IMG/VR virus record: IMGVR_UViG_3300049794_000047
Length of the DNA stretch: 64,000 bases
Reading direction: 5' to 3' (one strand)
DNA from: a virus
Lineage: Duplodnaviria; Caudoviricetes
Each line of letters opens with the position of its first letter. Position 1 is the first letter of the stretch. Shown in pieces: positions 1 through 64,000 of this stretch. A program made the translations under genes and the position numbers. The notes under the pieces are model-generated. The model was not told where the DNA came from. It did not search any database and worked only from the letters and a program-made list of their open reading frames with translations.

Positions 1-172
1 CCAACGCGCAGACTGGGAGCGCGGCGCCCCGCTAAACGGCCCACCTCACGGGACATTGCAAGCAACTCGTCGAGCCTCTCTTCCGTCGTCGCGGTCATAA
101 CCTTCACCAGAGCAATTAGCACACCATTCTGACAGCCCTGTGGGTGTACGCCAAGTCCCTGGTCCGAGTGCC

Positions 173-243
173 GGGTCGTCATGTACCCAGGGCCTACCAT
201 TCACGGACCTCGATGCCTCCGGGACACAGGTAGCGGGGTACCC
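173..243. repeat. Paired GGGT-N8-ACCC box site (copy 1)
   Basis: GGGTCGTCATGTACCC at 173 and degenerate AGGTAGCGGGGTACCC at 228; intergenic. Confidence 0.65.
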
Positions 244-426
244 AGTCAACGGGCAACATGAGTCCATGGCTACCCCGGCCAGTGTGCACTGTCGGGGATG
301 AACGGCAACATGGGTCCATGGCTATCCCGGCCAGTATGCGCCGCTGGTAGGTTGGGGGTTACGCGTTACGCACTAGAGCCTCATGGCGGCTTCACGATCA
401 CCGGACGCCGCGCATGCCCCTAGGCA

Positions 427-906
427 CTACTTCGCTCGGGCCTCCCGGGCCTCCCGCGCCTCCTCATGCTCCGCGCTGCGAATCGTCGCGAGCACCGCCT
501 TTTCCAGCACGGCCTGCTGTCCCTTGGTCAGCTTGGTCCACGTCGCGCGCGCCATTGCATTCGGTGTACACCACTCAAAGGCTGCGATCATGTGCGTGAG
601 CGCCGCGCTGCGATTCATGCGTGGACTGTGGAGCACGCGCTTGGCGAGCTGACGCGCACCGCAACCGTAGTAATCGCCGCCGAGAAGCCATTCAATGCGC
701 TGTGCCACCAGGCGGGGGCCGTCGCGCATCGCCTCGAAGAATGACGCCGCGGCCTCCTTACGAGCGGTCAGCGGCGCGTGCTCGACCTCGGAAAGGCGCC
801 GATTTGCCTCGGCACGTTCGCGGAGCTCGACCCCGGAAAGGCGACGGTTTGCCTCGGTACGCTCGAGGCGACCACGCGTGCCCTCGTGCTTCTTGTCGTT
901 GATCAT
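427..906 (-). CDS. Hypothetical protein with internal 45-bp (15-aa) duplication
   Basis: ORF track; EANRRLS(G/E)VE occurs twice. Confidence 0.6.
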   Translation of the reverse strand: MINDKKHEGTRGRLERTEANRRLSGVELRERAEANRRLSEVEHAPLTARKEAAASFFEAMRDGPRLVAQRIEWLLGGDYYGCGARQLAKRVLHSPRMNRSAALTHMIAAFEWCTPNAMARATWTKLTKGQQAVLEKAVLATIRSAEHEEAREAREARAK

Positions 907-944
907 CGAAGCTCTTCTCTTTTTGTCTTTTTCTGAAATTTAAC

Positions 945-1230
945 GCGGGCTCCCATGACAACGCTACCACACACCGTCCCGTTGCCCCGCGCCTCGCGCT
1001 GTCTTGAACCACTTGGTTCCCTTGGTCACTCGCTTGCGGGCTGGCTCCCAGGGCACCGCCCCGTTACCCCGTGCCGCGCGCTGTCTTGAACCCCTTGGTT
1101 CCCTTGGCCGCTTGCGAGCGGGCTCCCACGGCAACGCTAGTTCAGCTGCGACGCATCGCTCACAACCGCACGACCCGTGCCGCGAGCCGTCTTGATCCCC
1201 TTGGCCCTGGCCGCTCGCTTGCGGGTCGGC
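945..1230. repeat. Degenerate ~82-bp direct repeats related to the 3' end of the 1137-1814 gene
   Basis: GTCTTGAACC.CTTGGTTCCCTTGG at 1001 and 1083; related copy at 1189. Confidence 0.7.
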
Positions 1231-1814
1231 TTCCTGGTCGCAGGGGTGTCCGCCGTCTGGGTCGGATCGCCCGTGAGGCTGGTGGAGGACACCTGAAGCG
1301 CAAGCGGCAGGGGGAGAGAAACGGCCGCAAGGCCCACCGACGCCGCTCGACGCCGCTCGGCGTCGAGATGAGCAACTGCGAGGTTCGCGCCATTCGCCAC
1401 CGCATTGATGGCCACCAGGAAGCTGAGCATGAGGATGCTGAGCCACGGCGTCTGCGAGAAGGTCATCACGCCCTCGGACAGGACCACGAACCCCAGCGCC
1501 TTGAAGGCGCTGTCGAACGCGCGACGCCCCCACTTGTAGACGGTGATCGCACTGAAAAGACAGCCACCGATCACGATGGTGCCAGAAACGCTCCCCCACC
1601 CTGCCGTGCCCAACTCCGCATGCCCCACAGTGTAGGTGGCAAGCGGCACGAGCCCACCAATCAGGGCGCCGATCAGCAGCGGAAGAGGGTTGGCGAACGC
1701 GAGCTTGATCTGGCTGACAACGTCGCGTTCGGAATCGAGGGCGATGTGCGGGGCCGGAGTGTTGTATTCAAGCATGACAGTTCTCAATGCCACGCATGTG
1801 CCAAGACTAGACAA
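1137..1814 (-). CDS. Putative integral membrane protein
   Basis: About four hydrophobic segments (LLIGALIGGLV, GTIVIGGCLF, ALGFVVL, LSILMLSFLVAI) and a basic tail; true start may be downstream. Confidence 0.65.
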   Translation of the reverse strand: MSSLGTCVALRTVMLEYNTPAPHIALDSERDVVSQIKLAFANPLPLLIGALIGGLVPLATYTVGHAELGTAGWGSVSGTIVIGGCLFSAITVYKWGRRAFDSAFKALGFVVLSEGVMTFSQTPWLSILMLSFLVAINAVANGANLAVAHLDAERRRAASVGLAAVSLPLPLALQVSSTSLTGDPTQTADTPATRKPTRKRAARAKGIKTARGTGRAVVSDASQLN

Positions 1815-1840
1815 CTGACAAGTCGCTGATTAGTGCGCCT

Positions 1841-1923
1841 GGGTAGCAGGACACCCGGTTGTATCCGTACACACCTCAAGCAGGCTCCACGCGGTGTGGA
1901 AGATACAGGGTAGAGGTTTACCC
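1841..1923. repeat. Paired GGGT-N8-ACCC hairpin site (copy 2)
   Basis: Exact boxes at 1841 and 1908; inner stems TGTATC/GATACA and CACACC/GGTGTG. Confidence 0.8.
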
Positions 1924-1956
1924 AGCCCCACAGTAGAGCTTGTACCCTTTGATGTC

Positions 1957-2361
1957 TTATCCGATCCGCCCAACTTGGGACGTAAGTTGCCCAGCACTCC
2001 ACGTCGCGAACGCTTTTTCGCGGTCCACGATCCATACCTTCGCTTGGCAGAGCCACGCGTCAATCATCATCGCGAGCTCCCGCTTCTGTACGGAGTCAGC
2101 ATGGTAACGTCCCTGCTCCATGATCTTCGCAAGAAGATCGAGGTCTCGCCAGTCGACAGGGTAGCTCGATGGATGCTCCAAATCGCACGCCGTGTTGCAG
2201 AGAGCGTTGACCACGCCCGCCCTCGCGCTCTCACGACACCCTGAATCGTAGTGATGCAGAGCGACAACGCGAAGGAACTCAGCCCACACAAGCGGAATCG
2301 AAACTGCGAGCCGCGCGCGGTACTCAAAACCTTTGTAGACAGGGGATCTCTCATCACTCAT
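1957..2361 (-). CDS. Hypothetical protein
   Basis: ORF track; protein-like composition. Confidence 0.55.
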   Translation of the reverse strand: MSDERSPVYKGFEYRARLAVSIPLVWAEFLRVVALHHYDSGCRESARAGVVNALCNTACDLEHPSSYPVDWRDLDLLAKIMEQGRYHADSVQKRELAMMIDAWLCQAKVWIVDREKAFATWSAGQLTSQVGRIG

Positions 2362-2656
2362 AGCTACGCGTTTCCTTTCTACCGCGCCTCATCAGCGCTG
2401 TGCGGACGCACGGCGCTCACAGTTGCGCGTTCCCCTTCTGCCGTGCCCCATGAGCGCTGCGCGGACGCGCGGCGCTCTGCGCGTCGCGTGTCGCGTGTCG
2501 CGTTCATTGATCCGCTGCGCTTGCTCCGCGTAGCGCTGCCGCTGTTCTGGCGTAAGCGCGGGCTCGACGTCGCGCGCGTACAACTCCTTCACGCCGATCG
2601 TCTCGGGATGCGTGCGAGCGCCTTCCATGATGCCTTCCTGCACGTCATCGAGGATC

Positions 2657-2851
2657 CTACACGGCTCTCGGCGCCTTGACCTGTGCCGCCCGCGCCTCGG
2701 CCGAGAGTCCGCGCGCGATTATCTTGGCGGCTACGCTGGCGATCGTGTGCGGGTAGCCGCGCTTCTTGGCGATCTGGGTGATCAGCGCGTGCTCTTCTGG
2801 TTTTACGCGGACGTACATGACGCAACGTTTGGCCTTTTGGGCACTTGCCAT
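2657..2851 (-). CDS. Ribbon-helix-helix-like DNA-binding protein
   Basis: VMYVRVKPEEHALITQIAKKRG...IASVAAKII pattern. Confidence 0.55.
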   Translation of the reverse strand: MASAQKAKRCVMYVRVKPEEHALITQIAKKRGYPHTIASVAAKIIARGLSAEARAAQVKAPRAV

Positions 2852-2880
2852 GAGAGGAGCATGGTGGAAGGCCCAGAAGC

Positions 2881-2919
2881 TTGCAAGAGGTTCTTGCAAA
2901 CTGTCACGGTTTTTGACAG
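2881..2919. promoter_or_regulatory. Two adjacent palindromes, putative operators upstream of the RHH gene
   Basis: TTGCAAGA-GGT-TCTTGCAA and CTGTCA-N7-TGACAG. Confidence 0.45.
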
Positions 2920-3143
2920 AGTGCTGAGTGGCCGCGGCGTGCTGAGGTCCCGTAACAACATGGAGGCCCCGGGGCTGGGGGTCCCGGCATCGAGGTGTTC
3001 CCTCGTTTGAGACGAAACGTAGGGGGCTGCTCTCAGGGCGCCCCTGCGTTCACATCTGACTGTGTGCCAAGCGCCTGCCTGAAGCCAGGCGTTTTTCACC
3101 GTACTGTGAACGTGGGGCACGGCGTGTGTGGAGCTCCCAACAC

Positions 3144-3159
3144 GGGTGCGAGACTACCC
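3144..3159. repeat. Single GGGT-N8-ACCC box
   Basis: CACGGGTGCGAGACTACCCAGG. Confidence 0.6.
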
Positions 3160-3226
3160 AGGGCACGTGTTCGCGGACCTAGCGTGCCCATCTGTATTGG
3201 CATGCGACGCGCAATGTCTGTCGGGC

Positions 3227-3508
3227 ATGCAAGTCACCGATCGAGAAGTCCAGAACGCGATCTGGCGCGGCGATGACCATTTTCTATTCCGCGCCTTGCC
3301 GTGCAAGTGCTGCTGCGATGAGCACACTTTCGGGGACTGTCCGGCGCGGCGCTGGTACGGCTGCCGTGGTCAGTCATCCGTCAACGATCTGTCGAGCGCG
3401 GAGGTGGAGGCTTGGGTGGCACACTATGGACGTCACCACGGGATGTCTCGCGACCAGTTCTTTGGTCTTGCGAGAGGCGACAGCGGACAGCGGACAGCGG
3501 ACAGCTAG
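3227..3508 (+). CDS. Cys/His-rich hypothetical protein
   Basis: CKCCCDEH...CP...GC motif; ends in GGACAGC 7-bp repeats. Confidence 0.5.
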   Translation: MQVTDREVQNAIWRGDDHFLFRALPCKCCCDEHTFGDCPARRWYGCRGQSSVNDLSSAEVEAWVAHYGRHHGMSRDQFFGLARGDSGQRTADS

Positions 3509-3587
3509 CGGCGAGCAACCTGGATTTTCTCTTATGCGTAACAACCACTTGCGTGAAAACGCCGCGGAGCCCCGCGGGAATGTATCT

Positions 3588-3965
3588 ATGACAGCTGGGA
3601 GCCGCGTGGACACGTATATCTTGAACCGCTTCAGGAAGCGCTTTCGTGACAGCACGTTCTCTCGTAGGGAGGCGCTGGAGTGGCTCACGGCGAACGGACG
3701 CTCAGGCCCACGAAGCGTTGCCCTATTCGAAAGATGGGTCGGGAAGGGATCCTTCGTGGAAGAGACGGATGGGTACCGCGTACAGTATGGGGTCCCCGAC
3801 GGCCGCACCGAGTCTCGCACGCTCGCGACGATCGAGGCGCGTCTGTCGAGGCTATCGAGGCGCGGACTGGACCGTGTTCTGAGCTCAGTGGTCGCGCTAC
3901 GCGTCTCGATCGAGCAGGAGACCGAGTGCAGACGGGTGGCCGCGCGCGCCGGAGCTGCGCCCTGA
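3588..3965 (+). CDS. Hypothetical protein, possibly winged-helix
   Basis: C-terminal part of ORF 3273-3965; FSRREALEWL...WVGKGSFVEETDGYRV. Confidence 0.4.
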   Translation: MTAGSRVDTYILNRFRKRFRDSTFSRREALEWLTANGRSGPRSVALFERWVGKGSFVEETDGYRVQYGVPDGRTESRTLATIEARLSRLSRRGLDRVLSSVVALRVSIEQETECRRVAARAGAAP

Positions 3966-4685
3966 CCTATGAACAGCACTGCCGTAACCTAGGGGGCGCC
4001 CCGACGCCTGGGAGGGCGCCGGCGAAAAACTCGAGAACTGCGAAGAGGCAAAAGCAGCGCTGCCGACTGCGGTCGGTGAAGGGGCTGACGACGCCTGTAG
4101 GAGTTGTGCCTCCTTTGGAGTCGTGTTGGGCGATCCTCCCCATGTAGCCGCAGCTCCTACCATGGAAGGTACGGGGCAAGGCGCGGACATGCTTGAGGAT
4201 CTATGCCTGTTCTCCCTGTTCCCCCTATTATAAAGGAAGTAGTACAGGAGAAAGAAACATAGGCCCCTCTTGCTAGCGCACCTGCCCTGATAGAGGTTGG
4301 GGGGATCATTCGTACAAGGGGGATCAGGGCGAGGAAGTTCCGTGGAGGGTCCTGGTGTAAATAACCAAGTGTGTCAAATGGTTAGGTGTGGTCTAGGCCT
4401 GATTCAACCCTCGTTTAGGGCTGTACGTTCAGCCGATCAGCCGTGCCTCCTCTGAGCTTTCCGTAGGAGCTCCTAACGGTAGAGCCTGCGGATGAAACAG
4501 CTTCAAGACTGAGGTCGGCTGGTAGGCGCTAGACCTACAAATAGGACCGCTTCGCCGCTTGATCCCTCTTGGAAGTAAGACCCCTCAACTGCCCACAGGG
4601 CGCCAGCGGCGCCCCCCTGCGGCGCACCCCAGCCACACCGGCCAGCTGTAGCCGAGCTGCCCCGCCGCGGTGCTGCCACACGTCG

Positions 4686-4991
4686 TCAGCGTCCCGCCGC
4701 TAGGAAGCACACGTCGGCGACGCGGACGCTGGTGTCGATCTTGTTGCGGCGCGACCAGACGGTGACGAACCGTCCGCTGGACGGCAACCCCGGTAGTTCG
4801 TCGCGGCGCTCGGTCGCGATCGCGTATTCGTCGCGAGTGAACGCGAGGCCCGCCTTCGTCTTGACGTCGCGCAAGAGGCGGACGAGACGGTAGCCTGTGA
4901 AATGGTTCTTGTACTGCGTGTATTGGGCGACCTGCGCGGCGGCGGTTGCTTTGAGGCTCGTGAGCGTGGAGGCGAGATCGACGCTGTGCAT
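4686..4991 (-). CDS. Hypothetical protein
   Basis: ORF track; protein-like composition. Confidence 0.55.
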   Translation of the reverse strand: MHSVDLASTLTSLKATAAAQVAQYTQYKNHFTGYRLVRLLRDVKTKAGLAFTRDEYAIATERRDELPGLPSSGRFVTVWSRRNKIDTSVRVADVCFLAAGR

Positions 4992-5098
4992 GCGGCCGTC
5001 TCTTGCGTGCGGCGTGCCGGGCGTTGATCGTACTTAAGTTGCAGATAAGACGTTCGATCCTTACGCCACGGGTAGGCCTGACGATGCGCTCGAGACAC

Positions 5099-5208
5099 GG
5101 GTGAAAACACACTCAGTGCGGGGTCTCCTGATGGCAGGGGTACCTGACTACCCAGTGTTAGCGGTGCCACGTGTGCGTGAACAGTTCGCGCTGGGTGCGC
5201 GGCTACCC
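5099..5208. repeat. GGGT-N8-ACCC hairpin site with three boxes (copy 3)
   Basis: Exact boxes at 5138 and 5193, degenerate box at 5099; inner stem CCCAGTG/CGCTGGG; between divergent genes. Confidence 0.75.
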
Positions 5209-5697
5209 ACACCGTCAGATCCGTGGCTTAGGCTCCTTCCGTGCTTGGCACCCTGCGTGAAGTACACGAGGATATGCGCTTCCATTTCCAGACCGCAGGT
5301 GCACTGTGATGGCAACGACCTCCACCGCTGACCGATCCGACGGGGTGCCCCTGTGCGGGCGCTGTGGCCGTTCCGACGGTTGTCATGTTGGCTATCACGA
5401 GGACGCTGAGCTTCCGATCCGGCGTGGAGATCCCATGCTGAAAAAGAAAAGCCGCCGCACCGTCCTCGTGAAGTCCACAACAAAGCGCCCTTCAACGGGA
5501 GTCAAACCCACCGAAACCGAGGTTGCCCGTGCAATTGCTTGCAACTGGTTCACCGCGGCTAGCCTCTCCAGGGAGCGCTTCGAGCGCATCCAGATCGACA
5601 ATGCTTTCTACGACGGTGCTCGCCAGGAGCACTTTGTCAGTGTTCGCGTCTACAGCCCGCAACTCGATATCGACAGCGCAATCGACGAGGCGACTCC

Positions 5698-6126
5698 ATG
5701 AACGCCGCTGACGAACTCATCAAACCTTCTGCAGACGGTATCATCCGCATTGTCGACCGCGGCACGCCTCTCCACGCCGGCACGGTCGTCTACCGCGTGA
5801 TCGAAGTTGATCTACCGCCGGACATTCAGGGTCCGCACACCTGGAAAGTTGCTGCAGTCGTCGTGGAGCGTGCGAGTGACAAGCAGATCAAGCTCAAGCA
5901 GGCGTTTCCTGGTCTCCACCGTAAGGTGTTTGAGCCGACCGCCTTCGGTCGCGTCTTCTTCGAGACGACTCAGCAAGCGATCCAGTGCTTCTTGACCGAG
6001 TACCGCAGCGAGATCGTCCGACAGTGCAATCGTATCCTCGCTCTCGAGGCTGGCCTGCGCGAGGCGTGCGATCTGCTGGCCGTCGCGGAACAACGACTTC
6101 GTGTTCTCGCCGGTGGTGCCCCCTGA
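5698..6126 (+). CDS. Hypothetical protein, probable paralog of 47069-47479
   Basis: ATGA overlap with upstream ORF; PLHAGTVVY...WKV resembles PIKAGDLLY...LKV. Confidence 0.6.
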   Translation: MNAADELIKPSADGIIRIVDRGTPLHAGTVVYRVIEVDLPPDIQGPHTWKVAAVVVERASDKQIKLKQAFPGLHRKVFEPTAFGRVFFETTQQAIQCFLTEYRSEIVRQCNRILALEAGLREACDLLAVAEQRLRVLAGGAP

Positions 6127-6377
6127 GCTCCCCCGCCCACTACCTCTGCCCCGAGCACGGACGCGTCGCGGTCCGCACGCCGCTCAGAGCGCTGCCGCGA
6201 GTGCGCTGCCCGCGGTGTACCCGCGATATCCCGCGTGCGCCGCGTGGCGGCGACCGCCGGCACGTCTCGGTTACCGAGGCGACCTACGCGCGATTGAAAG
6301 CCCACACCGATCTGGTCGGGATGTCGCCGGGCGCGCTCGTTGATGAGCTGACGCAGGATCTTGGGGGTGAGTCGTGA
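6123..6377 (+). CDS. Zn-ribbon plus RHH-like small protein
   Basis: CPEH...CPRC followed by RHVSVTEATYARLKAH...PGALVDEL; start uncertain. Confidence 0.5.
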   Translation: MSSPAHYLCPEHGRVAVRTPLRALPRVRCPRCTRDIPRAPRGGDRRHVSVTEATYARLKAHTDLVGMSPGALVDELTQDLGGES

Positions 6378-6769
6378 GCAAGTCCACCGTCAAGTTCAAG
6401 TCCGGTGACCGCGTTATTGCCCTGCGCTGGCCGAGCGGCGGCGCGGGCGTCATCGTAAAGCCGGCGCCGGTCTACCCGATGGTTCGCTGGGACGACCACG
6501 ACGAAGTCAAACGCACTCGCGTGGAGGATATCCGGCCGGAGACGCCGCAGGACGTCGCGGCGCGACAGCTCGCTGCGGAGATCGCGTCATGGCGCAGCAC
6601 CCGCCCGGACACCACGCTCGCTACGGTGAGCTACATGGGCGGCTACGGGTCGTCGATCCCGACCGGCGTTCAGGTATTCGGTCAGGTCAAGCCGGAGCAG
6701 ATGCGGACGCTGGTCGACGAGCTCGAAGCGCTCGCGGCCTGGTTCGAGAAACGCCCGGTGTCGCCATGA
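6374..6769 (+). CDS. Hypothetical protein
   Basis: GTGA overlap; FKSGDRV...VRWDD SH3-like N-terminus. Confidence 0.55.
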   Translation: MSKSTVKFKSGDRVIALRWPSGGAGVIVKPAPVYPMVRWDDHDEVKRTRVEDIRPETPQDVAARQLAAEIASWRSTRPDTTLATVSYMGGYGSSIPTGVQVFGQVKPEQMRTLVDELEALAAWFEKRPVSP

Positions 6770-7437
6770 CCCCGCTCGTCCTCACCGCCGCCGCCATCGC
6801 CACCGCGGCCGCGCTGTACCTCTACCACCGCGTCATGAGACCGCCGAGCTCGACCAGCTCGCCGACCCCGAGATCATAGGTCGCGAGGTCGATCCCGCGC
6901 AGCGACAGCCGGTACTGCATGTGCTCGCCCGGCGTCACGAGCGGCGGACCCGCGCGCAGCTGGGCATCCGCCCACGCCACGGCCCGCTCAGCTTCCTTCT
7001 TCTTACGGTCAAGCGCCGGGATCTCGTCGCCTGCCGCTTCGAGCTGGTCGGCGATCGCCGGCAGGTTGTTGCGCGTGCGAGCGATGGCGACCGGGTCGAA
7101 CTCCTTGGCCTCGCCGTCCATGTGGGCCAGTTCGATGGAGCCATCGTCGTGGTTTCCGTCGCCGAACAGGATGCCGCTGACGCTGTCCCCGTGCCACGGC
7201 GTATCGGGCATCCGCGCATCGTCCTGGCGGGCCTTGGCGATCAGAACGTCCGCGAACGAACGGTTGTAGGTGCTCACAGAACCCTTCCCGTCAGCAACGC
7301 CATCGGCTTCCACGCGCGCACGTGCGCTATCAGCATCGCTACCAGCAAATCGACTTCGGCCGGCTGGCCTTTCTCGTGCTCGGCGAGGAGCTGCAGGGTC
7401 AGCGCGAGGGAGCGCTGGAGCTGGGCGCCGCGGGGTG

Positions 7438-8427
7438 TCATGGGGCCTCCGGGAACGCAATGTGCTGTGTTCCGTCGAGATACGGGGACCCGACAACCCC
7501 GCCGGCCTTGCGCTTCGAGCCGGTTCCGCAGGTGATGCCCTGGGGCATGCCTTCGCTGTTCACACCGAATCTCTCGTCACCGACATCGACGGCTTGCTTG
7601 AGAAAGAACGGCACATTGCTGTCCTGGCATTGCTCCCGCAACCAGCGCAGCCATCGCGTATCCGTCGGGCGCGATCGTGGGCCGCTCTCGCACCCAACGA
7701 TCAGCCAGCCTAGCTTTCCGCTCTGCGTGGCTGGCATGGCGTTGATCCCACCGATCAGCGGTTCGCAACTCAAGAAGCGCATAGCCGCCGGGGTCGCTTC
7801 CAGATCCGGCCAGCGCTCGTCAAACGCTTCCTGGTTCTCGGTGGACACGCCCCACCACATCGACGGATGCACGAGCCCTTCATCTCGGAAGGCGATCAGG
7901 TCGAACCAGGCGTCGCCGTCCTCCATCATCGCGCCGGCCCTACGCGCAACTCGTTCCTGTGTCGTCGGATCGGAGAAGTATGCACGCAACCGCGCCGATC
8001 GCTTGGTCAGCGTCTGGAAAACGTGCCGCGGGCCGTTGCTGCGCAGCGCGCAGATCATCATGACCGCGACGACGTAATCGATCGAAGAATCGTCGAGGCT
8101 CTCGTGAAACAGGTCCGACATGGAATTTGTGAACACCGTTGACGGCTCGCGCCAACGGAGCGGATCGCGCACGTGGTCCACCACGAGCCGAACCTCGCCA
8201 GTCCAACGCGCACCTTTCGCGGTGATCCGCACCAGTCCCTCGTAGGGCTGACCCGGACCGCAGAATCGGCCCGCGGTGCGCTCGGCGTAGCAGCCTCCGC
8301 CTGTGCCGTCACCGCAGCCGGACTGCTTCGCACCGGCGGCGATCGTTCGGCTGCAGCCACGAACGGGGTTCCACGTCCTGCCACGAGTTCCCGGCCGGTG
8401 CGTCCACTCAATCGCGGTGTCACCCAT
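7438..8427 (-). CDS. Phage Gp37/Gp68 family protein (DUF5131)
   Basis: IEWT...TWNPVRGC, CYAE, FTNSMSDLFH, LTKR, GVSTENQ, RFLSCEPL, WLIVGCESG, VPFFLKQ. Confidence 0.9.
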   Translation of the reverse strand: MGDTAIEWTHRPGTRGRTWNPVRGCSRTIAAGAKQSGCGDGTGGGCYAERTAGRFCGPGQPYEGLVRITAKGARWTGEVRLVVDHVRDPLRWREPSTVFTNSMSDLFHESLDDSSIDYVVAVMMICALRSNGPRHVFQTLTKRSARLRAYFSDPTTQERVARRAGAMMEDGDAWFDLIAFRDEGLVHPSMWWGVSTENQEAFDERWPDLEATPAAMRFLSCEPLIGGINAMPATQSGKLGWLIVGCESGPRSRPTDTRWLRWLREQCQDSNVPFFLKQAVDVGDERFGVNSEGMPQGITCGTGSKRKAGGVVGSPYLDGTQHIAFPEAP

Positions 8428-8734
8428 CGCCGCGCTCCTGACCCGGGCGGGCCCCGGCGCTCTGCTCCAGCGCGGCGCGGACGTCGCTCTCTGCGCGCTC
8501 GAGCAGGGCGCGGAGGGCGGCGGACTGTTCGAGCGTGATCCCAGCGGAGCCGAGCAAGCCTGTGTGCAGCTGGATGCGCTGCTCCGGGTAGGCCGTGCTC
8601 TCGTGGACGTTCGCTGTGACCTGCACCCGGTCCAGGAACGGACCGGCGCCTCGCGCGTCGAACTGCAGGGTCTGCTCGATCGGCTCGTAGTTTTTCCAGT
8701 GTGTCATGGCGTGCCTCCGTGTTCCTTGATCCAT

Positions 8735-8846
8735 CATGCTTAGGGGCTGGAACGAAATAACCTGGTCATTTCTGGTGGAGCTTCGTCGGGGAATCGTTCA
8801 AATGACCAAGTTAATAAAGTCCAGCCCCTTATCCGGTTATCACCCA
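8735..8846 (+). mobile_element. Solo terminal repeat of the TnpB element, interrupted by a MITE
   Basis: Removing the MITE and one TTA restores CATGCTTATCCGGTTATCACCCA, matching the ends at 29289, 30429, 34810 and 36086. Confidence 0.75.
8743..8828 (+). mobile_element. 86-bp MITE family A, copy 1
   Basis: GGGGCTGGA...TCCAGCCCC imperfect 29-bp inverted ends; TTA duplicated. Confidence 0.9.
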
Positions 8847-8878
8847 TCGCGGTGGTTCCGAAAGCTGCCCTAGTCCTG

Positions 8879-9265
8879 CTACCCAGATTCCCTCAGGGAC
8901 CCCTTACGTACCCTTGCCACGGAGGCGCTGGTCGAGGGCGCTATGAACAGTCCGCGTTTGCACACACAGTACCTGGCGAAGTGGTCGAAGAAGCTGTAGG
9001 CAAGCGCCTCCAGGGCGCGCAGTGCGCCAACGCTCGTCCTGGGATCGATCGGCACGCCGATAAGATCGCAGATCGGCGTACGGACCTTCTTCCGCCCACG
9101 GTAGACATAAACGGCACGGTCAGTCGTCGCGCGCACTGGAATCCCGGCACGCCGACAGAGGTCGGGGATCGATGTCTTGATCGCGCCTGGCGGGATCCTG
9201 ACGTGCCGGGAGTTCACGACGGGATCCCAGTCGAGGCGCATAGGAATCGCGGCCACGATCTTCAT
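8879..9265 (-). CDS. Hypothetical protein coupled to the nucleotidyltransferase
   Basis: ATGA overlap with 9262-9921. Confidence 0.55.
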   Translation of the reverse strand: MKIVAAIPMRLDWDPVVNSRHVRIPPGAIKTSIPDLCRRAGIPVRATTDRAVYVYRGRKKVRTPICDLIGVPIDPRTSVGALRALEALAYSFFDHFARYCVCKRGLFIAPSTSASVARVRKGSLRESG

Positions 9266-9921
9266 GGCCCGCGCTCCTTGCGGACGCGATCAATGAAGGA
9301 CTGCGCCTTGCTTCGCAATCGCGCGGCAGCCTGCGCGTTCCGCCCGGTGATTTCCATGAGGGCCGTCGACTTCAACACCTGCTGCATGGTGGCCATGTCC
9401 GCATTGGTTGCGTGGCCAACTACGATCTGAAGGTCTTCCTCATTCCCCTCGATCAGACAACCTCCGGCCCTCACGAGAATCTTCGCGACGTCACGACGGT
9501 CCTTGGCACCATGCGCCGAATGTCCCCGAGAACGAAGGGCGTCGATCTTGAGCAAGAGCAGGTGCCCGAGCGAGGCGATCTGGAAGTCTCGCGCCCTTCC
9601 AACAGCCGCGCGTGTCGCATGCTGCGCAAGCTCCGCATAGTCAAAGCGCAACTTGTTGTTACGCTCGACGTAGAGATCGACGTCCACGTCACCAATCTTG
9701 ATTTGCGCTTTGCCGAGGCGCTTGTTCGTGACGAACTCCTCATGATCTCGCACGGTACCGGAAGCGGAGAGCGATATCGCGGCGTCCGCATCGTGCGTTG
9801 CCTCGAGAGGCAGCCCGCTCTTGGCGGAATGGGCATGCACGGCAACGCCGCCAATGAAGACGATCTCTCCGTCTGTGAGGGCGACGAGATCAGCGACGAT
9901 CTTCCAGAGATCCGTTGCCAT
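9262..9921 (-). CDS. Nucleotidyltransferase-like protein (AbiEii/DUF6036-like)
   Basis: VFIGGVAV...ATHDAD motif, VDVDL, LLLLK...AKDRRD. Confidence 0.7.
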   Translation of the reverse strand: MATDLWKIVADLVALTDGEIVFIGGVAVHAHSAKSGLPLEATHDADAAISLSASGTVRDHEEFVTNKRLGKAQIKIGDVDVDLYVERNNKLRFDYAELAQHATRAAVGRARDFQIASLGHLLLLKIDALRSRGHSAHGAKDRRDVAKILVRAGGCLIEGNEEDLQIVVGHATNADMATMQQVLKSTALMEITGRNAQAAARLRSKAQSFIDRVRKERGP

Positions 9922-10277
9922 GGCCCCGCACCGTAGCACATCGTCTTGACCCGTGTGTGTACGGCGTGTATACAGGCGGCGTGGTTTTCAAGCGAACGCG
10001 CTCCCTGAACCTTCGGCTTCGTCCAGACGAGTTGTCGCGCTGGCGCAAGGAGGCTCGCCGAACCAAGCAGACCCTCAGTGCGTGGCTTCGCACTGCCGCA
10101 ACTCTGTACATCGCCGTGGACGCAGTCCCCGCGGAACCGTCCCTCGGTGATCCGATCACCGCGTGGCTTCGCAGGGAAGCCGCGCTGCGCATCGCCGCGG
10201 AGCAGCCCTCTCCGAGGGCATCGTCCCCCAATGATCTGTTCAACAAACGGACAAGGTCCCGGAAGCCGGTGCGATGA
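9915..10277 (+). CDS. RHH/HicB-like DNA-binding protein
   Basis: SLNLRLRPDELSRWRKEARR...TLSAWLR; divergent from the NTase; true start probably near 9980. Confidence 0.55.
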   Translation: MPWPRTVAHRLDPCVYGVYTGGVVFKRTRSLNLRLRPDELSRWRKEARRTKQTLSAWLRTAATLYIAVDAVPAEPSLGDPITAWLRREAALRIAAEQPSPRASSPNDLFNKRTRSRKPVR

Positions 10278-10622
10278 CCTCGCGACCCCTGCGACGAGAG
10301 GCTGGCAGTTCAACGGGGCGAGCAGTGCGAGGCCCTACCTCAGCACTGTTTGATCACTTCGCCGACCTGCACGATCCAGAGGGGACGTGACGCCGGAACA
10401 CGTGCAGGGCTGGCGCGACTTCCTCGCGACTGTCGAAGTACGCGGTCCTCTCCCGATCGTGTTCGAGATCGTGCAGGACCCGCGAGGCCGCATCGCGCGA
10501 CGATGTCGGCGCAGAGGCCCCGCGGCTGGAGCTCGATCTCACTGTAGACGGCGTAGCCCTGCGCGATGAGGTTCGCGACCACGACGACGGGGCACCTCGG
10601 CCTCGGTGCAGCGCCGCGTGCT

Positions 10623-10692
10623 GAGTAGCCGTACACCTGTCTCTCACGTACCACACCACCGTGGCCACTTCGCACTGGGTAGTAAACTACCC
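10623..10692. repeat. Paired GGGT-N8-ACCC site (copy 4)
   Basis: Exact box at 10677, degenerate box at 10623; inner segment resembles those at 15462 and 18485. Confidence 0.7.
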
Positions 10693-10715
10693 AGGCTCTG
10701 CTATCGCGCCCTTGC

Positions 10716-11456
10716 ATGCTCGGGCACCAGGCACGCCATAAGCAGGGCTTGGCGGTCATGCTGACCGTTACCGACATCGATCGGACGTTCGCGGCCGAGT
10801 TGGGCCTCTTCCTCATCCAACAGCCCGTGACCGAGGCAGATCGCGTCGACGCGCAGCATCCCAACGCCGCGCGCCTCCCCGAGACCTGGCTCGTCAGGAG
10901 TGCTCTCACCAGGAAACCCGTCGGACACCTTCGCTTCACAGCAGTCGACTGCCTCTACGTATCCAAGTACGCCGCAGGCATCAGCGGGATGGAGGAGACG
11001 GTCGCCGAGGCACTCCGCTGGATCGCACCGATCACTCGCCACGTTCGCACCGGACAGTACGACGGCACCGAGGTAATCGTCCGCCGATTCGGCTCGATGT
11101 TCGAGCGACCGCGGGCACTCACCGAGTGTGGTGCGAAGTCGACCGGGGCCGACTACAGCCCCACCGCTGCGCAGAGTGAGTTGATCAACGGACGGTCCCA
11201 CGAGATGTGCCCGGGGTGCCGTACGGAGCTCGAGGGACGTGGCGAAAAAGATCTCTCTCACTTGCCCGAGAGGAGAGGCAGCTCGACCACGCGGCAGCAG
11301 AGCTACCTCCGGCGCCTGCTCGACGAGGGAGCTCGCAACGCACGCCCCTACCTCGTGGACGCGCGGACCGTCGACAAAATGTCGCGCCGAGAAGCGTCCG
11401 CGACGATCGATCGCCTCAGGGCGCTCAAGGAGCGCGGCTGGCAGGGCACGTTGTGA
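10716..11456 (+). CDS. Hypothetical protein with DUF3072-like C-terminal motif
   Basis: TTRQQSYLRRL...MSRREASATIDRL. Confidence 0.6.
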   Translation: MLGHQARHKQGLAVMLTVTDIDRTFAAELGLFLIQQPVTEADRVDAQHPNAARLPETWLVRSALTRKPVGHLRFTAVDCLYVSKYAAGISGMEETVAEALRWIAPITRHVRTGQYDGTEVIVRRFGSMFERPRALTECGAKSTGADYSPTAAQSELINGRSHEMCPGCRTELEGRGEKDLSHLPERRGSSTTRQQSYLRRLLDEGARNARPYLVDARTVDKMSRREASATIDRLRALKERGWQGTL

Positions 11457-11514
11457 AAAGCACCAACCCCACTGAGACACAGTCCCTACTGCCCTCTGAA
11501 ACAAAGGTGCCCTC

Positions 11515-12084
11515 ATGAAAATGACCGAAGTCGAGTCCCGCCGTATCTATCTGGGAAGCCTCCTGAATCCCTCGATCCCCGAGGGTAATGAACTGCGAGA
11601 TTGCGAGATTGCACTGGGAATGGCCGGGGCAGCACCGAAGGAGCGAGCCGAGGCGGCACGGCGCTGCGAAGCCCGAGACTTGGCACGGAAGACGAAAGGC
11701 AGCGAAAAGAAGCGGATCCTTGACAGTGTCGATGCAGGTGACAGCCTGGGACACCTTCAACGGCAGAAGGTTCCGTCGCCTGCCTTGATTGAGGGAGCTC
11801 CTCGCGAACGCGACGGCCAGCAACGTGCCCCCCACCAGAGGTTGGACGTACGACCCGACCTTGTTAAGGCATACCTCAGCAATCTGATCGCGCTCCACAC
11901 ACTCAACGAAAGCCTCGCGCTCCACACACTCAACCAAAACCTCTCGACGGGTTCGGAAAGTTCGGCGGGTTGGTCGGACGCCGCGCGCCTGGAAACCGTC
12001 CAGCACGCGCTTGATCGCGTGTGGAACACGATGTCAGAAGACGAGCGCCGAGAGACCGAGCGACGACTCAGGGCCGAAGGATGA
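11515..12084 (+). CDS. Hypothetical protein
   Basis: LRDCEIALG motif shared with 14041-14775; 27-bp internal duplication. Confidence 0.55.
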   Translation: MKMTEVESRRIYLGSLLNPSIPEGNELRDCEIALGMAGAAPKERAEAARRCEARDLARKTKGSEKKRILDSVDAGDSLGHLQRQKVPSPALIEGAPRERDGQQRAPHQRLDVRPDLVKAYLSNLIALHTLNESLALHTLNQNLSTGSESSAGWSDAARLETVQHALDRVWNTMSEDERRETERRLRAEG

Positions 12085-12953
12085 CGGCCCCCGACTACAG
12101 CCCGCTCTGGTCCTGGATCCGCGAGCGTGAGGCGATCCGCGTCAAGAAAGAATCCGGCCTACCACCGCCCTGGACCGACGATCCGATCCTCGCGACGTAT
12201 CGCTTCTGCAACGTGCGACGGGAAGACGACCTCGTCACACGCTGGATCCAGAACCACGTCCGAGATCCGTACCACGATCACCCAATGCTCTGGTTCATGC
12301 TCTGCGTCTGCCGGCAGGTCAACTGGCCGGGCACGCTCGCCGAGTTGATCCAGTCCAAGGCGTGGCCAGACAACCCGAGCTTCCACCCCGCGAAGATGGC
12401 CGCGGTGCTACGGGCGCGGCGCGAGCGCGACAACAAGGTGTATACCGGCGCCTACATGATCCCAGCACCGGCCAAGAAGGGTGCCGACAAGCAGGCGTAC
12501 ATCGCCGAGGTCGTGCTGGGTGACCTGTGGCGACGCGCACCGGAGTTCGGCGCGTGGTTCGCCAGGAAGGCCCCGACCCTACAAGGCACCCACGAGAGAA
12601 TCCGGCGATCCCTCGGCTGGGGCGAGTTCCTCGCCTACCAGGCCGTCGTGGACATGCGTTTTTCGGATCGCCTGCTCGCAGCAGCCCCCGATCGCGCGAG
12701 TTGGGCCGCGGCAGGACCCGGGACCCTCCGCGGTCTACATCGATTGCACGGTCGAGCGCTGACCGCGCCGATCTCCCAGGAGCAGGCGCTCGATGAGATG
12801 CGTGCGATCTACACGGTTGCCCTGCACGAGACAGGCGTGGCGATGGATTTCAGCGATGTCCCAAACGTACTGTGCGAGACCGACAAGTACCTGCGCGTCC
12901 ACCTCGGCCAGGGCAGGCCGCGTGCCAGATACGTCCCTGGTCGCGGGGCTTAA
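12081..12953 (+). CDS. aGPT-Pplase1-like (5hmdU/thymine hypermodification helical family) protein
   Basis: WIRERE.I...PWTDDPIL..YRFCNVRREDD, YTGAYMI, G.FLAYQ.VVD, GPG, N.LCETDKY.R. Confidence 0.85.
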   Translation: MTAPDYSPLWSWIREREAIRVKKESGLPPPWTDDPILATYRFCNVRREDDLVTRWIQNHVRDPYHDHPMLWFMLCVCRQVNWPGTLAELIQSKAWPDNPSFHPAKMAAVLRARRERDNKVYTGAYMIPAPAKKGADKQAYIAEVVLGDLWRRAPEFGAWFARKAPTLQGTHERIRRSLGWGEFLAYQAVVDMRFSDRLLAAAPDRASWAAAGPGTLRGLHRLHGRALTAPISQEQALDEMRAIYTVALHETGVAMDFSDVPNVLCETDKYLRVHLGQGRPRARYVPGRGA

Positions 12954-13056
12954 CCAGAAGGATCGCCGTGGGTAGCACAGCATTGACGGAGAGTTCCAGA
13001 GCATCGATCCCCCGGCGTCACCTGCAACGTACTGCCCGGAAGGAAGGCGGAAAAAC

Positions 13057-13872
13057 GTGAACCAGCGCTGGTACAGACGGCTGGGCACGTGGCGCGACGA
13101 AAGCGAGGTGATCGACACCCGTGCCTACGAGGTCGCCGAGATCACAAACGACGCGACACCCAAGGCGTTCGTCGAGGAGCACCATTACAGCGGCTCCTAC
13201 CCCGCAGCGCGCAAACGCTTCGGCCTCTACCACGGCAGGCCGCTCGTGGGCGTCGCGGTGTTCTCGCACCCTCCCAACGAGGCGGTACTCCGACGCCTCC
13301 CATGTGATCGTATGGCCGGCATTGAGCTTGGGCGTTTCGTGCTCCTGCCTGAAGTGCCCGGCAACGGCGAGTCGTGGTTCCTCGCGCGCTGCTTCGAGCA
13401 CCTGCGTACAAGTGGGATCGAGGCCCTCATCTCCCACTCCGATCCTTTGCCGCGGCGCGACATCACGGGGCACCTCGTGACGCCCGGCCACATTGGAAGG
13501 ATCTATCAGGCGACCAACGCGATCTACGGAGGCCGTACCAGGGCACGTCACCTATGGATCCTGCCCGACGGCACCTGCTTCTCGGAGCGCGCCCTGACGA
13601 AGATCCGGTCCCGCGATCGCGGCTACCGCTACGCGATCGACCAACTCGTGCAACACGGTGCCGGTCCCCCGCGCGCCCACGACCAGGATCTCGGCGCATG
13701 GCTCCGCGAAGCACTCAGCCGTGTCGCACGCCGCCTGAAGCACCGTGGAAATCACAGATACCTGTGGGCACTTAACAAACACCTCCGCAGCGCCGTCACG
13801 GAGCTCGCACTCGTGGACAAGAACGGCGATCCCGTGAAGTACCCCAAGCAACTCGATCAGGAGATCGCGTGA
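13057..13872 (+). CDS. Mom-family adenine modification protein (GNAT-like)
   Basis: HHYSG, FGL, GVAVF, ELGRFVL, NGESWF, SDP, GHIGRIYQATN. Confidence 0.85.
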   Translation: MNQRWYRRLGTWRDESEVIDTRAYEVAEITNDATPKAFVEEHHYSGSYPAARKRFGLYHGRPLVGVAVFSHPPNEAVLRRLPCDRMAGIELGRFVLLPEVPGNGESWFLARCFEHLRTSGIEALISHSDPLPRRDITGHLVTPGHIGRIYQATNAIYGGRTRARHLWILPDGTCFSERALTKIRSRDRGYRYAIDQLVQHGAGPPRAHDQDLGAWLREALSRVARRLKHRGNHRYLWALNKHLRSAVTELALVDKNGDPVKYPKQLDQEIA

Positions 13873-13907
13873 TTATCAACATTCGCTGTTACACGACGCC
13901 CCGTTAA

Positions 13908-13994
13908 GGAGCTGGACTTTATTAACTTGGTCATTTCGGAGCCTTCGTCGTCGAGAAGCGCCGCCAAATGTCCGCGTTATTTCGTTCCAGCCCC
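13908..13994 (-). mobile_element. MITE family A, copy 2 (most diverged, 87 bp)
   Basis: Reverse orientation; TAA duplicated. Confidence 0.85.
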
Positions 13995-14040
13995 TAAGAC
14001 TCCTCAAAACACAGCTCGACCGCTTCGATAGGAAAACACG

Positions 14041-14775
14041 ATGACCAGTCAAGTCAATCTTAGTCCGCATGGTGTTTGGCATGTCACCACCGAGGGCGAT
14101 TGCGAGGGCCGTTCGACGAAGGATCTTGAGGTCCATGAGGGCTATATCGATGACATAGCGTTCGCGCTCGCAGGAGCGGCCTACTATAAGCTCAAATTCA
14201 AGCCTGTCGATGTCAAGGCATTGTCCCGCAAGCCGTGCCTCGGTACCGAAGTTCACGTCAGCCTCTCGATCGAGAGCAAGACATGGGGCACGAAGGACTT
14301 CGAGCGTCTGCTTTCTGGGCGCGGCGTTGCCGTGGAACACAGCGACTATTACGATTCGGTCAAACTGATTCGAGGAGCCGACCCCATGCGGCAGGAACAG
14401 GCCCGACGTGACGCACTGAGAAACGCGGCGTTGTCCAAGCTCAGCGCTGACGAGGCAGAGGCGCTGGGGCTAACCGCCGCCTTGGAGTTGACCGTGCCGG
14501 TGCATGCAAAGGACGATCATCGCCCATTGACCAATGACGAGATCATCAGCATACGTGACACACTGCTCACCAAGGACAACATTGCCCCGTTGTCCTATGA
14601 CGAGATCATCAGCATACGTGACACACTGCTCACCAAGGGCAACATTGTCCCGTTGTCCGTGCACGACCAGAACCTGTTTCGGGACTGCGACATAGCGCTT
14701 GGAGTCGTGCGGTGTCAGCCCGAGACGCGCGCGGAGGCGAGAGCACGGATCTCGCGAAGGGTAACGGCGTCGTGA
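14041..14775 (+). CDS. Hypothetical phage protein with 63-bp internal duplication
   Basis: VTTEGDCEGRST motif; DEIISIRDTLLTK occurs twice. Confidence 0.65.
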   Translation: MTSQVNLSPHGVWHVTTEGDCEGRSTKDLEVHEGYIDDIAFALAGAAYYKLKFKPVDVKALSRKPCLGTEVHVSLSIESKTWGTKDFERLLSGRGVAVEHSDYYDSVKLIRGADPMRQEQARRDALRNAALSKLSADEAEALGLTAALELTVPVHAKDDHRPLTNDEIISIRDTLLTKDNIAPLSYDEIISIRDTLLTKGNIVPLSVHDQNLFRDCDIALGVVRCQPETRAEARARISRRVTAS

Positions 14776-15455
14776 CGAAGGTCAAGCGTCCCGCAAGCGC
14801 CCCGTATTCCGCCCGCGACCGTCGGGACGCCGCACGTGTCCTGCGCGCCGCACGCGACATCCTGTTGGGCACCGAAGATCCGTTCCCGGTACTCGAAGCT
14901 GCCCGCCGCGCAGGTGTGCGCACCAACAGCCGCGCCTGGGAGCTGGCGACCCAGGCACGTGAGACCGTGGGAGGTCCACGGGACGAGAATCAGCTGGAGG
15001 CAGCCGCCGAGCTCCTCAAGGGCACCTGGTCTCCCGACGAGTCCTACCACCCCAAGCTTGCACGCGTACCCCGCTGCCGCTTGCGCGCCATCGGGGGTCG
15101 CTGCACGCGGCCCATCGGTCACGGCCCTGGCTGCGCGCTGGATCCACCCCCGGATGATCTCGTGCGGAGCGTCGGCACAGAGCACGTACTCGTGGGAGGT
15201 CCACCGACGAGCACAGCGCTGGTCGTCGCCTGGGAGGCCAGTGCTACCGGCGGCAGCCTCCGCGTGCGCCGTGACGACCACGATCGGGGTCTCTGGATCG
15301 ACAGCGCCTCGATCCAGAAGCGACGAGGAGGCGAGCCGCTCCTGCTCAGGTGGCCCGAGATCAAGCGCCTCACGCTGGACCTGAACCTCGAGTTGGCGGA
15401 GCGCCGGGGCGTGGCCACTGCAGGCTCGAGGAGCAGGAAGAAGACAGTGCCGTGA
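14772..15455 (+). CDS. Hypothetical protein
   Basis: GTGA overlap with upstream gene. Confidence 0.5.
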   Translation: MTKVKRPASAPYSARDRRDAARVLRAARDILLGTEDPFPVLEAARRAGVRTNSRAWELATQARETVGGPRDENQLEAAAELLKGTWSPDESYHPKLARVPRCRLRAIGGRCTRPIGHGPGCALDPPPDDLVRSVGTEHVLVGGPPTSTALVVAWEASATGGSLRVRRDDHDRGLWIDSASIQKRRGGEPLLLRWPEIKRLTLDLNLELAERRGVATAGSRSRKKTVP

Positions 15456-15461
15456 ATCCAC

Positions 15462-15540
15462 GGGTATTCAAATACCCGGATCTCTCACGTCACACGCCCC
15501 CACGAACCGTGGTGTCCGCGAGACGGGTACTTGAACACCC
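15462..15540. repeat. Paired GGGT-N8-ACCC hairpin site (copy 5)
   Basis: Exact boxes at 15462 and 15525 with near-complementary spacers; begins just after a stop codon. Confidence 0.8.
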
Positions 15541-15860
15541 AGGCGCTGCGAACATGGACTTGGAGCTCTCGTACCTGGCATGCAGTGTGCGAAAGGTCGT
15601 GAGCGTGAGTGTGAGTGGCCTTACCGATGATGAACTACAACGCTGGCGCGCCTCGGTACCGTGTGCCAAGTATGAGCCGGCTGACATGCAGAGAATGGCT
15701 AGTGAGATCGTTCGCCGACGCGCCGAGTCGAGACGGCTGGAAGAACTGGCGCTGAGTCTCGAGCACAACCACCACCCGGACATGCGCAAGGCCGGCGCCG
15801 AACTACGCAACCGGCTCAAGGGAAGCACCAAATGAGCAGCCGCGTCACCTATCAAGGGGC

Positions 15861-16085
15861 CTTCGCCTCCTGGCTAAACCGCCGCGCCGGCGAGAAGGAC
15901 GTCCGCGACGGTAAAGCGGCTGGCCAGTTCGCCGCCTGGCTGAACCGCCGCGCCGGCGAGAAGGACGTCCGCGACGGTAAAGCGGCTGGCCAGTTCGCCG
16001 CCTGGCTGAACCGCCGCGCCGGCGAGAAGGACGTCCGCGACGGCGAGGGGGACGGTCAGTTCGCCGCCTGGCTGAACCGCTGCAC
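15861..16085 (+). repeat. 66-bp tandem repeat, about 3.5 copies
   Basis: FAAWLNRRAGEKDVRDGKAAGQ repeated in ORF 15832. Confidence 0.9.
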
Positions 16086-16151
16086 CGGCGAACGAGATCG
16101 CGACGCTGTGCAAGGCGGCCGGGTGCCCGACCGGCAACCGCGCGCACCCCG

Positions 16152-16586
16152 ATGTCTGCTGCCGCGATCATCCCCGAACTTCTCGCCGAGATCACCCGCC
16201 TGCAGTCCGATCTCGACCACGCCACATCCCACGACGGCGACGGCGACCACCTCAGCAAGGCATCGCGCCGCATGGTCGACACCGTGATGGGCGACCGCGA
16301 TGCGCTGCGGGCGGAGGTGGAGCGCCTCCGCGCCGACATCGGCGAAACCCAGCTCGTGCTCGAGCAGCAGGACCGCGATCTCGAGCGGCTGCGAGGCGAG
16401 GTCGCTCACCTGGACGCATGGGAGGATGTCCACATCACGGCGCAGCAGAATGCCAACGCTCGCATCGCCGCGCTCGAGACCGGCCTGCGCGAGGCCATCG
16501 GGTACATCGATCCGGCGTACTGCGACGATGGCACGGCGACGTCGACGAAGGAGCGGCTCACCGCCGTACTGGAGGCCAAGCCATGA
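16152..16586 (+). CDS. Coiled-coil hypothetical protein
   Basis: Heptad pattern; ARIAALETGLREA resembles the end of 5698-6126. Confidence 0.6.
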   Translation: MSAAAIIPELLAEITRLQSDLDHATSHDGDGDHLSKASRRMVDTVMGDRDALRAEVERLRADIGETQLVLEQQDRDLERLRGEVAHLDAWEDVHITAQQNANARIAALETGLREAIGYIDPAYCDDGTATSTKERLTAVLEAKP

Positions 16587-16804
16587 GCGATTTCCTCTCC
16601 GGTCTCACCCTTGACCAGGCCGTCGACATGGTCTGCGCAGCCGTCCGCCGCGCCCCGGCGCTCCACCTCGACGAGCCGATCACGCCGTTCGCCACGCCGC
16701 GTCAGCTGATGGGCGGCGGACCGCCGTCGTGTTGGCGTACGTTTGCCCGGCGGAGGTGGTTTGAGCGGCTGCGGGCGCGGTGGCCAGACGCTCGCCGAGG
16801 CGCA

Positions 16805-17005
16805 ATGAAACGCCACAGCGTCAGGCTGACCCTGCGCACCGAGACCCTGCGCGTGCTGGCGTCAGCGGATCTGCGTGGCGTCGGTGGCGGCATGGATCCG
16901 TCCGACGAGGCCGGCGCATGCGGCTACACGCGGAGCTGGTGTGAGTCGTACGTTGTTTGCTACACCGGCGCCGGCGGGAGCTGTATCCAGGGCGGCTGCA
17001 ACTAG
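16805..17005 (+). CDS. Putative lanthipeptide-like RiPP precursor (66 aa)
   Basis: Leader MKRHSVRLTLRTETLRVLASADLRGVGGG; core with 5 Cys and 6 Ser/Thr; GAGG upstream. Confidence 0.7.
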   Translation: MKRHSVRLTLRTETLRVLASADLRGVGGGMDPSDEAGACGYTRSWCESYVVCYTGAGGSCIQGGCN

Positions 17006-17247
17006 CGCGGCTCGACGCGCTAACCTGCCAGCCTGTGTCAGCGCAGCGCCCGCGTATTTCGGCGGGCCGGCCGACACAGAAGAAAAGGACGAGCGGGTCG
17101 GCCCGGTTATAACCGGGTGCATCACGAGGTGGCCGTGTCGCGCTTGGCCTTCGCGCGCCGTGCCGCCCTTCTGTGCTACAGCTCGATAAGCTTTAATTGT
17201 AGCACAACCCCTACCCCTAGACGCCACGATCACGAAAGCTCATACTC

Positions 17248-18342
17248 ATGCCGCACACAACTCAGGACATCACAGCGCTCGCTCGCGCCACCGGCGCAGC
17301 CGGCCGCTCGTGGGCCCAATTCCAGTGTACCGATGCGGTGCAAGACTTCGTGACGGCACACAACGCGGCGCCGGACGCCTACCGCGACGCGTGGCGCGCC
17401 GCGTTCAACGCCGGCGAGGTGGAGCACCTCGCTGCGCAGGGCTGGGTGTCTCGCTGGACCACGGCTTCGACCGACTACGACTGCTTCGGGACCACGACGG
17501 CCGAGCAGTGCGGCGATTGGCACGGCAAGCCGTTGCGCCGGATCCTGTGCCACCCCCACCACGCGGGCTGCCAGGAGGGTCGCAACGGATCGGGCATGCA
17601 CCCGACGTGGGACGTGGACCCTCGGATCGAGGAGCGCGAGGCGATCGAGCGCTGCAAGCGGCTCGATCGCTTACGTGCCGAGGACGAGGCGCGGCGCTCG
17701 GCGGGACTGACGTGGCTGGAGGGTGCGACCGAGGCCGAGATCGAGGAAGCCAAGGAGCGCAACGAGATCGAGTCGCGCGGTCTCGCCTACATCGACCTGC
17801 GCGACGAGGTCAAGCGCCGCGTCGAGGCGAGCGCCTCGGCAGCGCGCGCCGCGACATGGGCGCGCTGCCGCACCTCGTTTGAGGACGGCGCCATCCTCGT
17901 CGACGACGGTACACCGGGCCAGCGCGGCGTGTACGGCTGGATCCCGGGGCAGCCGTCGCGCATCTACTATGACGTGCGTGTGGTGGAGCATTGGGCCCAC
18001 CCTGGCGACGCAGAGCAGGCCTCCGTAGTCGGCGGCGAGCACAGCATCGCCCCCGCCGGCTCGCTCGCGGACGTGGCGGATTGGATCGCCCGCGGTCGCT
18101 GCCGGGTCGTCACCGCGGACGACGTGCCGCCCGAGCCGGTCGCGTGCAGGATCGGTCACGATCACTGGAGGAAGATCGTCAAGGTCCAGGCGGGTGAGCG
18201 CACGGTGTGGGTCGGATATCCGCCGGTCGGCTACGCACCGATGGTCCTCGACGCTACCGGCCGGATCGTCCGGGCCAAGGCCGCGTGCGAGCTCGCCCTC
18301 GCCGAGTTCCATGCGGCGAACCATTTCCGTTACACACGCTAG
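17248..18342 (+). CDS. Hypothetical protein
   Basis: 364-aa ORF with GC-rich third codon positions, preceded by an AT-richer spacer. Confidence 0.7.
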   Translation: MPHTTQDITALARATGAAGRSWAQFQCTDAVQDFVTAHNAAPDAYRDAWRAAFNAGEVEHLAAQGWVSRWTTASTDYDCFGTTTAEQCGDWHGKPLRRILCHPHHAGCQEGRNGSGMHPTWDVDPRIEEREAIERCKRLDRLRAEDEARRSAGLTWLEGATEAEIEEAKERNEIESRGLAYIDLRDEVKRRVEASASAARAATWARCRTSFEDGAILVDDGTPGQRGVYGWIPGQPSRIYYDVRVVEHWAHPGDAEQASVVGGEHSIAPAGSLADVADWIARGRCRVVTADDVPPEPVACRIGHDHWRKIVKVQAGERTVWVGYPPVGYAPMVLDATGRIVRAKAACELALAEFHAANHFRYTR

Positions 18343-18484
18343 CCAGCGGGGTCGCAACCTCACGAAGCGCAAGCCCCCTGAGGGACCTGGCGGCGTGCGA
18401 CGGCCGTACAAGAACATACGCGCGCTGCGACTCCACGGCGTGTGACGGCCGCAGAACATACGCCCTTTGCGTCTCTGGCCGAGT

Positions 18485-18543
18485 ACCCGGCTCTCAGGCG
18501 CCACACGCCCCGCGGTGCCTGCGAGACGGGTATTCTATCACCC
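18485..18543. repeat. GGGT-N8-ACCC hairpin site (copy 6; left box reduced to a half-site)
   Basis: Exact box at 18528; inner stem AGGCGCC/GGTGCCT. Confidence 0.7.
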
Positions 18544-19114
18544 AGGCTCTGTGGTCGCGGACTTCCGCTCGTTTCATGCCTGGCACGCCACGAGCAAGGA
18601 AGATCCAACATGAAACACGCGTCCCATTGGAACCTGATCTTGGGCACACCGAACTTCATGTATCGAAACCTGGTCGCCGTCTATCACAAGACGGACCCTC
18701 GTAGCGGCTACGCAGACTACCGTGTGTTTCCGGCAGCCCTGCCCGCATCCTCACGGACCCTCAGCCGCGTGCTCGCCGTCGGCGGCTTGCCCGCCCGAGG
18801 GTTGAGCGATCAGATCGCTGATCGACTTGGAGACGTGCCGTGAATCTCGAGCACGACGACCTCGACTTCTTGCCATCCTCGCATTCAACCGGAGGAATCA
18901 TGTTTTCAATCCTGAGGGTCATCCTTCAGTTCGTCCTGACCACCAGCAACCCGCGCTCGACGTGTGAGTTGGTGCACCGCGATGCCAGCACCGCGGGAAC
19001 CTACTACCTGTACTGCGCGCAGACCGCCCCCGACGGGATCGAGCTAGTCACGGTCGGACACTTCGTCTCCGATGCAGCGGTACTCAGCAAAGCAGTCCCG
19101 GAGGAGAAGGGCTC

Positions 19115-19525
19115 GTGAACCAGGTCAAGAGGGCCGCTCCCCCGTCCACCGCGCCTCGTCGCACGGCTCTGAAATCAAAACCCAAGTATCCCTACCTGGA
19201 TGGTTGCTACGTAGATGAAGGCTTCGATCGTACGCTAACACGCGAGTTCCTGCAGGCGACCGTCAACATCTCGCACTACAAGGGCGCGATGCTCTTGCGC
19301 GTGCTGCCCGAGCCTCCCAAGAAGGGCGCGAAACACAGTTGCACGTGTCCGTCGATCCAGTACCCGTCAGCCTGGCTTCGTGGCGACGACCTCGATGCGC
19401 TGATCGGGGTCCTGCGTGAGGCCAAGCGTATATGGCTGTGCGCGTACCGCAAGGCCGCGCGTGAGATCGTGAAACGTGAGAGTAAGGCGCTTCGACAACG
19501 CCGAGGAAAGAAGGCAGGCCGATGA
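19115..19525 (+). CDS. Hypothetical protein
   Basis: GTGA overlap; ORF track. Confidence 0.55.
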   Translation: MNQVKRAAPPSTAPRRTALKSKPKYPYLDGCYVDEGFDRTLTREFLQATVNISHYKGAMLLRVLPEPPKKGAKHSCTCPSIQYPSAWLRGDDLDALIGVLREAKRIWLCAYRKAAREIVKRESKALRQRRGKKAGR

Positions 19526-19906
19526 CCAACGCGCCCCCAAGGCCTGACCCGCGCCACTGCAGCAGCGAATTCGACGGCATGCGCTTGTCGAGGTGGACCG
19601 CGGTCGTGGATTCGAGCGGCTGGGAGCTGGCTCAATGACGAGGCCACTCGGCTTCGACACCAGCGCTGTGGACAACGCGAGGCTAGTCCTACTGGAGTTC
19701 GTAGCCTACCAGCTCTATCTGCAGAGCCTTGACATCAAGGACGGCCCGCGTTGGCTGACCTTGAGCGATGACCTCCGCCATCACTGGCTGGAGCGCGCCG
19801 TGGACCATTTCAAGTTATGGGAGACCAAGGAGATATGGTTCCAGAACCGGCGTGACGAAATGAACGCCGAGCTCGAAGCCAGCTTTCAGGCCAAGAAGGG
19901 GACACC

Positions 19907-20113
19907 ATGAGAGATCCGATCCGCATCGACCGCATGATCGAACTTCTCCGCACCGCATGGCACAAGACACCTGATCAGCGGCTCGGCCAACTCTTGTGCA
20001 ACATGTCGAAGCTTGGTGATAGCGACATCTGGCAGATCGAAGATGACGTCTGGGAGCGCAAGCTGAACTGGACGATCAACTGCGGTCTGGAGGCAGCAAG
20101 GGAGACCATATGA
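19907..20113 (+). CDS. Small phage protein, DUF1040-like
   Basis: MRDPIRI...W...PDQRLGQL motif. Confidence 0.65.
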   Translation: MRDPIRIDRMIELLRTAWHKTPDQRLGQLLCNMSKLGDSDIWQIEDDVWERKLNWTINCGLEAARETI

Positions 20114-20505
20114 CCACCAAGCTCTCAACTCGCCAGTTCATCGACAACACCATGTTGCTGAAGCTCGTCTCAGGCTCCCGCGCCAAGCGCGGCAGGGTCT
20201 TCGAGCGTCTCATGGAGACATGGAATCCGGCTGATGACGAGAACACCAGGTCTTACCAAATTGAAATCAAGATCAACGGGATCGAAGTCGATTTCGAGGA
20301 CTTCACGAGCGAGGTCAACCGTCAGCTCGACGAGATGGTCATGCGCGCCGCTCGCAGCATCATCGAGGACAGCATCCAGGAGCGGGTGCGCGCTGTATCC
20401 GACGCCATGTACGACATCGAGCAACATGTCAAGGATCTGGCGATTGCCATCGAGAACCAGGCAAGAACAGCGTGGGGCATGCCGCCGCGCATGGAGGATA
20501 AGTAA
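20110..20505 (+). CDS. Hypothetical protein
   Basis: ATGA overlap; helical composition. Confidence 0.6.
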   Translation: MTTKLSTRQFIDNTMLLKLVSGSRAKRGRVFERLMETWNPADDENTRSYQIEIKINGIEVDFEDFTSEVNRQLDEMVMRAARSIIEDSIQERVRAVSDAMYDIEQHVKDLAIAIENQARTAWGMPPRMEDK

Positions 20506-21699
20506 TCATGCCCTGGGAGATCAAGCCTGGAGACTTCATCAAGGAGGGCATCGACTTCGGGCGCGTTCTCGTGAGTGGGGCGAAGACGTTCGACGTGATC
20601 TGGGTCGGCGGCTCGACGACGCGCTATCGACACGGTGAGCGTGACATCCGGGTCGTCCCGGGCGCCGAGCTTGACGCAATGACACGCGAACAGCTGACCC
20701 AGGAAGCGGAGACCGCGCTCCGCGAGCGGCGCGCCGGTGCGCAGATCCGGCGAGGGACCGTCTCGCCGCGAAGGTAACGGTAATGAGTCGCGCTGTAAAT
20801 TAGACCAAAAAGGACTGACCCCCATGTTGCAAGGCAAGATCATTCGTGACGGACAAGACTACTTTGTCAAGGTAGGCTCTGTCACCGTTGCCATCACCAG
20901 CGACGTCCATGCCCTGATCGCACAAGAGCGCACCGAGCACGAGCAGGCACTTGCCGAGTTAGGCGTTTCGTATAAGGACATCGTCGACCGCTATAACCAG
21001 ATAGCACGCATTGTCGGCGCGGACGGCGTGGGAAGACCGACAGCCTAGCCATGATCATCAAGACCGCGACAGGCGAAGCCCTGATCATCAAGACCGCGAC
21101 AGTCGACGGCAGACAGATCGAGATCTACAAGGGCCTCACCGGCCCCCGTCCCTACTGGGCGGCCGTCAACCATCGTGCGCTGTTCCAGCGTAGGAGCCTG
21201 CACGTGCAGACGTTCGCAAACGCCGATGCCGCATGGGGCGCAGCTCTCAAAGAGGCCAAGATTCCCCCGAAAATCTCACCTGCCCGCACGGTCGGCTACT
21301 CCAACCTCGGGGGCGGAGGTCCCTTCGCACCGATGGGGGCGCCTCGCGCGGCCGACTACTTTGAGGGCAGTGGCCCGTCCGCTCCACTAGGAGCACCGCG
21401 TCGAGCTCAGAAGCGAGGGGTGCCACGACGCGCACCGAGGCGCGGTACCTCATGAACACGAGCTTCGTCCTCGTCAGCATCGAGATACCTGACGCGTTCC
21501 ACACTAGAGCACCCACCGAGCAGGAGCGGCAAGACGTCGCTCAGCTCATCCGCACATTGCTGCGCGAGGCTCTCGCCAAGAGCGCCGTCAGCGCCACCCT
21601 GGGCGGTGTGATCGCCCTGACGCCAGACGACGTCGACCGCCTCACTCAAGCGCTGCACCACGAGGCAGCACGCCGCGACGACGCTTGGCGCAAGCTCGA

Positions 21700-21930
21700 C
21701 GCCAAGTTCGTGCACCTGCGCGCCGCGATCGACCGCATCGTGTTGCTCCCGCAGGAGACCCCGTGACGCGGCGCCAAGCCCGTGAACCTTCACGTCGCGA
21801 TCGGGCGCATCGTGTTGCGCCCGCAGAAAACCCCGTGACGCGTTTCGCGCCTATCGCCAAGTTCGTGAACTCGCGTGCCGCGATCGGCCGCATCTCAGCG
21901 TATTGTGCCCGCAGGAGGACCCTATGACGC
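21700..21930 (+). repeat. Triplicated gene junction (RBS plus RTGA overlap)
   Basis: CGCATC...CCCGCAG(G/A)A..CCC.(G/A)TGACGCG occurs three times. Confidence 0.75.
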
Positions 21931-22841
21931 GCCTGGAGTTTGCGCCTCAACCGTCCGAGGTTCTCGCGAAAACAGAGCAGCTTGCCAACAATCACGACTA
22001 CTGTGAGACACGCGTCTACACGATCTGGCCCGCCAACCAAATGGATCTGCCCGCAGTGACATCCGGGGCGTGGTACCAGGAGCGCCGCTGGCTCGTGCTC
22101 GATGTCACCGACGGGCTCGCCGCGGCGCACGTCGTCGAGGGGCCTGTCGCGTACCCTGAGGCGCTCCACCGCGCGGCAGAGTTGCGGGTCGTCGCGAGGA
22201 CGAAACCCATGACCAGCGAAAAAGCCCGTGCCAGAAAGCGAGACGTCTGATGAAGCAAGCAACGCGTCGACAAAGAGCGTCCTCCGTAGCCCTGCCTGGC
22301 AAACGCGAGCGCGGTGGCCCGACCGATGACGCTCCCGCGTGTCAAGGACCAAGGACTGGCGTTACCATGATCGCAAGCGGCCCCAAGGCAGCAGAGTACA
22401 TAGCCCGCACCAACGGGCTGTGGGCCTTGTACCTGAGCACAGGGGACGTGCTGCAACCCTCAGCACCGGACAGCCCGGTACCGTTCCTGACGATGAAGGA
22501 GCGCCTTGATCTGACCCTCAACGGGTGGATGATCTTACTGTCGGATACCGAGGCCAAGATCATGACGCTGTTCCACCAGGCTGTCGGGGACGACGGACCA
22601 ACCCGCGATAACCCGTACAAGGGCAAGGCACGCGTCTATGCCTACGTCACTGGCCCGAGCGGCGGGATCACGGAGAACACGTGAAGCTGCACACGTCGGG
22701 TTCCTGCCCAGCGTACGCGATAACCTTCAGCGCGTTGGCCCTCAGCAACGCGCCGCGAGTTGTCGGCGCTGCCGCACGCGTAGTGGAACACGTCCGCGCG
22801 GTCTATATCGGGTAACTCCTCAACGAGAAGTTGGAATAAAA

Positions 22842-23348
22842 ATGAGCGAAGAAGACAAGGCAGCACTGACCTGCAGACGCGCCGAGCTCGTTACGAGCCT
22901 CGCAGGAACACTAGCTGTTGAGGATCGCGTCCGCATTCAGGAGGAGCTGTCCGTCATCAACGCCAAGATCAAGGGACTGAACACAACGCAGGCGGCACAG
23001 CTCAAGGCCACGGCCAACCAACGAAAAATCATGGGACTGGCCGAGGCCCAGGCCAACGCCGCTCGGGCCACTGCCAAGATCACCACCGGCGCCGCAGACG
23101 GCAGCGAGGACGAGGACGAGGATCCTTCCGCGATCGATGCCTGGATCGACGCCGTGCTCCTGCGGCACGACGTTGACTTCACCCGGTCCCGCGCTGGTAA
23201 GATCTCGTTCAAAAATGCCCCGGAAGAGGTGGAAGTGCTCGAGGTGCTCATCGCCGGCCTCTACGCGGCCTCGCGCGGGCAGGAGTTGCCCGAACTACCG
23301 AGCGAGGCGCCGAAGCCCAAGAAGGCTTCCAAACCCAAGAGACCTTGA
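22842..23348 (+). CDS. Hypothetical protein
   Basis: ATG after an A-rich spacer; coiled-coil-like. Confidence 0.6.
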   Translation: MSEEDKAALTCRRAELVTSLAGTLAVEDRVRIQEELSVINAKIKGLNTTQAAQLKATANQRKIMGLAEAQANAARATAKITTGAADGSEDEDEDPSAIDAWIDAVLLRHDVDFTRSRAGKISFKNAPEEVEVLEVLIAGLYAASRGQELPELPSEAPKPKKASKPKRP

Positions 23349-23360
23349 GAGATCGGGACC

Positions 23361-23491
23361 AGGTAGAAAAAGACCCACCGACATCTATGCGGCTTTGCGC
23401 GGGCAAGCCCTACCCAGAGCTAATGGGCGTGGCACCGAAACCCCAAGAGTGCCTCCAAAGCCCAAATGGGCGCCTGGGTAGAAAAAGACCC
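23361..23491. repeat. GGGT-N8-ACCC hairpin site (copy 7)
   Basis: Exact box at 23476, degenerate boxes at 23361 and 23401; stems TGGGC/GCCCA and GGCAC/GTGCC. Confidence 0.7.
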
Positions 23492-23539
23492 AGCTTTCAC
23501 AACGCCGTGAACACCGATACGAAGAAGAAATACGCATCT

Positions 23540-24430
23540 ATGCCCACGATCCTCAACCCCGAGTCGAGTCGCCTGAGTGACGAAACCATCGAATGGCTGC
23601 GCACGCACACCCGTTCGTGCACCGAGTCAGAGTTCCAAGCCGTACTCGCTGAGGTCCGCCATCACCGCACCGCGCAGCGCGCCAACGCCAGGCACGTGCA
23701 GCAAGTCGTGCGGGAGGCAGTGACCGGCTGGCTGGCCAACAACACTCCAAGCGCGTCCGCGGCGGAACGCCTGATTGCAGGAGAAGTTATCGGCAGTGCC
23801 CTTGCTGACCGCGTAGCCGTCGAGCTCGATCAGCCGTCGAATCACGATGCGCTCAGTGCCCGCCGCAGACACATGGCTGCGACTGCTGCGACTGCTGCGA
23901 CTGCTGCGACCGCTGCGGCCACTATCACCAGCGCCAAGAGGTCAACCGTGGATAACCTGAACGACATCACGCCGACCGCGCTCGACAACTTGGAGCGAGA
24001 TCTCGACGCGCAACCGCGCCTCCTGTCCGCGTTTTGCGCGGACCGCCTCGCCGAGTTGCGGTTCCACCTCCACGTCAAGACGCTGGTCGTCGAGCTACGT
24101 CGTCACCGCACGGCTCAACGCGCAAACGCCGAGCGCGTGCGGCAAGTCGTGCGCGCCGCTGTTAACGAGGTAAACCTAAGCAGCTTCTCGTACTACGAGT
24201 TGGCCAACAACCCGAGTCGTCTGGCCGACACCGTCGCCGACCACGCGGCCTCTGAGCTAGCGCTTCCGGAGCTGAGTGCAGAAGATGTCGACACGTTATG
24301 CTGGATGCGCGACCAGCACAAGCTGTACATCGAGTCGGCGAAACATGAGAAGCGTTCGCAGACCAGCACAGAACAGGCCGCAAGAGTTGTCGGACTGCTC
24401 GACCGCCTGCTGCTCAAAGGTGCAAAGTGA
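23540..24430 (+). CDS. Hypothetical protein with two copies of the HRTAQ module
   Basis: E.R.HRTAQRANA..V.QVVR.AV occurs twice; (ATA)n linker. Confidence 0.65.
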   Translation: MPTILNPESSRLSDETIEWLRTHTRSCTESEFQAVLAEVRHHRTAQRANARHVQQVVREAVTGWLANNTPSASAAERLIAGEVIGSALADRVAVELDQPSNHDALSARRRHMAATAATAATAATAAATITSAKRSTVDNLNDITPTALDNLERDLDAQPRLLSAFCADRLAELRFHLHVKTLVVELRRHRTAQRANAERVRQVVRAAVNEVNLSSFSYYELANNPSRLADTVADHAASELALPELSAEDVDTLCWMRDQHKLYIESAKHEKRSQTSTEQAARVVGLLDRLLLKGAK

Positions 24431-24519
24431 TCGGTCTGCCCTCAGGGAGCACGTTACGCTTCTTGAAGAAGCTTGCCAACCGGGCCCGGCTTCCCCGTGG
24501 ACAGAGGAAATCTGTATCC

Positions 24520-24568
24520 GGGTATCTTGATACTCAGTCAACGTCGCGACACGGGTAAATCTATACCC
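24520..24568. repeat. Paired GGGT-N8-ACCC site (copy 8), upstream of the ParB-like gene
   Basis: Exact box at 24553, degenerate box at 24520. Confidence 0.7.
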
Positions 24569-24649
24569 AGCTCTGCATGATCACGCCTTTGCAAGTCCTG
24601 TCCAGGGGCTTGGCGCCTGGCACGCCTCGCGCAAACACAGGGAATCACC

Positions 24650-25555
24650 ATGTCCAAGACTTTCAAGCACGCATCCCGCACCGATGCCCAGAGCATCAAC
24701 CCCCTGTACCTTCGTATCGTCGGCGGGCTGGCTCTCCCCGAGGACGAACGGGGGCCCCTCGACACCGAAGTGGACGAGAACAGCCCGTTTCACGCCCACG
24801 ACGTGCTCCGCCCCCTCGACCCCCGCGACGTCGATGACGTGTTCGAACAGGGTGTGATCGCATCCATCGAGGTCGTCCGCGACAACGACATCCCGACGGT
24901 CAACTGGGGCCGGGGGCGCGTCCGGAAGGCCCGCGTGGCGAACCTCCGGCGCAAGAAGGAGGGCCTGCCTCTCATCGAGGTCAAGTTCATCGTCGTCCGC
25001 ATCACCAAGGGTCTCCAGTTGCTCAAGCGGGCCTTCGCCGAGAACCTCCGCCGCAAGACCTTCGGTCTGCTCGACCAGATCGAGCTCGCCAAGCAGCTCC
25101 TGCTGCATGGCGCCAGTGAGGAGGCTGCCGCAAAGGAGATCGGCATCCCCATCAGCCGCTTCAAGGCGGTGATGGCCTTCGAGGACAACGCCACCCCGAC
25201 CGTGAAGGAGGCCCTGCGGCAGGACCGCCTGAGCCCGAGCGCCGGGTTCGTGCTCGCCGCGATCACCGATCCCGCCGAGCAGGACCAGCGCCTCGCCGAG
25301 CTCCTGACCGCCCCCAAGCCCACGGTGCGCGCCGCAAGGCAGCTGAGTGGCAAGACGGAGGACGCCCCCCCGCGACGTCCCATGCAGAAGCGGCTCCTCG
25401 CGAGGGTCGACAAGCACGCGCGGGGGAACGAGTGGATGCAGGGCGCCAAGGCGGCGCTGAGCTGGATCATCGATGGGACCCTGCACAAGGATCTCGCCAA
25501 GCTCTTCGACAGCGCGGAGGAGCCCGTCGCCGCGGGTAAGAAGAAGACGACGTGA
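24650..25555 (+). CDS. ParB/RepB/Spo0J-like protein
   Basis: GRGRVRKA (GxxR-like), AENLRRK...DQIELAKQL, HTH SEEAAAKEIGIPISRF. Confidence 0.7.
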   Translation: MSKTFKHASRTDAQSINPLYLRIVGGLALPEDERGPLDTEVDENSPFHAHDVLRPLDPRDVDDVFEQGVIASIEVVRDNDIPTVNWGRGRVRKARVANLRRKKEGLPLIEVKFIVVRITKGLQLLKRAFAENLRRKTFGLLDQIELAKQLLLHGASEEAAAKEIGIPISRFKAVMAFEDNATPTVKEALRQDRLSPSAGFVLAAITDPAEQDQRLAELLTAPKPTVRAARQLSGKTEDAPPRRPMQKRLLARVDKHARGNEWMQGAKAALSWIIDGTLHKDLAKLFDSAEEPVAAGKKKTT

Positions 25556-25715
25556 ACACCGCGGGTCGAGACGTCGTGAGCACTGCGGGTCGAGGCGACG
25601 TGAGCGCCGCGGATCGAGGCGTCGTGAGCGCCACAGATCGAGACGTCGTGAGCGCCGCGGATCGAGACGTCGTGAGCGCCGCGGAGCGCAGCTGGGAGAC
25701 ATCGTGAGCACTGCG
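25545..25715 (+). repeat. 24-bp degenerate tandem repeat (about 6 copies) across the ParB-like stop codon
   Basis: GTGAGCRCCGCGGRTCGAGRCGTC units. Confidence 0.85.
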
Positions 25716-26496
25716 GGGCGCATCTGGGAGCTCTGGGCCTACCGCCACGAGAACGGAGAGCTCTGGCACGCCTGGCACGTCTCGGCCGCCTGGGACGCCT
25801 CGGCCGCCTGGGACGCGCTGATCCACTACTACGCGGCGACGAGTCGCTGGGTGCCAGGATCCCCGGACCTATTCACCATCGGGATTCGTGCTGCCTACAC
25901 CGCGGGGCTCGCGGTCGCGTTGCCCATAGGACCGAATGAGCTCGGCTGGGCGATGGAGGGCGTATAGTGCGCCCGCCGATCAGCGGTCCGGTACTCTGCG
26001 CCTGTGGCTGGTACGGCACCCAGCACCAGTACTCCCCCTGTCCCGCATGCAGGAGGCCGTACGGCGATCAGGTGACGCCCGCGCGTTTAGCGCTCCTGCG
26101 CGCGTTTGCCACGAACGCGCAGTCTCCGCGCAAGCGCGAGCGCCTCGCGGAGTTGGTCAGGCTGGATCTGGTGAGCGCCAGCGGCCCGGCCTTGAGCGGC
26201 CGCAAGGTCAAGGGTGCCAAGGCGTCGTTGCGACCGTATGCACCGACGGCTAACGGCTGCAAGGTGCTTGAGGTCGCTGACCGCATTGTCGCTGAACAGA
26301 CCCGGCACAACCTCATCGTTGAGCAGACCCGTCACGACGTCGCCGCGAGCGTCGCGCGACACGCAAGCGTCGCGGAGCCCCGCGATGTCGCGCCACGTGC
26401 CATACCGCCGTGGAAGGCCTCACTGTAATTATGCTGTGTGTGGAAAAGAGACCAAAACTGCGCAGCTCCGTGTGCGCCCCCCGCGGGAAAATCTTA

Positions 26497-26582
26497 GGGG
26501 CTGGAACGAAATAACCTGGTCGTTTCATGCAGTTTCTCGTCGAGGAATCGTCGAAACGACCAAGTTATTAAAGTCCAGCCCC
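26497..26582 (+). mobile_element. MITE family A, copy 3
   Basis: TTA duplicated; CGTTT/AAACG variant. Confidence 0.9.
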
Positions 26583-26613
26583 TTAGCAAGCACCTCAGCG
26601 AAAGAAATACCCA

Positions 26614-27132
26614 ATGAGTAACCAAAACGCCCTTGGTCCAATGCGCATTGAATCAAGAGAAGACGCCACGCGGATCGCCCAGCAGGTGGTCGAGCGCGAC
26701 ACGAAGATCGCCGCGCTCGTCGCGGACCTGCGGGACAAGGACATGCTGGGCCTGGAGTGTGGCGAAGCGGTCCAGCTGGAAAGGCTCTCTGCGGAGAACG
26801 CCGTCGCCGCAGGGACCCTCGCCCAGTGGTTCCTGAGACAACCCCTTCCCCTGGTGAAGCCGCAGATCTGTCTCGTCCTCGTACGCCCCGACGGACGCCA
26901 CGCAAACGTCGAGATCGGCGGCAACCGGATCACGCCCACGATGCTGGTCGCTGCCGAAGACTTGCTCCACACGCTCATGACCGGCGAGCGTCAGTTGCCC
27001 AAGGACCTCTACGACATCGTTGCACGCGCCTTCTGCACGACGCGCGACGATGCGAAGGGACGAATTCTGTGCGCAGGTTACGGCGGGAAGGGTGTCCCTG
27101 TGATCTTGCCGCCGGAGGAACCGTCGGCGTGA
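26614..27132 (+). CDS. Hypothetical protein
   Basis: ORF track; GTGA overlap with next ORF. Confidence 0.6.
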   Translation: MSNQNALGPMRIESREDATRIAQQVVERDTKIAALVADLRDKDMLGLECGEAVQLERLSAENAVAAGTLAQWFLRQPLPLVKPQICLVLVRPDGRHANVEIGGNRITPTMLVAAEDLLHTLMTGERQLPKDLYDIVARAFCTTRDDAKGRILCAGYGGKGVPVILPPEEPSA

Positions 27133-27764
27133 AGAAGTCGCTCCAGCACGAGATCACACTCGACCTGGCCTCTGGCGCCCGCCTCAGGCTTCTCTACTTC
27201 TCGGACCGCGAGCTACGCTGGATCTTCTCCTACGACTATGTCGGTCCGAAGCGCCCCGGTGAAACCCCTGGCGTCATTCACGGCCTCCCACTCACGGCTG
27301 ACTACTTTTCCTACGAACCCCGCAGGAAGCGATCAAGCGAAACCCCTGGAATTGTCAACGATGTCCGGCTCGTCGCCAACTACGCTGACGGCCTCCTGGA
27401 GGGGCGCTTCGTGCTGTCAATGCATGTCGTAATCCCAAACCGCCTCGGTCAAAGGTTCTTCACGGGTCTAGATATTTCGCCAGGAGCCAAGACATACCTG
27501 GCGTTCAACTACGAGCGCTCTGCCGATGAGTACCTGTTGACTGAAATCTGTAAAGGAATAGAACGGGTGCACCTCAACGGAGTGAAACCCGCGATTATCC
27601 GGCCTGTCGCCTTCCCGTTCCCGGTGCCAGACCGCATCCCCGTCAAGCTCGGCAAGCTCCAGGTACCGTTTCGTACGCACACGGACGACATCGCCCACTT
27701 CGATCTGCCGGAGAGAACCCTGCAAGACAACGCTGCTTGGGCTCCACACCATCAACGCCCCTGA
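27129..27764 (+). CDS. Hypothetical protein with internal duplication
   Basis: FSY...KR..ETPG.....L.A.Y occurs twice. Confidence 0.55.
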   Translation: MKKSLQHEITLDLASGARLRLLYFSDRELRWIFSYDYVGPKRPGETPGVIHGLPLTADYFSYEPRRKRSSETPGIVNDVRLVANYADGLLEGRFVLSMHVVIPNRLGQRFFTGLDISPGAKTYLAFNYERSADEYLLTEICKGIERVHLNGVKPAIIRPVAFPFPVPDRIPVKLGKLQVPFRTHTDDIAHFDLPERTLQDNAAWAPHHQRP

Positions 27765-28713
27765 TCTTTCAAAACCCCTACCGGCATACAAGGATCCCGT
27801 GCTGACCAAAACACACACCGCCAGTCTCAACGTCAACTTGGAGTTCGCAGGCTTCTTCGAGAGGCTCGGCTACAGCGTGACGTACGAAGGTCGGCGAGAA
27901 ACGGGCGAGCGTTGGTACGAGATTTATGACGACGCGGGCATCATCTTCCAGGTCCCCTGGGGGACACCGCTCCCAGAATTTCTCGCCGACTTGCCGTACC
28001 TCGCCGAGGGCAAGCCCGGCATCGGGCCGACCAACTACTGGTGTGCCTGTGATGATGACAAGAAACTACACGCGTTGCTCGCGCGTGTTCGATCAGCGCA
28101 GGCCAACGAAGGTGCTTCTCCGGTAGAAGGTTCATGAACGAAACCAGATCTGCCTCGATGCGGTGGTCGTATTACTACGCCTGCCGATACCTCGCTGTAA
28201 ACGGCCCGGCGACGGCCGACATGGTGGGTGCAGTTGTGTGGAAGGACAAGAAGCGCGGAAAAACGACGTCGAGCGGCGGAGGCGGCGACTACGCGGCCCA
28301 GATGTTACTCGGCCGCATGAAGAGGGCCGGGCTGGTACGCCATGCGCCGAGCGAGGGCTCAACACGTTGGGAAGTCACGCCCCTCGGACGCACGAAGGCG
28401 GCCAGATGAGGCGCGAGGTGTTCATGTTCCGGGATCCAGCCGCTGCTCGAACAGCCGCCGTGGACTCACCAAGCGTTCCGGGCAAACACCGCCGGAGGGG
28501 AAACGAGGACTGGCGCGTCGAGCCGTGCCAATGCTGCAAGTCGCTCGCGATGCTGTGGTGGCGGTTCTGCCCGTTCTGCGGTACGGTACTGCCAACGGCA
28601 CTCGACGGGAAAGTCGTGAAACAGACGTCGAAGCCTCCTCGCTCCGTCAAGCCGCCCCGCACCGTCAAACGTCCTGTCTGCGCAACGCCAGGGGCTCGAA
28701 AAGTTAAACTCCC

Positions 28714-29241
28714 ATGAAAAGAGCACGCTTCTTGTCGAAGAACCCCTCGAAGGCCAAGCACGTCGGTCAACCACTCACGGCACGCGAGAACGAGGTCCTC
28801 TGGCTCATCACGGAAGGCTTGTCCAACAAAGTGATCGCCGATCGGCTGGATATCAGCACGCACACCGTCAAGTTTCACCTTATGAACGCCGGAAAGAAAA
28901 TCGGATCGACCTCACGCACGAAAGCTGCCGTCGACTTCATCCGGTACCAGGGAAACTCCGCGCAGGGCCGAGGCGACCCCACGTCAGCTAGCTCAGAGTT
29001 CACGGAGCGCCGAAACAAACGGCTCGAGGCCACCAACCGGAAAGACGGCGAAAGCACCGCTGCAAAGGACAACTGGATCAGCGGCTTCGCCGTAGCCCTC
29101 GCCCAGGTCCACCGCCACAGCGGAGGAAGTACCGTCGTCTGTGAGACTGCGCGCCACGCCGGGCTGACGCTCGCAGTTGCGTGCAGGGCCGGGGTATCCT
29201 CATTCGACCTTGAAGAGCTCGAGAGGGCGAAGGTCCCGTGA
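28714..29241 (+). CDS. LuxR-type HTH transcriptional regulator
   Basis: LTARENEVLWLITEGLSNKVIADRLDISTHTVKFHL...SRTKA. Confidence 0.9.
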   Translation: MKRARFLSKNPSKAKHVGQPLTARENEVLWLITEGLSNKVIADRLDISTHTVKFHLMNAGKKIGSTSRTKAAVDFIRYQGNSAQGRGDPTSASSEFTERRNKRLEATNRKDGESTAAKDNWISGFAVALAQVHRHSGGSTVVCETARHAGLTLAVACRAGVSSFDLEELERAKVP

Positions 29242-29288
29242 CGCACACCGGACCCGCTGACGCGGCGCCGCGATTCCGTACAATGAAG

Positions 29289-30429
29289 CATGCTTATCCG
29301 GTTAGCTCCCAATAACCCGTGATTCTCTCATTCAAATATCGCCTGAAGGGCCAGCGCTGCATCCGTCAACTTCGACGGGGCGCCTGTATGGTGAACCGCG
29401 TCTGGAACTACAGCGTGCAGACGCAGCATTCGGTTCAGCGGACCTGCCGGGATGGACTTTCCCCTCGGTGGCCCTCCAAGTACGATCTTCAAAAACTCAC
29501 GGGTGGCACCTCCCAAGATCTAGGTCTTCATGCCCAAACGATCCAAGGGGTGTGCGAGCAGTTCACGAAGTCGCGCGACCTTCACAAAAAGTGCCCCCGT
29601 TTCCGTCGCTCTGGAGGGGCCAGGCGCTCCCTCGGTTGGATTCCATTTCAAAAGCAGTCTCGGCAGATCACCGCCAACTCGATCACCTACCTCGGCAACA
29701 CGTACCGCTTCTTCGGCTCGAAGAAGCGCCCCCTCCCTGAGACTGCGAAGGGCGGCTGTTTCGTTGAGGATGCACGCGGCCACTGGTGGGTCTGCTTCCA
29801 TGTCGAGGTGCCGGATGATCTGCCCAGGGCACCAGACACCGCGGTCGGGATCGATTTTGGTCTCACGACGTTGGCAACGCTTTCGACCGGCGAGAAGATC
29901 GAGGCCCCCCGGACGTACCGTCGCTACGAGGAGAAGTTGATCGTCGCGCAGCGCGCGAATAACAGGTTCCGTGTTCGGGCACTGCACGTCAAGATCGCAA
30001 ACATCCGTCGGGACCACATGCACAAGTGGACGACGAAGGTGGCCCGATCCCATCGGACAATCTTCGTCGGTAACGTCTCAAGCTCTCAGCTCGCGAAGAC
30101 AAAGATGGCGAAGTCCGTCTACGACGCGGGCTGGTCGACTTCTCGAAACGCCCTCCGCTACAAAGCCAGCAGGCACGGGGGAACGTTCCGAGAGGTGGAT
30201 GAAGTTTCGACATTCACGACCCAAACCTGCTCGACGACGGGGATTCTCCCGCCGGAGAGGCCGAGAGGTATCGCAGGCCTTGGAATAAGAGAGTGGGGGT
30301 GTTCTGCCTGTGGAGAAATCCACGACCGCGACGTGAATGCGGCCCGGAACATCCTTAAACTCGGGCTGAGTGCTCAGCCTCTTGTGGAAGAAAGCCGGGT
30401 TGCCCATGGGCGTTAACCGGATAAGCACG
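29289..30429 (+). mobile_element. TnpB-only element 1 with ~23-bp TIRs and 8-bp TSD (CAATGAAG)
   Basis: Left end CATGCTTATCCGGTTAGCTCCCA, right end TGGGCGTTAACCGGATAAGCACG; CAATGAAG at 29281 and 30430. Confidence 0.9.
29319..30416 (+). CDS. tnpB: RNA-guided endonuclease TnpB
   Basis: FKYRL, VWN, VGIDFGL (RuvC-I), DAGW, YKA, HDRDVNAARNI (RuvC-III). Confidence 0.95.
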   Translation: MILSFKYRLKGQRCIRQLRRGACMVNRVWNYSVQTQHSVQRTCRDGLSPRWPSKYDLQKLTGGTSQDLGLHAQTIQGVCEQFTKSRDLHKKCPRFRRSGGARRSLGWIPFQKQSRQITANSITYLGNTYRFFGSKKRPLPETAKGGCFVEDARGHWWVCFHVEVPDDLPRAPDTAVGIDFGLTTLATLSTGEKIEAPRTYRRYEEKLIVAQRANNRFRVRALHVKIANIRRDHMHKWTTKVARSHRTIFVGNVSSSQLAKTKMAKSVYDAGWSTSRNALRYKASRHGGTFREVDEVSTFTTQTCSTTGILPPERPRGIAGLGIREWGCSACGEIHDRDVNAARNILKLGLSAQPLVEESRVAHGR

Positions 30430-30431
30430 CA

Positions 30432-30707
30432 ATGAAGATCAGACGCAAGACCGGCCCTTCACAACTGTCCCGCCAGGCCCGGGCGATACTGTCACGCACG
30501 GCCATCGCCCAGGGAGCAATCGACGCCGCCGTCACAGACGTCGTGGTCGAGGGCGGCCCGCCTGAGCTCGGCCCCAAACGGAAGACCGCGCAGCGCGCCT
30601 GGCTCGACCGGGACATTACGAAGCGTGTCCGCAACGGTGGTGTTTCAGCACCGAACCCGAAGGGCCCTATGAAAGGCCTCGTCCCTGCTCCTCGGCTCCC
30701 CACCTGA
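30432..30707 (+). CDS. Hypothetical protein whose start codon lies in the TSD
   Basis: ATG AAG is inside CAATGAAG. Confidence 0.5.
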   Translation: MKIRRKTGPSQLSRQARAILSRTAIAQGAIDAAVTDVVVEGGPPELGPKRKTAQRAWLDRDITKRVRNGGVSAPNPKGPMKGLVPAPRLPT

Positions 30708-30719
30708 AAGGCACCGCCT

Positions 30720-32360
30720 GTGACTGACATCAGCCCCCGAACCGACCTATCGGTCACGTGCGCTCGACTCGGAGATCGGGAACGTGACGCGCTCCTCGCA
30801 ATCAGCGAATGGTGCTGGCGCCGGTTCAAGTTGACCCGGCCCTGCCTCGCCGCGCCTGACGGGCCGAGCCTTAGCATCGCGATCTCGAGCGCGCTCTTCG
30901 CGATGGACGGCTCCGCACCGGCCACCTATCCCGGCGAGTCGCGGGACGGCTTGCTGAGCCTCCTCTCCGAAGATCTGCCCCTCGTGTCGACCGAGCGGGA
31001 CGCCATCCGTGCCCTGATCACGGCAGCCGACACGGCGACTCACGCTCTCCCCGTGGAGCATCGACGGGAATTGTTCTTGCTGGCGCGAACCTCCCGCGAA
31101 GAGGGAACGGGACGTCTCGCTCGCGACATCCGCAACGCGCTAGCGTTCGTCGATGGCGCCTTCCTGGGCACAGTCAGCGAGATCGAGGAGATTTGCGACG
31201 CGCTCGCCCGGCGATCCGCGAGTTCCCTCTCGATCGAGGCGCTGATCACGGCGGTCGATGCTTCCCTGGTCAAACAAACGGCCGCAGCGCCGATCCCCCT
31301 GAAGGTTCCTGATAGCGGACATCCGCGCCCCGCACCCCGTCGAGCCCTACGACTCGCGCTTACACTCGCCCGGGACGCCCTGACCTCGGCAAGTGAGGAG
31401 TTCCGCAGCGCTGTGCAGAGCGCTGTTGCGAATCTGCTCGACGAGCCGGTGGATGCCGACGAGATCGAGGACAAGCCCGGACTTGCCAGGCTCGCCGAGG
31501 TTCGTCAGATCACCCTTGCCCTCGCGGCGCCGAACACGCTGCGGTGCGTCCTCTGTGAGGAAGCTCTATCTCCCGGGGAGTCTATTGACGGCGCATGTCA
31601 CGACGACCTCGCGCACTGCGTGCTCCTCGACCTGTCTCGGCAACTCCAACGCTGGGCAGGGGCCCACCCATTCGACGACGATCAAGATCCGGCGCGGGAC
31701 ACAACCGAGCAACGACTGGTGCGCTCCTACCACAGGTTCGCCGCACTCATCGGTGACGCCGCCGATGCCTGCTTCATGAAGGTATCCTGCGACGTCTGTG
31801 ACACCGTTGGCTACGGCAACGCGCGTTGTTGGTCGTGCGTCGCCCACTGGCGGTGGATGGCACCGGGGCTCCGGCGCAAGAGGACCTCCGAGTTAGTCGC
31901 GCGGACGGCGGGTCGGGCGCTTGGTCCCGAGGACGTTCGGTCCTCCACTGACCGCACGGGGCCAAGGACGCCGGATCGGTCGCTCGGTCCCGAGGACGTT
32001 CAGGCCTCCAGTGACCGCACGGGGCCAAGGACGCCGGATCGGTCGCACGGTCCCGAGAACGTTCTGATCTCCACTGACCGCACGGGGCCAAGGAGTCCAG
32101 GCGCAAAAACATCGAAATTAGCTCCCTTCCTGACGGAGGAGCAGCGCGCGCGGCTGCACTACTACACGCACGCCCTCGGTAAACTTGCCGCCGCTGTCAA
32201 CGCTGGACTCGCTGCGTTTGGGTCCGGACACTCGGGCGCGAAGCGTTTCGAGGTCCTCGCTGGACGGCTCCTCATCCGTTTCCCGGAGCTCGAGTCCGCG
32301 GTCGCGGCACTGTTGCTCGTGGTCGAGGCCGAGCTTACGAAACCTGGAGAGCCCCTGTGA
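30720..32360 (+). CDS. Hypothetical protein with 60-bp tandem repeats
   Basis: 546-aa ORF; GPEDVRSSTDRTGPRTPDRS about 3 times (31918-32093); CxxC pairs. Confidence 0.65.
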   Translation: MTDISPRTDLSVTCARLGDRERDALLAISEWCWRRFKLTRPCLAAPDGPSLSIAISSALFAMDGSAPATYPGESRDGLLSLLSEDLPLVSTERDAIRALITAADTATHALPVEHRRELFLLARTSREEGTGRLARDIRNALAFVDGAFLGTVSEIEEICDALARRSASSLSIEALITAVDASLVKQTAAAPIPLKVPDSGHPRPAPRRALRLALTLARDALTSASEEFRSAVQSAVANLLDEPVDADEIEDKPGLARLAEVRQITLALAAPNTLRCVLCEEALSPGESIDGACHDDLAHCVLLDLSRQLQRWAGAHPFDDDQDPARDTTEQRLVRSYHRFAALIGDAADACFMKVSCDVCDTVGYGNARCWSCVAHWRWMAPGLRRKRTSELVARTAGRALGPEDVRSSTDRTGPRTPDRSLGPEDVQASSDRTGPRTPDRSHGPENVLISTDRTGPRSPGAKTSKLAPFLTEEQRARLHYYTHALGKLAAAVNAGLAAFGSGHSGAKRFEVLAGRLLIRFPELESAVAALLLVVEAELTKPGEPL

Positions 32361-32866
32361 ATCCGACCGCCCATCGTCGCGCGAAGAGGAAGATCGGATC
32401 CCCTAGGTTCCTTCACGAAGAGAAGGCTCCCGTCCGTAAGCGTCGTTTCTCTGCGGTAATCTACGTCGAGATTGAGATCGACGAGAGTCTCCTGACGGAC
32501 GTCCTCACCGACGAGTGGCAGAAGAACTTCTATCGTTTGATCACGGCCGCTGACGTTGCCGGTCACCTCGCTTATAACTTGATCCAAGATCGAAGACTCT
32601 CGAGCCTCGACGGCTTCGCCGATCAACCCGAGGGAGCCGCACGCATCCTCAACGTCAATGCCGAGGACACCCAGGAACTGCCACCACACCCCGAGGGCTC
32701 GAGGGCGTCGATGCTTCCCCTAGTCCGCGAGAGGCACAACGGCCGCGAGTACAACTGGCGGTGCATTTGTGGCGCGTGCGGCGTGACATGGCAATCGACC
32801 CCAAAAAGCGCCGAGAGGGACTATCAGCGACACCTGGGCGCCGAGACGAAAAACCCGCAGCCATGA
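32357..32866 (+). CDS. Hypothetical protein
   Basis: GTGA/ATGA overlaps on both sides. Confidence 0.6.
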   Translation: MNPTAHRRAKRKIGSPRFLHEEKAPVRKRRFSAVIYVEIEIDESLLTDVLTDEWQKNFYRLITAADVAGHLAYNLIQDRRLSSLDGFADQPEGAARILNVNAEDTQELPPHPEGSRASMLPLVRERHNGREYNWRCICGACGVTWQSTPKSAERDYQRHLGAETKNPQP

Positions 32867-33435
32867 CACGATCCATCAAACATTCTCACCCCCTCGCGAA
32901 TCTTGCCAACGCCGTCGAGGAACACGTCGCGGGCACCTGGCCCGAGCTCGCCCGCGCCGCGCCGACGGACGTATGGTTCACCGGCTCCCACGTCTGGCAC
33001 CTTCTCTACCCGAGCCTTCCCCAGCGAGATCTCCCAGAGATCCGCGACTGGGACATCTTCACGATCGGGGAGGGTCCTGCTCAGTGGATCGTCAAGACCC
33101 TTGAGTGGAACCGTACGCCCTCTTGCCGGACCAGCGACAAGTGGGGAGCCGCGCCCAGGATCATCGACGTCCTCCACGTTCCCACGGTCCCTACACTACA
33201 GACGATCAGGCCCAATGGAAACGTGAGCGGATACGGCGACGGCTACAGCTACCAGACCGATCGCGGAATCGTCGACCTCTGGATCACGGCTCTTGACAGT
33301 CCGCTGGCCGAGCTCAAAGCGTATCCAACAATCTCCCACGCGCATTGCCGTGCAGCGTGGAGCTTCGCCGACGGGTTGATCGTGCTGCCAAACGAGTGTG
33401 CGCGCCTGCGGCCATCAGGAGATCTCAAGTCATGA
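32863..33435 (+). CDS. Pol-beta-superfamily nucleotidyltransferase-like protein
   Basis: WFTGS...RDWDIF and later IVDLW. Confidence 0.55.
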   Translation: MTRSIKHSHPLANLANAVEEHVAGTWPELARAAPTDVWFTGSHVWHLLYPSLPQRDLPEIRDWDIFTIGEGPAQWIVKTLEWNRTPSCRTSDKWGAAPRIIDVLHVPTVPTLQTIRPNGNVSGYGDGYSYQTDRGIVDLWITALDSPLAELKAYPTISHAHCRAAWSFADGLIVLPNECARLRPSGDLKS

Positions 33436-34070
33436 GCCGCGATCCCGTCGAGCGCTTGGCATTTTCGGCTGCCAGACAACTGCGAGCCGCGCTGGAGCAT
33501 CCCGCCACGGCGAACGAGCACGCCAGCGGCTATGGCACCGTCTGCCTGACGGGACACCCGGTCTTCGAGCGTCTATGGCTGCAATGCGTGGACGGACAAC
33601 TGGAGCGCGCTCTCGTCGAGGCAGTGCGTGACATCGAGAACATGGTCCCGATCAAAGGCGAGGCTCTGTTCTACGCCCCGCAACTGACCGTTCCACGACT
33701 GCCCATGGTGCTCCACGTCGGCAAGGCTGCGACGATCGACGTGATGACCCCAATGTGGGTGCTTGACGAGTTGCGCTGGCTCGCGCAACGGGATGCGGGT
33801 GATGCACCACGATCCCTGCTGGACATGGTGTTGTCACGACTCAACCATGGGAACATAACCGTGGTCGTCCATTTCATCGATCTCGTCCACATCATCAAGC
33901 GCGTAATCGGAACCGCCCCTGAAGCAAAGCCCGTGCTGGAACCGCGTCCCACAAGAATCCCGCGGAAGAAACCGAGATGAACCGTGCCACGATCATCAAG
34001 ACGGGGGCAGACATTGCGGCAAGGCGTTCGAGCAGCACGTGATCCAGGTTGACGTACAAGGACAGCCCAA

Positions 34071-34529
34071 ATGACCGCAAAGCGAAAGACGCCCACGAAG
34101 CACACCCCAGAATGGACGAAAACCGTCAACCCAAAGGCCTTCGCGTCTCTTGATGCAGGACCGGCTCATGTAGAATCGATGATCCATGTTTACTGGTCGG
34201 GTTATGGGGATGCCCGTGATGCTCGCGATGGCGGCATGGGCCATCGGATGATGCGCGACAAGGTCACGGCCAGTCTCGGACTTGACCATGCCGTCGAACC
34301 CGGATTCACCGAAGACGAGATGCAGGCGATTACCTTCGCGGCCAAGCTGGCAGCATTGAAATGCCTTGGCGCCAGACGGCATGATCACCGACCGCGGTGT
34401 ACGCAAGACCTAGCACGGATCATCGGCTGCACGTGCGGTTGGCAAAGACCCTCTGGAACCGCTGACTCGGACAACGCCTTCTCCACGCACGTCGCGCACG
34501 CGCGTCGCGCGAAAGGCGCTCCACGGTAA
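34071..34529 (+). CDS. Hypothetical protein
   Basis: ORF track; its TAA stop is the MITE target site. Confidence 0.55.
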   Translation: MTAKRKTPTKHTPEWTKTVNPKAFASLDAGPAHVESMIHVYWSGYGDARDARDGGMGHRMMRDKVTASLGLDHAVEPGFTEDEMQAITFAAKLAALKCLGARRHDHRPRCTQDLARIIGCTCGWQRPSGTADSDNAFSTHVAHARRAKGAPR

Positions 34530-34615
34530 GGGGCTGGAACGAAATAACCTGGTCGTTTCATGCAGTTTCTCGTCGAGGGATCGTTGAAACGACCAAGTTA
34601 ATAAAGTGCAGCCCC
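34530..34615 (+). mobile_element. MITE family A, copy 4
   Basis: TAA duplicated; identical to the reverse complement of copy 5. Confidence 0.9.
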
Positions 34616-34825
34616 TAAGCTCAAGCGCGTACAGTTATTCTGTGGGCCCCCCGCCCGAAGGAAAGCCTGTCATGAACGCGTGCACAACTCTTATCACCGA
34701 CTGGTGCAGACACGAGGGCGAAGATCTGCCCAATGTTCCCCCAGGCCGCGCGTCCGAACAACTCCTGACGGTCCAAACCCGCCTGCGGAACGAGGGTGCT
34801 ACATTCACCCGTGCTTATCCGGTTA

Positions 34826-34911
34826 GGGGCTGCACTTTATTAACTTGGTCGTTTCAACGATCCCTCGACGAGAAACTGCATGAAACGACCAGGTTATTTC
34901 GTTCCAGCCCC
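34826..34911 (-). mobile_element. MITE family A, copy 5, nested in the left TIR of TnpB element 2
   Basis: TTA duplicated at 34823 and 34912. Confidence 0.9.
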
Positions 34912-34945
34912 TTAACACCCAAGCACCCAAAGCGGGCCCCCTAGA

Positions 34946-36073
34946 ATGATCCTCACCTACAAATATCGGCTGAAGGGCAAGCGAAGCAGCCGGCTGCTGC
35001 TCCGCAGGGCCTGGGCTGTGAACCAGGTGTGGAACTACTGCGTCGCAACGCAGCGATCGGTCCAGCGGGTCTGGAATGCGGGGTTGTCTCCGAAGTGGGC
35101 CTCACAGTATGACCTGCAGAGGCGCACGGGAGGGACGTCACGAGACCTTCACCTCCACGCGCAGACGATCCAGGGCGTCTGCGAGCAGTTCGTAAAGAGC
35201 CGGGATCTTCACAAGAAGTGCCCACGTTTCCGGAGATCAGGAGGACCGAAGCGCTCCCTCGGCTGGGTCCCCTTCCAGAAGCAGTCCCGACAGGTCACCC
35301 CGAGCTCCGTCACGTACCTCGGGCACATCCACCGTTTCTTCGGGGCCCGCAGGCGACCCCTCCCCGAAACGGCGCGGGGAGGCTGCTTCGTTGAAGACGC
35401 GCGGGGGCGCTGGTGGGCCTGCTTCCATGTTGAGGTGGCAGATGAACTGCGCCAAGCACCAGCATCAGGGAGCCCGGTACCAGGTAGCCTGGCATCAGGG
35501 AGCCCGGTCGGAATCGATCTTGGACTCAAGTTCTTGGCGACGCTCTCGACAGGGGAGAAGATCGATGCTCCCCGGACGTATCGGCTCTGGGAGGAGAAGC
35601 TGATCGTCGCGCAGCGGGCGCACAAGGCAGATCGGGTCCGTGCACTGCACGACAAGATCACGAACGTCCGCCGGGACCACCTCCACAAGCTCTCGACGCG
35701 GATCGTGCGCACCTACGGGGCAGTCTACGTCGGGGACGTCTCTAGTTCTCAGCTCGGTCGCACGCGGATGGCAAAATCTGTGTACGACGCGGGCTGGTCG
35801 ATCTTCCGGGGAATGCTCCGCTACAAGGCCAGCAGGCACGGAGTGAAGTACGCGGAGGTCGATGAATTTCGGAGTACCCAGATCTGCTCGTCGTGTGGAG
35901 ATCTACCACCGACGAGGCCGAGAGGTATCGCAGATCTTGGAATGAGGGAATGGGTGTGTTCCAGCTGCGGTGCGTCGCACGATCGGGACGTCAACGCGGC
36001 GCGGAACATCCTCACGACCGGGCTGAGTGCTCAGCCTCTTGTAGAAGGAAGCCGGGTTGCCCATGGGCGTTAA
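34946..36073 (+). CDS. tnpB: RNA-guided endonuclease TnpB
   Basis: YKYRL, VGIDLGL, CSSC...CSSC Zn finger, HDRDVNAARNI. Confidence 0.95.
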   Translation: MILTYKYRLKGKRSSRLLLRRAWAVNQVWNYCVATQRSVQRVWNAGLSPKWASQYDLQRRTGGTSRDLHLHAQTIQGVCEQFVKSRDLHKKCPRFRRSGGPKRSLGWVPFQKQSRQVTPSSVTYLGHIHRFFGARRRPLPETARGGCFVEDARGRWWACFHVEVADELRQAPASGSPVPGSLASGSPVGIDLGLKFLATLSTGEKIDAPRTYRLWEEKLIVAQRAHKADRVRALHDKITNVRRDHLHKLSTRIVRTYGAVYVGDVSSSQLGRTRMAKSVYDAGWSIFRGMLRYKASRHGVKYAEVDEFRSTQICSSCGDLPPTRPRGIADLGMREWVCSSCGASHDRDVNAARNILTTGLSAQPLVEGSRVAHGR

Positions 36074-36132
36074 CCGGATAAGCACGCATTCACCAAACCG
36101 CGAGCCGCCCTACTCGTCTACAAGGAAGTTTG

Positions 36133-36750
36133 ATGCCCCGCCACCAACAAGTCACCACCTGCCGTCTGAGTGGTGGATCCGTCTCGAAGCACTGCACGTG
36201 CGAGCACTGCACCCTATCCATATGCTCACTATGCGGTGCCTACGAGGGAGGCCTCACGACCGACTGTCCCGACACCGAAATCAGCTTCGACCGGCAACGA
36301 GAGGTCTACGAGACCCCTCTCGACTACACCGACGACCGTGGCTGGCACCAGGGTGAACCGATGAAGCCCAAGTCGCCACGCTTCACGACCACGCGGAGGC
36401 CCCCCGAGCCGCCACGGGTCGATCCTCGCACGATCGTCGCGCCCACGGTCGACTGGACCAGGATCGATCGTAGCGCGGCACTTCAACACGATCTTGCGCT
36501 CCGGGCGATCGCCTGGACCCTCGCCGATCGCACGTGCGACGACCTATCAGCGGCGCTCACCCGCGCCAAGGACGAAGCCGACGCCCACACGGAACCGGAC
36601 GAACCAGGGCGCATCCTGCTCGCCAGGCTCGAAGGCGCACGCGTCAACTTTCAGCTCGCGTGCCGTCGCGTTGAAGAGCGCGACGAAGAGTTCCGGCAAG
36701 CCGCTCGCAAGCTCGTAGACACACTGGAGGCTCCGCCCATCGACCCATGA
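36133..36750 (+). CDS. Hypothetical protein with Cys-rich N-terminus
   Basis: CTCEHC...CSLCGAYEGGLTTDCP. Confidence 0.6.
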   Translation: MPRHQQVTTCRLSGGSVSKHCTCEHCTLSICSLCGAYEGGLTTDCPDTEISFDRQREVYETPLDYTDDRGWHQGEPMKPKSPRFTTTRRPPEPPRVDPRTIVAPTVDWTRIDRSAALQHDLALRAIAWTLADRTCDDLSAALTRAKDEADAHTEPDEPGRILLARLEGARVNFQLACRRVEERDEEFRQAARKLVDTLEAPPIDP

Positions 36751-37744
36751 CCCCCACAAGGGGCCATCTTGCACTTGACCCCCACGAGGACCGACCCACG
36801 CTTAGAGAAGGCGATAGACATGCAGAATAATCAGGGAGCCTTGAACCAAGCCGCGTCAGACGATCTCCGCGCGAGCAACGGTGAGGTCGTCCGACGCGTC
36901 GACCTCGACCGCGCTGCTGGCACACCGGGCCGGTTCCATCACGAGGACCCGGACGTCGCAGGCTACGAGGGCGTCAAGCTAGCGAGAGCAGCGCTCGCCG
37001 GGGACCAGGCGGCGCTGGATAAATTCCATGCCCTGGCCGGGCTCGCCCTCTCTGGGGTCACCGAGCATTCCGATGGCGATCCGGTCCGGCTTGTCCTCTT
37101 CCGCGAACTTCCAGCCCGTCAACTTCTTCATCAACCCCCGGTGCGTCAGTGCGCCGAGGAGCGCGTCGTGTTCCTGGCTACGAACGAGCACAGGAACGGC
37201 TGTACCCGCATCGACGCCACCGAACTCATTGCATGGATCCTCTCCTCAGAGGGCCGGGAGGCGCTCGCCCGCCGCGGTATCCTTGTTCCGATCCTCATGC
37301 CCGAAAAGGAGACCGTCAGCCCCACGACAATCTGCACCGAGTGCAACAAGCCGTGGTCTGAACACTGGGGATTCAACTGCGATGAGTCTTACGCCGACCG
37401 GAAGTTCCGACCCCTGCTGCCTGGTCACTATCCGAACAATCGGGCGCTTTTTCACGCCGACGAGAACTCCTGATGACCACCGCAACTGACCAATTTACCA
37501 ACCTTGTGGAGCGCACGCTCCGCAACGATTCCCGGCACTGCTCCTGTGACTTCTGCACGGGCAAGAAACACCATGAGGATAACTGGTGCTCCGCGTGCGC
37601 ACAGGTCCAGCTACAGCCCCCAAAGTGGTGGGAGGATCTGGACATGTGCGACGCGTGCGGGCGCACGTTTGCCATTGAGTGCAACTCCACGCGGCAAGAG
37701 CTGAACGAGCACGAACACCGCGAGAACGATCCGAGGCGAAACCG

Positions 37745-38194
37745 ATGAAAACACCACACCCGTTGAGTTGCTCTGACCTGAATCTGAACCAGGATAAGCT
37801 TGATGACGCCTTCACCGATGCCCTGGACCAGCTCACCGGCCTCCTCATGCATTCCTTCGGACGGGTGCAGGTCCGCCTTGCCCTCCGCGATGGGCTCGAG
37901 GACGAACTGAGAGCGACGCTCCACGTCTTCGCACAAGAGATCGGCAGAGTCATCGAGAGTGCTTACGTGACCAAAGCCCTCGCGAACGCCCGCACCTCGT
38001 CCGCGAACATGTTTGAAGCGCTCGCCGCTGGAGCTCGGGTCGCACACAAAGCTGCCTGCGCGGGTGAATCCGCAGGTGAAGTTGTCCACGCCTTGGCGCT
38101 GATCGCAGCTTGTGAAGGACGGCCAGAGATGCTGACCCTCGAAAACGCGGAGCGTGGCCCCACGGATTTTCCGGCAGTCCGCAACGCGCCATAA
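37745..38194 (+). CDS. Hypothetical protein
   Basis: ATGA overlap; helical. Confidence 0.5.
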   Translation: MKTPHPLSCSDLNLNQDKLDDAFTDALDQLTGLLMHSFGRVQVRLALRDGLEDELRATLHVFAQEIGRVIESAYVTKALANARTSSANMFEALAAGARVAHKAACAGESAGEVVHALALIAACEGRPEMLTLENAERGPTDFPAVRNAP

Positions 38195-38222
38195 GCCATC
38201 AGCCGTACAAAGGAGTTGCCAT

Positions 38223-39092
38223 TTGGGTTACGCACACATCGAGAATCTCTACAAAAGCCGGGCGATCCTCCTGTTTCGCCGCTGTTGGGCCCTGGAGAAA
38301 GTGCATGGTACCAGCGCGCACGTTACCTACGCCAAGGGGCAGCCGCTATCCTTCTTCTCGGGCGGTGAGAGTCACGGCCGTTTCTGCACGCTGTTCGATG
38401 AAACCGCCTTGACGGCTTGCTTCGCCACACTAGGTCACCGTGAAGTTACGATCTACGGCGAAGCGTACGGGGGCCGGTGCATGGGCATGCGAGCAACCTA
38501 CGGCGACGCGCTGCGATTTATCGCGTTCGACGTTCAGGTCGGCGACGCGTGGCTCTCGATCCCTGATGCCGCCCAGGTCGTCCTGGCCCTGGATCTGGAG
38601 TTCGTTCCGTTCGTGGAGGTTTCGACCGATCTTGCGGAGCTAGACCGGGCGCGTGACGCCCCCAGTGTCGTTGCCCAGCGCCGCGGTTGCGGCGACGACA
38701 AGGCTCGCGAGGGCGTCGTGCTCCGGCCTCTCGTCGAAGTGACGCTCAACAACGGCCATCGTGTTGTCGCCAAGCACAAACGCGAAGCATTCTCCGAGCG
38801 CGCAACCCCGCAAAAGGTTGTCGATGTAGCAAAACTGGCCGTCCTGGCCGAGGCGCAGGCGATCGCGCAAGAGTGGGTCACGCCGATGCGGCTCACCCAC
38901 GTGCTGGACAAGATGGCCCGCCCGCTCGACATGAGTGCAACCTCGCAGGTGATCGCCGCCATGATCCACGATGTCTATCGCGAGGCCACGGACGAAATCG
39001 TTGAAAGCCGAGACGCCACGACGGCAATCGGCCGGCGCACCGCCGGATTGTTCCGGGAGTGGCTCCAGACGCAGATCGACACCCCACAGTAA
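38223..39092 (+). CDS. RNA ligase, Rnl2-like
   Basis: Motif I EKVHGTS, III IYGEAYG, IIIa FIAFDV, IV REGVVLRP, V AKHK; TTG start after AGGAG. Confidence 0.85.
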   Translation: MGYAHIENLYKSRAILLFRRCWALEKVHGTSAHVTYAKGQPLSFFSGGESHGRFCTLFDETALTACFATLGHREVTIYGEAYGGRCMGMRATYGDALRFIAFDVQVGDAWLSIPDAAQVVLALDLEFVPFVEVSTDLAELDRARDAPSVVAQRRGCGDDKAREGVVLRPLVEVTLNNGHRVVAKHKREAFSERATPQKVVDVAKLAVLAEAQAIAQEWVTPMRLTHVLDKMARPLDMSATSQVIAAMIHDVYREATDEIVESRDATTAIGRRTAGLFREWLQTQIDTPQ

Positions 39093-39103
39093 AGCTAGAA
39101 ACC

Positions 39104-40258
39104 ATGAAAAATCTTGTCCAAGCCCTGATGCAGGATCGTCCGACCGATTGGCTCACGATCCTCGAGCGTGACTTCAAGATCCACGTCGTTCGTGATGGCG
39201 CGCTCGCGAGCCTCAAGTACAACCAGATCGAATCGCCGATGCGCGAGCCGATCGTGCAGCAGTGCCGTGGCATGGTGGTCGACGTCGAGCGTCGCGTCGT
39301 CTTCGCGTGGCCGTATGATAAGTTCTGGAACTATGGCGAAACGGAGGCTGCGACAATCGACTGGTCGACAGCGCGCGTGCAGGAGAAAATGGATGGCTCG
39401 CTCCTAATTTGGTACTGGCGCGAGGGCGAGCGACCGCCGTGGTGGCGGCCCTTGTCCAGATGGCATTGGCACAGGAAGCGGGGATGGTGCGTCGCGAGCA
39501 GTGGCCACCCGACGGCGGGCGGATCGTTCGGCGCTGACAAGCGTACCTTCGGACAGGCCTTCTGGGATCTCGCTCGAACCAGCGCGTTACGGCATCAGGC
39601 GGCCGACATGAAAGTCACCTACTTGTTCGAGTTGTGCGACGCTCCCAATCGCGTGGTCGTACGCCACGAGCAGCCACGCCTCGTGCTTCATGGTGCGCGC
39701 TGGCTGGAGACTGGGGTCGAGCTGACGCGCGAAGAACTCCTCGAGCACGCCGCTCGCATGGACTGCGAGATCGTGCGCGAGTTCCCGATCCGCACAATCG
39801 AGGACTGCCTCACAGCCGCAAGGGAGCTTGACCCGTTGCAGCAGGAGGGGTTCGTGGTCGTCGACGCCCAGTGCAACCGTATCAAGATCAAGTCACCGCG
39901 GTACGTGATTTTGCACCACATGAAGGGGGAAGCGACGCCACGACGCGCGATCGAGTTATGGCAGACCGGAGAGACTGGCGAGTTGCTCACGCACTTCCCA
40001 GAGATGGCACCAGCGATCGTCCCGATCCAGGAACAACTGGACAGCATTGCTGAGCAAGCGGTCAAGGACTTCGCCGCGAACTACCCACGGCCAACGCGCA
40101 AGGAATTCGCCCTGGCGATCAAAGATCGGCCCTGGTCGGCGGTGCTGTTTCGTCTGCTAGACTGCGATCCTCCGACCGTCGCCGACGCAAAGGCGATCAT
40201 GCGGCGCATGACCACTGCGGCGCTGGAGCGCTTGATCGAGCTCTCACCGAAGACCTGA
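39104..40258 (+). CDS. RNA ligase, T4 Rnl1-like
   Basis: QCRG, PYDKFWNYGE, EKMDGSL, YLFEL, EGFVV, RIKIKS. Confidence 0.9.
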   Translation: MKNLVQALMQDRPTDWLTILERDFKIHVVRDGALASLKYNQIESPMREPIVQQCRGMVVDVERRVVFAWPYDKFWNYGETEAATIDWSTARVQEKMDGSLLIWYWREGERPPWWRPLSRWHWHRKRGWCVASSGHPTAGGSFGADKRTFGQAFWDLARTSALRHQAADMKVTYLFELCDAPNRVVVRHEQPRLVLHGARWLETGVELTREELLEHAARMDCEIVREFPIRTIEDCLTAARELDPLQQEGFVVVDAQCNRIKIKSPRYVILHHMKGEATPRRAIELWQTGETGELLTHFPEMAPAIVPIQEQLDSIAEQAVKDFAANYPRPTRKEFALAIKDRPWSAVLFRLLDCDPPTVADAKAIMRRMTTAALERLIELSPKT

Positions 40259-40275
40259 TCGGGAATGGACTTCCA

Positions 40276-40993
40276 ATGAACATTATTTTCCTGGACATCG
40301 ACGGCGTGCTCAACCACCCCGGCACGTATTGCGAGGCTGCCCCGTGGCGGCGTGAAGCTGGCGAGATCTTGCGCGTACCCGTCGCCTCGGAATGCATGGC
40401 CCGCCTCAACCGACTGGTCGACGAGACTGGGGCTCGAATCGTCATCAGTTCGTCTTGGCGGCTGTTCGCGCATTGGCAGGATCTCGGCCCCGCTCTCAAG
40501 CGCTACGGTCTAACTGGCGAAGTGATCGGCGAGACCCCGGATCTCATCAACGACGCGATCTGGCTCGAGGCCTGGCGCATGCGCGAGGGGGCCCTTCACG
40601 TATGAACGCCTGGAGCGCGGCTGGCAAATCGCTGAATGGCTACGCGCCCATCCTGACGTGACATCGTTCGTGATCCTCGACGACGGTTCGGACATGGCTG
40701 ACCTTCGCCATCGCCTGGTCCTCGTGGATCCAACGATCAGTCTAGATGACCCTGACGTTGAGCGGGCGAAGTGGCTCCTCGAGCGTCCCAACGCGAAACC
40801 TGGCGCGACCCCAGGCGCAATCCCGGACGCGACTCCGGATACAACCTCCGACGCGACCTCCGACGCGACCTCCGACGCGACCCCGGCCGCCCCCCGCAAC
40901 ACGACTCCGGACGCGACTCCGGACGCGACCCTGGACACAGCCCTGGGCACCTCCCTGGAGGCAACCCGGGACGCGACCCCCGACGCAACATGA
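40276..40993 (+). CDS. HAD-family phosphatase (RNA-repair type), split by a 1-nt frameshift near 40590
   Basis: FLDIDGVLN and IVISSSWR, then in the next frame RGWQI..WL..HP...FVILDD; DAT(P/S) 12-bp repeat tail. Confidence 0.8.
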
Positions 40994-41514
40994 AAAATCC
41001 TACGTGTGAGATCTGCGGACTTGAAGAGCCCGCGACGGGCACTCCTCTGTGCCTCGACTGCGAGGCGATCCGCCACCACAAGCTCACGGATCGCACCGTC
41101 TTCGTGGTCGACGGTTCATGGAGCCCGGATCACCCAATGATCGGCGGCGCTGGTATCGTATTGGTGGACGGCGGACCCTCGGGCGAGGTCGTAGGGCAGC
41201 GCTACTGTGGCTTCCGGTGTCACGGCTCGCAGGACGCTGAGTACGAGGCGATCCTGAGGGCGCATCGCTGGGCATCGGAGGCGTTGATCTACAGTGACGC
41301 GCAGTTTGTGGTCCGTCGTCTCCAGGGCTATCGGCGAACACAGTCCACGCTTGGCCGGCAAGTCAGGTTCCTGCGCCGAACCCCTCACCTCCGGGGGGAG
41401 GCCTACCAGCAGGCGCACCGCTTATCCGTGCAGGGCCGGCGGACCCTCGTAAATCGGGAAGTGTCGAAAACGGCAGCCCACGAAGACGACGCCAACGCGT
41501 TCAAGGCGTGCTGA
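40990..41514 (+). CDS. RNase H-like protein with N-terminal CxxC-CxxC
   Basis: VDGS, GAGIV, AEYEA, IYSDAQFVV, AH.LS. Confidence 0.75.
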   Translation: MKNPTCEICGLEEPATGTPLCLDCEAIRHHKLTDRTVFVVDGSWSPDHPMIGGAGIVLVDGGPSGEVVGQRYCGFRCHGSQDAEYEAILRAHRWASEALIYSDAQFVVRRLQGYRRTQSTLGRQVRFLRRTPHLRGEAYQQAHRLSVQGRRTLVNREVSKTAAHEDDANAFKAC

Positions 41515-41639
41515 CCCCCGCGTTTGCCCGCACTGCGGCCACCCACCAGACGACTTCGCGAACGAATGGCCACTCGTCGAGGGCGGGGGAACGCGAGGAC
41601 TCGCTAGAAGCGCGCACGACAGATCAGAGAAAACGACCC

Positions 41640-42320
41640 GTGACGACACAAAGGAAAAAGCACGTGATCCCAAATGAAAAAGAATCCACGATCGCCGCCG
41701 TCTCACGTGTCCTCTCACGCGAAACCGGCTTCGTGCCGAGCAACGTACTCGCGATGATGTTGATCGAGGCCGTACGCGAAACAACCCCGCCCCCTCGTGA
41801 GGTCACACTTGGCATGTTGTCCAAGATCCTCCGATCGCTAGAGCCGACGCAGGCTCTTGACGCTTGGGCGTCGCGGGCATCCCGCGAAATCGTCAAGATC
41901 TTGTCGGGACGACCCGAGATCCAGCGCTTCGCCGCGCGTGACGAGGACGAGCATCTCTGGTGCACCCTAGAGGGCGTGATCGCCGGCCTCCTGATTCGTG
42001 TCTGTTGCGGGCAAGATCTCGATAAGCGCTGGTACGCAGAGCTAGGGGCCCGGGGGCCCGCCGAGCGAGGGATCCGTACCGACGATGCCGTAACCTCAAT
42101 CGGCGGAGCGCCGATCGCCGTTCGCGCCTGGCCCGGCGAGTACGTGATCGGACTGGCCGAACACGACGCTGCGTCCGGCGCCACGATCAAGTTTCGCGGG
42201 ACGACGTTCCGGGTCGGTGACCGGCCGCGCACCCCGCCGGCGAACTGGTGCCACCCGCCCGGGATGTGCCACGACCAATGCCCGTCGCAGCCTACGTTGG
42301 AAAAGAAGAACGAATCGTGA
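41640..42320 (+). CDS. Hypothetical protein
   Basis: ORF track; start uncertain. Confidence 0.45.
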   Translation: MTTQRKKHVIPNEKESTIAAVSRVLSRETGFVPSNVLAMMLIEAVRETTPPPREVTLGMLSKILRSLEPTQALDAWASRASREIVKILSGRPEIQRFAARDEDEHLWCTLEGVIAGLLIRVCCGQDLDKRWYAELGARGPAERGIRTDDAVTSIGGAPIAVRAWPGEYVIGLAEHDAASGATIKFRGTTFRVGDRPRTPPANWCHPPGMCHDQCPSQPTLEKKNES

Positions 42321-42405
42321 AGCCTGGTCGACGGGCGGCTCCTCCGGGAGCGCGACGTGGCTAACCGTGCGACCGCGCCGCGGGCACCAGGCGAGTCCAT
42401 TCTAA

Positions 42406-42516
42406 GGGCCCGCGTATAAATAAGTCGATCGATTTGGATGGGCTGTCACTTTAATTTCCGTCGAGAAAATGTGCCTGGTGTCACGTCAATCAACTGAGTT
42501 ATTTATACGGGTGGCC
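42406..42516. mobile_element. 111-bp MITE family B
   Basis: Ends GGGCCCGCGTATAAATAAGTC and GAGTTATTTATACGGGTGGCC; TAA duplicated; AT-rich. Confidence 0.8.
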
Positions 42517-43480
42517 TAAGGCACCAGGCGAGCCCATTCTAAGGCAATGCTACTTGAAGGACTCCGATGTCAGTGCTCCAAGATCCCAGTCCTGACCATC
42601 GGGCCCGAGGTAACCTACACAGCCATTCAGAACCAGGTTGGTGATCTCTGGGCCTCCACGCCCAGCGGCAAGTTCACGCTTGAGTTTGGCAGCCTTGCGC
42701 TTGCTCAAGAGGTGTGTCGCACCGCTTGCGTGTCGAAGAAACAAGACGGTTTCCATACGAAATAGGTTAAGACACAACACGCTTTCGAGCAAGGGGCGCG
42801 GGTCGGCCCTGCTGTGGCCCAAGCACGCGACAGAGGTCGGCCCACGGACCATCGAGGCTGCGAGGTGTGAACACCACCTCAGAATTCTAGGACGCGGCCG
42901 TACCGCGTACAACAAGCCACGGTCTGCGTCCTGCGGATTCAACTGTGATGCGCCGTCTACGGTCTGGCCACCATCCGAACAATCAGGCAAAGTGTCACAA
43001 TGACGAGAACGCCTGATGACCCGCATGACCGAGCAAGCGACGTCGAGGGGGGTCCGCGCGAGCATGCTGGTAGCGATCGACACTGCCAACGCCAGGCACG
43101 GCGCCGAAAACGAGATGCCAGGGCTCCGCGCCGCGATCATGACATGGCCGGACCGGCGTCTCGCCGCGCGACTGCCTGCCGAGGCGAGAGCCTTCCTGGA
43201 AAAGGAGTTCGAAGGTGAGTAACAGCCCGACGACCCGTGTCCCGTTGCGATATCAACGCTGTAGGTCAACCGATGAAGAAAAGCAAGCCATCCCCGGATC
43301 AGGAGCACCACATGGTGATGCGCGAGCAAGTCGAAGCCCTTGCACGAGGTCTCAGCGACCATCCGACCGGGAGGGCTTTTCGTGAAATGTTGACGGCCTC
43401 GGATCAGCAAGTGTTCGAGATCTGGCTGCCAAAAGGGTACTGTAATGACTGTGCTCTCTGTAAACCTCGAAGTTGAGTCG

Positions 43481-43573
43481 TCCCCCGTGTCTGTCCCGTG
43501 CTTGTCCCCGTCCCCCGTGTCTGTCCCGTGCTTGTCCCCGTGTCCCCGTTCCCCGTGTCTGTCCCCGTGTCCC
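43481..43573. repeat. Pyrimidine-rich 30-bp tandem repeat
   Basis: TCCCCCGTGTCTGTCCCGTGCTTGTCCCCG twice, plus partial copies. Confidence 0.85.
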
Positions 43574-43576
43574 AGT

Positions 43577-43644
43577 GGGTACTCAAATACCCCGTATCCA
43601 GGACACTTCAATGTGAAGACCTGAATACGGGTGAAACAGTACCC
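43577..43644. repeat. Paired GGGT-N8-ACCC hairpin site (copy 9)
   Basis: Exact boxes at 43577 and 43629; inner stem CGTATCCAGG/CCTGAATACG. Confidence 0.85.
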
Positions 43645-43713
43645 AGGGGACTACAGAATTCAGTAGTTAGCCCCGCCACGAAGTTGGCCCTCATCAAGCA
43701 AAGCCCTAGTTCC

Positions 43714-44115
43714 ATGTTGAGCAACGTCCTCTTCATCCTCCTCGGCGCTGGACTCGTCTCCGTCGGCTTCCTCGCCGCGGCGCTCGCGGAGCACATCCGC
43801 GGCCACGTCCCGCGCGAGACGGAACCCCGTGCACAGCTGAACCGCGTGCAGAAGGCGACCCTCATCTCCCTCGACGAGGGTGCCGCGTTGATTCGTCCGA
43901 CGCCCACCGCGAAGACCCCGCGCGTCTCCCGCACCGAGGCAAAGGTCGTTACCAGCACGGGCGGGGACGAAGTGATCGCCGCACTCGTGGCCGCGGGCTA
44001 CAAGAAGCCCATCGCGACCGAGGCGACGTGGGCCTGCGGCGTCGCTGAGCGCGCGACGATCGAGGGCTGGGCAGCGTCGGCGCTGCGCCGTTGCGGGCGG
44101 GGAGGGGCGTCGTGA
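43714..44115 (+). CDS. Membrane-anchored protein with RuvA C-terminal (domain III)-like module
   Basis: N-terminal hydrophobic helix VLFILLGAGLVSVGFLAAAL; C-terminal DEVIAALVAAGYKKPIATEA...ALRR. Confidence 0.7.
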   Translation: MLSNVLFILLGAGLVSVGFLAAALAEHIRGHVPRETEPRAQLNRVQKATLISLDEGAALIRPTPTAKTPRVSRTEAKVVTSTGGDEVIAALVAAGYKKPIATEATWACGVAERATIEGWAASALRRCGRGGAS

Positions 44116-45264
44116 AGCCGGTTCCCTGGGACCCGGGGGACGACGCGCTCCGCGCACTCCTAGGAGCCTCTCACGACGACCTCGACGCGAAGAGCCTCGC
44201 CGCACTGGTCAATGCCTGCGTCGAGGCGCTCCGCGCCCACGACGAGGAGGTCCGCGCAGACGCGTGTGCCCGGATCCACCTCTTCCTCTGTCGAAGCGGC
44301 GCTGCGATCCCGCCCAGTGTCCCGCGTGAGACCCCAAGACCCCAAAACGTCCAGAAGAAAGCCCCCGCACTGCCCCTCCTCTTCATCGTCCTTCACCTGG
44401 CGTGGGGGCTCGTCTCCGACAGCGTCGACACCCTTCTGGTCTGGATGCGCCTCAAGCACTGGCCGGCGACCGGCCGCGCCCAGTGGAACCGGCGTCGTCG
44501 CCCTGACCCACGTGCCCAAGCCTGGCAACGCCTGATCAAACCTGCGCCTCGAGACCCCCGCCCCGCCATACCCTGCCCCCACCAGGACACCTTCGGCAGA
44601 ACCTGGGTCGTGTCGTCCCGCGCGGAGTACCGCGGGCATCCTGGTCCTGCGCGTGTATGCGTGCAGTGTGGGGCCAACGTCTCTGACAAACCCAGGAATC
44701 CGCCCCAGTGAGTGACCTGACGAACAAGGAATTGCGCCGCCGCCCCAATACACCACTGAACCCTCCCCCGTGCCGTTGGCCAGAATGTTTAAAGTTGTCT
44801 GACTTCTTCGCTCTAGACAACCGTGCAAAGTTCGGTTACCTGTGCACGACGCATTGGTATGGATTCATCAACCTCAACGAACAGGCGTTTTACGAAGGCG
44901 CTCCTCAGGGAGCCTTTGGAAAGAAAAACAATGAATGACCCGTTCGACATGGACCTCAAGTACCTGATCAAACACGCCACTGATCAGCACGGCGCCTTGA
45001 ACCCCGTCCTGGCACTCCTCATCAAGGAGGTCATGGGCCACCGCACGGCCCAGGCCACCAGTGCGGAACGCGTGCGACAGGTGGTACTGCAGACCTTCGC
45101 TCAACTCTCTGAAGGAATCGGCGTCGTGGTCATCAGTCACAACCCCGTGCACCTCCAGACACGGGTGTCCAACTACTCATGCTCAGAGGTCAAGCAGTTA
45201 GCCCTCAAGATGACCCGGTACACGGCTCAAGAGGGCTGGCACACGGATCGCAATACCTCTCCAC

Positions 45265-46314
45265 ATGCCCACGCACCTCCACCTCGTCCACGATGACGGC
45301 TCCCGCCCGACGACTTCCCGCTCCGCGGCGGAAGATCCAGCCTTGCGGCCGACGTCCTTCGACGACTATATCGGCCAAACCGAGGTGATCGCGAATCTGC
45401 GCAGTGCCGTCCGTGCCGCCAAGCGCGGCGGCTGGCAACTCGATCACCAACTCTTCGCCGGCGGTCCAGGGCTCGGCAAAACGTCACTTGCCGCCGTCAT
45501 CGCCGCCGAGTTGGGAGGCAAACTCCGAGCGACCGCGGCCCCCGCGATCGAGCACAAAGGCGCACTGGCGACCCTGCTCACCACGCTGGAGGATGGCGAC
45601 GTCCTGTTCATCGATGAGCTCCACGCGCTCGACCAAGCCACCGCAGAGTGTCTATACTCAGCCATGGAGGACGGCATGATCGACCTGCCGGCTGGCAAGC
45701 ACGTCATCCGTGTACCGTTGCCGAAGTTCACGCTGCTCGGGGCAACGACCCACGCAGGCAAGCTCTCCAAGCCCCTGCGCGATCGCTTTGGCTTCATCTG
45801 GCAGCTCCGGCCCTACACGCTGCCCGAGATGACGACGATCGTCGCCCGGTCCGCACGGAAGCTCGGCGTCGCGACCGACGAGGACGGTGCCGCCACGATC
45901 GCACAGGCGTCGCGCGGTACCCCGCGCATCGCCAACCGCCTCCTACGTCGCGTGCGCGATACCGCGGCCAACACGGCGGCCGACGGTGCCCTCGTCCTGA
46001 GCGGTCTCCTGACAGGCGTCAACGGCACCATCAACGGACCGCTCGCGAGCACCGCGCTCGCGCAGCTCGGCATCGACCACCTGGGTCTCGACGCGCTCGA
46101 CCGCCGCTACCTCGCGATCGTCGCCGAACGCCCGGTCGGTATCGACGCGATCTGCGCCGAGCTCGCCGAAGATCGCAGCACGATCGAAGACACGATCGAG
46201 CCCTGGCTGATGCAGGCAGGTTTGATCAAGCGCGGCAGCAAGGGCCGCCTCGCGACCGAAGCGGGGCTGCAGCACATCGCGGAGATGGCATCGTGTGCGG
46301 AGACGGAGTCATGA
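45265..46314 (+). CDS. ruvB: Holliday junction branch migration ATPase RuvB
   Basis: LRP.SF.DYIGQ, GGPGLGKT, LFIDELH, AMED, GATT, PLRDRFG, SRGTPRIANRLLRRVRD, IEP.L.Q.G. Confidence 0.95.
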   Translation: MPTHLHLVHDDGSRPTTSRSAAEDPALRPTSFDDYIGQTEVIANLRSAVRAAKRGGWQLDHQLFAGGPGLGKTSLAAVIAAELGGKLRATAAPAIEHKGALATLLTTLEDGDVLFIDELHALDQATAECLYSAMEDGMIDLPAGKHVIRVPLPKFTLLGATTHAGKLSKPLRDRFGFIWQLRPYTLPEMTTIVARSARKLGVATDEDGAATIAQASRGTPRIANRLLRRVRDTAANTAADGALVLSGLLTGVNGTINGPLASTALAQLGIDHLGLDALDRRYLAIVAERPVGIDAICAELAEDRSTIEDTIEPWLMQAGLIKRGSKGRLATEAGLQHIAEMASCAETES

Positions 46315-46660
46315 ACGCACCTCGCGGTGATAGCATCGTGCGCGGAGACGTCGTCGTGACGGCGCCTCGCGGCGCGGGAGACGTACATGCCGATATCGTC
46401 GTGAGCGCACCGCGCGGCGCGGGAGACGTACATGCCGATATCGTCGTGAGCGCACCGCGCGGCGCGGGAGACGTACATGCCGATATCGTCGTGAGCGCAG
46501 CGCGCGGCGCTGGAGACGTACGCGGAGACGTCGTTGTGAGTGCACCTCGCGGAGATGGCATCGGGCGCGGAGACGGCCTCATGAGCGCGCCGCGCGGCGA
46601 TGGCGTCGCACGCGAGGATGGAAACGGGCGCGACCCCCGGGGGGCTGGCAACGTGCACAC
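46280..46660 (+). repeat. 45-bp tandem repeat (about 8 copies) spanning the ruvB stop and next start
   Basis: VVSAPRGAGDVHADI units. Confidence 0.9.
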
Positions 46661-47072
46661 GGACGCCCTCGACAAGACTTCCGATCTCCACATGCCCGAG
46701 GGCCTCAACATCGCCGGCCAGCGCGCATACGCGATCATTGTCGCGTACCTCAAGCAGCACAACCGGACCAACACCGGCGGCTGCCGGGCGTTCTACGCAC
46801 CGATCGAGTGGAAGGCCCGCGGGGAGATATATGGCACCGCGTCACACCTGGTCGTCGTGTACGACGGCGGCGACATGCGTCCGGTGTTCTCGATGGACGC
46901 CGCATACGGCCTTGACTGCGAGCTCTTCCAAAAAACGAGGGTGCGCCGCGAGCCGTACGCCCTCTACGAGGGCATGCAAAAGAAGCTCTGCGCGGCAGGC
47001 TTGTACTTCGAGGAATGCACCCGTTGGTGTTCAGCGGTGTACAGCATCCACCAGGAAGGTCATCCGTCATGA
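46311..47072 (+). CDS. Hypothetical protein with repeat N-terminus
   Basis: ATGA overlap with ruvB; TGGCRAFY.P.EW..RGE.YG core. Confidence 0.65.
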   Translation: MNAPRGDSIVRGDVVVTAPRGAGDVHADIVVSAPRGAGDVHADIVVSAPRGAGDVHADIVVSAARGAGDVRGDVVVSAPRGDGIGRGDGLMSAPRGDGVAREDGNGRDPRGAGNVHTDALDKTSDLHMPEGLNIAGQRAYAIIVAYLKQHNRTNTGGCRAFYAPIEWKARGEIYGTASHLVVVYDGGDMRPVFSMDAAYGLDCELFQKTRVRREPYALYEGMQKKLCAAGLYFEECTRWCSAVYSIHQEGHPS

Positions 47073-47479
47073 ACGAGAGCACTGTCCAGGAGTCCACTTG
47101 CAACCCGCCCATCAAGGCAGGTGACCTGTTGTACGCCGTAGGCCCAGATTCCTGTACGCCGCTCGGCACGACGTCCCTGAAAGTCTACAGCACCATCGTG
47201 ACGGGCGTCTCCAAAAACGCGAGTGAAGTGCTCATGATCGCACTGGACCCCGACCCCCCGACCCTCGGCTTCCCGAAATGGACCTGCCATGACTACGACA
47301 TCGGGATCCACGTTCATCGCTCTAGGATCGATGCCGTGCGCGCGTTCTACAAGCAGGCCCATCACCGTCTCCATGCTGCCGCGCGTGCGCTTGAACAGGC
47401 CAACGAAGAGATCCAGTGGGCCCTTGATGAAGAGGGATCCATCAAAGCGGCAGCCGAGTGCGGGGAGCGCTCTCCATGA
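47069..47479 (+). CDS. Hypothetical protein, probable paralog of 5698-6126
   Basis: ATGA overlaps on both sides. Confidence 0.55.
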   Translation: MNESTVQESTCNPPIKAGDLLYAVGPDSCTPLGTTSLKVYSTIVTGVSKNASEVLMIALDPDPPTLGFPKWTCHDYDIGIHVHRSRIDAVRAFYKQAHHRLHAAARALEQANEEIQWALDEEGSIKAAAECGERSP

Positions 47480-48060
47480 GCGGCTGGAATCGCCTGACGA
47501 ACGGGCTCCGCAGTGAGCTGATCAAGCTCCCGGTGTGGACCACTGAGGAAGATCGTCGACGCGCACTGTCGTACGCGGACCGCCACGTCGCAGAGGCCCG
47601 GGAAGCGATCGCGGCCGTTCATGCGGGACGAAAAGCCCCGCCCAACCTCGGCGAGATCATCGCGGTCGCGTTCTACGAGAACGCGGGCTGGATGCCCGAT
47701 GGAGGCTTCATCCGCTGCCGCCGGCAGGTGGCGCCGGGGACGAGCAGCTGGACAGTTGAGGCGCTAGTCCAGTGGCTGGGCTGCCTCGAAAGCGATCTGC
47801 AGCGCCAACTGAGCGATCTCGAGAGCAGGCTGAAGATCCAGTGCCAAGAGCAGGACGAGCGCGTCGCGGTGGCGCAGGACATCGCACATCGAGTCCACCA
47901 GCAATTGCAGGCACACCACCAGCAACGGATCCTGGCGTGTCTAGCCGTCGAAGACATCGACGGGGCACGCGAGATTGCTCGCCGCCTGCCCGCTGGTACC
48001 GTGCGGGGCGAGATCGACTCCATCATCACTCACGAAGGGAACAGCAAGAAGGTCACCTGA
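47476..48060 (+). CDS. Hypothetical protein
   Basis: ATGA overlap; coiled-coil C-terminus. Confidence 0.55.
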   Translation: MSGWNRLTNGLRSELIKLPVWTTEEDRRRALSYADRHVAEAREAIAAVHAGRKAPPNLGEIIAVAFYENAGWMPDGGFIRCRRQVAPGTSSWTVEALVQWLGCLESDLQRQLSDLESRLKIQCQEQDERVAVAQDIAHRVHQQLQAHHQQRILACLAVEDIDGAREIARRLPAGTVRGEIDSIITHEGNSKKVT

Positions 48061-48542
48061 TGCCCAAGAAGACCATGGTGAAGCGCTTCGCCGTATTCTC
48101 TGGTGACCTATTCTACCCGAATGGCGGCTGGAAAGACTTTCAGTCGAGTCACGCCACGCTCACAGAAGCGAAAAAAGCATTGGCGCCCGGCGATTGGTTG
48201 CAGATCGTCGATCTGTCGACCGGGCGAATCGTCGCACCGGGGAAATAGCAGCTATGCCGAAGAAGCACAAGACCGCTAAACATCACCCCCCGCAAGGCTC
48301 GTCGCAGAAACGTGCGACGACCTCATCGATAACGCGGACGCGCGCGCCTACGCTGCCGCCATGGACCCCACCATGGACCTGCTCGATATGGATGTACGAC
48401 AAGATCCGCCGACATCGTGTCATAATCGCGCGGCTCGAGGTGCTGGTAGAACAACTCGAGTCACGGCCGCATGACTGGCCTGCGATCCAGCCGGCGGCTG
48501 TCGCCGCCGAACTCCGCAGTCGCATGAGGACGCTGTGACGCT

Positions 48543-49346
48543 GTGAGTGACTTGAGCAACGAGAAGCTGGCAGCCCTACTATCCGAACCCAAGGGAGCTG
48601 GGATCGCCGATACGCATCGCATGGTGGTCGAGATTGTCAGTCACCGCACTGTCCGTGCCGCCAGCGCCGTGCAGATACGGACAGTGGTGCGCGCAGCGTT
48701 CGCCACTGTGTTAGAACTGAGCGGCGAACACTTCGCCCAGCGCCACATCGAGGACATCGCCACCCGAGCCGCGAAGCAGTTGACCGCGGCGAAAACGACC
48801 ACGGTCCCTGGAGAACTGGCCGAGCACGACCGCCGTACCCTCACTCTTGGACGCGACTGGGCTCGCCAGGAGGCTTGCTCCGCCAAGGAAAACTGTGATG
48901 ACAGCGACGTCGCCATGTTGACTGCTATTGCCGATCTCCTTGACCGACTGCTCACCTCGTCGCTCGACCTCCGAACTCCACAATTGCCTGAAAACACGGT
49001 GCGTGACTTGACTGCCGTCACGCGACGACTCTACGAAACCAGTGAGCGTGCACCAGACGTGTGCCATGTACCGATGCGACTCGTACGGCAGGATCGCTTC
49101 GACGATCTGCTTGTCGCCCTCGAGTCCGCCAGTGCCGCCAGTGCCCATTTCGTCGTTGCCCTGCTCGACGCGGCCCTCCCACCGCCCCCGGTTGAAGTCC
49201 AGTTGGTGACGCGCGGCGACGGCCGTGTCGACTCAGTGTGGTCGACCCGCGATGATGCCGACGCGCGACTCTCGGATCTCTTGAAGATCGACCCGCACAG
49301 CGCCCGCGACGTCCGCCCCGTTGGCGGAAAAGTCGGACGCAGATAG
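48543..49346 (+). CDS. Hypothetical protein with HRTAQ-like module
   Basis: EIVSHRTVRAASAVQIRTVVRAAF...LLDRLL. Confidence 0.6.
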   Translation: MSDLSNEKLAALLSEPKGAGIADTHRMVVEIVSHRTVRAASAVQIRTVVRAAFATVLELSGEHFAQRHIEDIATRAAKQLTAAKTTTVPGELAEHDRRTLTLGRDWARQEACSAKENCDDSDVAMLTAIADLLDRLLTSSLDLRTPQLPENTVRDLTAVTRRLYETSERAPDVCHVPMRLVRQDRFDDLLVALESASAASAHFVVALLDAALPPPPVEVQLVTRGDGRVDSVWSTRDDADARLSDLLKIDPHSARDVRPVGGKVGRR

Positions 49347-49994
49347 GCGCCGGTGCAATGAGCGCCGATCAGATCTGGATCCTCGAGAAGCATCAGGACC
49401 TGCGGGCCGTCATCAAGATCTCAGCCGGCAACGTCATGATCGCGGAGCAGCGTCGCGATAACGCACGCGGTGAGTGGTTGCAGGTCTACGACGGCCCGGC
49501 GGCGATCCCCCTGTCGATCGCCGCCCTGAACAAGCTCGTGAGCGTCCTCCCCGAGGTCCTCGACGCGATCGATCCGCCGGCCGAGCCGCCCTGCGCTTCA
49601 GCCGCCCCCCCGAAAAAGATCAAGAGCGCTCGCAAGGGAGCCCGCCAATGACGGGCCTGATGCAGGAAATGCTGCGCTGCCTCGACGCTCAGCTGGAGGT
49701 GCGCACGTTCGGAAAGACACACCGCCCCGAGGAGATCGCCAAGCTCAATGCCGCCAAGGCACGGCTACGCGATCTGCAGACTACCTACCCGGCGTCGTGG
49801 CCGATGCTCAAACGACGCCTGGGACAGTGTCAAGTACGCTCCATCATAGAGGAATCGTCTCGTCCGCATGAAAAGAATCTCCTCTCGCACGAGAAGCTTG
49901 CACACATCCAGCCGTTCGTGAGCTCCTCGGCGATTGAGAACAACGCCGCCATGCAGGACCGCGCATTTCCAAATCTTCCCCAGAGACGGCCGTA

Positions 49995-50546
49995 ATGCCC
50001 ACAAAGTTGGAACACCTGCGGGCACTCTCCCGACGCTGCCGCGACTTCGGCGGCAGACTCATGATTGTTTCGCTGCCCGAGTTCGAGTCTTTGGTCGATG
50101 CGGCAGACGACGCGGCAGACGACGCGGCAGACGACGCGGCAGACGACGCGGAATTTAGCGAGTCCCCATCCACAGCGTTTCACGGTCTGTGGTGGAGCAG
50201 GAAGATCGTCTATGCGGCGCGCGGACACGAGAAGATTGGCACCGTCATCCATGAAATGGGTCACGTGTTCGCCGCTCCGCACCACCCCAACCATCCATGT
50301 AACCATTCATGTAGCATGTGCCTCGAGTGGAACTGGCTCGGATGGGAAATTGCACTCGCGCGCCAGGTCAACGCCTATCGAACATGGTCTCGGCAAAACG
50401 CCGACTACCTAACCGGCGATAGGAGGGGCGAAGAGTGGGGGAAGATCTCGTCCGCACAACGCTGCGCCATCGTTGCTGATCGCCTTGTCCATGCGAAAAA
50501 GACCGGCATCCTTGACGCGAAGGGAGCCCCCAGGAGTATCCGATGA
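49995..50546 (+). CDS. Hypothetical protein with HExxH motif and DAAD 12-bp repeats
   Basis: VIHEMGHVF; GACGACGCGGCA about 4 times. Confidence 0.55.
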   Translation: MPTKLEHLRALSRRCRDFGGRLMIVSLPEFESLVDAADDAADDAADDAADDAEFSESPSTAFHGLWWSRKIVYAARGHEKIGTVIHEMGHVFAAPHHPNHPCNHSCSMCLEWNWLGWEIALARQVNAYRTWSRQNADYLTGDRRGEEWGKISSAQRCAIVADRLVHAKKTGILDAKGAPRSIR

Positions 50547-51168
50547 AGAAGGATCACTAGATGTCGCACCACCACTGCCCCCCCTCGCGGCGCGGACATT
50601 CATGGCAGACACTTCCACGCGTCCCGCTGTCCAAGGGGCCCCCGACGCTTCGTGATCTCGAGTTGCGCACGTGCACACGATGCGGAGCCCTCGGTCGTGT
50701 CAGCAACCAGGGAGTGATTCACCTCGTGGAGACACCGTGAACCCAAAAGCCGTCGACTGGAAAACCTTCACGTGCGGCTCGATCATGACCACCACCTCAC
50801 GGACTGCGAGCTCACCCGCGCCAGAACCCCCTGACACAACGCTCGCGCTCTCCGAGCGCGCTCGCGCGTTATGGATGCACATGACCCGCCACAACACCTG
50901 CGACCAGTTCTGCAGGACCAAGGAACCACCATGAGCGCAGACAACCAAGCACCTCCTGATCGGCCCCGAAAAGGGGGCGAAGCTCCGCGCCGCGGGATTC
51001 CTCGTCGAAAATGACGTAGAAACAACGTGCGACTGACGCCGAAAAACGTCAGCGCCCTTCTCGAGACTACACTCGGTGCCGGGTCGCCCTGAATCCCTAC
51101 GGCTTGGAGCTACGGCCCAACTACTACACCAGCGCACACACCGCCCCCGCGCCAGGAGAACCTAACCC

Positions 51169-51426
51169 ATGCGTCTTTACGTACTGTTCGCACAGCGTCG
51201 TGAGTCATACTCCGGTGAATTCGCGCCCGAGGCGCTCGAATCGGTAACCGAGTTCCAGATCGAAGAGAACCCTCACCTGCTACCAGGTCTCCTACATGAG
51301 CACCAGGTCAAGCTCGGAAACGAAATCGAAGCGATCAACTGGGTCTCACTGGAGGTCGATGCCAGCGCGGTCAAAGCCAAGATCATCCCCCACCAGCGCT
51401 CACTCAAGGCGCCGGTGGTGCCGTAA
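51169..51426 (+). CDS. Hypothetical protein
   Basis: AGGAG RBS; its TAA stop is the MITE target. Confidence 0.6.
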   Translation: MRLYVLFAQRRESYSGEFAPEALESVTEFQIEENPHLLPGLLHEHQVKLGNEIEAINWVSLEVDASAVKAKIIPHQRSLKAPVVP

Positions 51427-51512
51427 GGGGCTGGACTTTATTAACTTGGTCATTTGACTGATTTTCGGACGAAGATCCACCCGAAATGACCAGGTTATTT
51501 CGTTCCAGCCCC
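51427..51512 (-). mobile_element. MITE family A, copy 6
   Basis: TAA duplicated; identical to copy 7. Confidence 0.9.
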
Positions 51513-51894
51513 TAAGTAAGACACAAGCATCGGCCTTGACGCGCGCCTCTCCCCCGTAGGCCCCAAAGGAACCTCCGAGATGAGTGAACAACCGCAAACC
51601 AACACAGCTGCCGACGACCTGAAACTCATCCGGCTCAACAGCCGCGGGACCCATGAGCCCGACAATCTCCACGCCGCCGACTACCCCTACAAGCTTGTCG
51701 TGCATCTCAGCCCTCCAGAATTTATGCAGGTCGCCTTCATCCTGCTGCACGGCGGAAGTGAAGAACTGATCGTGCGTGGCAAGACCCGCGATGCCCTCGA
51801 CCGCTTCATCACGAAGAACGCCCTCACACAACACCCCGCGCCTGCGCAGTATGACGATCACAGCTCCCAACGGGGCTGCAGAAGAGATCCGCCG

Positions 51895-53415
51895 GTGATT
51901 GACAACAGTGGACCGTGGCCGCGGCTGACTCCAACAGCGATCGACCTAGCCAGTCCCTTCGCCTCGTTCATGGGGCAAGATGAACTTTCTATCGAGCTCT
52001 CGGACGACCTGGCCATCCCCCACGCGACCCAGCTGACGGTCGACCCGCCAACCTCGCTTGTGCGCCGCGACAGCCTCCAAGAGTTGCTCCCCGGTACGAT
52101 CGTGGGCGAGAACTACGAGGTCGGAGAGAGACTCGGCGCTGGAGCAATGGGAGAGGTTTACGCAGCGCTCCACATAGGGCTCGGCAAGCACGTCGCAATC
52201 AAGGTGATCGCCCAGCGCCTCTCGAAGGATGTCCGCTCAATCGGACGCTTCGTCACGGAGGCCCGAACACTCGCGCAGATCCAGCATCCCGCCATCGTCA
52301 CGGTGGAGCACTTCGGGAAATTGCCAGACGGTCGCGTCTACTTCGTGATGGAACACCTGCGCGGAGAAGCACTGTCCGAGCGGCTAGCACGTGGACGCAT
52401 CCCCCTTTGCGAAGCACTGCACATCCTCGACCAGATGGCACGCGGACTCGAGGCCGCACACGGCAGCGGCGTCATCCACCGTGATCTCAAACCCGACAAT
52501 ACGTTCCTGGTCCAGCTTGCCGGGGAAAGACCCGCCGTCAAGCTTCTCGACTTCGGGCTCGCCAAACTTGCCACCAAGCGCGCGGAGAACAGCAGCGTGC
52601 CTCGGGCACCACTGTACACCAAGCGCGCGGAGAACGGCGCCGAGCCCCGCGCACCATTGCCCTCGGAGAGCGGTACCGCGATCAGCACATCGCTGTACAC
52701 CGAGCACACCGAACACTCCGAGCACACCGAGCACTCGGAGAACAGCGTCGCGATCGACACATCGCTGTACACCGAGCACTCGGAGAGCGGTGTCACGATC
52801 GGCACACCGCTATACATGTCCCCCGAGCAGGCGCATGGCTTCAACGTCGATCACCGCACTGACATCTACGCGCTCGGCTGTGTCGCCTACGAGTTGGTAC
52901 TCGGCGTCCGGCCCTTCCCGCAGGCACAGACGGCGCCCGAGATTTATGCGGCGCACCTCCATGAATCCCCTCCCGTGCCGCGATCGATCTGGCCAGAGAT
53001 CCCGCCACATCTTGACCGCTTACTGTTCGCGATGCTCGCCAAAGATCGGGCACACCGGCCAACGCTTGCGCAGGTCCGATCCGTCGTCACGGGCCTCCGC
53101 ACATCCACATTCCAGCAAACCGCGACGGCACCCCTCAAGCCACACGCGCTGAAGAAGAGGCCGAGGGTGGCGGCAGTTTTTGCGTTCATGCTCGGTGCTC
53201 TGGTCACCGGAACCACACTCGGCGCCGCCATCGGTACCACGATCAACGCCAAGAGCAAGGACACCCAGCCCAGGCTCCTCACCCCAATCCAGTCCCCTCC
53301 ACCCGTGTTCCCAGCACCTTCACCCACTCCAAGCGAGTACGCCAAGCAGCCGCAACCCCAAAACACGAGCAGCGCCAAATCCTTGCCGGCCCGTGCTTGC
53401 ACGCACTGTGAATAG
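51895..53415 (+). CDS. Hanks-type Ser/Thr protein kinase with C-terminal hydrophobic helix
   Basis: LGAGAMGEVY, VAIK, HRDLKPDN, DFG, GTPLYMSPEQ, DIYALG; probable GTG start at 51895. Confidence 0.92.
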   Translation: MIDNSGPWPRLTPTAIDLASPFASFMGQDELSIELSDDLAIPHATQLTVDPPTSLVRRDSLQELLPGTIVGENYEVGERLGAGAMGEVYAALHIGLGKHVAIKVIAQRLSKDVRSIGRFVTEARTLAQIQHPAIVTVEHFGKLPDGRVYFVMEHLRGEALSERLARGRIPLCEALHILDQMARGLEAAHGSGVIHRDLKPDNTFLVQLAGERPAVKLLDFGLAKLATKRAENSSVPRAPLYTKRAENGAEPRAPLPSESGTAISTSLYTEHTEHSEHTEHSENSVAIDTSLYTEHSESGVTIGTPLYMSPEQAHGFNVDHRTDIYALGCVAYELVLGVRPFPQAQTAPEIYAAHLHESPPVPRSIWPEIPPHLDRLLFAMLAKDRAHRPTLAQVRSVVTGLRTSTFQQTATAPLKPHALKKRPRVAAVFAFMLGALVTGTTLGAAIGTTINAKSKDTQPRLLTPIQSPPPVFPAPSPTPSEYAKQPQPQNTSSAKSLPARACTHCE

Positions 53416-53462
53416 GCTACTCTCCACGACGGAAGAAATAAAAGGCAGCCGCCAGAGACCTC

Positions 53463-54458
53463 ATGACGACAAAAGATGCCAAGCACGAGGACCAGGGAAT
53501 CCGGATCGTCGGCCAAGACCGCCAGGAGATCACGGAGGTCAGGCAGTGGAACCGACTGCTCAGACACCTCCTGCAGCCGATCGATCTCCACGACCCCGTC
53601 CGCGACCCCGTCCAAGTTGAGATCGCGGCGGACGACGGGCTGCTGTGTGTATGGGCCGCCGAGGGTGAAGTTCTCGCCCAATTCCCTCATGACGCTCCCC
53701 ACGAGGCCCGGCAGTACCTGTCCAAGTTAAGCAACCAGTCGAACTGTCAGCTCTGGCTCCGGAGCCGGAATGCCCGCGGCACCATCGTCCACACCTACGC
53801 GTTACAAGTCGAGTGTCTCCGGCACGGTGAACGGGACCACAACCTGGCACGAGAAACGACGCTCGATGCCGTCGTTGACGCGCTCCGGCGCTGCACCCCG
53901 ATCCACGAAGAGGACGTTGAGCGAATTGCCGAGGTCCTTTGGGAAAGCCTCGACCCGATCGTCACGCGCGCCTATGACGAAGATCCGCGGCAGACTATGG
54001 CCGAAATACAGCGCGACCTGAGGGTGCAGAGCGAGGGCATTCGCCACCGTGCCGCACAGTTCGCCACCGCCGCCGCGCGCGCCGAGCACCTTGGCCTCGA
54101 CGAGATCATCGCGAAGATGCAGGCTCGTTACGACGCGGCCGTCAAGAGCGAGCCAAACGCGAACACCTTCGAGGCTCATATGGATCGTTCCCTCCGCATC
54201 GACGAGGACGTTGGGCGCGAAAACGGCCCGACTGTCCCGCGTGCCTACGACCGGAGCGGGCTCTCTGCGGCGGCGGTGACCGCCGCAGCACGCAACATCG
54301 GCCTCGACCTGACGTGCGGTGCGTGTGCCTCCGTGTACTTCACGGGGATCCGCGACGCCGGAGAGCACACGTCGGCGTGTGCCTCAATCCCAGCGCTTCG
54401 TGCCCGGATCGATGGCCGCGCCACGGCCACCAACGATCATCCGCGCCCGGAGCGTTAA
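53463..54458 (+). CDS. Hypothetical protein
   Basis: 331-aa ORF; C-terminal CGAC...H. Confidence 0.6.
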   Translation: MTTKDAKHEDQGIRIVGQDRQEITEVRQWNRLLRHLLQPIDLHDPVRDPVQVEIAADDGLLCVWAAEGEVLAQFPHDAPHEARQYLSKLSNQSNCQLWLRSRNARGTIVHTYALQVECLRHGERDHNLARETTLDAVVDALRRCTPIHEEDVERIAEVLWESLDPIVTRAYDEDPRQTMAEIQRDLRVQSEGIRHRAAQFATAAARAEHLGLDEIIAKMQARYDAAVKSEPNANTFEAHMDRSLRIDEDVGRENGPTVPRAYDRSGLSAAAVTAAARNIGLDLTCGACASVYFTGIRDAGEHTSACASIPALRARIDGRATATNDHPRPER

Positions 54459-55444
54459 CATGACTGACGTGCCCGGAGCGTCAAGCTGGACTCTATCGTC
54501 GCCAGGCAGCCCCGCGCAGGACGGAATGAACCGATGATTATTGACTGGACCGAGACGATCTCGCAGTTGGTACACGTGGATGTCGAGCGCCGAACGATCG
54601 ACGCGACCAAATGGTTGTCGACGCTACCCGTCTGGTACCGTGCAGCTGCCGCGGGCATCGTGTGTCACTGGGCCCGCATCCTCGAGCTTCCCGTCGTGCG
54701 GGCAGGCACCGCCGCGGAATGGATCCTGGACATTCGTCGGGCAGCAAAGCTCCTGACGCCCCCCTGCGTCAGCCAGGCGCGAGCGCGCGGCATCATCGAG
54801 TGGCGACACCCCGCGGATAGGCTGTCGAACGACCCGACATACGGCATGTGCTGGGCAGACAAGGTCGACGGCACGTACTTGTGCTGGACAGGTCTCACGA
54901 ACCTGGAATGCCTGGGCGGGTACCTCACGACGCGGCACCTCACAGATGTTACGCCATTGGGCGTCGCCGCGGAGGATATTGTCGCCTATGTTCATTACCA
55001 GTGCGCGATTCGCGGTCACAGCCAGGCGCTATAACAACCAACGGCGTCGCGCCAGCACCCGCGACAACGCCGGCCGTGCCCACAAGGGAGCAAGACGAAG
55101 TGAGCAGACAACTGAAACCCGGTCCCAAGCCACGCCCCAAACTCCCGGTGCCTCTCACTGAACGCGAAAACACTCGTGTAATGAGACCGGCAGGCGCGCG
55201 CTGCGCGCTGTGTCAACTCTCCGCAGGAGACGACGACCGAGGTGTGATACAGGTGACCATCATGTACGGCGGCCACACGTACGGCGACGAGGGTAACGAG
55301 CTGACGTCGCTCTGGAAGCACCTGTACCTGTGCGACCCATGCGTCAAGGTGATCCAGGGACAGGGCTAGACATGAGTAACCACACGCGCGCCGGCAGCGG
55401 GTGCTTCAGGGAACCGGCAGCGAGCGGGCGCTTCAGGGAACAAC

Positions 55445-55830
55445 ATGACTAAGGGGCTGGACTTTATTAACTTGGTCATTTGACTGATTTTCGGACGAAG
55501 ATCCACCCGAAATGACCAGGTTATTTCGTTCCAGCCCCTAAGTATCGTCACCTCTACAACGAAAACGCGCGCCTCCACAGGGCGCTTGTCGAGGCAAACA
55601 CCGAAATCGAGGCGCTGAAGTCTGATCGTGGTTATCAGGTACTACTGGACAACTCGCCTGACGAGCACGACGCGACTAACGGGGGCGCCGTAGACTTCGA
55701 GTCGTCGTGGTGGCCGGGGCTCATCGCGAGGTTGAACCATCTGCACAAGAGCTTGGTCGCTAAGCCCAAGGAATTACGGATGGGCTCCATCCGGAGGGCA
55801 TCCTCAACGCATACCGTGAGGGCGACTTGA
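55445..55830 (+). pseudogene. Small gene disrupted near its start by MITE copy 7
   Basis: Removing the MITE gives MTKYRHLYNENARLHRALVEANTEIEALK... Confidence 0.6.
55453..55538 (-). mobile_element. MITE family A, copy 7
   Basis: TAA duplicated at 55450 and 55539. Confidence 0.9.
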
Positions 55831-56094
55831 ACTTTGATGAGGCGCGTGACATCCTGAGCTCAGTGGAATTTTCAGCTGTCTGTGCCGAGCTCCGCCGCGT
55901 ACGAACGACGAATATTACCTAGTGACAGCCTCCAATGCTTGATCCAACAACCTGTCAAGGCGCCGAGCGTGCCTATTCAGATGCACGCGCGATCAAGTAC
56001 GTCGCGTCGCAGTCGCAGCAGAGCGCGAGCAGCGTCGTGCCACCCCCGCACACGATTTTCACGCGCCGCTGGTGAAATACTGAAAGGGCACTCG

Positions 56095-56925
56095 ATGGCG
56101 AACAACCGCATGAGCTTGATCAATACCGCAACGGGACAATGCGTGCTCCTCGCAACGCATCTCGCGACCAAGTGGCGAGCCCTCGCGGGCATCGAGGACA
56201 AGCTTGATCTCACGTTCACTGCTGAACTTGCGGAGTTTCCAGCCGCGTGGGGATCTACGGCGTGGCGCATCGAGTACGAAACCGACGAGCCTGTCCTCGA
56301 CGAAGAGTTACGAAGGACGGTGGAAAAGCATGTCACCCCCGCGCTCGGTGTGACCTCAAATTCAACACGGGACTGGTTCTACGGGGTGCTGCAGACGTAC
56401 GCGGTGTTCTGCAAGTTCGTGCCCGACGCCGCGTCGCGCACTGAGCTAGCCGCGGCAATCGAAGCGTCGCTGCGCGCGTGGTCGCGCGGCGTGGAGCCGA
56501 GCGCCGCGCACCGCGCGACGATCGAAGCATGGGTGGTTCGTGGGGACATCGACGTCATCATCGCACCGGCCCTCGTGGCGCTGTTCGAGCAGATCGAGGT
56601 GGGAGGGCGACCGGCGCTGGTTACCGGCACCAACGTACCCCTTGACCGCCTCGACCGCCTGCAGCGACGGATCCTGGAGATTTGGGCGGACGCGCTGCGC
56701 CAGCCCCTTCCCGGAGTGACCGAAAGCGCGGCCCGAGCAGGCCAGCAGATGGCCGACGAGCTCGTCCGGGCAAGCGAGGGACGAGCGCTGACAGACGACG
56801 ATCTCGATAGCCTAGAAGCGTTGGCCGTCGGGGAAGGTCCGCGCGGGAGAGCACTGCGCCGAGCACTCGAAGTGTGCGAAGGACAGATAGCGCGGACCAT
56901 GCTTATAGAGTCGTACGAATTTTGA
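56095..56925 (+). CDS. Hypothetical protein
   Basis: MANNRM start; protein-like composition. Confidence 0.6.
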   Translation: MANNRMSLINTATGQCVLLATHLATKWRALAGIEDKLDLTFTAELAEFPAAWGSTAWRIEYETDEPVLDEELRRTVEKHVTPALGVTSNSTRDWFYGVLQTYAVFCKFVPDAASRTELAAAIEASLRAWSRGVEPSAAHRATIEAWVVRGDIDVIIAPALVALFEQIEVGGRPALVTGTNVPLDRLDRLQRRILEIWADALRQPLPGVTESAARAGQQMADELVRASEGRALTDDDLDSLEALAVGEGPRGRALRRALEVCEGQIARTMLIESYEF

Positions 56926-57160
56926 GTGACGACTCCAAGACTTTCTTTCTCCGCAGGCCTTGGTCGCCGACAGCGCCGATCCAACGAGGCAGCAGGGTAA
57001 CAGTCAGGGACCCCCTCCAAGGACCGGCCGTGGCCTTCATTCCGATCGGCCCCAAGGGCTCCGCGTGGGACACGTCGGAGTGGCGCGTTGACGAGGTCCC
57101 GATCGACCACCGGCACGTTGACTGCGGTGTCGGGACCCCTCTTCATGCGCGTCACCATGA

Positions 57161-58813
57161 ATGGATCAGGCAACTGTGACAACGTTTGATAAAGAGCCCC
57201 CACCCCTGTTCCAGCACCAACAAAAGCTCCTTGATCAGACATGGGAGCTACCTGCATGGGCAGTCTTCCTACAAACAGGAGTTGGAAAAACGGCCCCGTC
57301 GGTCCATACGGCCGCGCGCCTCTATCAAGCACAACGCATTGATGGAGCAATCGTCGTTGCACCAAACATGGTGCACCGGAACTGGATCACCGATGAAATC
57401 CCGAAGCATTCACCCATCCCCTGGAGGGGGCTTGACTGGCACAGCTCACGAGGCAAGGCGCAGGACCGTGCCCTAGCGAGCTTGCTCGAAACGCCGAAGA
57501 GTACACTGCCCTGGTTCGCGATCACATATGACGGACTTATCACACCCCGGGGCCGTAAGGCCGTTCTCGACTTCCTCATGCGCTTTCCGCGCGCGATACT
57601 GATCGTCGATGAGGGATCTCGCGTCAAGAATCCGGAGGCCCTGCGGACGAAGAAGGTCGCGGCCCTGCGAAAGCTGTCAGCGTACATCCGACTCTTGAAC
57701 GGAACACCCACGACGCAGGCTCCCACTGAGATCTACGCGCAGATGAAGCTACTCGATGACATGTACTGGGTACGCCATGGTATCGGATCGTTCACGTCCT
57801 TCAAGTCGCGGTTTTGCGTGTTCAAAAAAATCACGATCGGCGGCGAGGACGACCGTGAAGCGAACGAGTTGAAGAGCCCCAGGAAGCGAGAGCCCATCGT
57901 CCCCCACGACGCGGATCCCGAGGGCGTCATGGCCTACGAGCAACTGGACCTGGAAGGGCTCCTTGAGACCACTGTGGCACCTCCAGTAAAGCGCCCTTCG
58001 AATCAGCCGGCTACGACGGGCCGAACGATCGAAATCGTCGTCGGCTACCGAGAGCTAGACAAACTTCACGAGATGATCCAGCCGCTGTCAACGCGACTCA
58101 CGAAAGAGCAGGCAGGACTCAATCTTCCACCCAAACTCTATCAACGCCTCGTGTTCGAGCTCGTGCCTGAGCAGCGCCGCGTCTACGATCAACTCCGCAA
58201 GGAGTACATGGTGGAGCTGGACAACGGCGTCCTCGTCACGGCTGCGCTCGCGATGGTTCGGATCCTTCGTCTTCAGCAGGTTGCTTGCGGATACCTGCCG
58301 AATCCGGATGATCCCGAAGGTGAGCCGATCCTTGTTCCGAAGGGAGAGAACCCTCGTCTCGCGGCGTTCATGGATTGGCTCGAAGACATCGGGTCACAGC
58401 AGTGCATTGTCTGGTGCCGTTTCACGCGCGACGTCGATTTGATCACCCGTGCCCTCGGTCCCCCGCGCTGCGTGCGCTTTGACGGCCAAGTAAACGAGAA
58501 GGAGAAGATCAAGGCGCTTGATCTTTTCACCAGCGGCAAGCGCCCGATCTGCGTCGCAAAGGCATCGAGCATGGGCATGGGGCTGACCCTCGTGAACAGC
58601 TCGATCAGCTTCTATTACAGCAACACCTTCTCACTGTTGGAGCGGCTCCAGAGCGAGGATCGCCAGCACCGACCCGGGCAGCACAACCCCGTCACCTACG
58701 TTGATCTCATCGCGGACAAAACGGTGGACGAAAGGATTTTGCAATCGTTGCGTGCAAATGATGAGATGGCCCGGAGAGTCGTTGGTGATGCTTTCCGAGA
58801 GTGGCTGGCATGA
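57161..58813 (+). CDS. SNF2-family helicase/ATPase
   Basis: TGVGKT, IVDEGSRVKN, LNGTP, LRLQQVACG, IVWCRF, GMGLTL, QSEDRQHRPGQ. Confidence 0.92.
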   Translation: MDQATVTTFDKEPPPLFQHQQKLLDQTWELPAWAVFLQTGVGKTAPSVHTAARLYQAQRIDGAIVVAPNMVHRNWITDEIPKHSPIPWRGLDWHSSRGKAQDRALASLLETPKSTLPWFAITYDGLITPRGRKAVLDFLMRFPRAILIVDEGSRVKNPEALRTKKVAALRKLSAYIRLLNGTPTTQAPTEIYAQMKLLDDMYWVRHGIGSFTSFKSRFCVFKKITIGGEDDREANELKSPRKREPIVPHDADPEGVMAYEQLDLEGLLETTVAPPVKRPSNQPATTGRTIEIVVGYRELDKLHEMIQPLSTRLTKEQAGLNLPPKLYQRLVFELVPEQRRVYDQLRKEYMVELDNGVLVTAALAMVRILRLQQVACGYLPNPDDPEGEPILVPKGENPRLAAFMDWLEDIGSQQCIVWCRFTRDVDLITRALGPPRCVRFDGQVNEKEKIKALDLFTSGKRPICVAKASSMGMGLTLVNSSISFYYSNTFSLLERLQSEDRQHRPGQHNPVTYVDLIADKTVDERILQSLRANDEMARRVVGDAFREWLA

Positions 58814-58858
58814 ACAGCGACGCCGGGCACGTTTTCGACGGTCAGCACTGCGCGGACA

Positions 58859-59164
58859 TTGCGGCATCCCCCGCCGGGTCGAACCGCAATGGACCGTGAG
58901 GGATCGGCAACGATGTTCAGCCGCGCGCGGACATTGCAGCATCCCCCGCCGGGTCGAACCGCAATGGACGTCGAGGTCGTGCGCGACACCGTGCGCGTGC
59001 TGCGCGAGGCCGGCACACCGCTACCGCGCCGCGAGATCGCGGCACGGCTCGGGATCCAGCCCTGGGCGGCGACGTACCGGCTCGACAAGGCCGTCGAGCT
59101 GAAGTTCGTCGAGAAGCTCGGCGGCGGACTTTACCGCGTCACCGACGTCGTGCCGGCGCTCTAG
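58859..59164 (+). CDS. Winged-helix HTH protein preceded by a 75-bp duplication
   Basis: VLREAGTPLPRREIAARLGI...VEKLGGGLYRV. Confidence 0.65.
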   Translation: MRHPPPGRTAMDREGSATMFSRARTLQHPPPGRTAMDVEVVRDTVRVLREAGTPLPRREIAARLGIQPWAATYRLDKAVELKFVEKLGGGLYRVTDVVPAL

Positions 59165-59367
59165 TCATGACGGCTCTCCTGCTTTTCTTGACGGCTCTCC
59201 TGACGGGCGCACCGGAGCAGACGCTCAGTGACCCACGCGGACAGCGAGATCCCCGCCCGCGCAGCGGCAGCCAAGAACTCGGTCATGTGGGACTCGGCGA
59301 CGCGCACGCGGAGGTGCGACTCCTTGCGCGCCGCGGCAGGCTTCCGGCGCTTGATGCGATCTGTCAT
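59161..59367 (-). CDS. RHH/HicB-like DNA-binding protein
   Basis: SHLRVRV...FLAAAARAGISLSAWV. Confidence 0.6.
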   Translation of the reverse strand: MTDRIKRRKPAAARKESHLRVRVAESHMTEFLAAAARAGISLSAWVTERLLRCARQESRQEKQESRHD

Positions 59368-59444
59368 GGGCCCCAACGTATTCCGTCTGTGCCCGGCACG
59401 CAAGCACGGGATCGCGGCGCGGATGTCGTACTGATGTATTACGG

Positions 59445-59850
59445 TACCGCCAGAAGGACTGGCGTGCGTACGACGCGAGCCAGGTCCACGAGAAGGAGTA
59501 CGTCGAGCGCCTGCTCCGCGCGCTGTGCGCGGGCGTCCCGCAGCCGGCGAGGACGCCCGGTCCCGGGCGCCGGCCGCTGGCGATCGGCGACGAGGTGTTC
59601 TCGGCGGTGATGAAGATCTACACGCGGCTGCCGTGCCGCCGCGTGGAGTCGGACCTCCGCGACGCCGCCACCCGCGGCCACCTGGGCAGGGGTGGCGCAC
59701 TACACCTCGCTGCAGAAGTTCCTGGCCGACCCAGCGACGACGGGGATCCTGACCACGCTCGTCGAGCAGTCCGCGGCGCCGCTGCAGGTGATCGAGGCAG
59801 GGCAGTACGCGATCGACTCGACGGGCTTCTCGACGGCGGTCTACGTCACG
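59445..59850 (+). pseudogene. Truncated, frameshifted DDE transposase (IS4/IS5-superfamily-like)
   Basis: YRQKDWRAYD.SQ..EK...LLR.LC, GRRP, KIYT...RR..SDL, HYTS, AIDSTGFST (first catalytic Asp), then similarity is lost. Confidence 0.75.
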
Positions 59851-60186
59851 CTGAGCCCCAGCGCGCCAGCGATACTCGAGACGCTCAGGGCCTGGGCAGC
59901 TGGTCATTTCGAGCCCAACGAAGTTGTTCGCCCGCAATTCATCGCATCGACACTCCTGCATGCGGAAGTCTGGAAACGAGGTGCGTGAAAGCGCGGGCCG
60001 CGGCCCGCGCTTGTCGCCAACGCGCTCAAGCAGCGAGATCGCAAGGCTGAGCGAAATCTCGCGGCGTTGCCTCGGAACCAGATCATCCGGCTGCCAGATC
60101 CCGGGACCAAGGTAACGAAATTGGAGCCGTGCCGCCGTTTCGTACCTGACGTGATAGAATCGAGCGAATCAAGTTCTGGAGATCCC

Positions 60187-61422
60187 ATGATCAATCGCCT
60201 CGGACTCTACCGACCCCTCCGCCTCCCGCTGCCGATGTCGAACGGGTTTAACATCCTGCCGACGCAGACGGCACAGATCACCGTCCATCCACAGACGAGC
60301 AAGTTCTACCCGGAGCGCCTCCTGATCAAGGAGGCCGCTCACTGGAAGATCGACGCGATCCGCGTCGGGGATCGAGACAGTGCCCTCGTCCAGAATCTCC
60401 CAGGGTCGATGTTCGCGCACGACGCACCGGGGCGCTTCCCGGGTTGCGGCGAGATCGAGATCCCGCCCGGCGGAAAGTTGATCGTCCAGACGACGTACAT
60501 CGGCCCTCGCGCGACCGGGATCCCTTTCGAGGCGTGCGTGTTCGGATCCGACGATCAGACGCCGCTGCCGGTCGTGTCGACCGCTCGTCGGGGCACGGAA
60601 AAGAAGATCGCGACGGCGAGGAGCGAACGCGCGATACCTCCCAACATGTCGGTGAAGCTGCCCACGCATCCGATAAAGCACGACGCGTGGCCGAGCCGAC
60701 TCGTGATTAAGGGTGCTTCTGACTGGGTCGTCAATGACGTCTGTGTAGGCGAGGTGTCGATCTTCGCACAGTCGGGGGATGTCCCAGGGAGCATGTTCTC
60801 CGAGGACGCCGAGTCCGAGTCCGCGATCTGTCTGGGGCGTCTGGCCGCCGGGGACAAGTTCTCGGTCGTCGCGACGTACGTCGGGACCGCGTCCGACGCT
60901 GAGTTCGTGTACGAACTCTACGGGACCCTCGCTGAATCCGAGGCTGCCGACCTTCCAATCGCAGTGATCTTGCCGATGACTACGGGGGTGAACATCCCGA
61001 CGAATACGTTGGCGCAGCTGACGGGCCGATGCGAGATCGGTCCCCGCCGGGGCTTCGTGGCCGAGCGAATTGTCGTCGAGGGCGCGGCTGACTGGGTCTT
61101 CAACGACATCCAGATTGGACGAGCCTCGCAGTTCGCAGAATCCGGGGACGTCCCTGGCCTGGCATTCAGTCCCGGGACCCTGGGAGGCCAGGTGTCGTTC
61201 GACGTCGCACGGCCCAGGATCAACGTCGTCATCAAAACGACGTATATCGGACCTCGCGAGAGCGGGGATTCCTTCGTCTGCGGGATCCTGGGCAGCATCG
61301 TCGACCTGACCGAGGCCGATCCGCCGCTCCCACGCGGCCGGATCCTGTTGGTCCGCGATCTTCGAGGCGCGACTGGCCGCGAGGTCAACGCCAGATGCCG
61401 GCCGGTGCAGGACCACGAATAG
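60187..61422 (+). CDS. Hypothetical protein with three beta-rich ~125-aa repeats
   Basis: (P/A).R(L/I).(I/V)..A..W......(V/I)G......PG..F...TY(I/V)G occurs three times. Confidence 0.75.
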   Translation: MINRLGLYRPLRLPLPMSNGFNILPTQTAQITVHPQTSKFYPERLLIKEAAHWKIDAIRVGDRDSALVQNLPGSMFAHDAPGRFPGCGEIEIPPGGKLIVQTTYIGPRATGIPFEACVFGSDDQTPLPVVSTARRGTEKKIATARSERAIPPNMSVKLPTHPIKHDAWPSRLVIKGASDWVVNDVCVGEVSIFAQSGDVPGSMFSEDAESESAICLGRLAAGDKFSVVATYVGTASDAEFVYELYGTLAESEAADLPIAVILPMTTGVNIPTNTLAQLTGRCEIGPRRGFVAERIVVEGAADWVFNDIQIGRASQFAESGDVPGLAFSPGTLGGQVSFDVARPRINVVIKTTYIGPRESGDSFVCGILGSIVDLTEADPPLPRGRILLVRDLRGATGREVNARCRPVQDHE

Positions 61423-61424
61423 CA

Positions 61425-61910
61425 ATGGTCAAGACGACTAAGAAGACGCCCCTCAGCGCGGCGCGTCCGCCCTCATGGATCCATCTCATCTGGACCGTGG
61501 GTGACACCGCGCGGCGGCAGGTTCTTCGGTGGCGCTACCAACTGACGTGGGGTCCCGAGGGCGCTCCGCGGTTCCAGATCTCCGACGACCTCCAGGCAGA
61601 CCTGGGCCGAGGTGCACGAGTCGATGACCTCTACGCAGCGCTTTCGACACAGGCCGCGGCGCATCTGAGGGGCGCCGCGTACGACCTGCGCGGGAGCGCT
61701 CCCTGCGTTTGGGAGCTTCGACCCGGTCCCAGGCCGCGGTATGGAGCGCGGACCAAGCCTCGCACGCTGCGCGCGACCGACGAGCAGGTCGCGCGCTGGA
61801 CCGCTGCTGCTGGAGACCGGCCGTGGAGCAGTTGGGCCGTCGACCAACTCGATATAGTCGCTCAAACACGTCCCGTACTGCGCAGGCATCGTCGCCACGC
61901 TCAGGGGTGA
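61425..61910 (+). CDS. Hypothetical protein with C-terminal RHH-like segment
   Basis: RTLRATDEQVARWTAAAG...WSSWAVDQLD. Confidence 0.5.
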   Translation: MVKTTKKTPLSAARPPSWIHLIWTVGDTARRQVLRWRYQLTWGPEGAPRFQISDDLQADLGRGARVDDLYAALSTQAAAHLRGAAYDLRGSAPCVWELRPGPRPRYGARTKPRTLRATDEQVARWTAAAGDRPWSSWAVDQLDIVAQTRPVLRRHRRHAQG

Positions 61911-61914
61911 TGCC

Positions 61915-62697
61915 TTGGCAACGAGGTGCGTCTTTCTGCCGCTGTCGAGCTACGTCGACGTCCGCCGAGCGACGCGGACCGAAGTCTTCGGATGGACGCA
62001 CCGACCGGACGAGATGGCTGTCGTCCCCTGGTCGGGTCGTGCGACGCAGATCGAAGAGGTCGAGTGTATCGAGATCATCGACCTGGTCGTCCAGGACGCG
62101 GCCGACTGGATCGTCTCCGGCTTCCTGATCGACGGGGCGTCTCGGCACATCGACCCGGGCGTCATCGAGGCGTTCGCGGCGCGCCTGCGCTCGCGCGCCG
62201 AGGCTCGCGGACCGATTCGTGTCCCGCGGCACGGCCAGGTGGGGCTGTCCGGCGTCGTATACGCCGGGCGACGGGCATCTGCGAAGTTCTACAGCTGCGC
62301 GCTCGGCCGCGTCGTCGACACCCAGGGGTCCGCGAGCCCGTTTGCCGCGTGGGACGGCGACAAGGTGACACTCCCCGTGGACAGCGAGGGTTGGCGGGGA
62401 CGACGCGGCGCGGGTGTGTCCCTCACCCATCATGTCACCGGGGCGCCTGTCCTCGTCCGATCGCTCGTCATCCAGGACCCGCACGACTGGATCGTCAACG
62501 ACCTCCGGATTGACGGCCGGTCCCAGCTGCTCTACCCGGGAGACCTCCCCAGCGAGGCCCTCCAAGCACCGGAACGCCTGGGCATGCACCTGGACGTCGC
62601 GCACCGAGAGGTCGAGATCCTGGTCAGCTACGATGGCGAGCAAGAGCTTGGACCGGAACTCAGGTGCGCACTTGTCGGCTGCCCCCTGAACAACTAG
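61915..62697 (+). CDS. Paralog of 60187-61422 with two degenerate repeats
   Basis: LVVQDAADWIV and LVIQDPHDWIVNDLRIDGRSQL..GDLP. Confidence 0.7.
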   Translation: MATRCVFLPLSSYVDVRRATRTEVFGWTHRPDEMAVVPWSGRATQIEEVECIEIIDLVVQDAADWIVSGFLIDGASRHIDPGVIEAFAARLRSRAEARGPIRVPRHGQVGLSGVVYAGRRASAKFYSCALGRVVDTQGSASPFAAWDGDKVTLPVDSEGWRGRRGAGVSLTHHVTGAPVLVRSLVIQDPHDWIVNDLRIDGRSQLLYPGDLPSEALQAPERLGMHLDVAHREVEILVSYDGEQELGPELRCALVGCPLNN

Positions 62698-63172
62698 GGG
62701 CTTGGGGGCCTGGGACCTTCATGCCCTCAAGCAGATCGCAGGGCGGATCGGAATCCTGCGGTGGAAGCGTCTGAACGGTGACGAGGGAGCGCGGCTCGAA
62801 GCGCAACTCGACGGGAGTGCCACCGCTGCCGATGTAGCCATTCACACGCTCGGCGACGCCCAGAAGAGCGCCCGCGCGACGGAGCCGCGCCATGAAGGGC
62901 TCCTCGCTCGTGTACTCGGACCGGCGGTGGAGCTGGTACCCGTACCCCTGGCAGATCTGCCGGACGCGCTCGACGGAGAGGTCAGCCGCGCGCCCGATCT
63001 CCGCGTAGCTCGCGCCCGCCTCACGGAGCATCCAGAACATCGCCGCCCGGCGCCGCGCGTCCGCCGCACTCCGCTCCCTGGCGCGCTCCGCCGCGCGGCG
63101 TTCCCTGGCCCGCGCCGCTCTCCTGGCCTTCGTCTTCATCGACGCGCTACCTCGCGATCCCTGGGCTCTCAA
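62660..63172 (-). CDS. Sigma70 region 4-like HTH protein
   Basis: LREAGASYAEIGRAADLSVERVRQI. Confidence 0.6.
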   Translation of the reverse strand: MRAQGSRGSASMKTKARRAARARERRAAERARERSAADARRRAAMFWMLREAGASYAEIGRAADLSVERVRQICQGYGYQLHRRSEYTSEEPFMARLRRAGALLGVAERVNGYIGSGGTPVELRFEPRSLVTVQTLPPQDSDPPCDLLEGMKVPGPQAPSCSGGSRQVRT

Positions 63173-63653
63173 GCCGAAAAATATTCAGAAAGCGGCGGCT
63201 GCCTGAATAACAATTCGCGGCAAACTGTGAAAAATCTCCAAAGCCGCGGACGACCGTCGCTGTCCGATCCGTCGGGATCTGCTCCGCTCCTAGGGTTGCC
63301 CGCGCCAGGCAGATCCCCGCCATTCCTCCGGCCTCCCCGAAGACCCGGTCGTGGCCGGCTATCTTGTGCCGGAGGAAGTGGAGCACGTGACGCGCGGAGT
63401 CCCGCTCGCGGATCAGTTGCAAGATCGCAAACGGGTGTGCCGCGACGATGTAGTCGAGCACGTCGGGCGCCGCTTGCAGGTCGGGGTGCCCGTCAGGCCG
63501 CTGTGTGACCGCACACAGGACGTCGCCGTCACCGCGATCTGTGCCGATGCGCCGGAACGAGTTGGAGGTCTGGATGCTCCACGGACGACGCAGGTTTCCC
63601 CGGGTGACGGAGAGCGCGAGCGCGCGGAGCTTCTCGGAGGGGTCGATCGTCAT
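63147..63653 (-). CDS. Phage hypothetical protein (Ead/Ea22-like)
   Basis: KLRALA...PW...SNSFRRIG...DGHPDL...YI.AA.P..IL.LI. Confidence 0.55.
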   Translation of the reverse strand: MTIDPSEKLRALALSVTRGNLRRPWSIQTSNSFRRIGTDRGDGDVLCAVTQRPDGHPDLQAAPDVLDYIVAAHPFAILQLIRERDSARHVLHFLRHKIAGHDRVFGEAGGMAGICLARATLGAEQIPTDRTATVVRGFGDFSQFAANCYSGSRRFLNIFRLESPGIAR

Positions 63654-64000
63654 CTTGTTTCTTTTCTTCTGGGTTTTTCTCGAGTTACCGGGGACAGATA
63701 GGTCCTCGACCCTCCTCGACCTGTCGACCAGTGCGGATCGTCGTCTGAGATCTGGAACTCCAGTCCCGCCTCATCTTGACTCGATGCTGTTTCTTGATCT
63801 GGGTTCTCCTGCATGTTCGTCTCCTTAGGTTTCAGCTTTTCAGTTCACGACCCACGAGTTACCGACGAGCTCTCCCTGATCCAGGAGTCCGTCCTTGGGT
63901 TTGACGACGGATCCCGGAGAGCGGCTCCACGCCACGGCCTGGATCAGCGACCTGCTGTACTGCATGTCGACGTTGAAAGACACTCCGGACTTCAGGATGA

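Follow-up and report, generated by a model that had tools for sequence, protein, structure and literature searches.

Two tnpB genes lie in the stretch of viral DNA analysed here (the window, 64,000 nucleotides). Each is the only gene of a unit of 1.1–1.3 kb that has inverted ends (TIRs) of about 23 bp and stands between exact 8-bp target-site duplications (TSDs), which differ between the two units (Table 1). This much had been described in the initial annotation, and we confirm it. Element 1 (29289–30429) has the ends CATGCTTATCCGGTTAGCTCCCA and, as the reverse complement, CGTGCTTATCCGGTTAACGCCCA, and is flanked on both sides by the 8-mer CAATGAAG. The start of its tnpB lies 7 nt from the left repeat, and the stop codon falls within the right repeat. 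The right flank of element 1 has no exact match in JGI metagenome contigs.

Element 2 (34810–36086) lies between two exact copies of CATTCACC. Its right end is as annotated, but an 86-bp hairpin MITE interrupts the left one. With the MITE removed the left end reads CGTGCTTATCCGGTTAACACCCA, and the same reading is found in a 99.4% identical variant (L152) that lacks the MITE and has the left end intact. A second copy of the MITE splits an orphan end elsewhere in the window, for which no partner end was found. Deletion in silico of element 2 and one 8-mer produces a 58-codon ORF ending in TGATG, bearing out the annotated reconstruction, and a related phage contig (L153) provides the empty site itself, retaining a single 8-mer rather than both and aligning without a break over the junction. 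No exact match to this empty site was found in JGI metagenome contigs, and there are no empty sites among the loci retrieved by the repeat.

Table 1. Coordinates of the two tnpB elements and associated features in the window.
Feature	Position	Strand	Remarks
Element 1, left TSD copy (CAATGAAG)	29281–29288	.	Identical to 30430–30437
Element 1, left IS1595-type TIR	29289–29311	+	Agrees with family consensus
Element 1, tnpB (365 aa, GTG start)	29319–30416	+	Pfam matches, alignment
Element 1, right TIR	30407–30429	-	tnpB stop codon inside; predicted 3' part of omega-RNA scaffold
Element 1, right TSD copy	30430–30437	.	Holds ATG (30432) of downstream 91-aa ORF
Small ORF broken by element 2, 5' part	34672–34809	+	Resumes at 36095–36133 after excision in silico
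Element 2, left TSD copy (CATTCACC)	34802–34809	.	
Element 2, left TIR, outer 16 bp	34810–34825	+	Inner 7 bp at 34915–34921
86-bp hairpin MITE within element 2 left repeat	34826–34911	.	TTA duplicated, 34823–34825 and 34912–34914
Element 2, tnpB (375 aa)	34946–36073	+	Pfam and structural-relative alignment
Element 2, predicted omega-RNA scaffold, 3' region	35997–36086	+	Compensatory changes in 8 of 13 pairs
Element 2, right TIR	36064–36086	-	
Element 2, right TSD copy	36087–36094	.	Start of presumed guide-template flank
Orphan IS1595-type end (8735–8742 and 8832–8846)	8735–8846	+	Split by second copy of the 86-bp hairpin MITE, 8743–8828

The two TnpB proteins are 69% identical, and both match the Pfam families OrfB_IS605 (PF01385) and Cas12f1-like_TNB (PF07282); against NCBIfam NF040570 the window TnpB scores 200 bits, where the cut-off is 100. 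In the element 2 protein the RuvC-I and RuvC-III aspartates are D191 and D348, the canonical RuvC-II position is occupied by G263 with an alternative glutamate at E307, and the zinc finger (CxxC...CxxC) is intact. The element 1 protein belongs to a sublineage with N following the RuvC-II glycine and a CSTT variant of the zinc finger. Among the 120 closest TnpB clusters, the two aspartates and the alternative glutamate are invariant (120/120), as is the glycine at the canonical RuvC-II position (120/120). The closest natural relative with a solved structure is ISDra2 TnpB (PDB 8EXA, 8H1J; E 2e-23 over residues 189–365), which shares the RuvC and zinc-finger core and whose canonical E278 aligns with the glycine here. 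A rearranged RuvC catalytic site of this type is described in PMC10691335. These proteins are probably active RNA-guided nucleases with a rearranged RuvC-II. Their closest homologues in the genome collection, from Steroidobacteraceae MAGs (47% identity), lack the ends seen here, and the repeat is rare in the phylum of these MAGs, with a match in 4 of 401 sampled genomes.

The ends themselves are not confined to the two elements. With up to 3 mismatches allowed, the 15-mer end core matches the window 6 times, where 0.48 matches would be expected, and in IMG/VR viral contigs the ends follow the consensus CATGCTTATCCGGTTRaCaCMCA. The annotation had proposed a database search with the TIR for an autonomous partner, and such relatives do exist in these contigs. 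At least 64 independent, non-redundant insertions of 207–2253 bp have the same ends and exact 8-bp duplications. Those of 1.6–2.3 kb encode an IS1595-family DDE transposase with a zinc ribbon: at least nine of the longer members match DDE_Tnp_IS1595 and Zn_ribbon_IS1595 (E 1e-31 to 1e-35), and two of these transposases score 185–190 bits against NCBIfam NF033547 (cut-off 75). The first 15 nt of the tnpB elements are identical to, or differ by 1 nt from, those of nine transposase-bearing elements. The remaining members carry methylases, PAPS-reductase-like genes or an HNH nuclease, or have no cargo at all, and MITEs of this last kind are common. The insertion target is weakly palindromic (RTN|NWWNNWWN|NAY) and the 8-bp duplication is variable. 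Members of this lineage abound in the genomes of uncultivated phages, most of them large; in the cultured-phage collection nothing matches the window closely, and the transposase has no close relative there.

The IS1595 family comprises the prokaryotic relatives of eukaryotic Merlin, and some of its subgroups carry passenger genes. We take the ends of its ISSod11 subgroup to follow nnnGcnTATC, which CATGCTTATC fits. The family is defined by an 8-bp duplication, a zinc finger and DDE_Tnp_IS1595 (PMC8101967, summarising Siguier et al. 2009). The lineage described here agrees with it in its 8-bp duplications, in having inverted ends that are short, and in a transposase that joins an N-terminal zinc ribbon to DDE_Tnp_IS1595, but differs in occurring mainly in viral contigs and in having many MITEs and single-gene non-autonomous derivatives. 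The window elements have the 8-bp TSD and TIRs in common with the transposase-bearing members. Because the transposase is absent within them and present in relatives with the same ends, we conclude that they are non-autonomous derivatives of the IS1595 family. This agrees with the annotated reading of non-autonomous DDE-type TIR/TSD transposons carrying tnpB, and supplies the transposase family that the first reading left unnamed: judging by the ends, the mobilising enzyme would be of the IS1595 family.

Three independent homologous tnpB elements with the same ends and their own 8-bp duplications occur elsewhere, at L070 (ATATCAGA), L147–149 (GTTCCCCG) and L151 (GGAAGATC). Duplications at close TnpB homologues, which the annotation had named as a check, are found at these loci but not throughout, since 6 of 11 tnpB-bearing end pairs have none, compared with 16 of 82 across the family at large. 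Copies lacking them include L139–L142, L152, L170 and L177, which may be real rearrangements or misassemblies caused by the repeats. For the most part, with the single 8-mer of the empty allele, these checks favour the annotated reading. Inversion between two copies in one contig was rejected as the cause of the missing duplications after the flanks were compared by eye. The association of tnpB with these ends is widespread nonetheless. The peptide encoded by the right repeat forms the C-terminus in 81 of the 120 closest TnpB clusters, and among viral tnpB loci with at least 50% identity a right end lies downstream in 22 of 28, but below 50% in only 2 of 53. This comparison shows that tnpB and IS1595 are linked throughout the part of the TnpB clade that exceeds about 50% identity, and that the link is old rather than a one-off capture.

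The right end is also predicted to form part of an RNA. The parts of the scaffold are stem 1 (GGGCTGAG/CTCAGCC), an AAGCCGG motif, stem 2, which uses the inner repeat, and the terminal repeat. In 21 right-end sequences stem 1 has no broken pairs, and 4 of its 6 pairs show compensatory changes; an additional helix pairs AAGCCGG with CCGG of the repeat. Loci that keep one end only nearly always keep the right one (12 right-only against 1 left-only, p=0.003). This covarying structure, right end included, looks like an omega-RNA that overlaps the 3' end of tnpB and reaches the end of the transposon. The omega-RNA of ISDra2 likewise overlaps the 3' end of its gene, but ISDra2 has neither inverted repeats nor a duplication, and is moved by the Y1 transposase TnpA. 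Rfam holds no family for the 3' RNA.

Our explanation of these results, which we hold to be very likely, is that both elements are non-autonomous IS1595-family transposons whose whole cargo is tnpB and its omega-RNA, which receive their transposase in trans, and in which TnpB may have a role in homing. Both are probably moved by a transposase encoded elsewhere. An autonomous relative would supply the IS1595 transposase (N-terminal zinc ribbon and DDE domain), which would bind the ends of about 23 bp and insert with an 8-bp stagger, giving rise to the two different duplications. The omega-RNA scaffold would traverse the 3' end of tnpB, with the right repeat as its last helix, from which we infer that the duplication, together with the right flank, would serve as template for the guide. 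No TAM of the usual 4–5 nt is apparent, since the duplication varies and the target is only weakly preferred. TnpB may then cleave the empty allele carried by a co-infecting phage, whereupon recombination would copy the element in. By analogy with IS605 TnpB and phage homing endonucleases, homing is the most likely role of TnpB.

It is important to note that no IS1595 transposase is present in the 64-kb window, that none of the tnpB loci examined has one within 4 kb, and that even a DDE fragment occurs in just one of five tnpB-bearing viral records, which leaves mobilisation in trans a probable reading. The copies might instead be mostly relics, inserted once by an IS1595 transposase and now persisting and spreading without it, whether as cassettes for homing or recombination or as a phage nuclease that has been domesticated, with the right repeat kept solely as part of the omega-RNA. 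The absence of the transposase from four of the five records, one of them rated complete, is in keeping with this, as are the six pairs without duplications and the MITE that breaks the left end of element 2. So too is the retention of the ends: of the 28 loci, 22 keep the right end and 11 the left, and single-ended loci show the bias given above. On the other hand, perfect duplications and good ends on both sides are seen in the two window copies and in three other lineages, and the left end of element 2 is intact in L152. We therefore consider this explanation to be improbable, though deserving of some weight.

Trans-mobilised IS1595 elements are also to be preferred over an origin by nesting, in which a tnpB unit of the IS605 or IS607 type jumped into an IS1595 MITE and the inverted ends are its incidental neighbours. 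There are many MITEs with these ends and nesting does occur, as the 86-bp MITE inside a repeat attests, but in element 1 the short distance from the left repeat to tnpB and the stop codon inside the right repeat leave no room for IS605 or IS607 ends, and 81 of 120 clusters conserve the overlap between tnpB and that repeat. Furthermore, no Y1 or serine recombinase gene is found near tnpB loci with Pfam-annotated gene calls, and the window TnpB falls below the NCBIfam cut-offs for the TnpB of both groups (NF038281 for IS200/IS605, 149 bits against 425; NF038280 for IS607, 108 bits against 350). Together with the inverted repeats and duplications, these scores led us to reject membership of either family, and we regard the nested origin as very unlikely. 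Least likely of all, and in effect refuted by these data, is that these are classical IS200/IS605 or IS607 elements whose repeats and duplications are due to chance or to hairpins that merely resemble them. The core TATCCGGTTA is itself almost palindromic, as such a reading would have it, but the outer CRTGC is truly inverted, the two copies have different exact 8-mers, the same ends flank IS1595 transposase genes, and an empty site exists.

The background stated in the initial annotation is outdated, and the claim of novelty is overstated, given that the general arrangement was published in 2023: Altae-Tran et al. (PMC10691335) describe six branches of DDE-linked TnpB (DDE-1 to DDE-6) that have inverted ends and among which solo copies are mobilised in trans. 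The likeness to our elements extends to a prokaryotic or viral TnpB in a TIR transposon with the 3' end of tnpB near the transposon end, to solo tnpB copies whose ends are those of relatives with a transposase and which are thought to be moved in trans, and to rearranged catalytic sites, which are common there. In the texts covered, the two are set apart by their partners, which are IS630, ISL2 and IS1031 in those branches (the same three that a 2026 review lists as DDE partners of TnpB, PMC13565253) and IS1595 here. In addition, every tnpB copy that we examined is solo, and their habitat is large uncultivated phages. As to whether the ends match a tnpB-bearing IS family already described, IS1595 itself is an established family, but in the texts covered we found none that names IS1595 as a TnpB partner or tnpB as an IS1595 passenger. 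Our elements may nevertheless belong to one of the six branches. IS1595 would thus be an added transposon partner for a known DDE-TnpB arrangement.

The elements further resemble Fanzor1 and Fanzor2* (Bao and Jurka 2013, PMC3627910; Yoon et al. 2023, PMC10711439), which are also TnpB-type nucleases whose RuvC-II glutamate has been relocated, and each of which is alone in a non-autonomous TIR/TSD element, sometimes in a viral genome. They differ in being prokaryote-like and of TnpB size (365–375 aa), in residing in an IS1595 transposon, and in having a variable duplication of 8 bp where that of Fanzor elements is short and fixed; the likeness drawn here is one of arrangement. More speculatively, this TnpB clade may have fused its omega-RNA scaffold to the right repeat of an IS1595 (Merlin-related) transposon, resulting in a selfish cassette of large phages with two modes, namely DDE insertion in trans and then RNA-guided homing, which would maintain and spread it even after loss of the left end and the transposase. 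With a RuvC site rearranged as in Fanzors, it would come closer to the Fanzor-in-TIR/TSD arrangement than any other prokaryotic or viral system, and its partner family would be one undescribed so far. We put this forward tentatively, and think it more doubtful than not.

In such elements an omega-RNA must coexist with a repeat that the transposase would bind and with a variable 8-bp duplication, and Fanzors in eukaryotic transposons face the same problem. A single set of IS1595 ends carries interchangeable single-gene phage cargo, be it tnpB, methylases, PAPS-reductase-like genes, an HNH nuclease or nothing, and the compact proteins with their rearranged active site may be of interest to those screening TnpB.

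Re-reading the window confirmed the coordinates and sequences that the initial annotation gave for both elements. The 23-bp ends of element 1 match at 20 positions, and six matches to the repeat's 15-nt core lie in the window (at most 3 mismatches), against 0.48 expected. Pfam assigns both ORFs to TnpB, as does NCBIfam NF040570 for the element 2 protein, the one tested; the two proteins are 69% identical. One feature of element 2 had been overlooked: a hairpin MITE of 86 bp, flanked by a duplicated TTA, breaks the left repeat after 16 nt.

Searching IMG/VR for the repeat, as proposed in order to find an autonomous partner, gave 15 matches to one repeat variant, and the other variant had more than 120. 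When inverted copies were paired and identical 8-mers required on both sides, at least 64 non-redundant insertions with exact 8-mers were found, from 207 to 2253 bp. Among the matches listed, 66 of 82 non-redundant nearest-neighbour repeat pairs have the duplication, the repeat consensus is CATGCTTATCCGGTTRaCaCMCA, and the target-site preference is weakly palindromic (RTN|NWWNNWWN|NAY). Members of 1.6-2.3 kb encode a ∼345-aa protein whose two domains match Zn_ribbon_IS1595 and DDE_Tnp_IS1595 (E roughly 1e-31 to 1e-35), and the two transposases tested score 185-190 bits against NCBIfam NF033547 (cut-off 75). These two domains and an 8-bp duplication define the IS1595 family (PMC8101967). Given that the repeat and the 8-bp duplication are common to the transposase-bearing members, both window elements are non-autonomous IS1595-family elements with tnpB as a passenger. 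The DDE-type mechanism guessed earlier was thus right, and the domains of members with the same ends now give the family. No transposase was found in the 64-kb window or within 4 kb of any of ∼90 tnpB loci examined, and one of five tnpB-bearing viral records has a DDE fragment only.

Other members carry an N6/N4 methylase gene, PAPS-reductase-like genes (L020, L108), unknown ORFs, or no cargo, the last being MITEs; in L040, L091, L105 and L125 the transposase and a second gene occur together. In one IS1595 member, L025, an HNH endonuclease domain with an HTH replaces the DDE core of the transposase gene, which keeps its C-terminus and its N-terminal zinc ribbon (97% identity to the N-terminus in the transposase-bearing relative L127). 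Among the sampled Pseudomonadota, bacterial assemblies G262 and G200 also contain IS1595-type sequences (L159, L160-L163). One of them has a partial transposase, 77% identical to that of the relative L090, adjoining the repeat at a contig start, and another has two MITE-like repeat pairs; these contigs may be chromosomal, prophage or binned phage DNA.

As originally claimed, an ORF with a TGATG junction is restored when element 2 is removed, here together with one 8-mer; it has 58 codons, and its stop codon overlaps the start codon that follows. The empty allele that had been called for is L153, a syntenic, ∼80% identical phage contig that aligns unbroken across the junction, with an identical TGATG and a single 8-mer that has diverged slightly. 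Element 1 is also absent from L153, where ∼480 bp encoding an unrelated 84-aa gene replace a 5.4-kb module of element 1, 47 bp inside the left boundary, and about six ORFan genes; because the whole module is replaced, the empty site of element 1 cannot be read from L153 to the exact base. An exact-match search of metagenome contigs for empty sites found none.

Relatives of the window TnpBs form more than 120 clusters at ≥59% identity. Many of them come from contigs 190-430 kb long, and the contig to which the window belongs has 262 kb. The flanks of homologous elements, which it had been suggested should be checked, show independent insertions with their own duplications at three loci (Table). 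In 81 of the 120 closest clusters the protein terminates in the peptide that the inner right repeat encodes. A right end lies 3' of tnpB in 22 of 28 viral-contig loci at ≥50% identity and in 2 of 53 below, and in the genome collection the nearest homologues, from Steroidobacteraceae MAGs (47% identity), are without these ends. The association of tnpB with these ends is a defining trait of the clade and not the outcome of recent capture.

The duplication is missing from 6 of 11 tnpB-bearing end pairs, compared with 16 of the family's 82 pairs among the matches listed (Fisher p=0.019). One such copy is the element 2 allele of L152, a JGI metagenome phage variant 99.4% identical to the window: similarity runs to the final base of the right end and stops precisely there, before 36087, and unrelated genes lie downstream. 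Both the missing duplications and this breakpoint could reflect an adjacent rearrangement mediated by the transposase; or they could stem from recombination between copies, or be misassemblies across the 1.1-kb repeat.

Folding the terminal 90 nt at 21 right ends gave one predicted structure shared by all. Its 6-bp stem has no broken pair in the 21 and compensatory changes in four of the six pairs, despite lying in coding sequence, while a short second stem covaries at one pair in 12 sequences. A conserved AAGCCGG is predicted to pair with the CCGG of the repeat, and by eye the inner repeat forms the 3' arm of a variable hairpin. Since the inner repeat and the CCGG pair belong to the common fold, the repeat is predicted to be built into a putative omega-RNA, much as in Fanzors carried by TIR/TSD transposons, for which the same is predicted (PMC10711439). 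With the repeat so placed, the guide would be copied from the duplication and right flank. Right ends survive preferentially at tnpB loci (12 right-only, 1 left-only; p=0.003), which is consistent with a second function of the right end. No TAM was evident beyond the transposase's weak target preference; T at position -2 occurs in 5/5 tnpB insertions with duplications versus 61% of the family among the matches listed. We consider this apparent fusion of the repeat with the guide-RNA scaffold, throughout the clade, the most interesting lead.

Alignment with ISDra2 TnpB (IS200/IS605) places glycine at the canonical RuvC-II glutamate position. Across the closest 120 clusters this glycine is invariant, as are both catalytic-set aspartates and a glutamate, E307 in element 2, just N-terminal of the zinc finger; the residue after the glycine alternates between Asp and Asn. 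The site fits the type described by Altae-Tran et al. 2023 (PMC10691335), in which large TnpB branches have a glutamate-to-glycine rearrangement with a compensating glutamate. We infer that these TnpBs would have nuclease activity. In element 1 the zinc finger is of the CSTT variant, common to 36/120 clusters; this marks a sublineage and is no sign of decay.

The same paper describes six TnpB branches associated with DDE transposases, all with inverted terminal repeats. The 3' end of tnpB lies close to the end of the transposon, and the ends of solo copies are those of transposase-bearing relatives. Whereas a 2026 review (PMC13565253) gives ISL2, IS630 and IS1031 as the partners of DDE-linked TnpB, the partner here is IS1595. 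A search of the full texts of papers found no description of an IS1595-TnpB link, and a soil huge-phage study mentions TnpB-like Cas12 relatives only. IS1595 would be a new partner family, and large phages a new habitat, for an already known arrangement.

Table. Locations and flanking duplications or contents of the features discussed
Feature	Location	Duplication or content
Element 1	29289-30429	CAATGAAG at either side
Element 2	34810-36086	CATTCACC at either side
Independent tnpB element, both ends	L070	ATATCAGA
Independent tnpB element, both ends	L147-149	GTTCCCCG
Independent tnpB element, both ends	L151	GGAAGATC
tnpB, two good IS1595 ends (IMG/VR)	L139, L140/141, L142, L170, L177	no duplication
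Element 2 allele	L152 (5732-7044, against window 36087 onward)	no duplication
Single-gene cargo, with or without transposase	L077, L040, L108, L020, L105, L125, L091	N6/N4 DNA methylase, C5-methylase-like, PAPS-reductase-like, several unknown ORFs
HNH-bearing IS1595 element	L025:400-2382
Module with element 1	29243-34650
Replacement of module	L153:3494-3975
Hairpin MITE copies	8743-8828, 13908-13994, 26497-26582, 34530-34615, 34826-34911, 51427-51512, 55453-55538	TTA/TAA
Tandem copies	31903-32094	63-nt period
ORF with tandem copies	30720-32360	546 aa
Adjacent RNA ligase genes	38154-40258	Rnl2-like (Pfam RNA_ligase), Rnl1-like (RNA_lig_T4_1)
Mom-like DNA modification gene	13057-13872
Ser/Thr kinase gene	51580-53415

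The MITE in element 2 belongs to a family with seven copies in the window, two of them inside IS1595 repeats. Its insertion is very recent, because L152 has element 2 without it and with the left repeat intact; a second copy, 210 bp upstream, is inverted and 100% identical. The RNA ligases, Mom-like gene and Ser/Thr kinase fit a large phage. The tandem copies give offset self-matches against L152, in which the homologous ORF is called at 485 aa.
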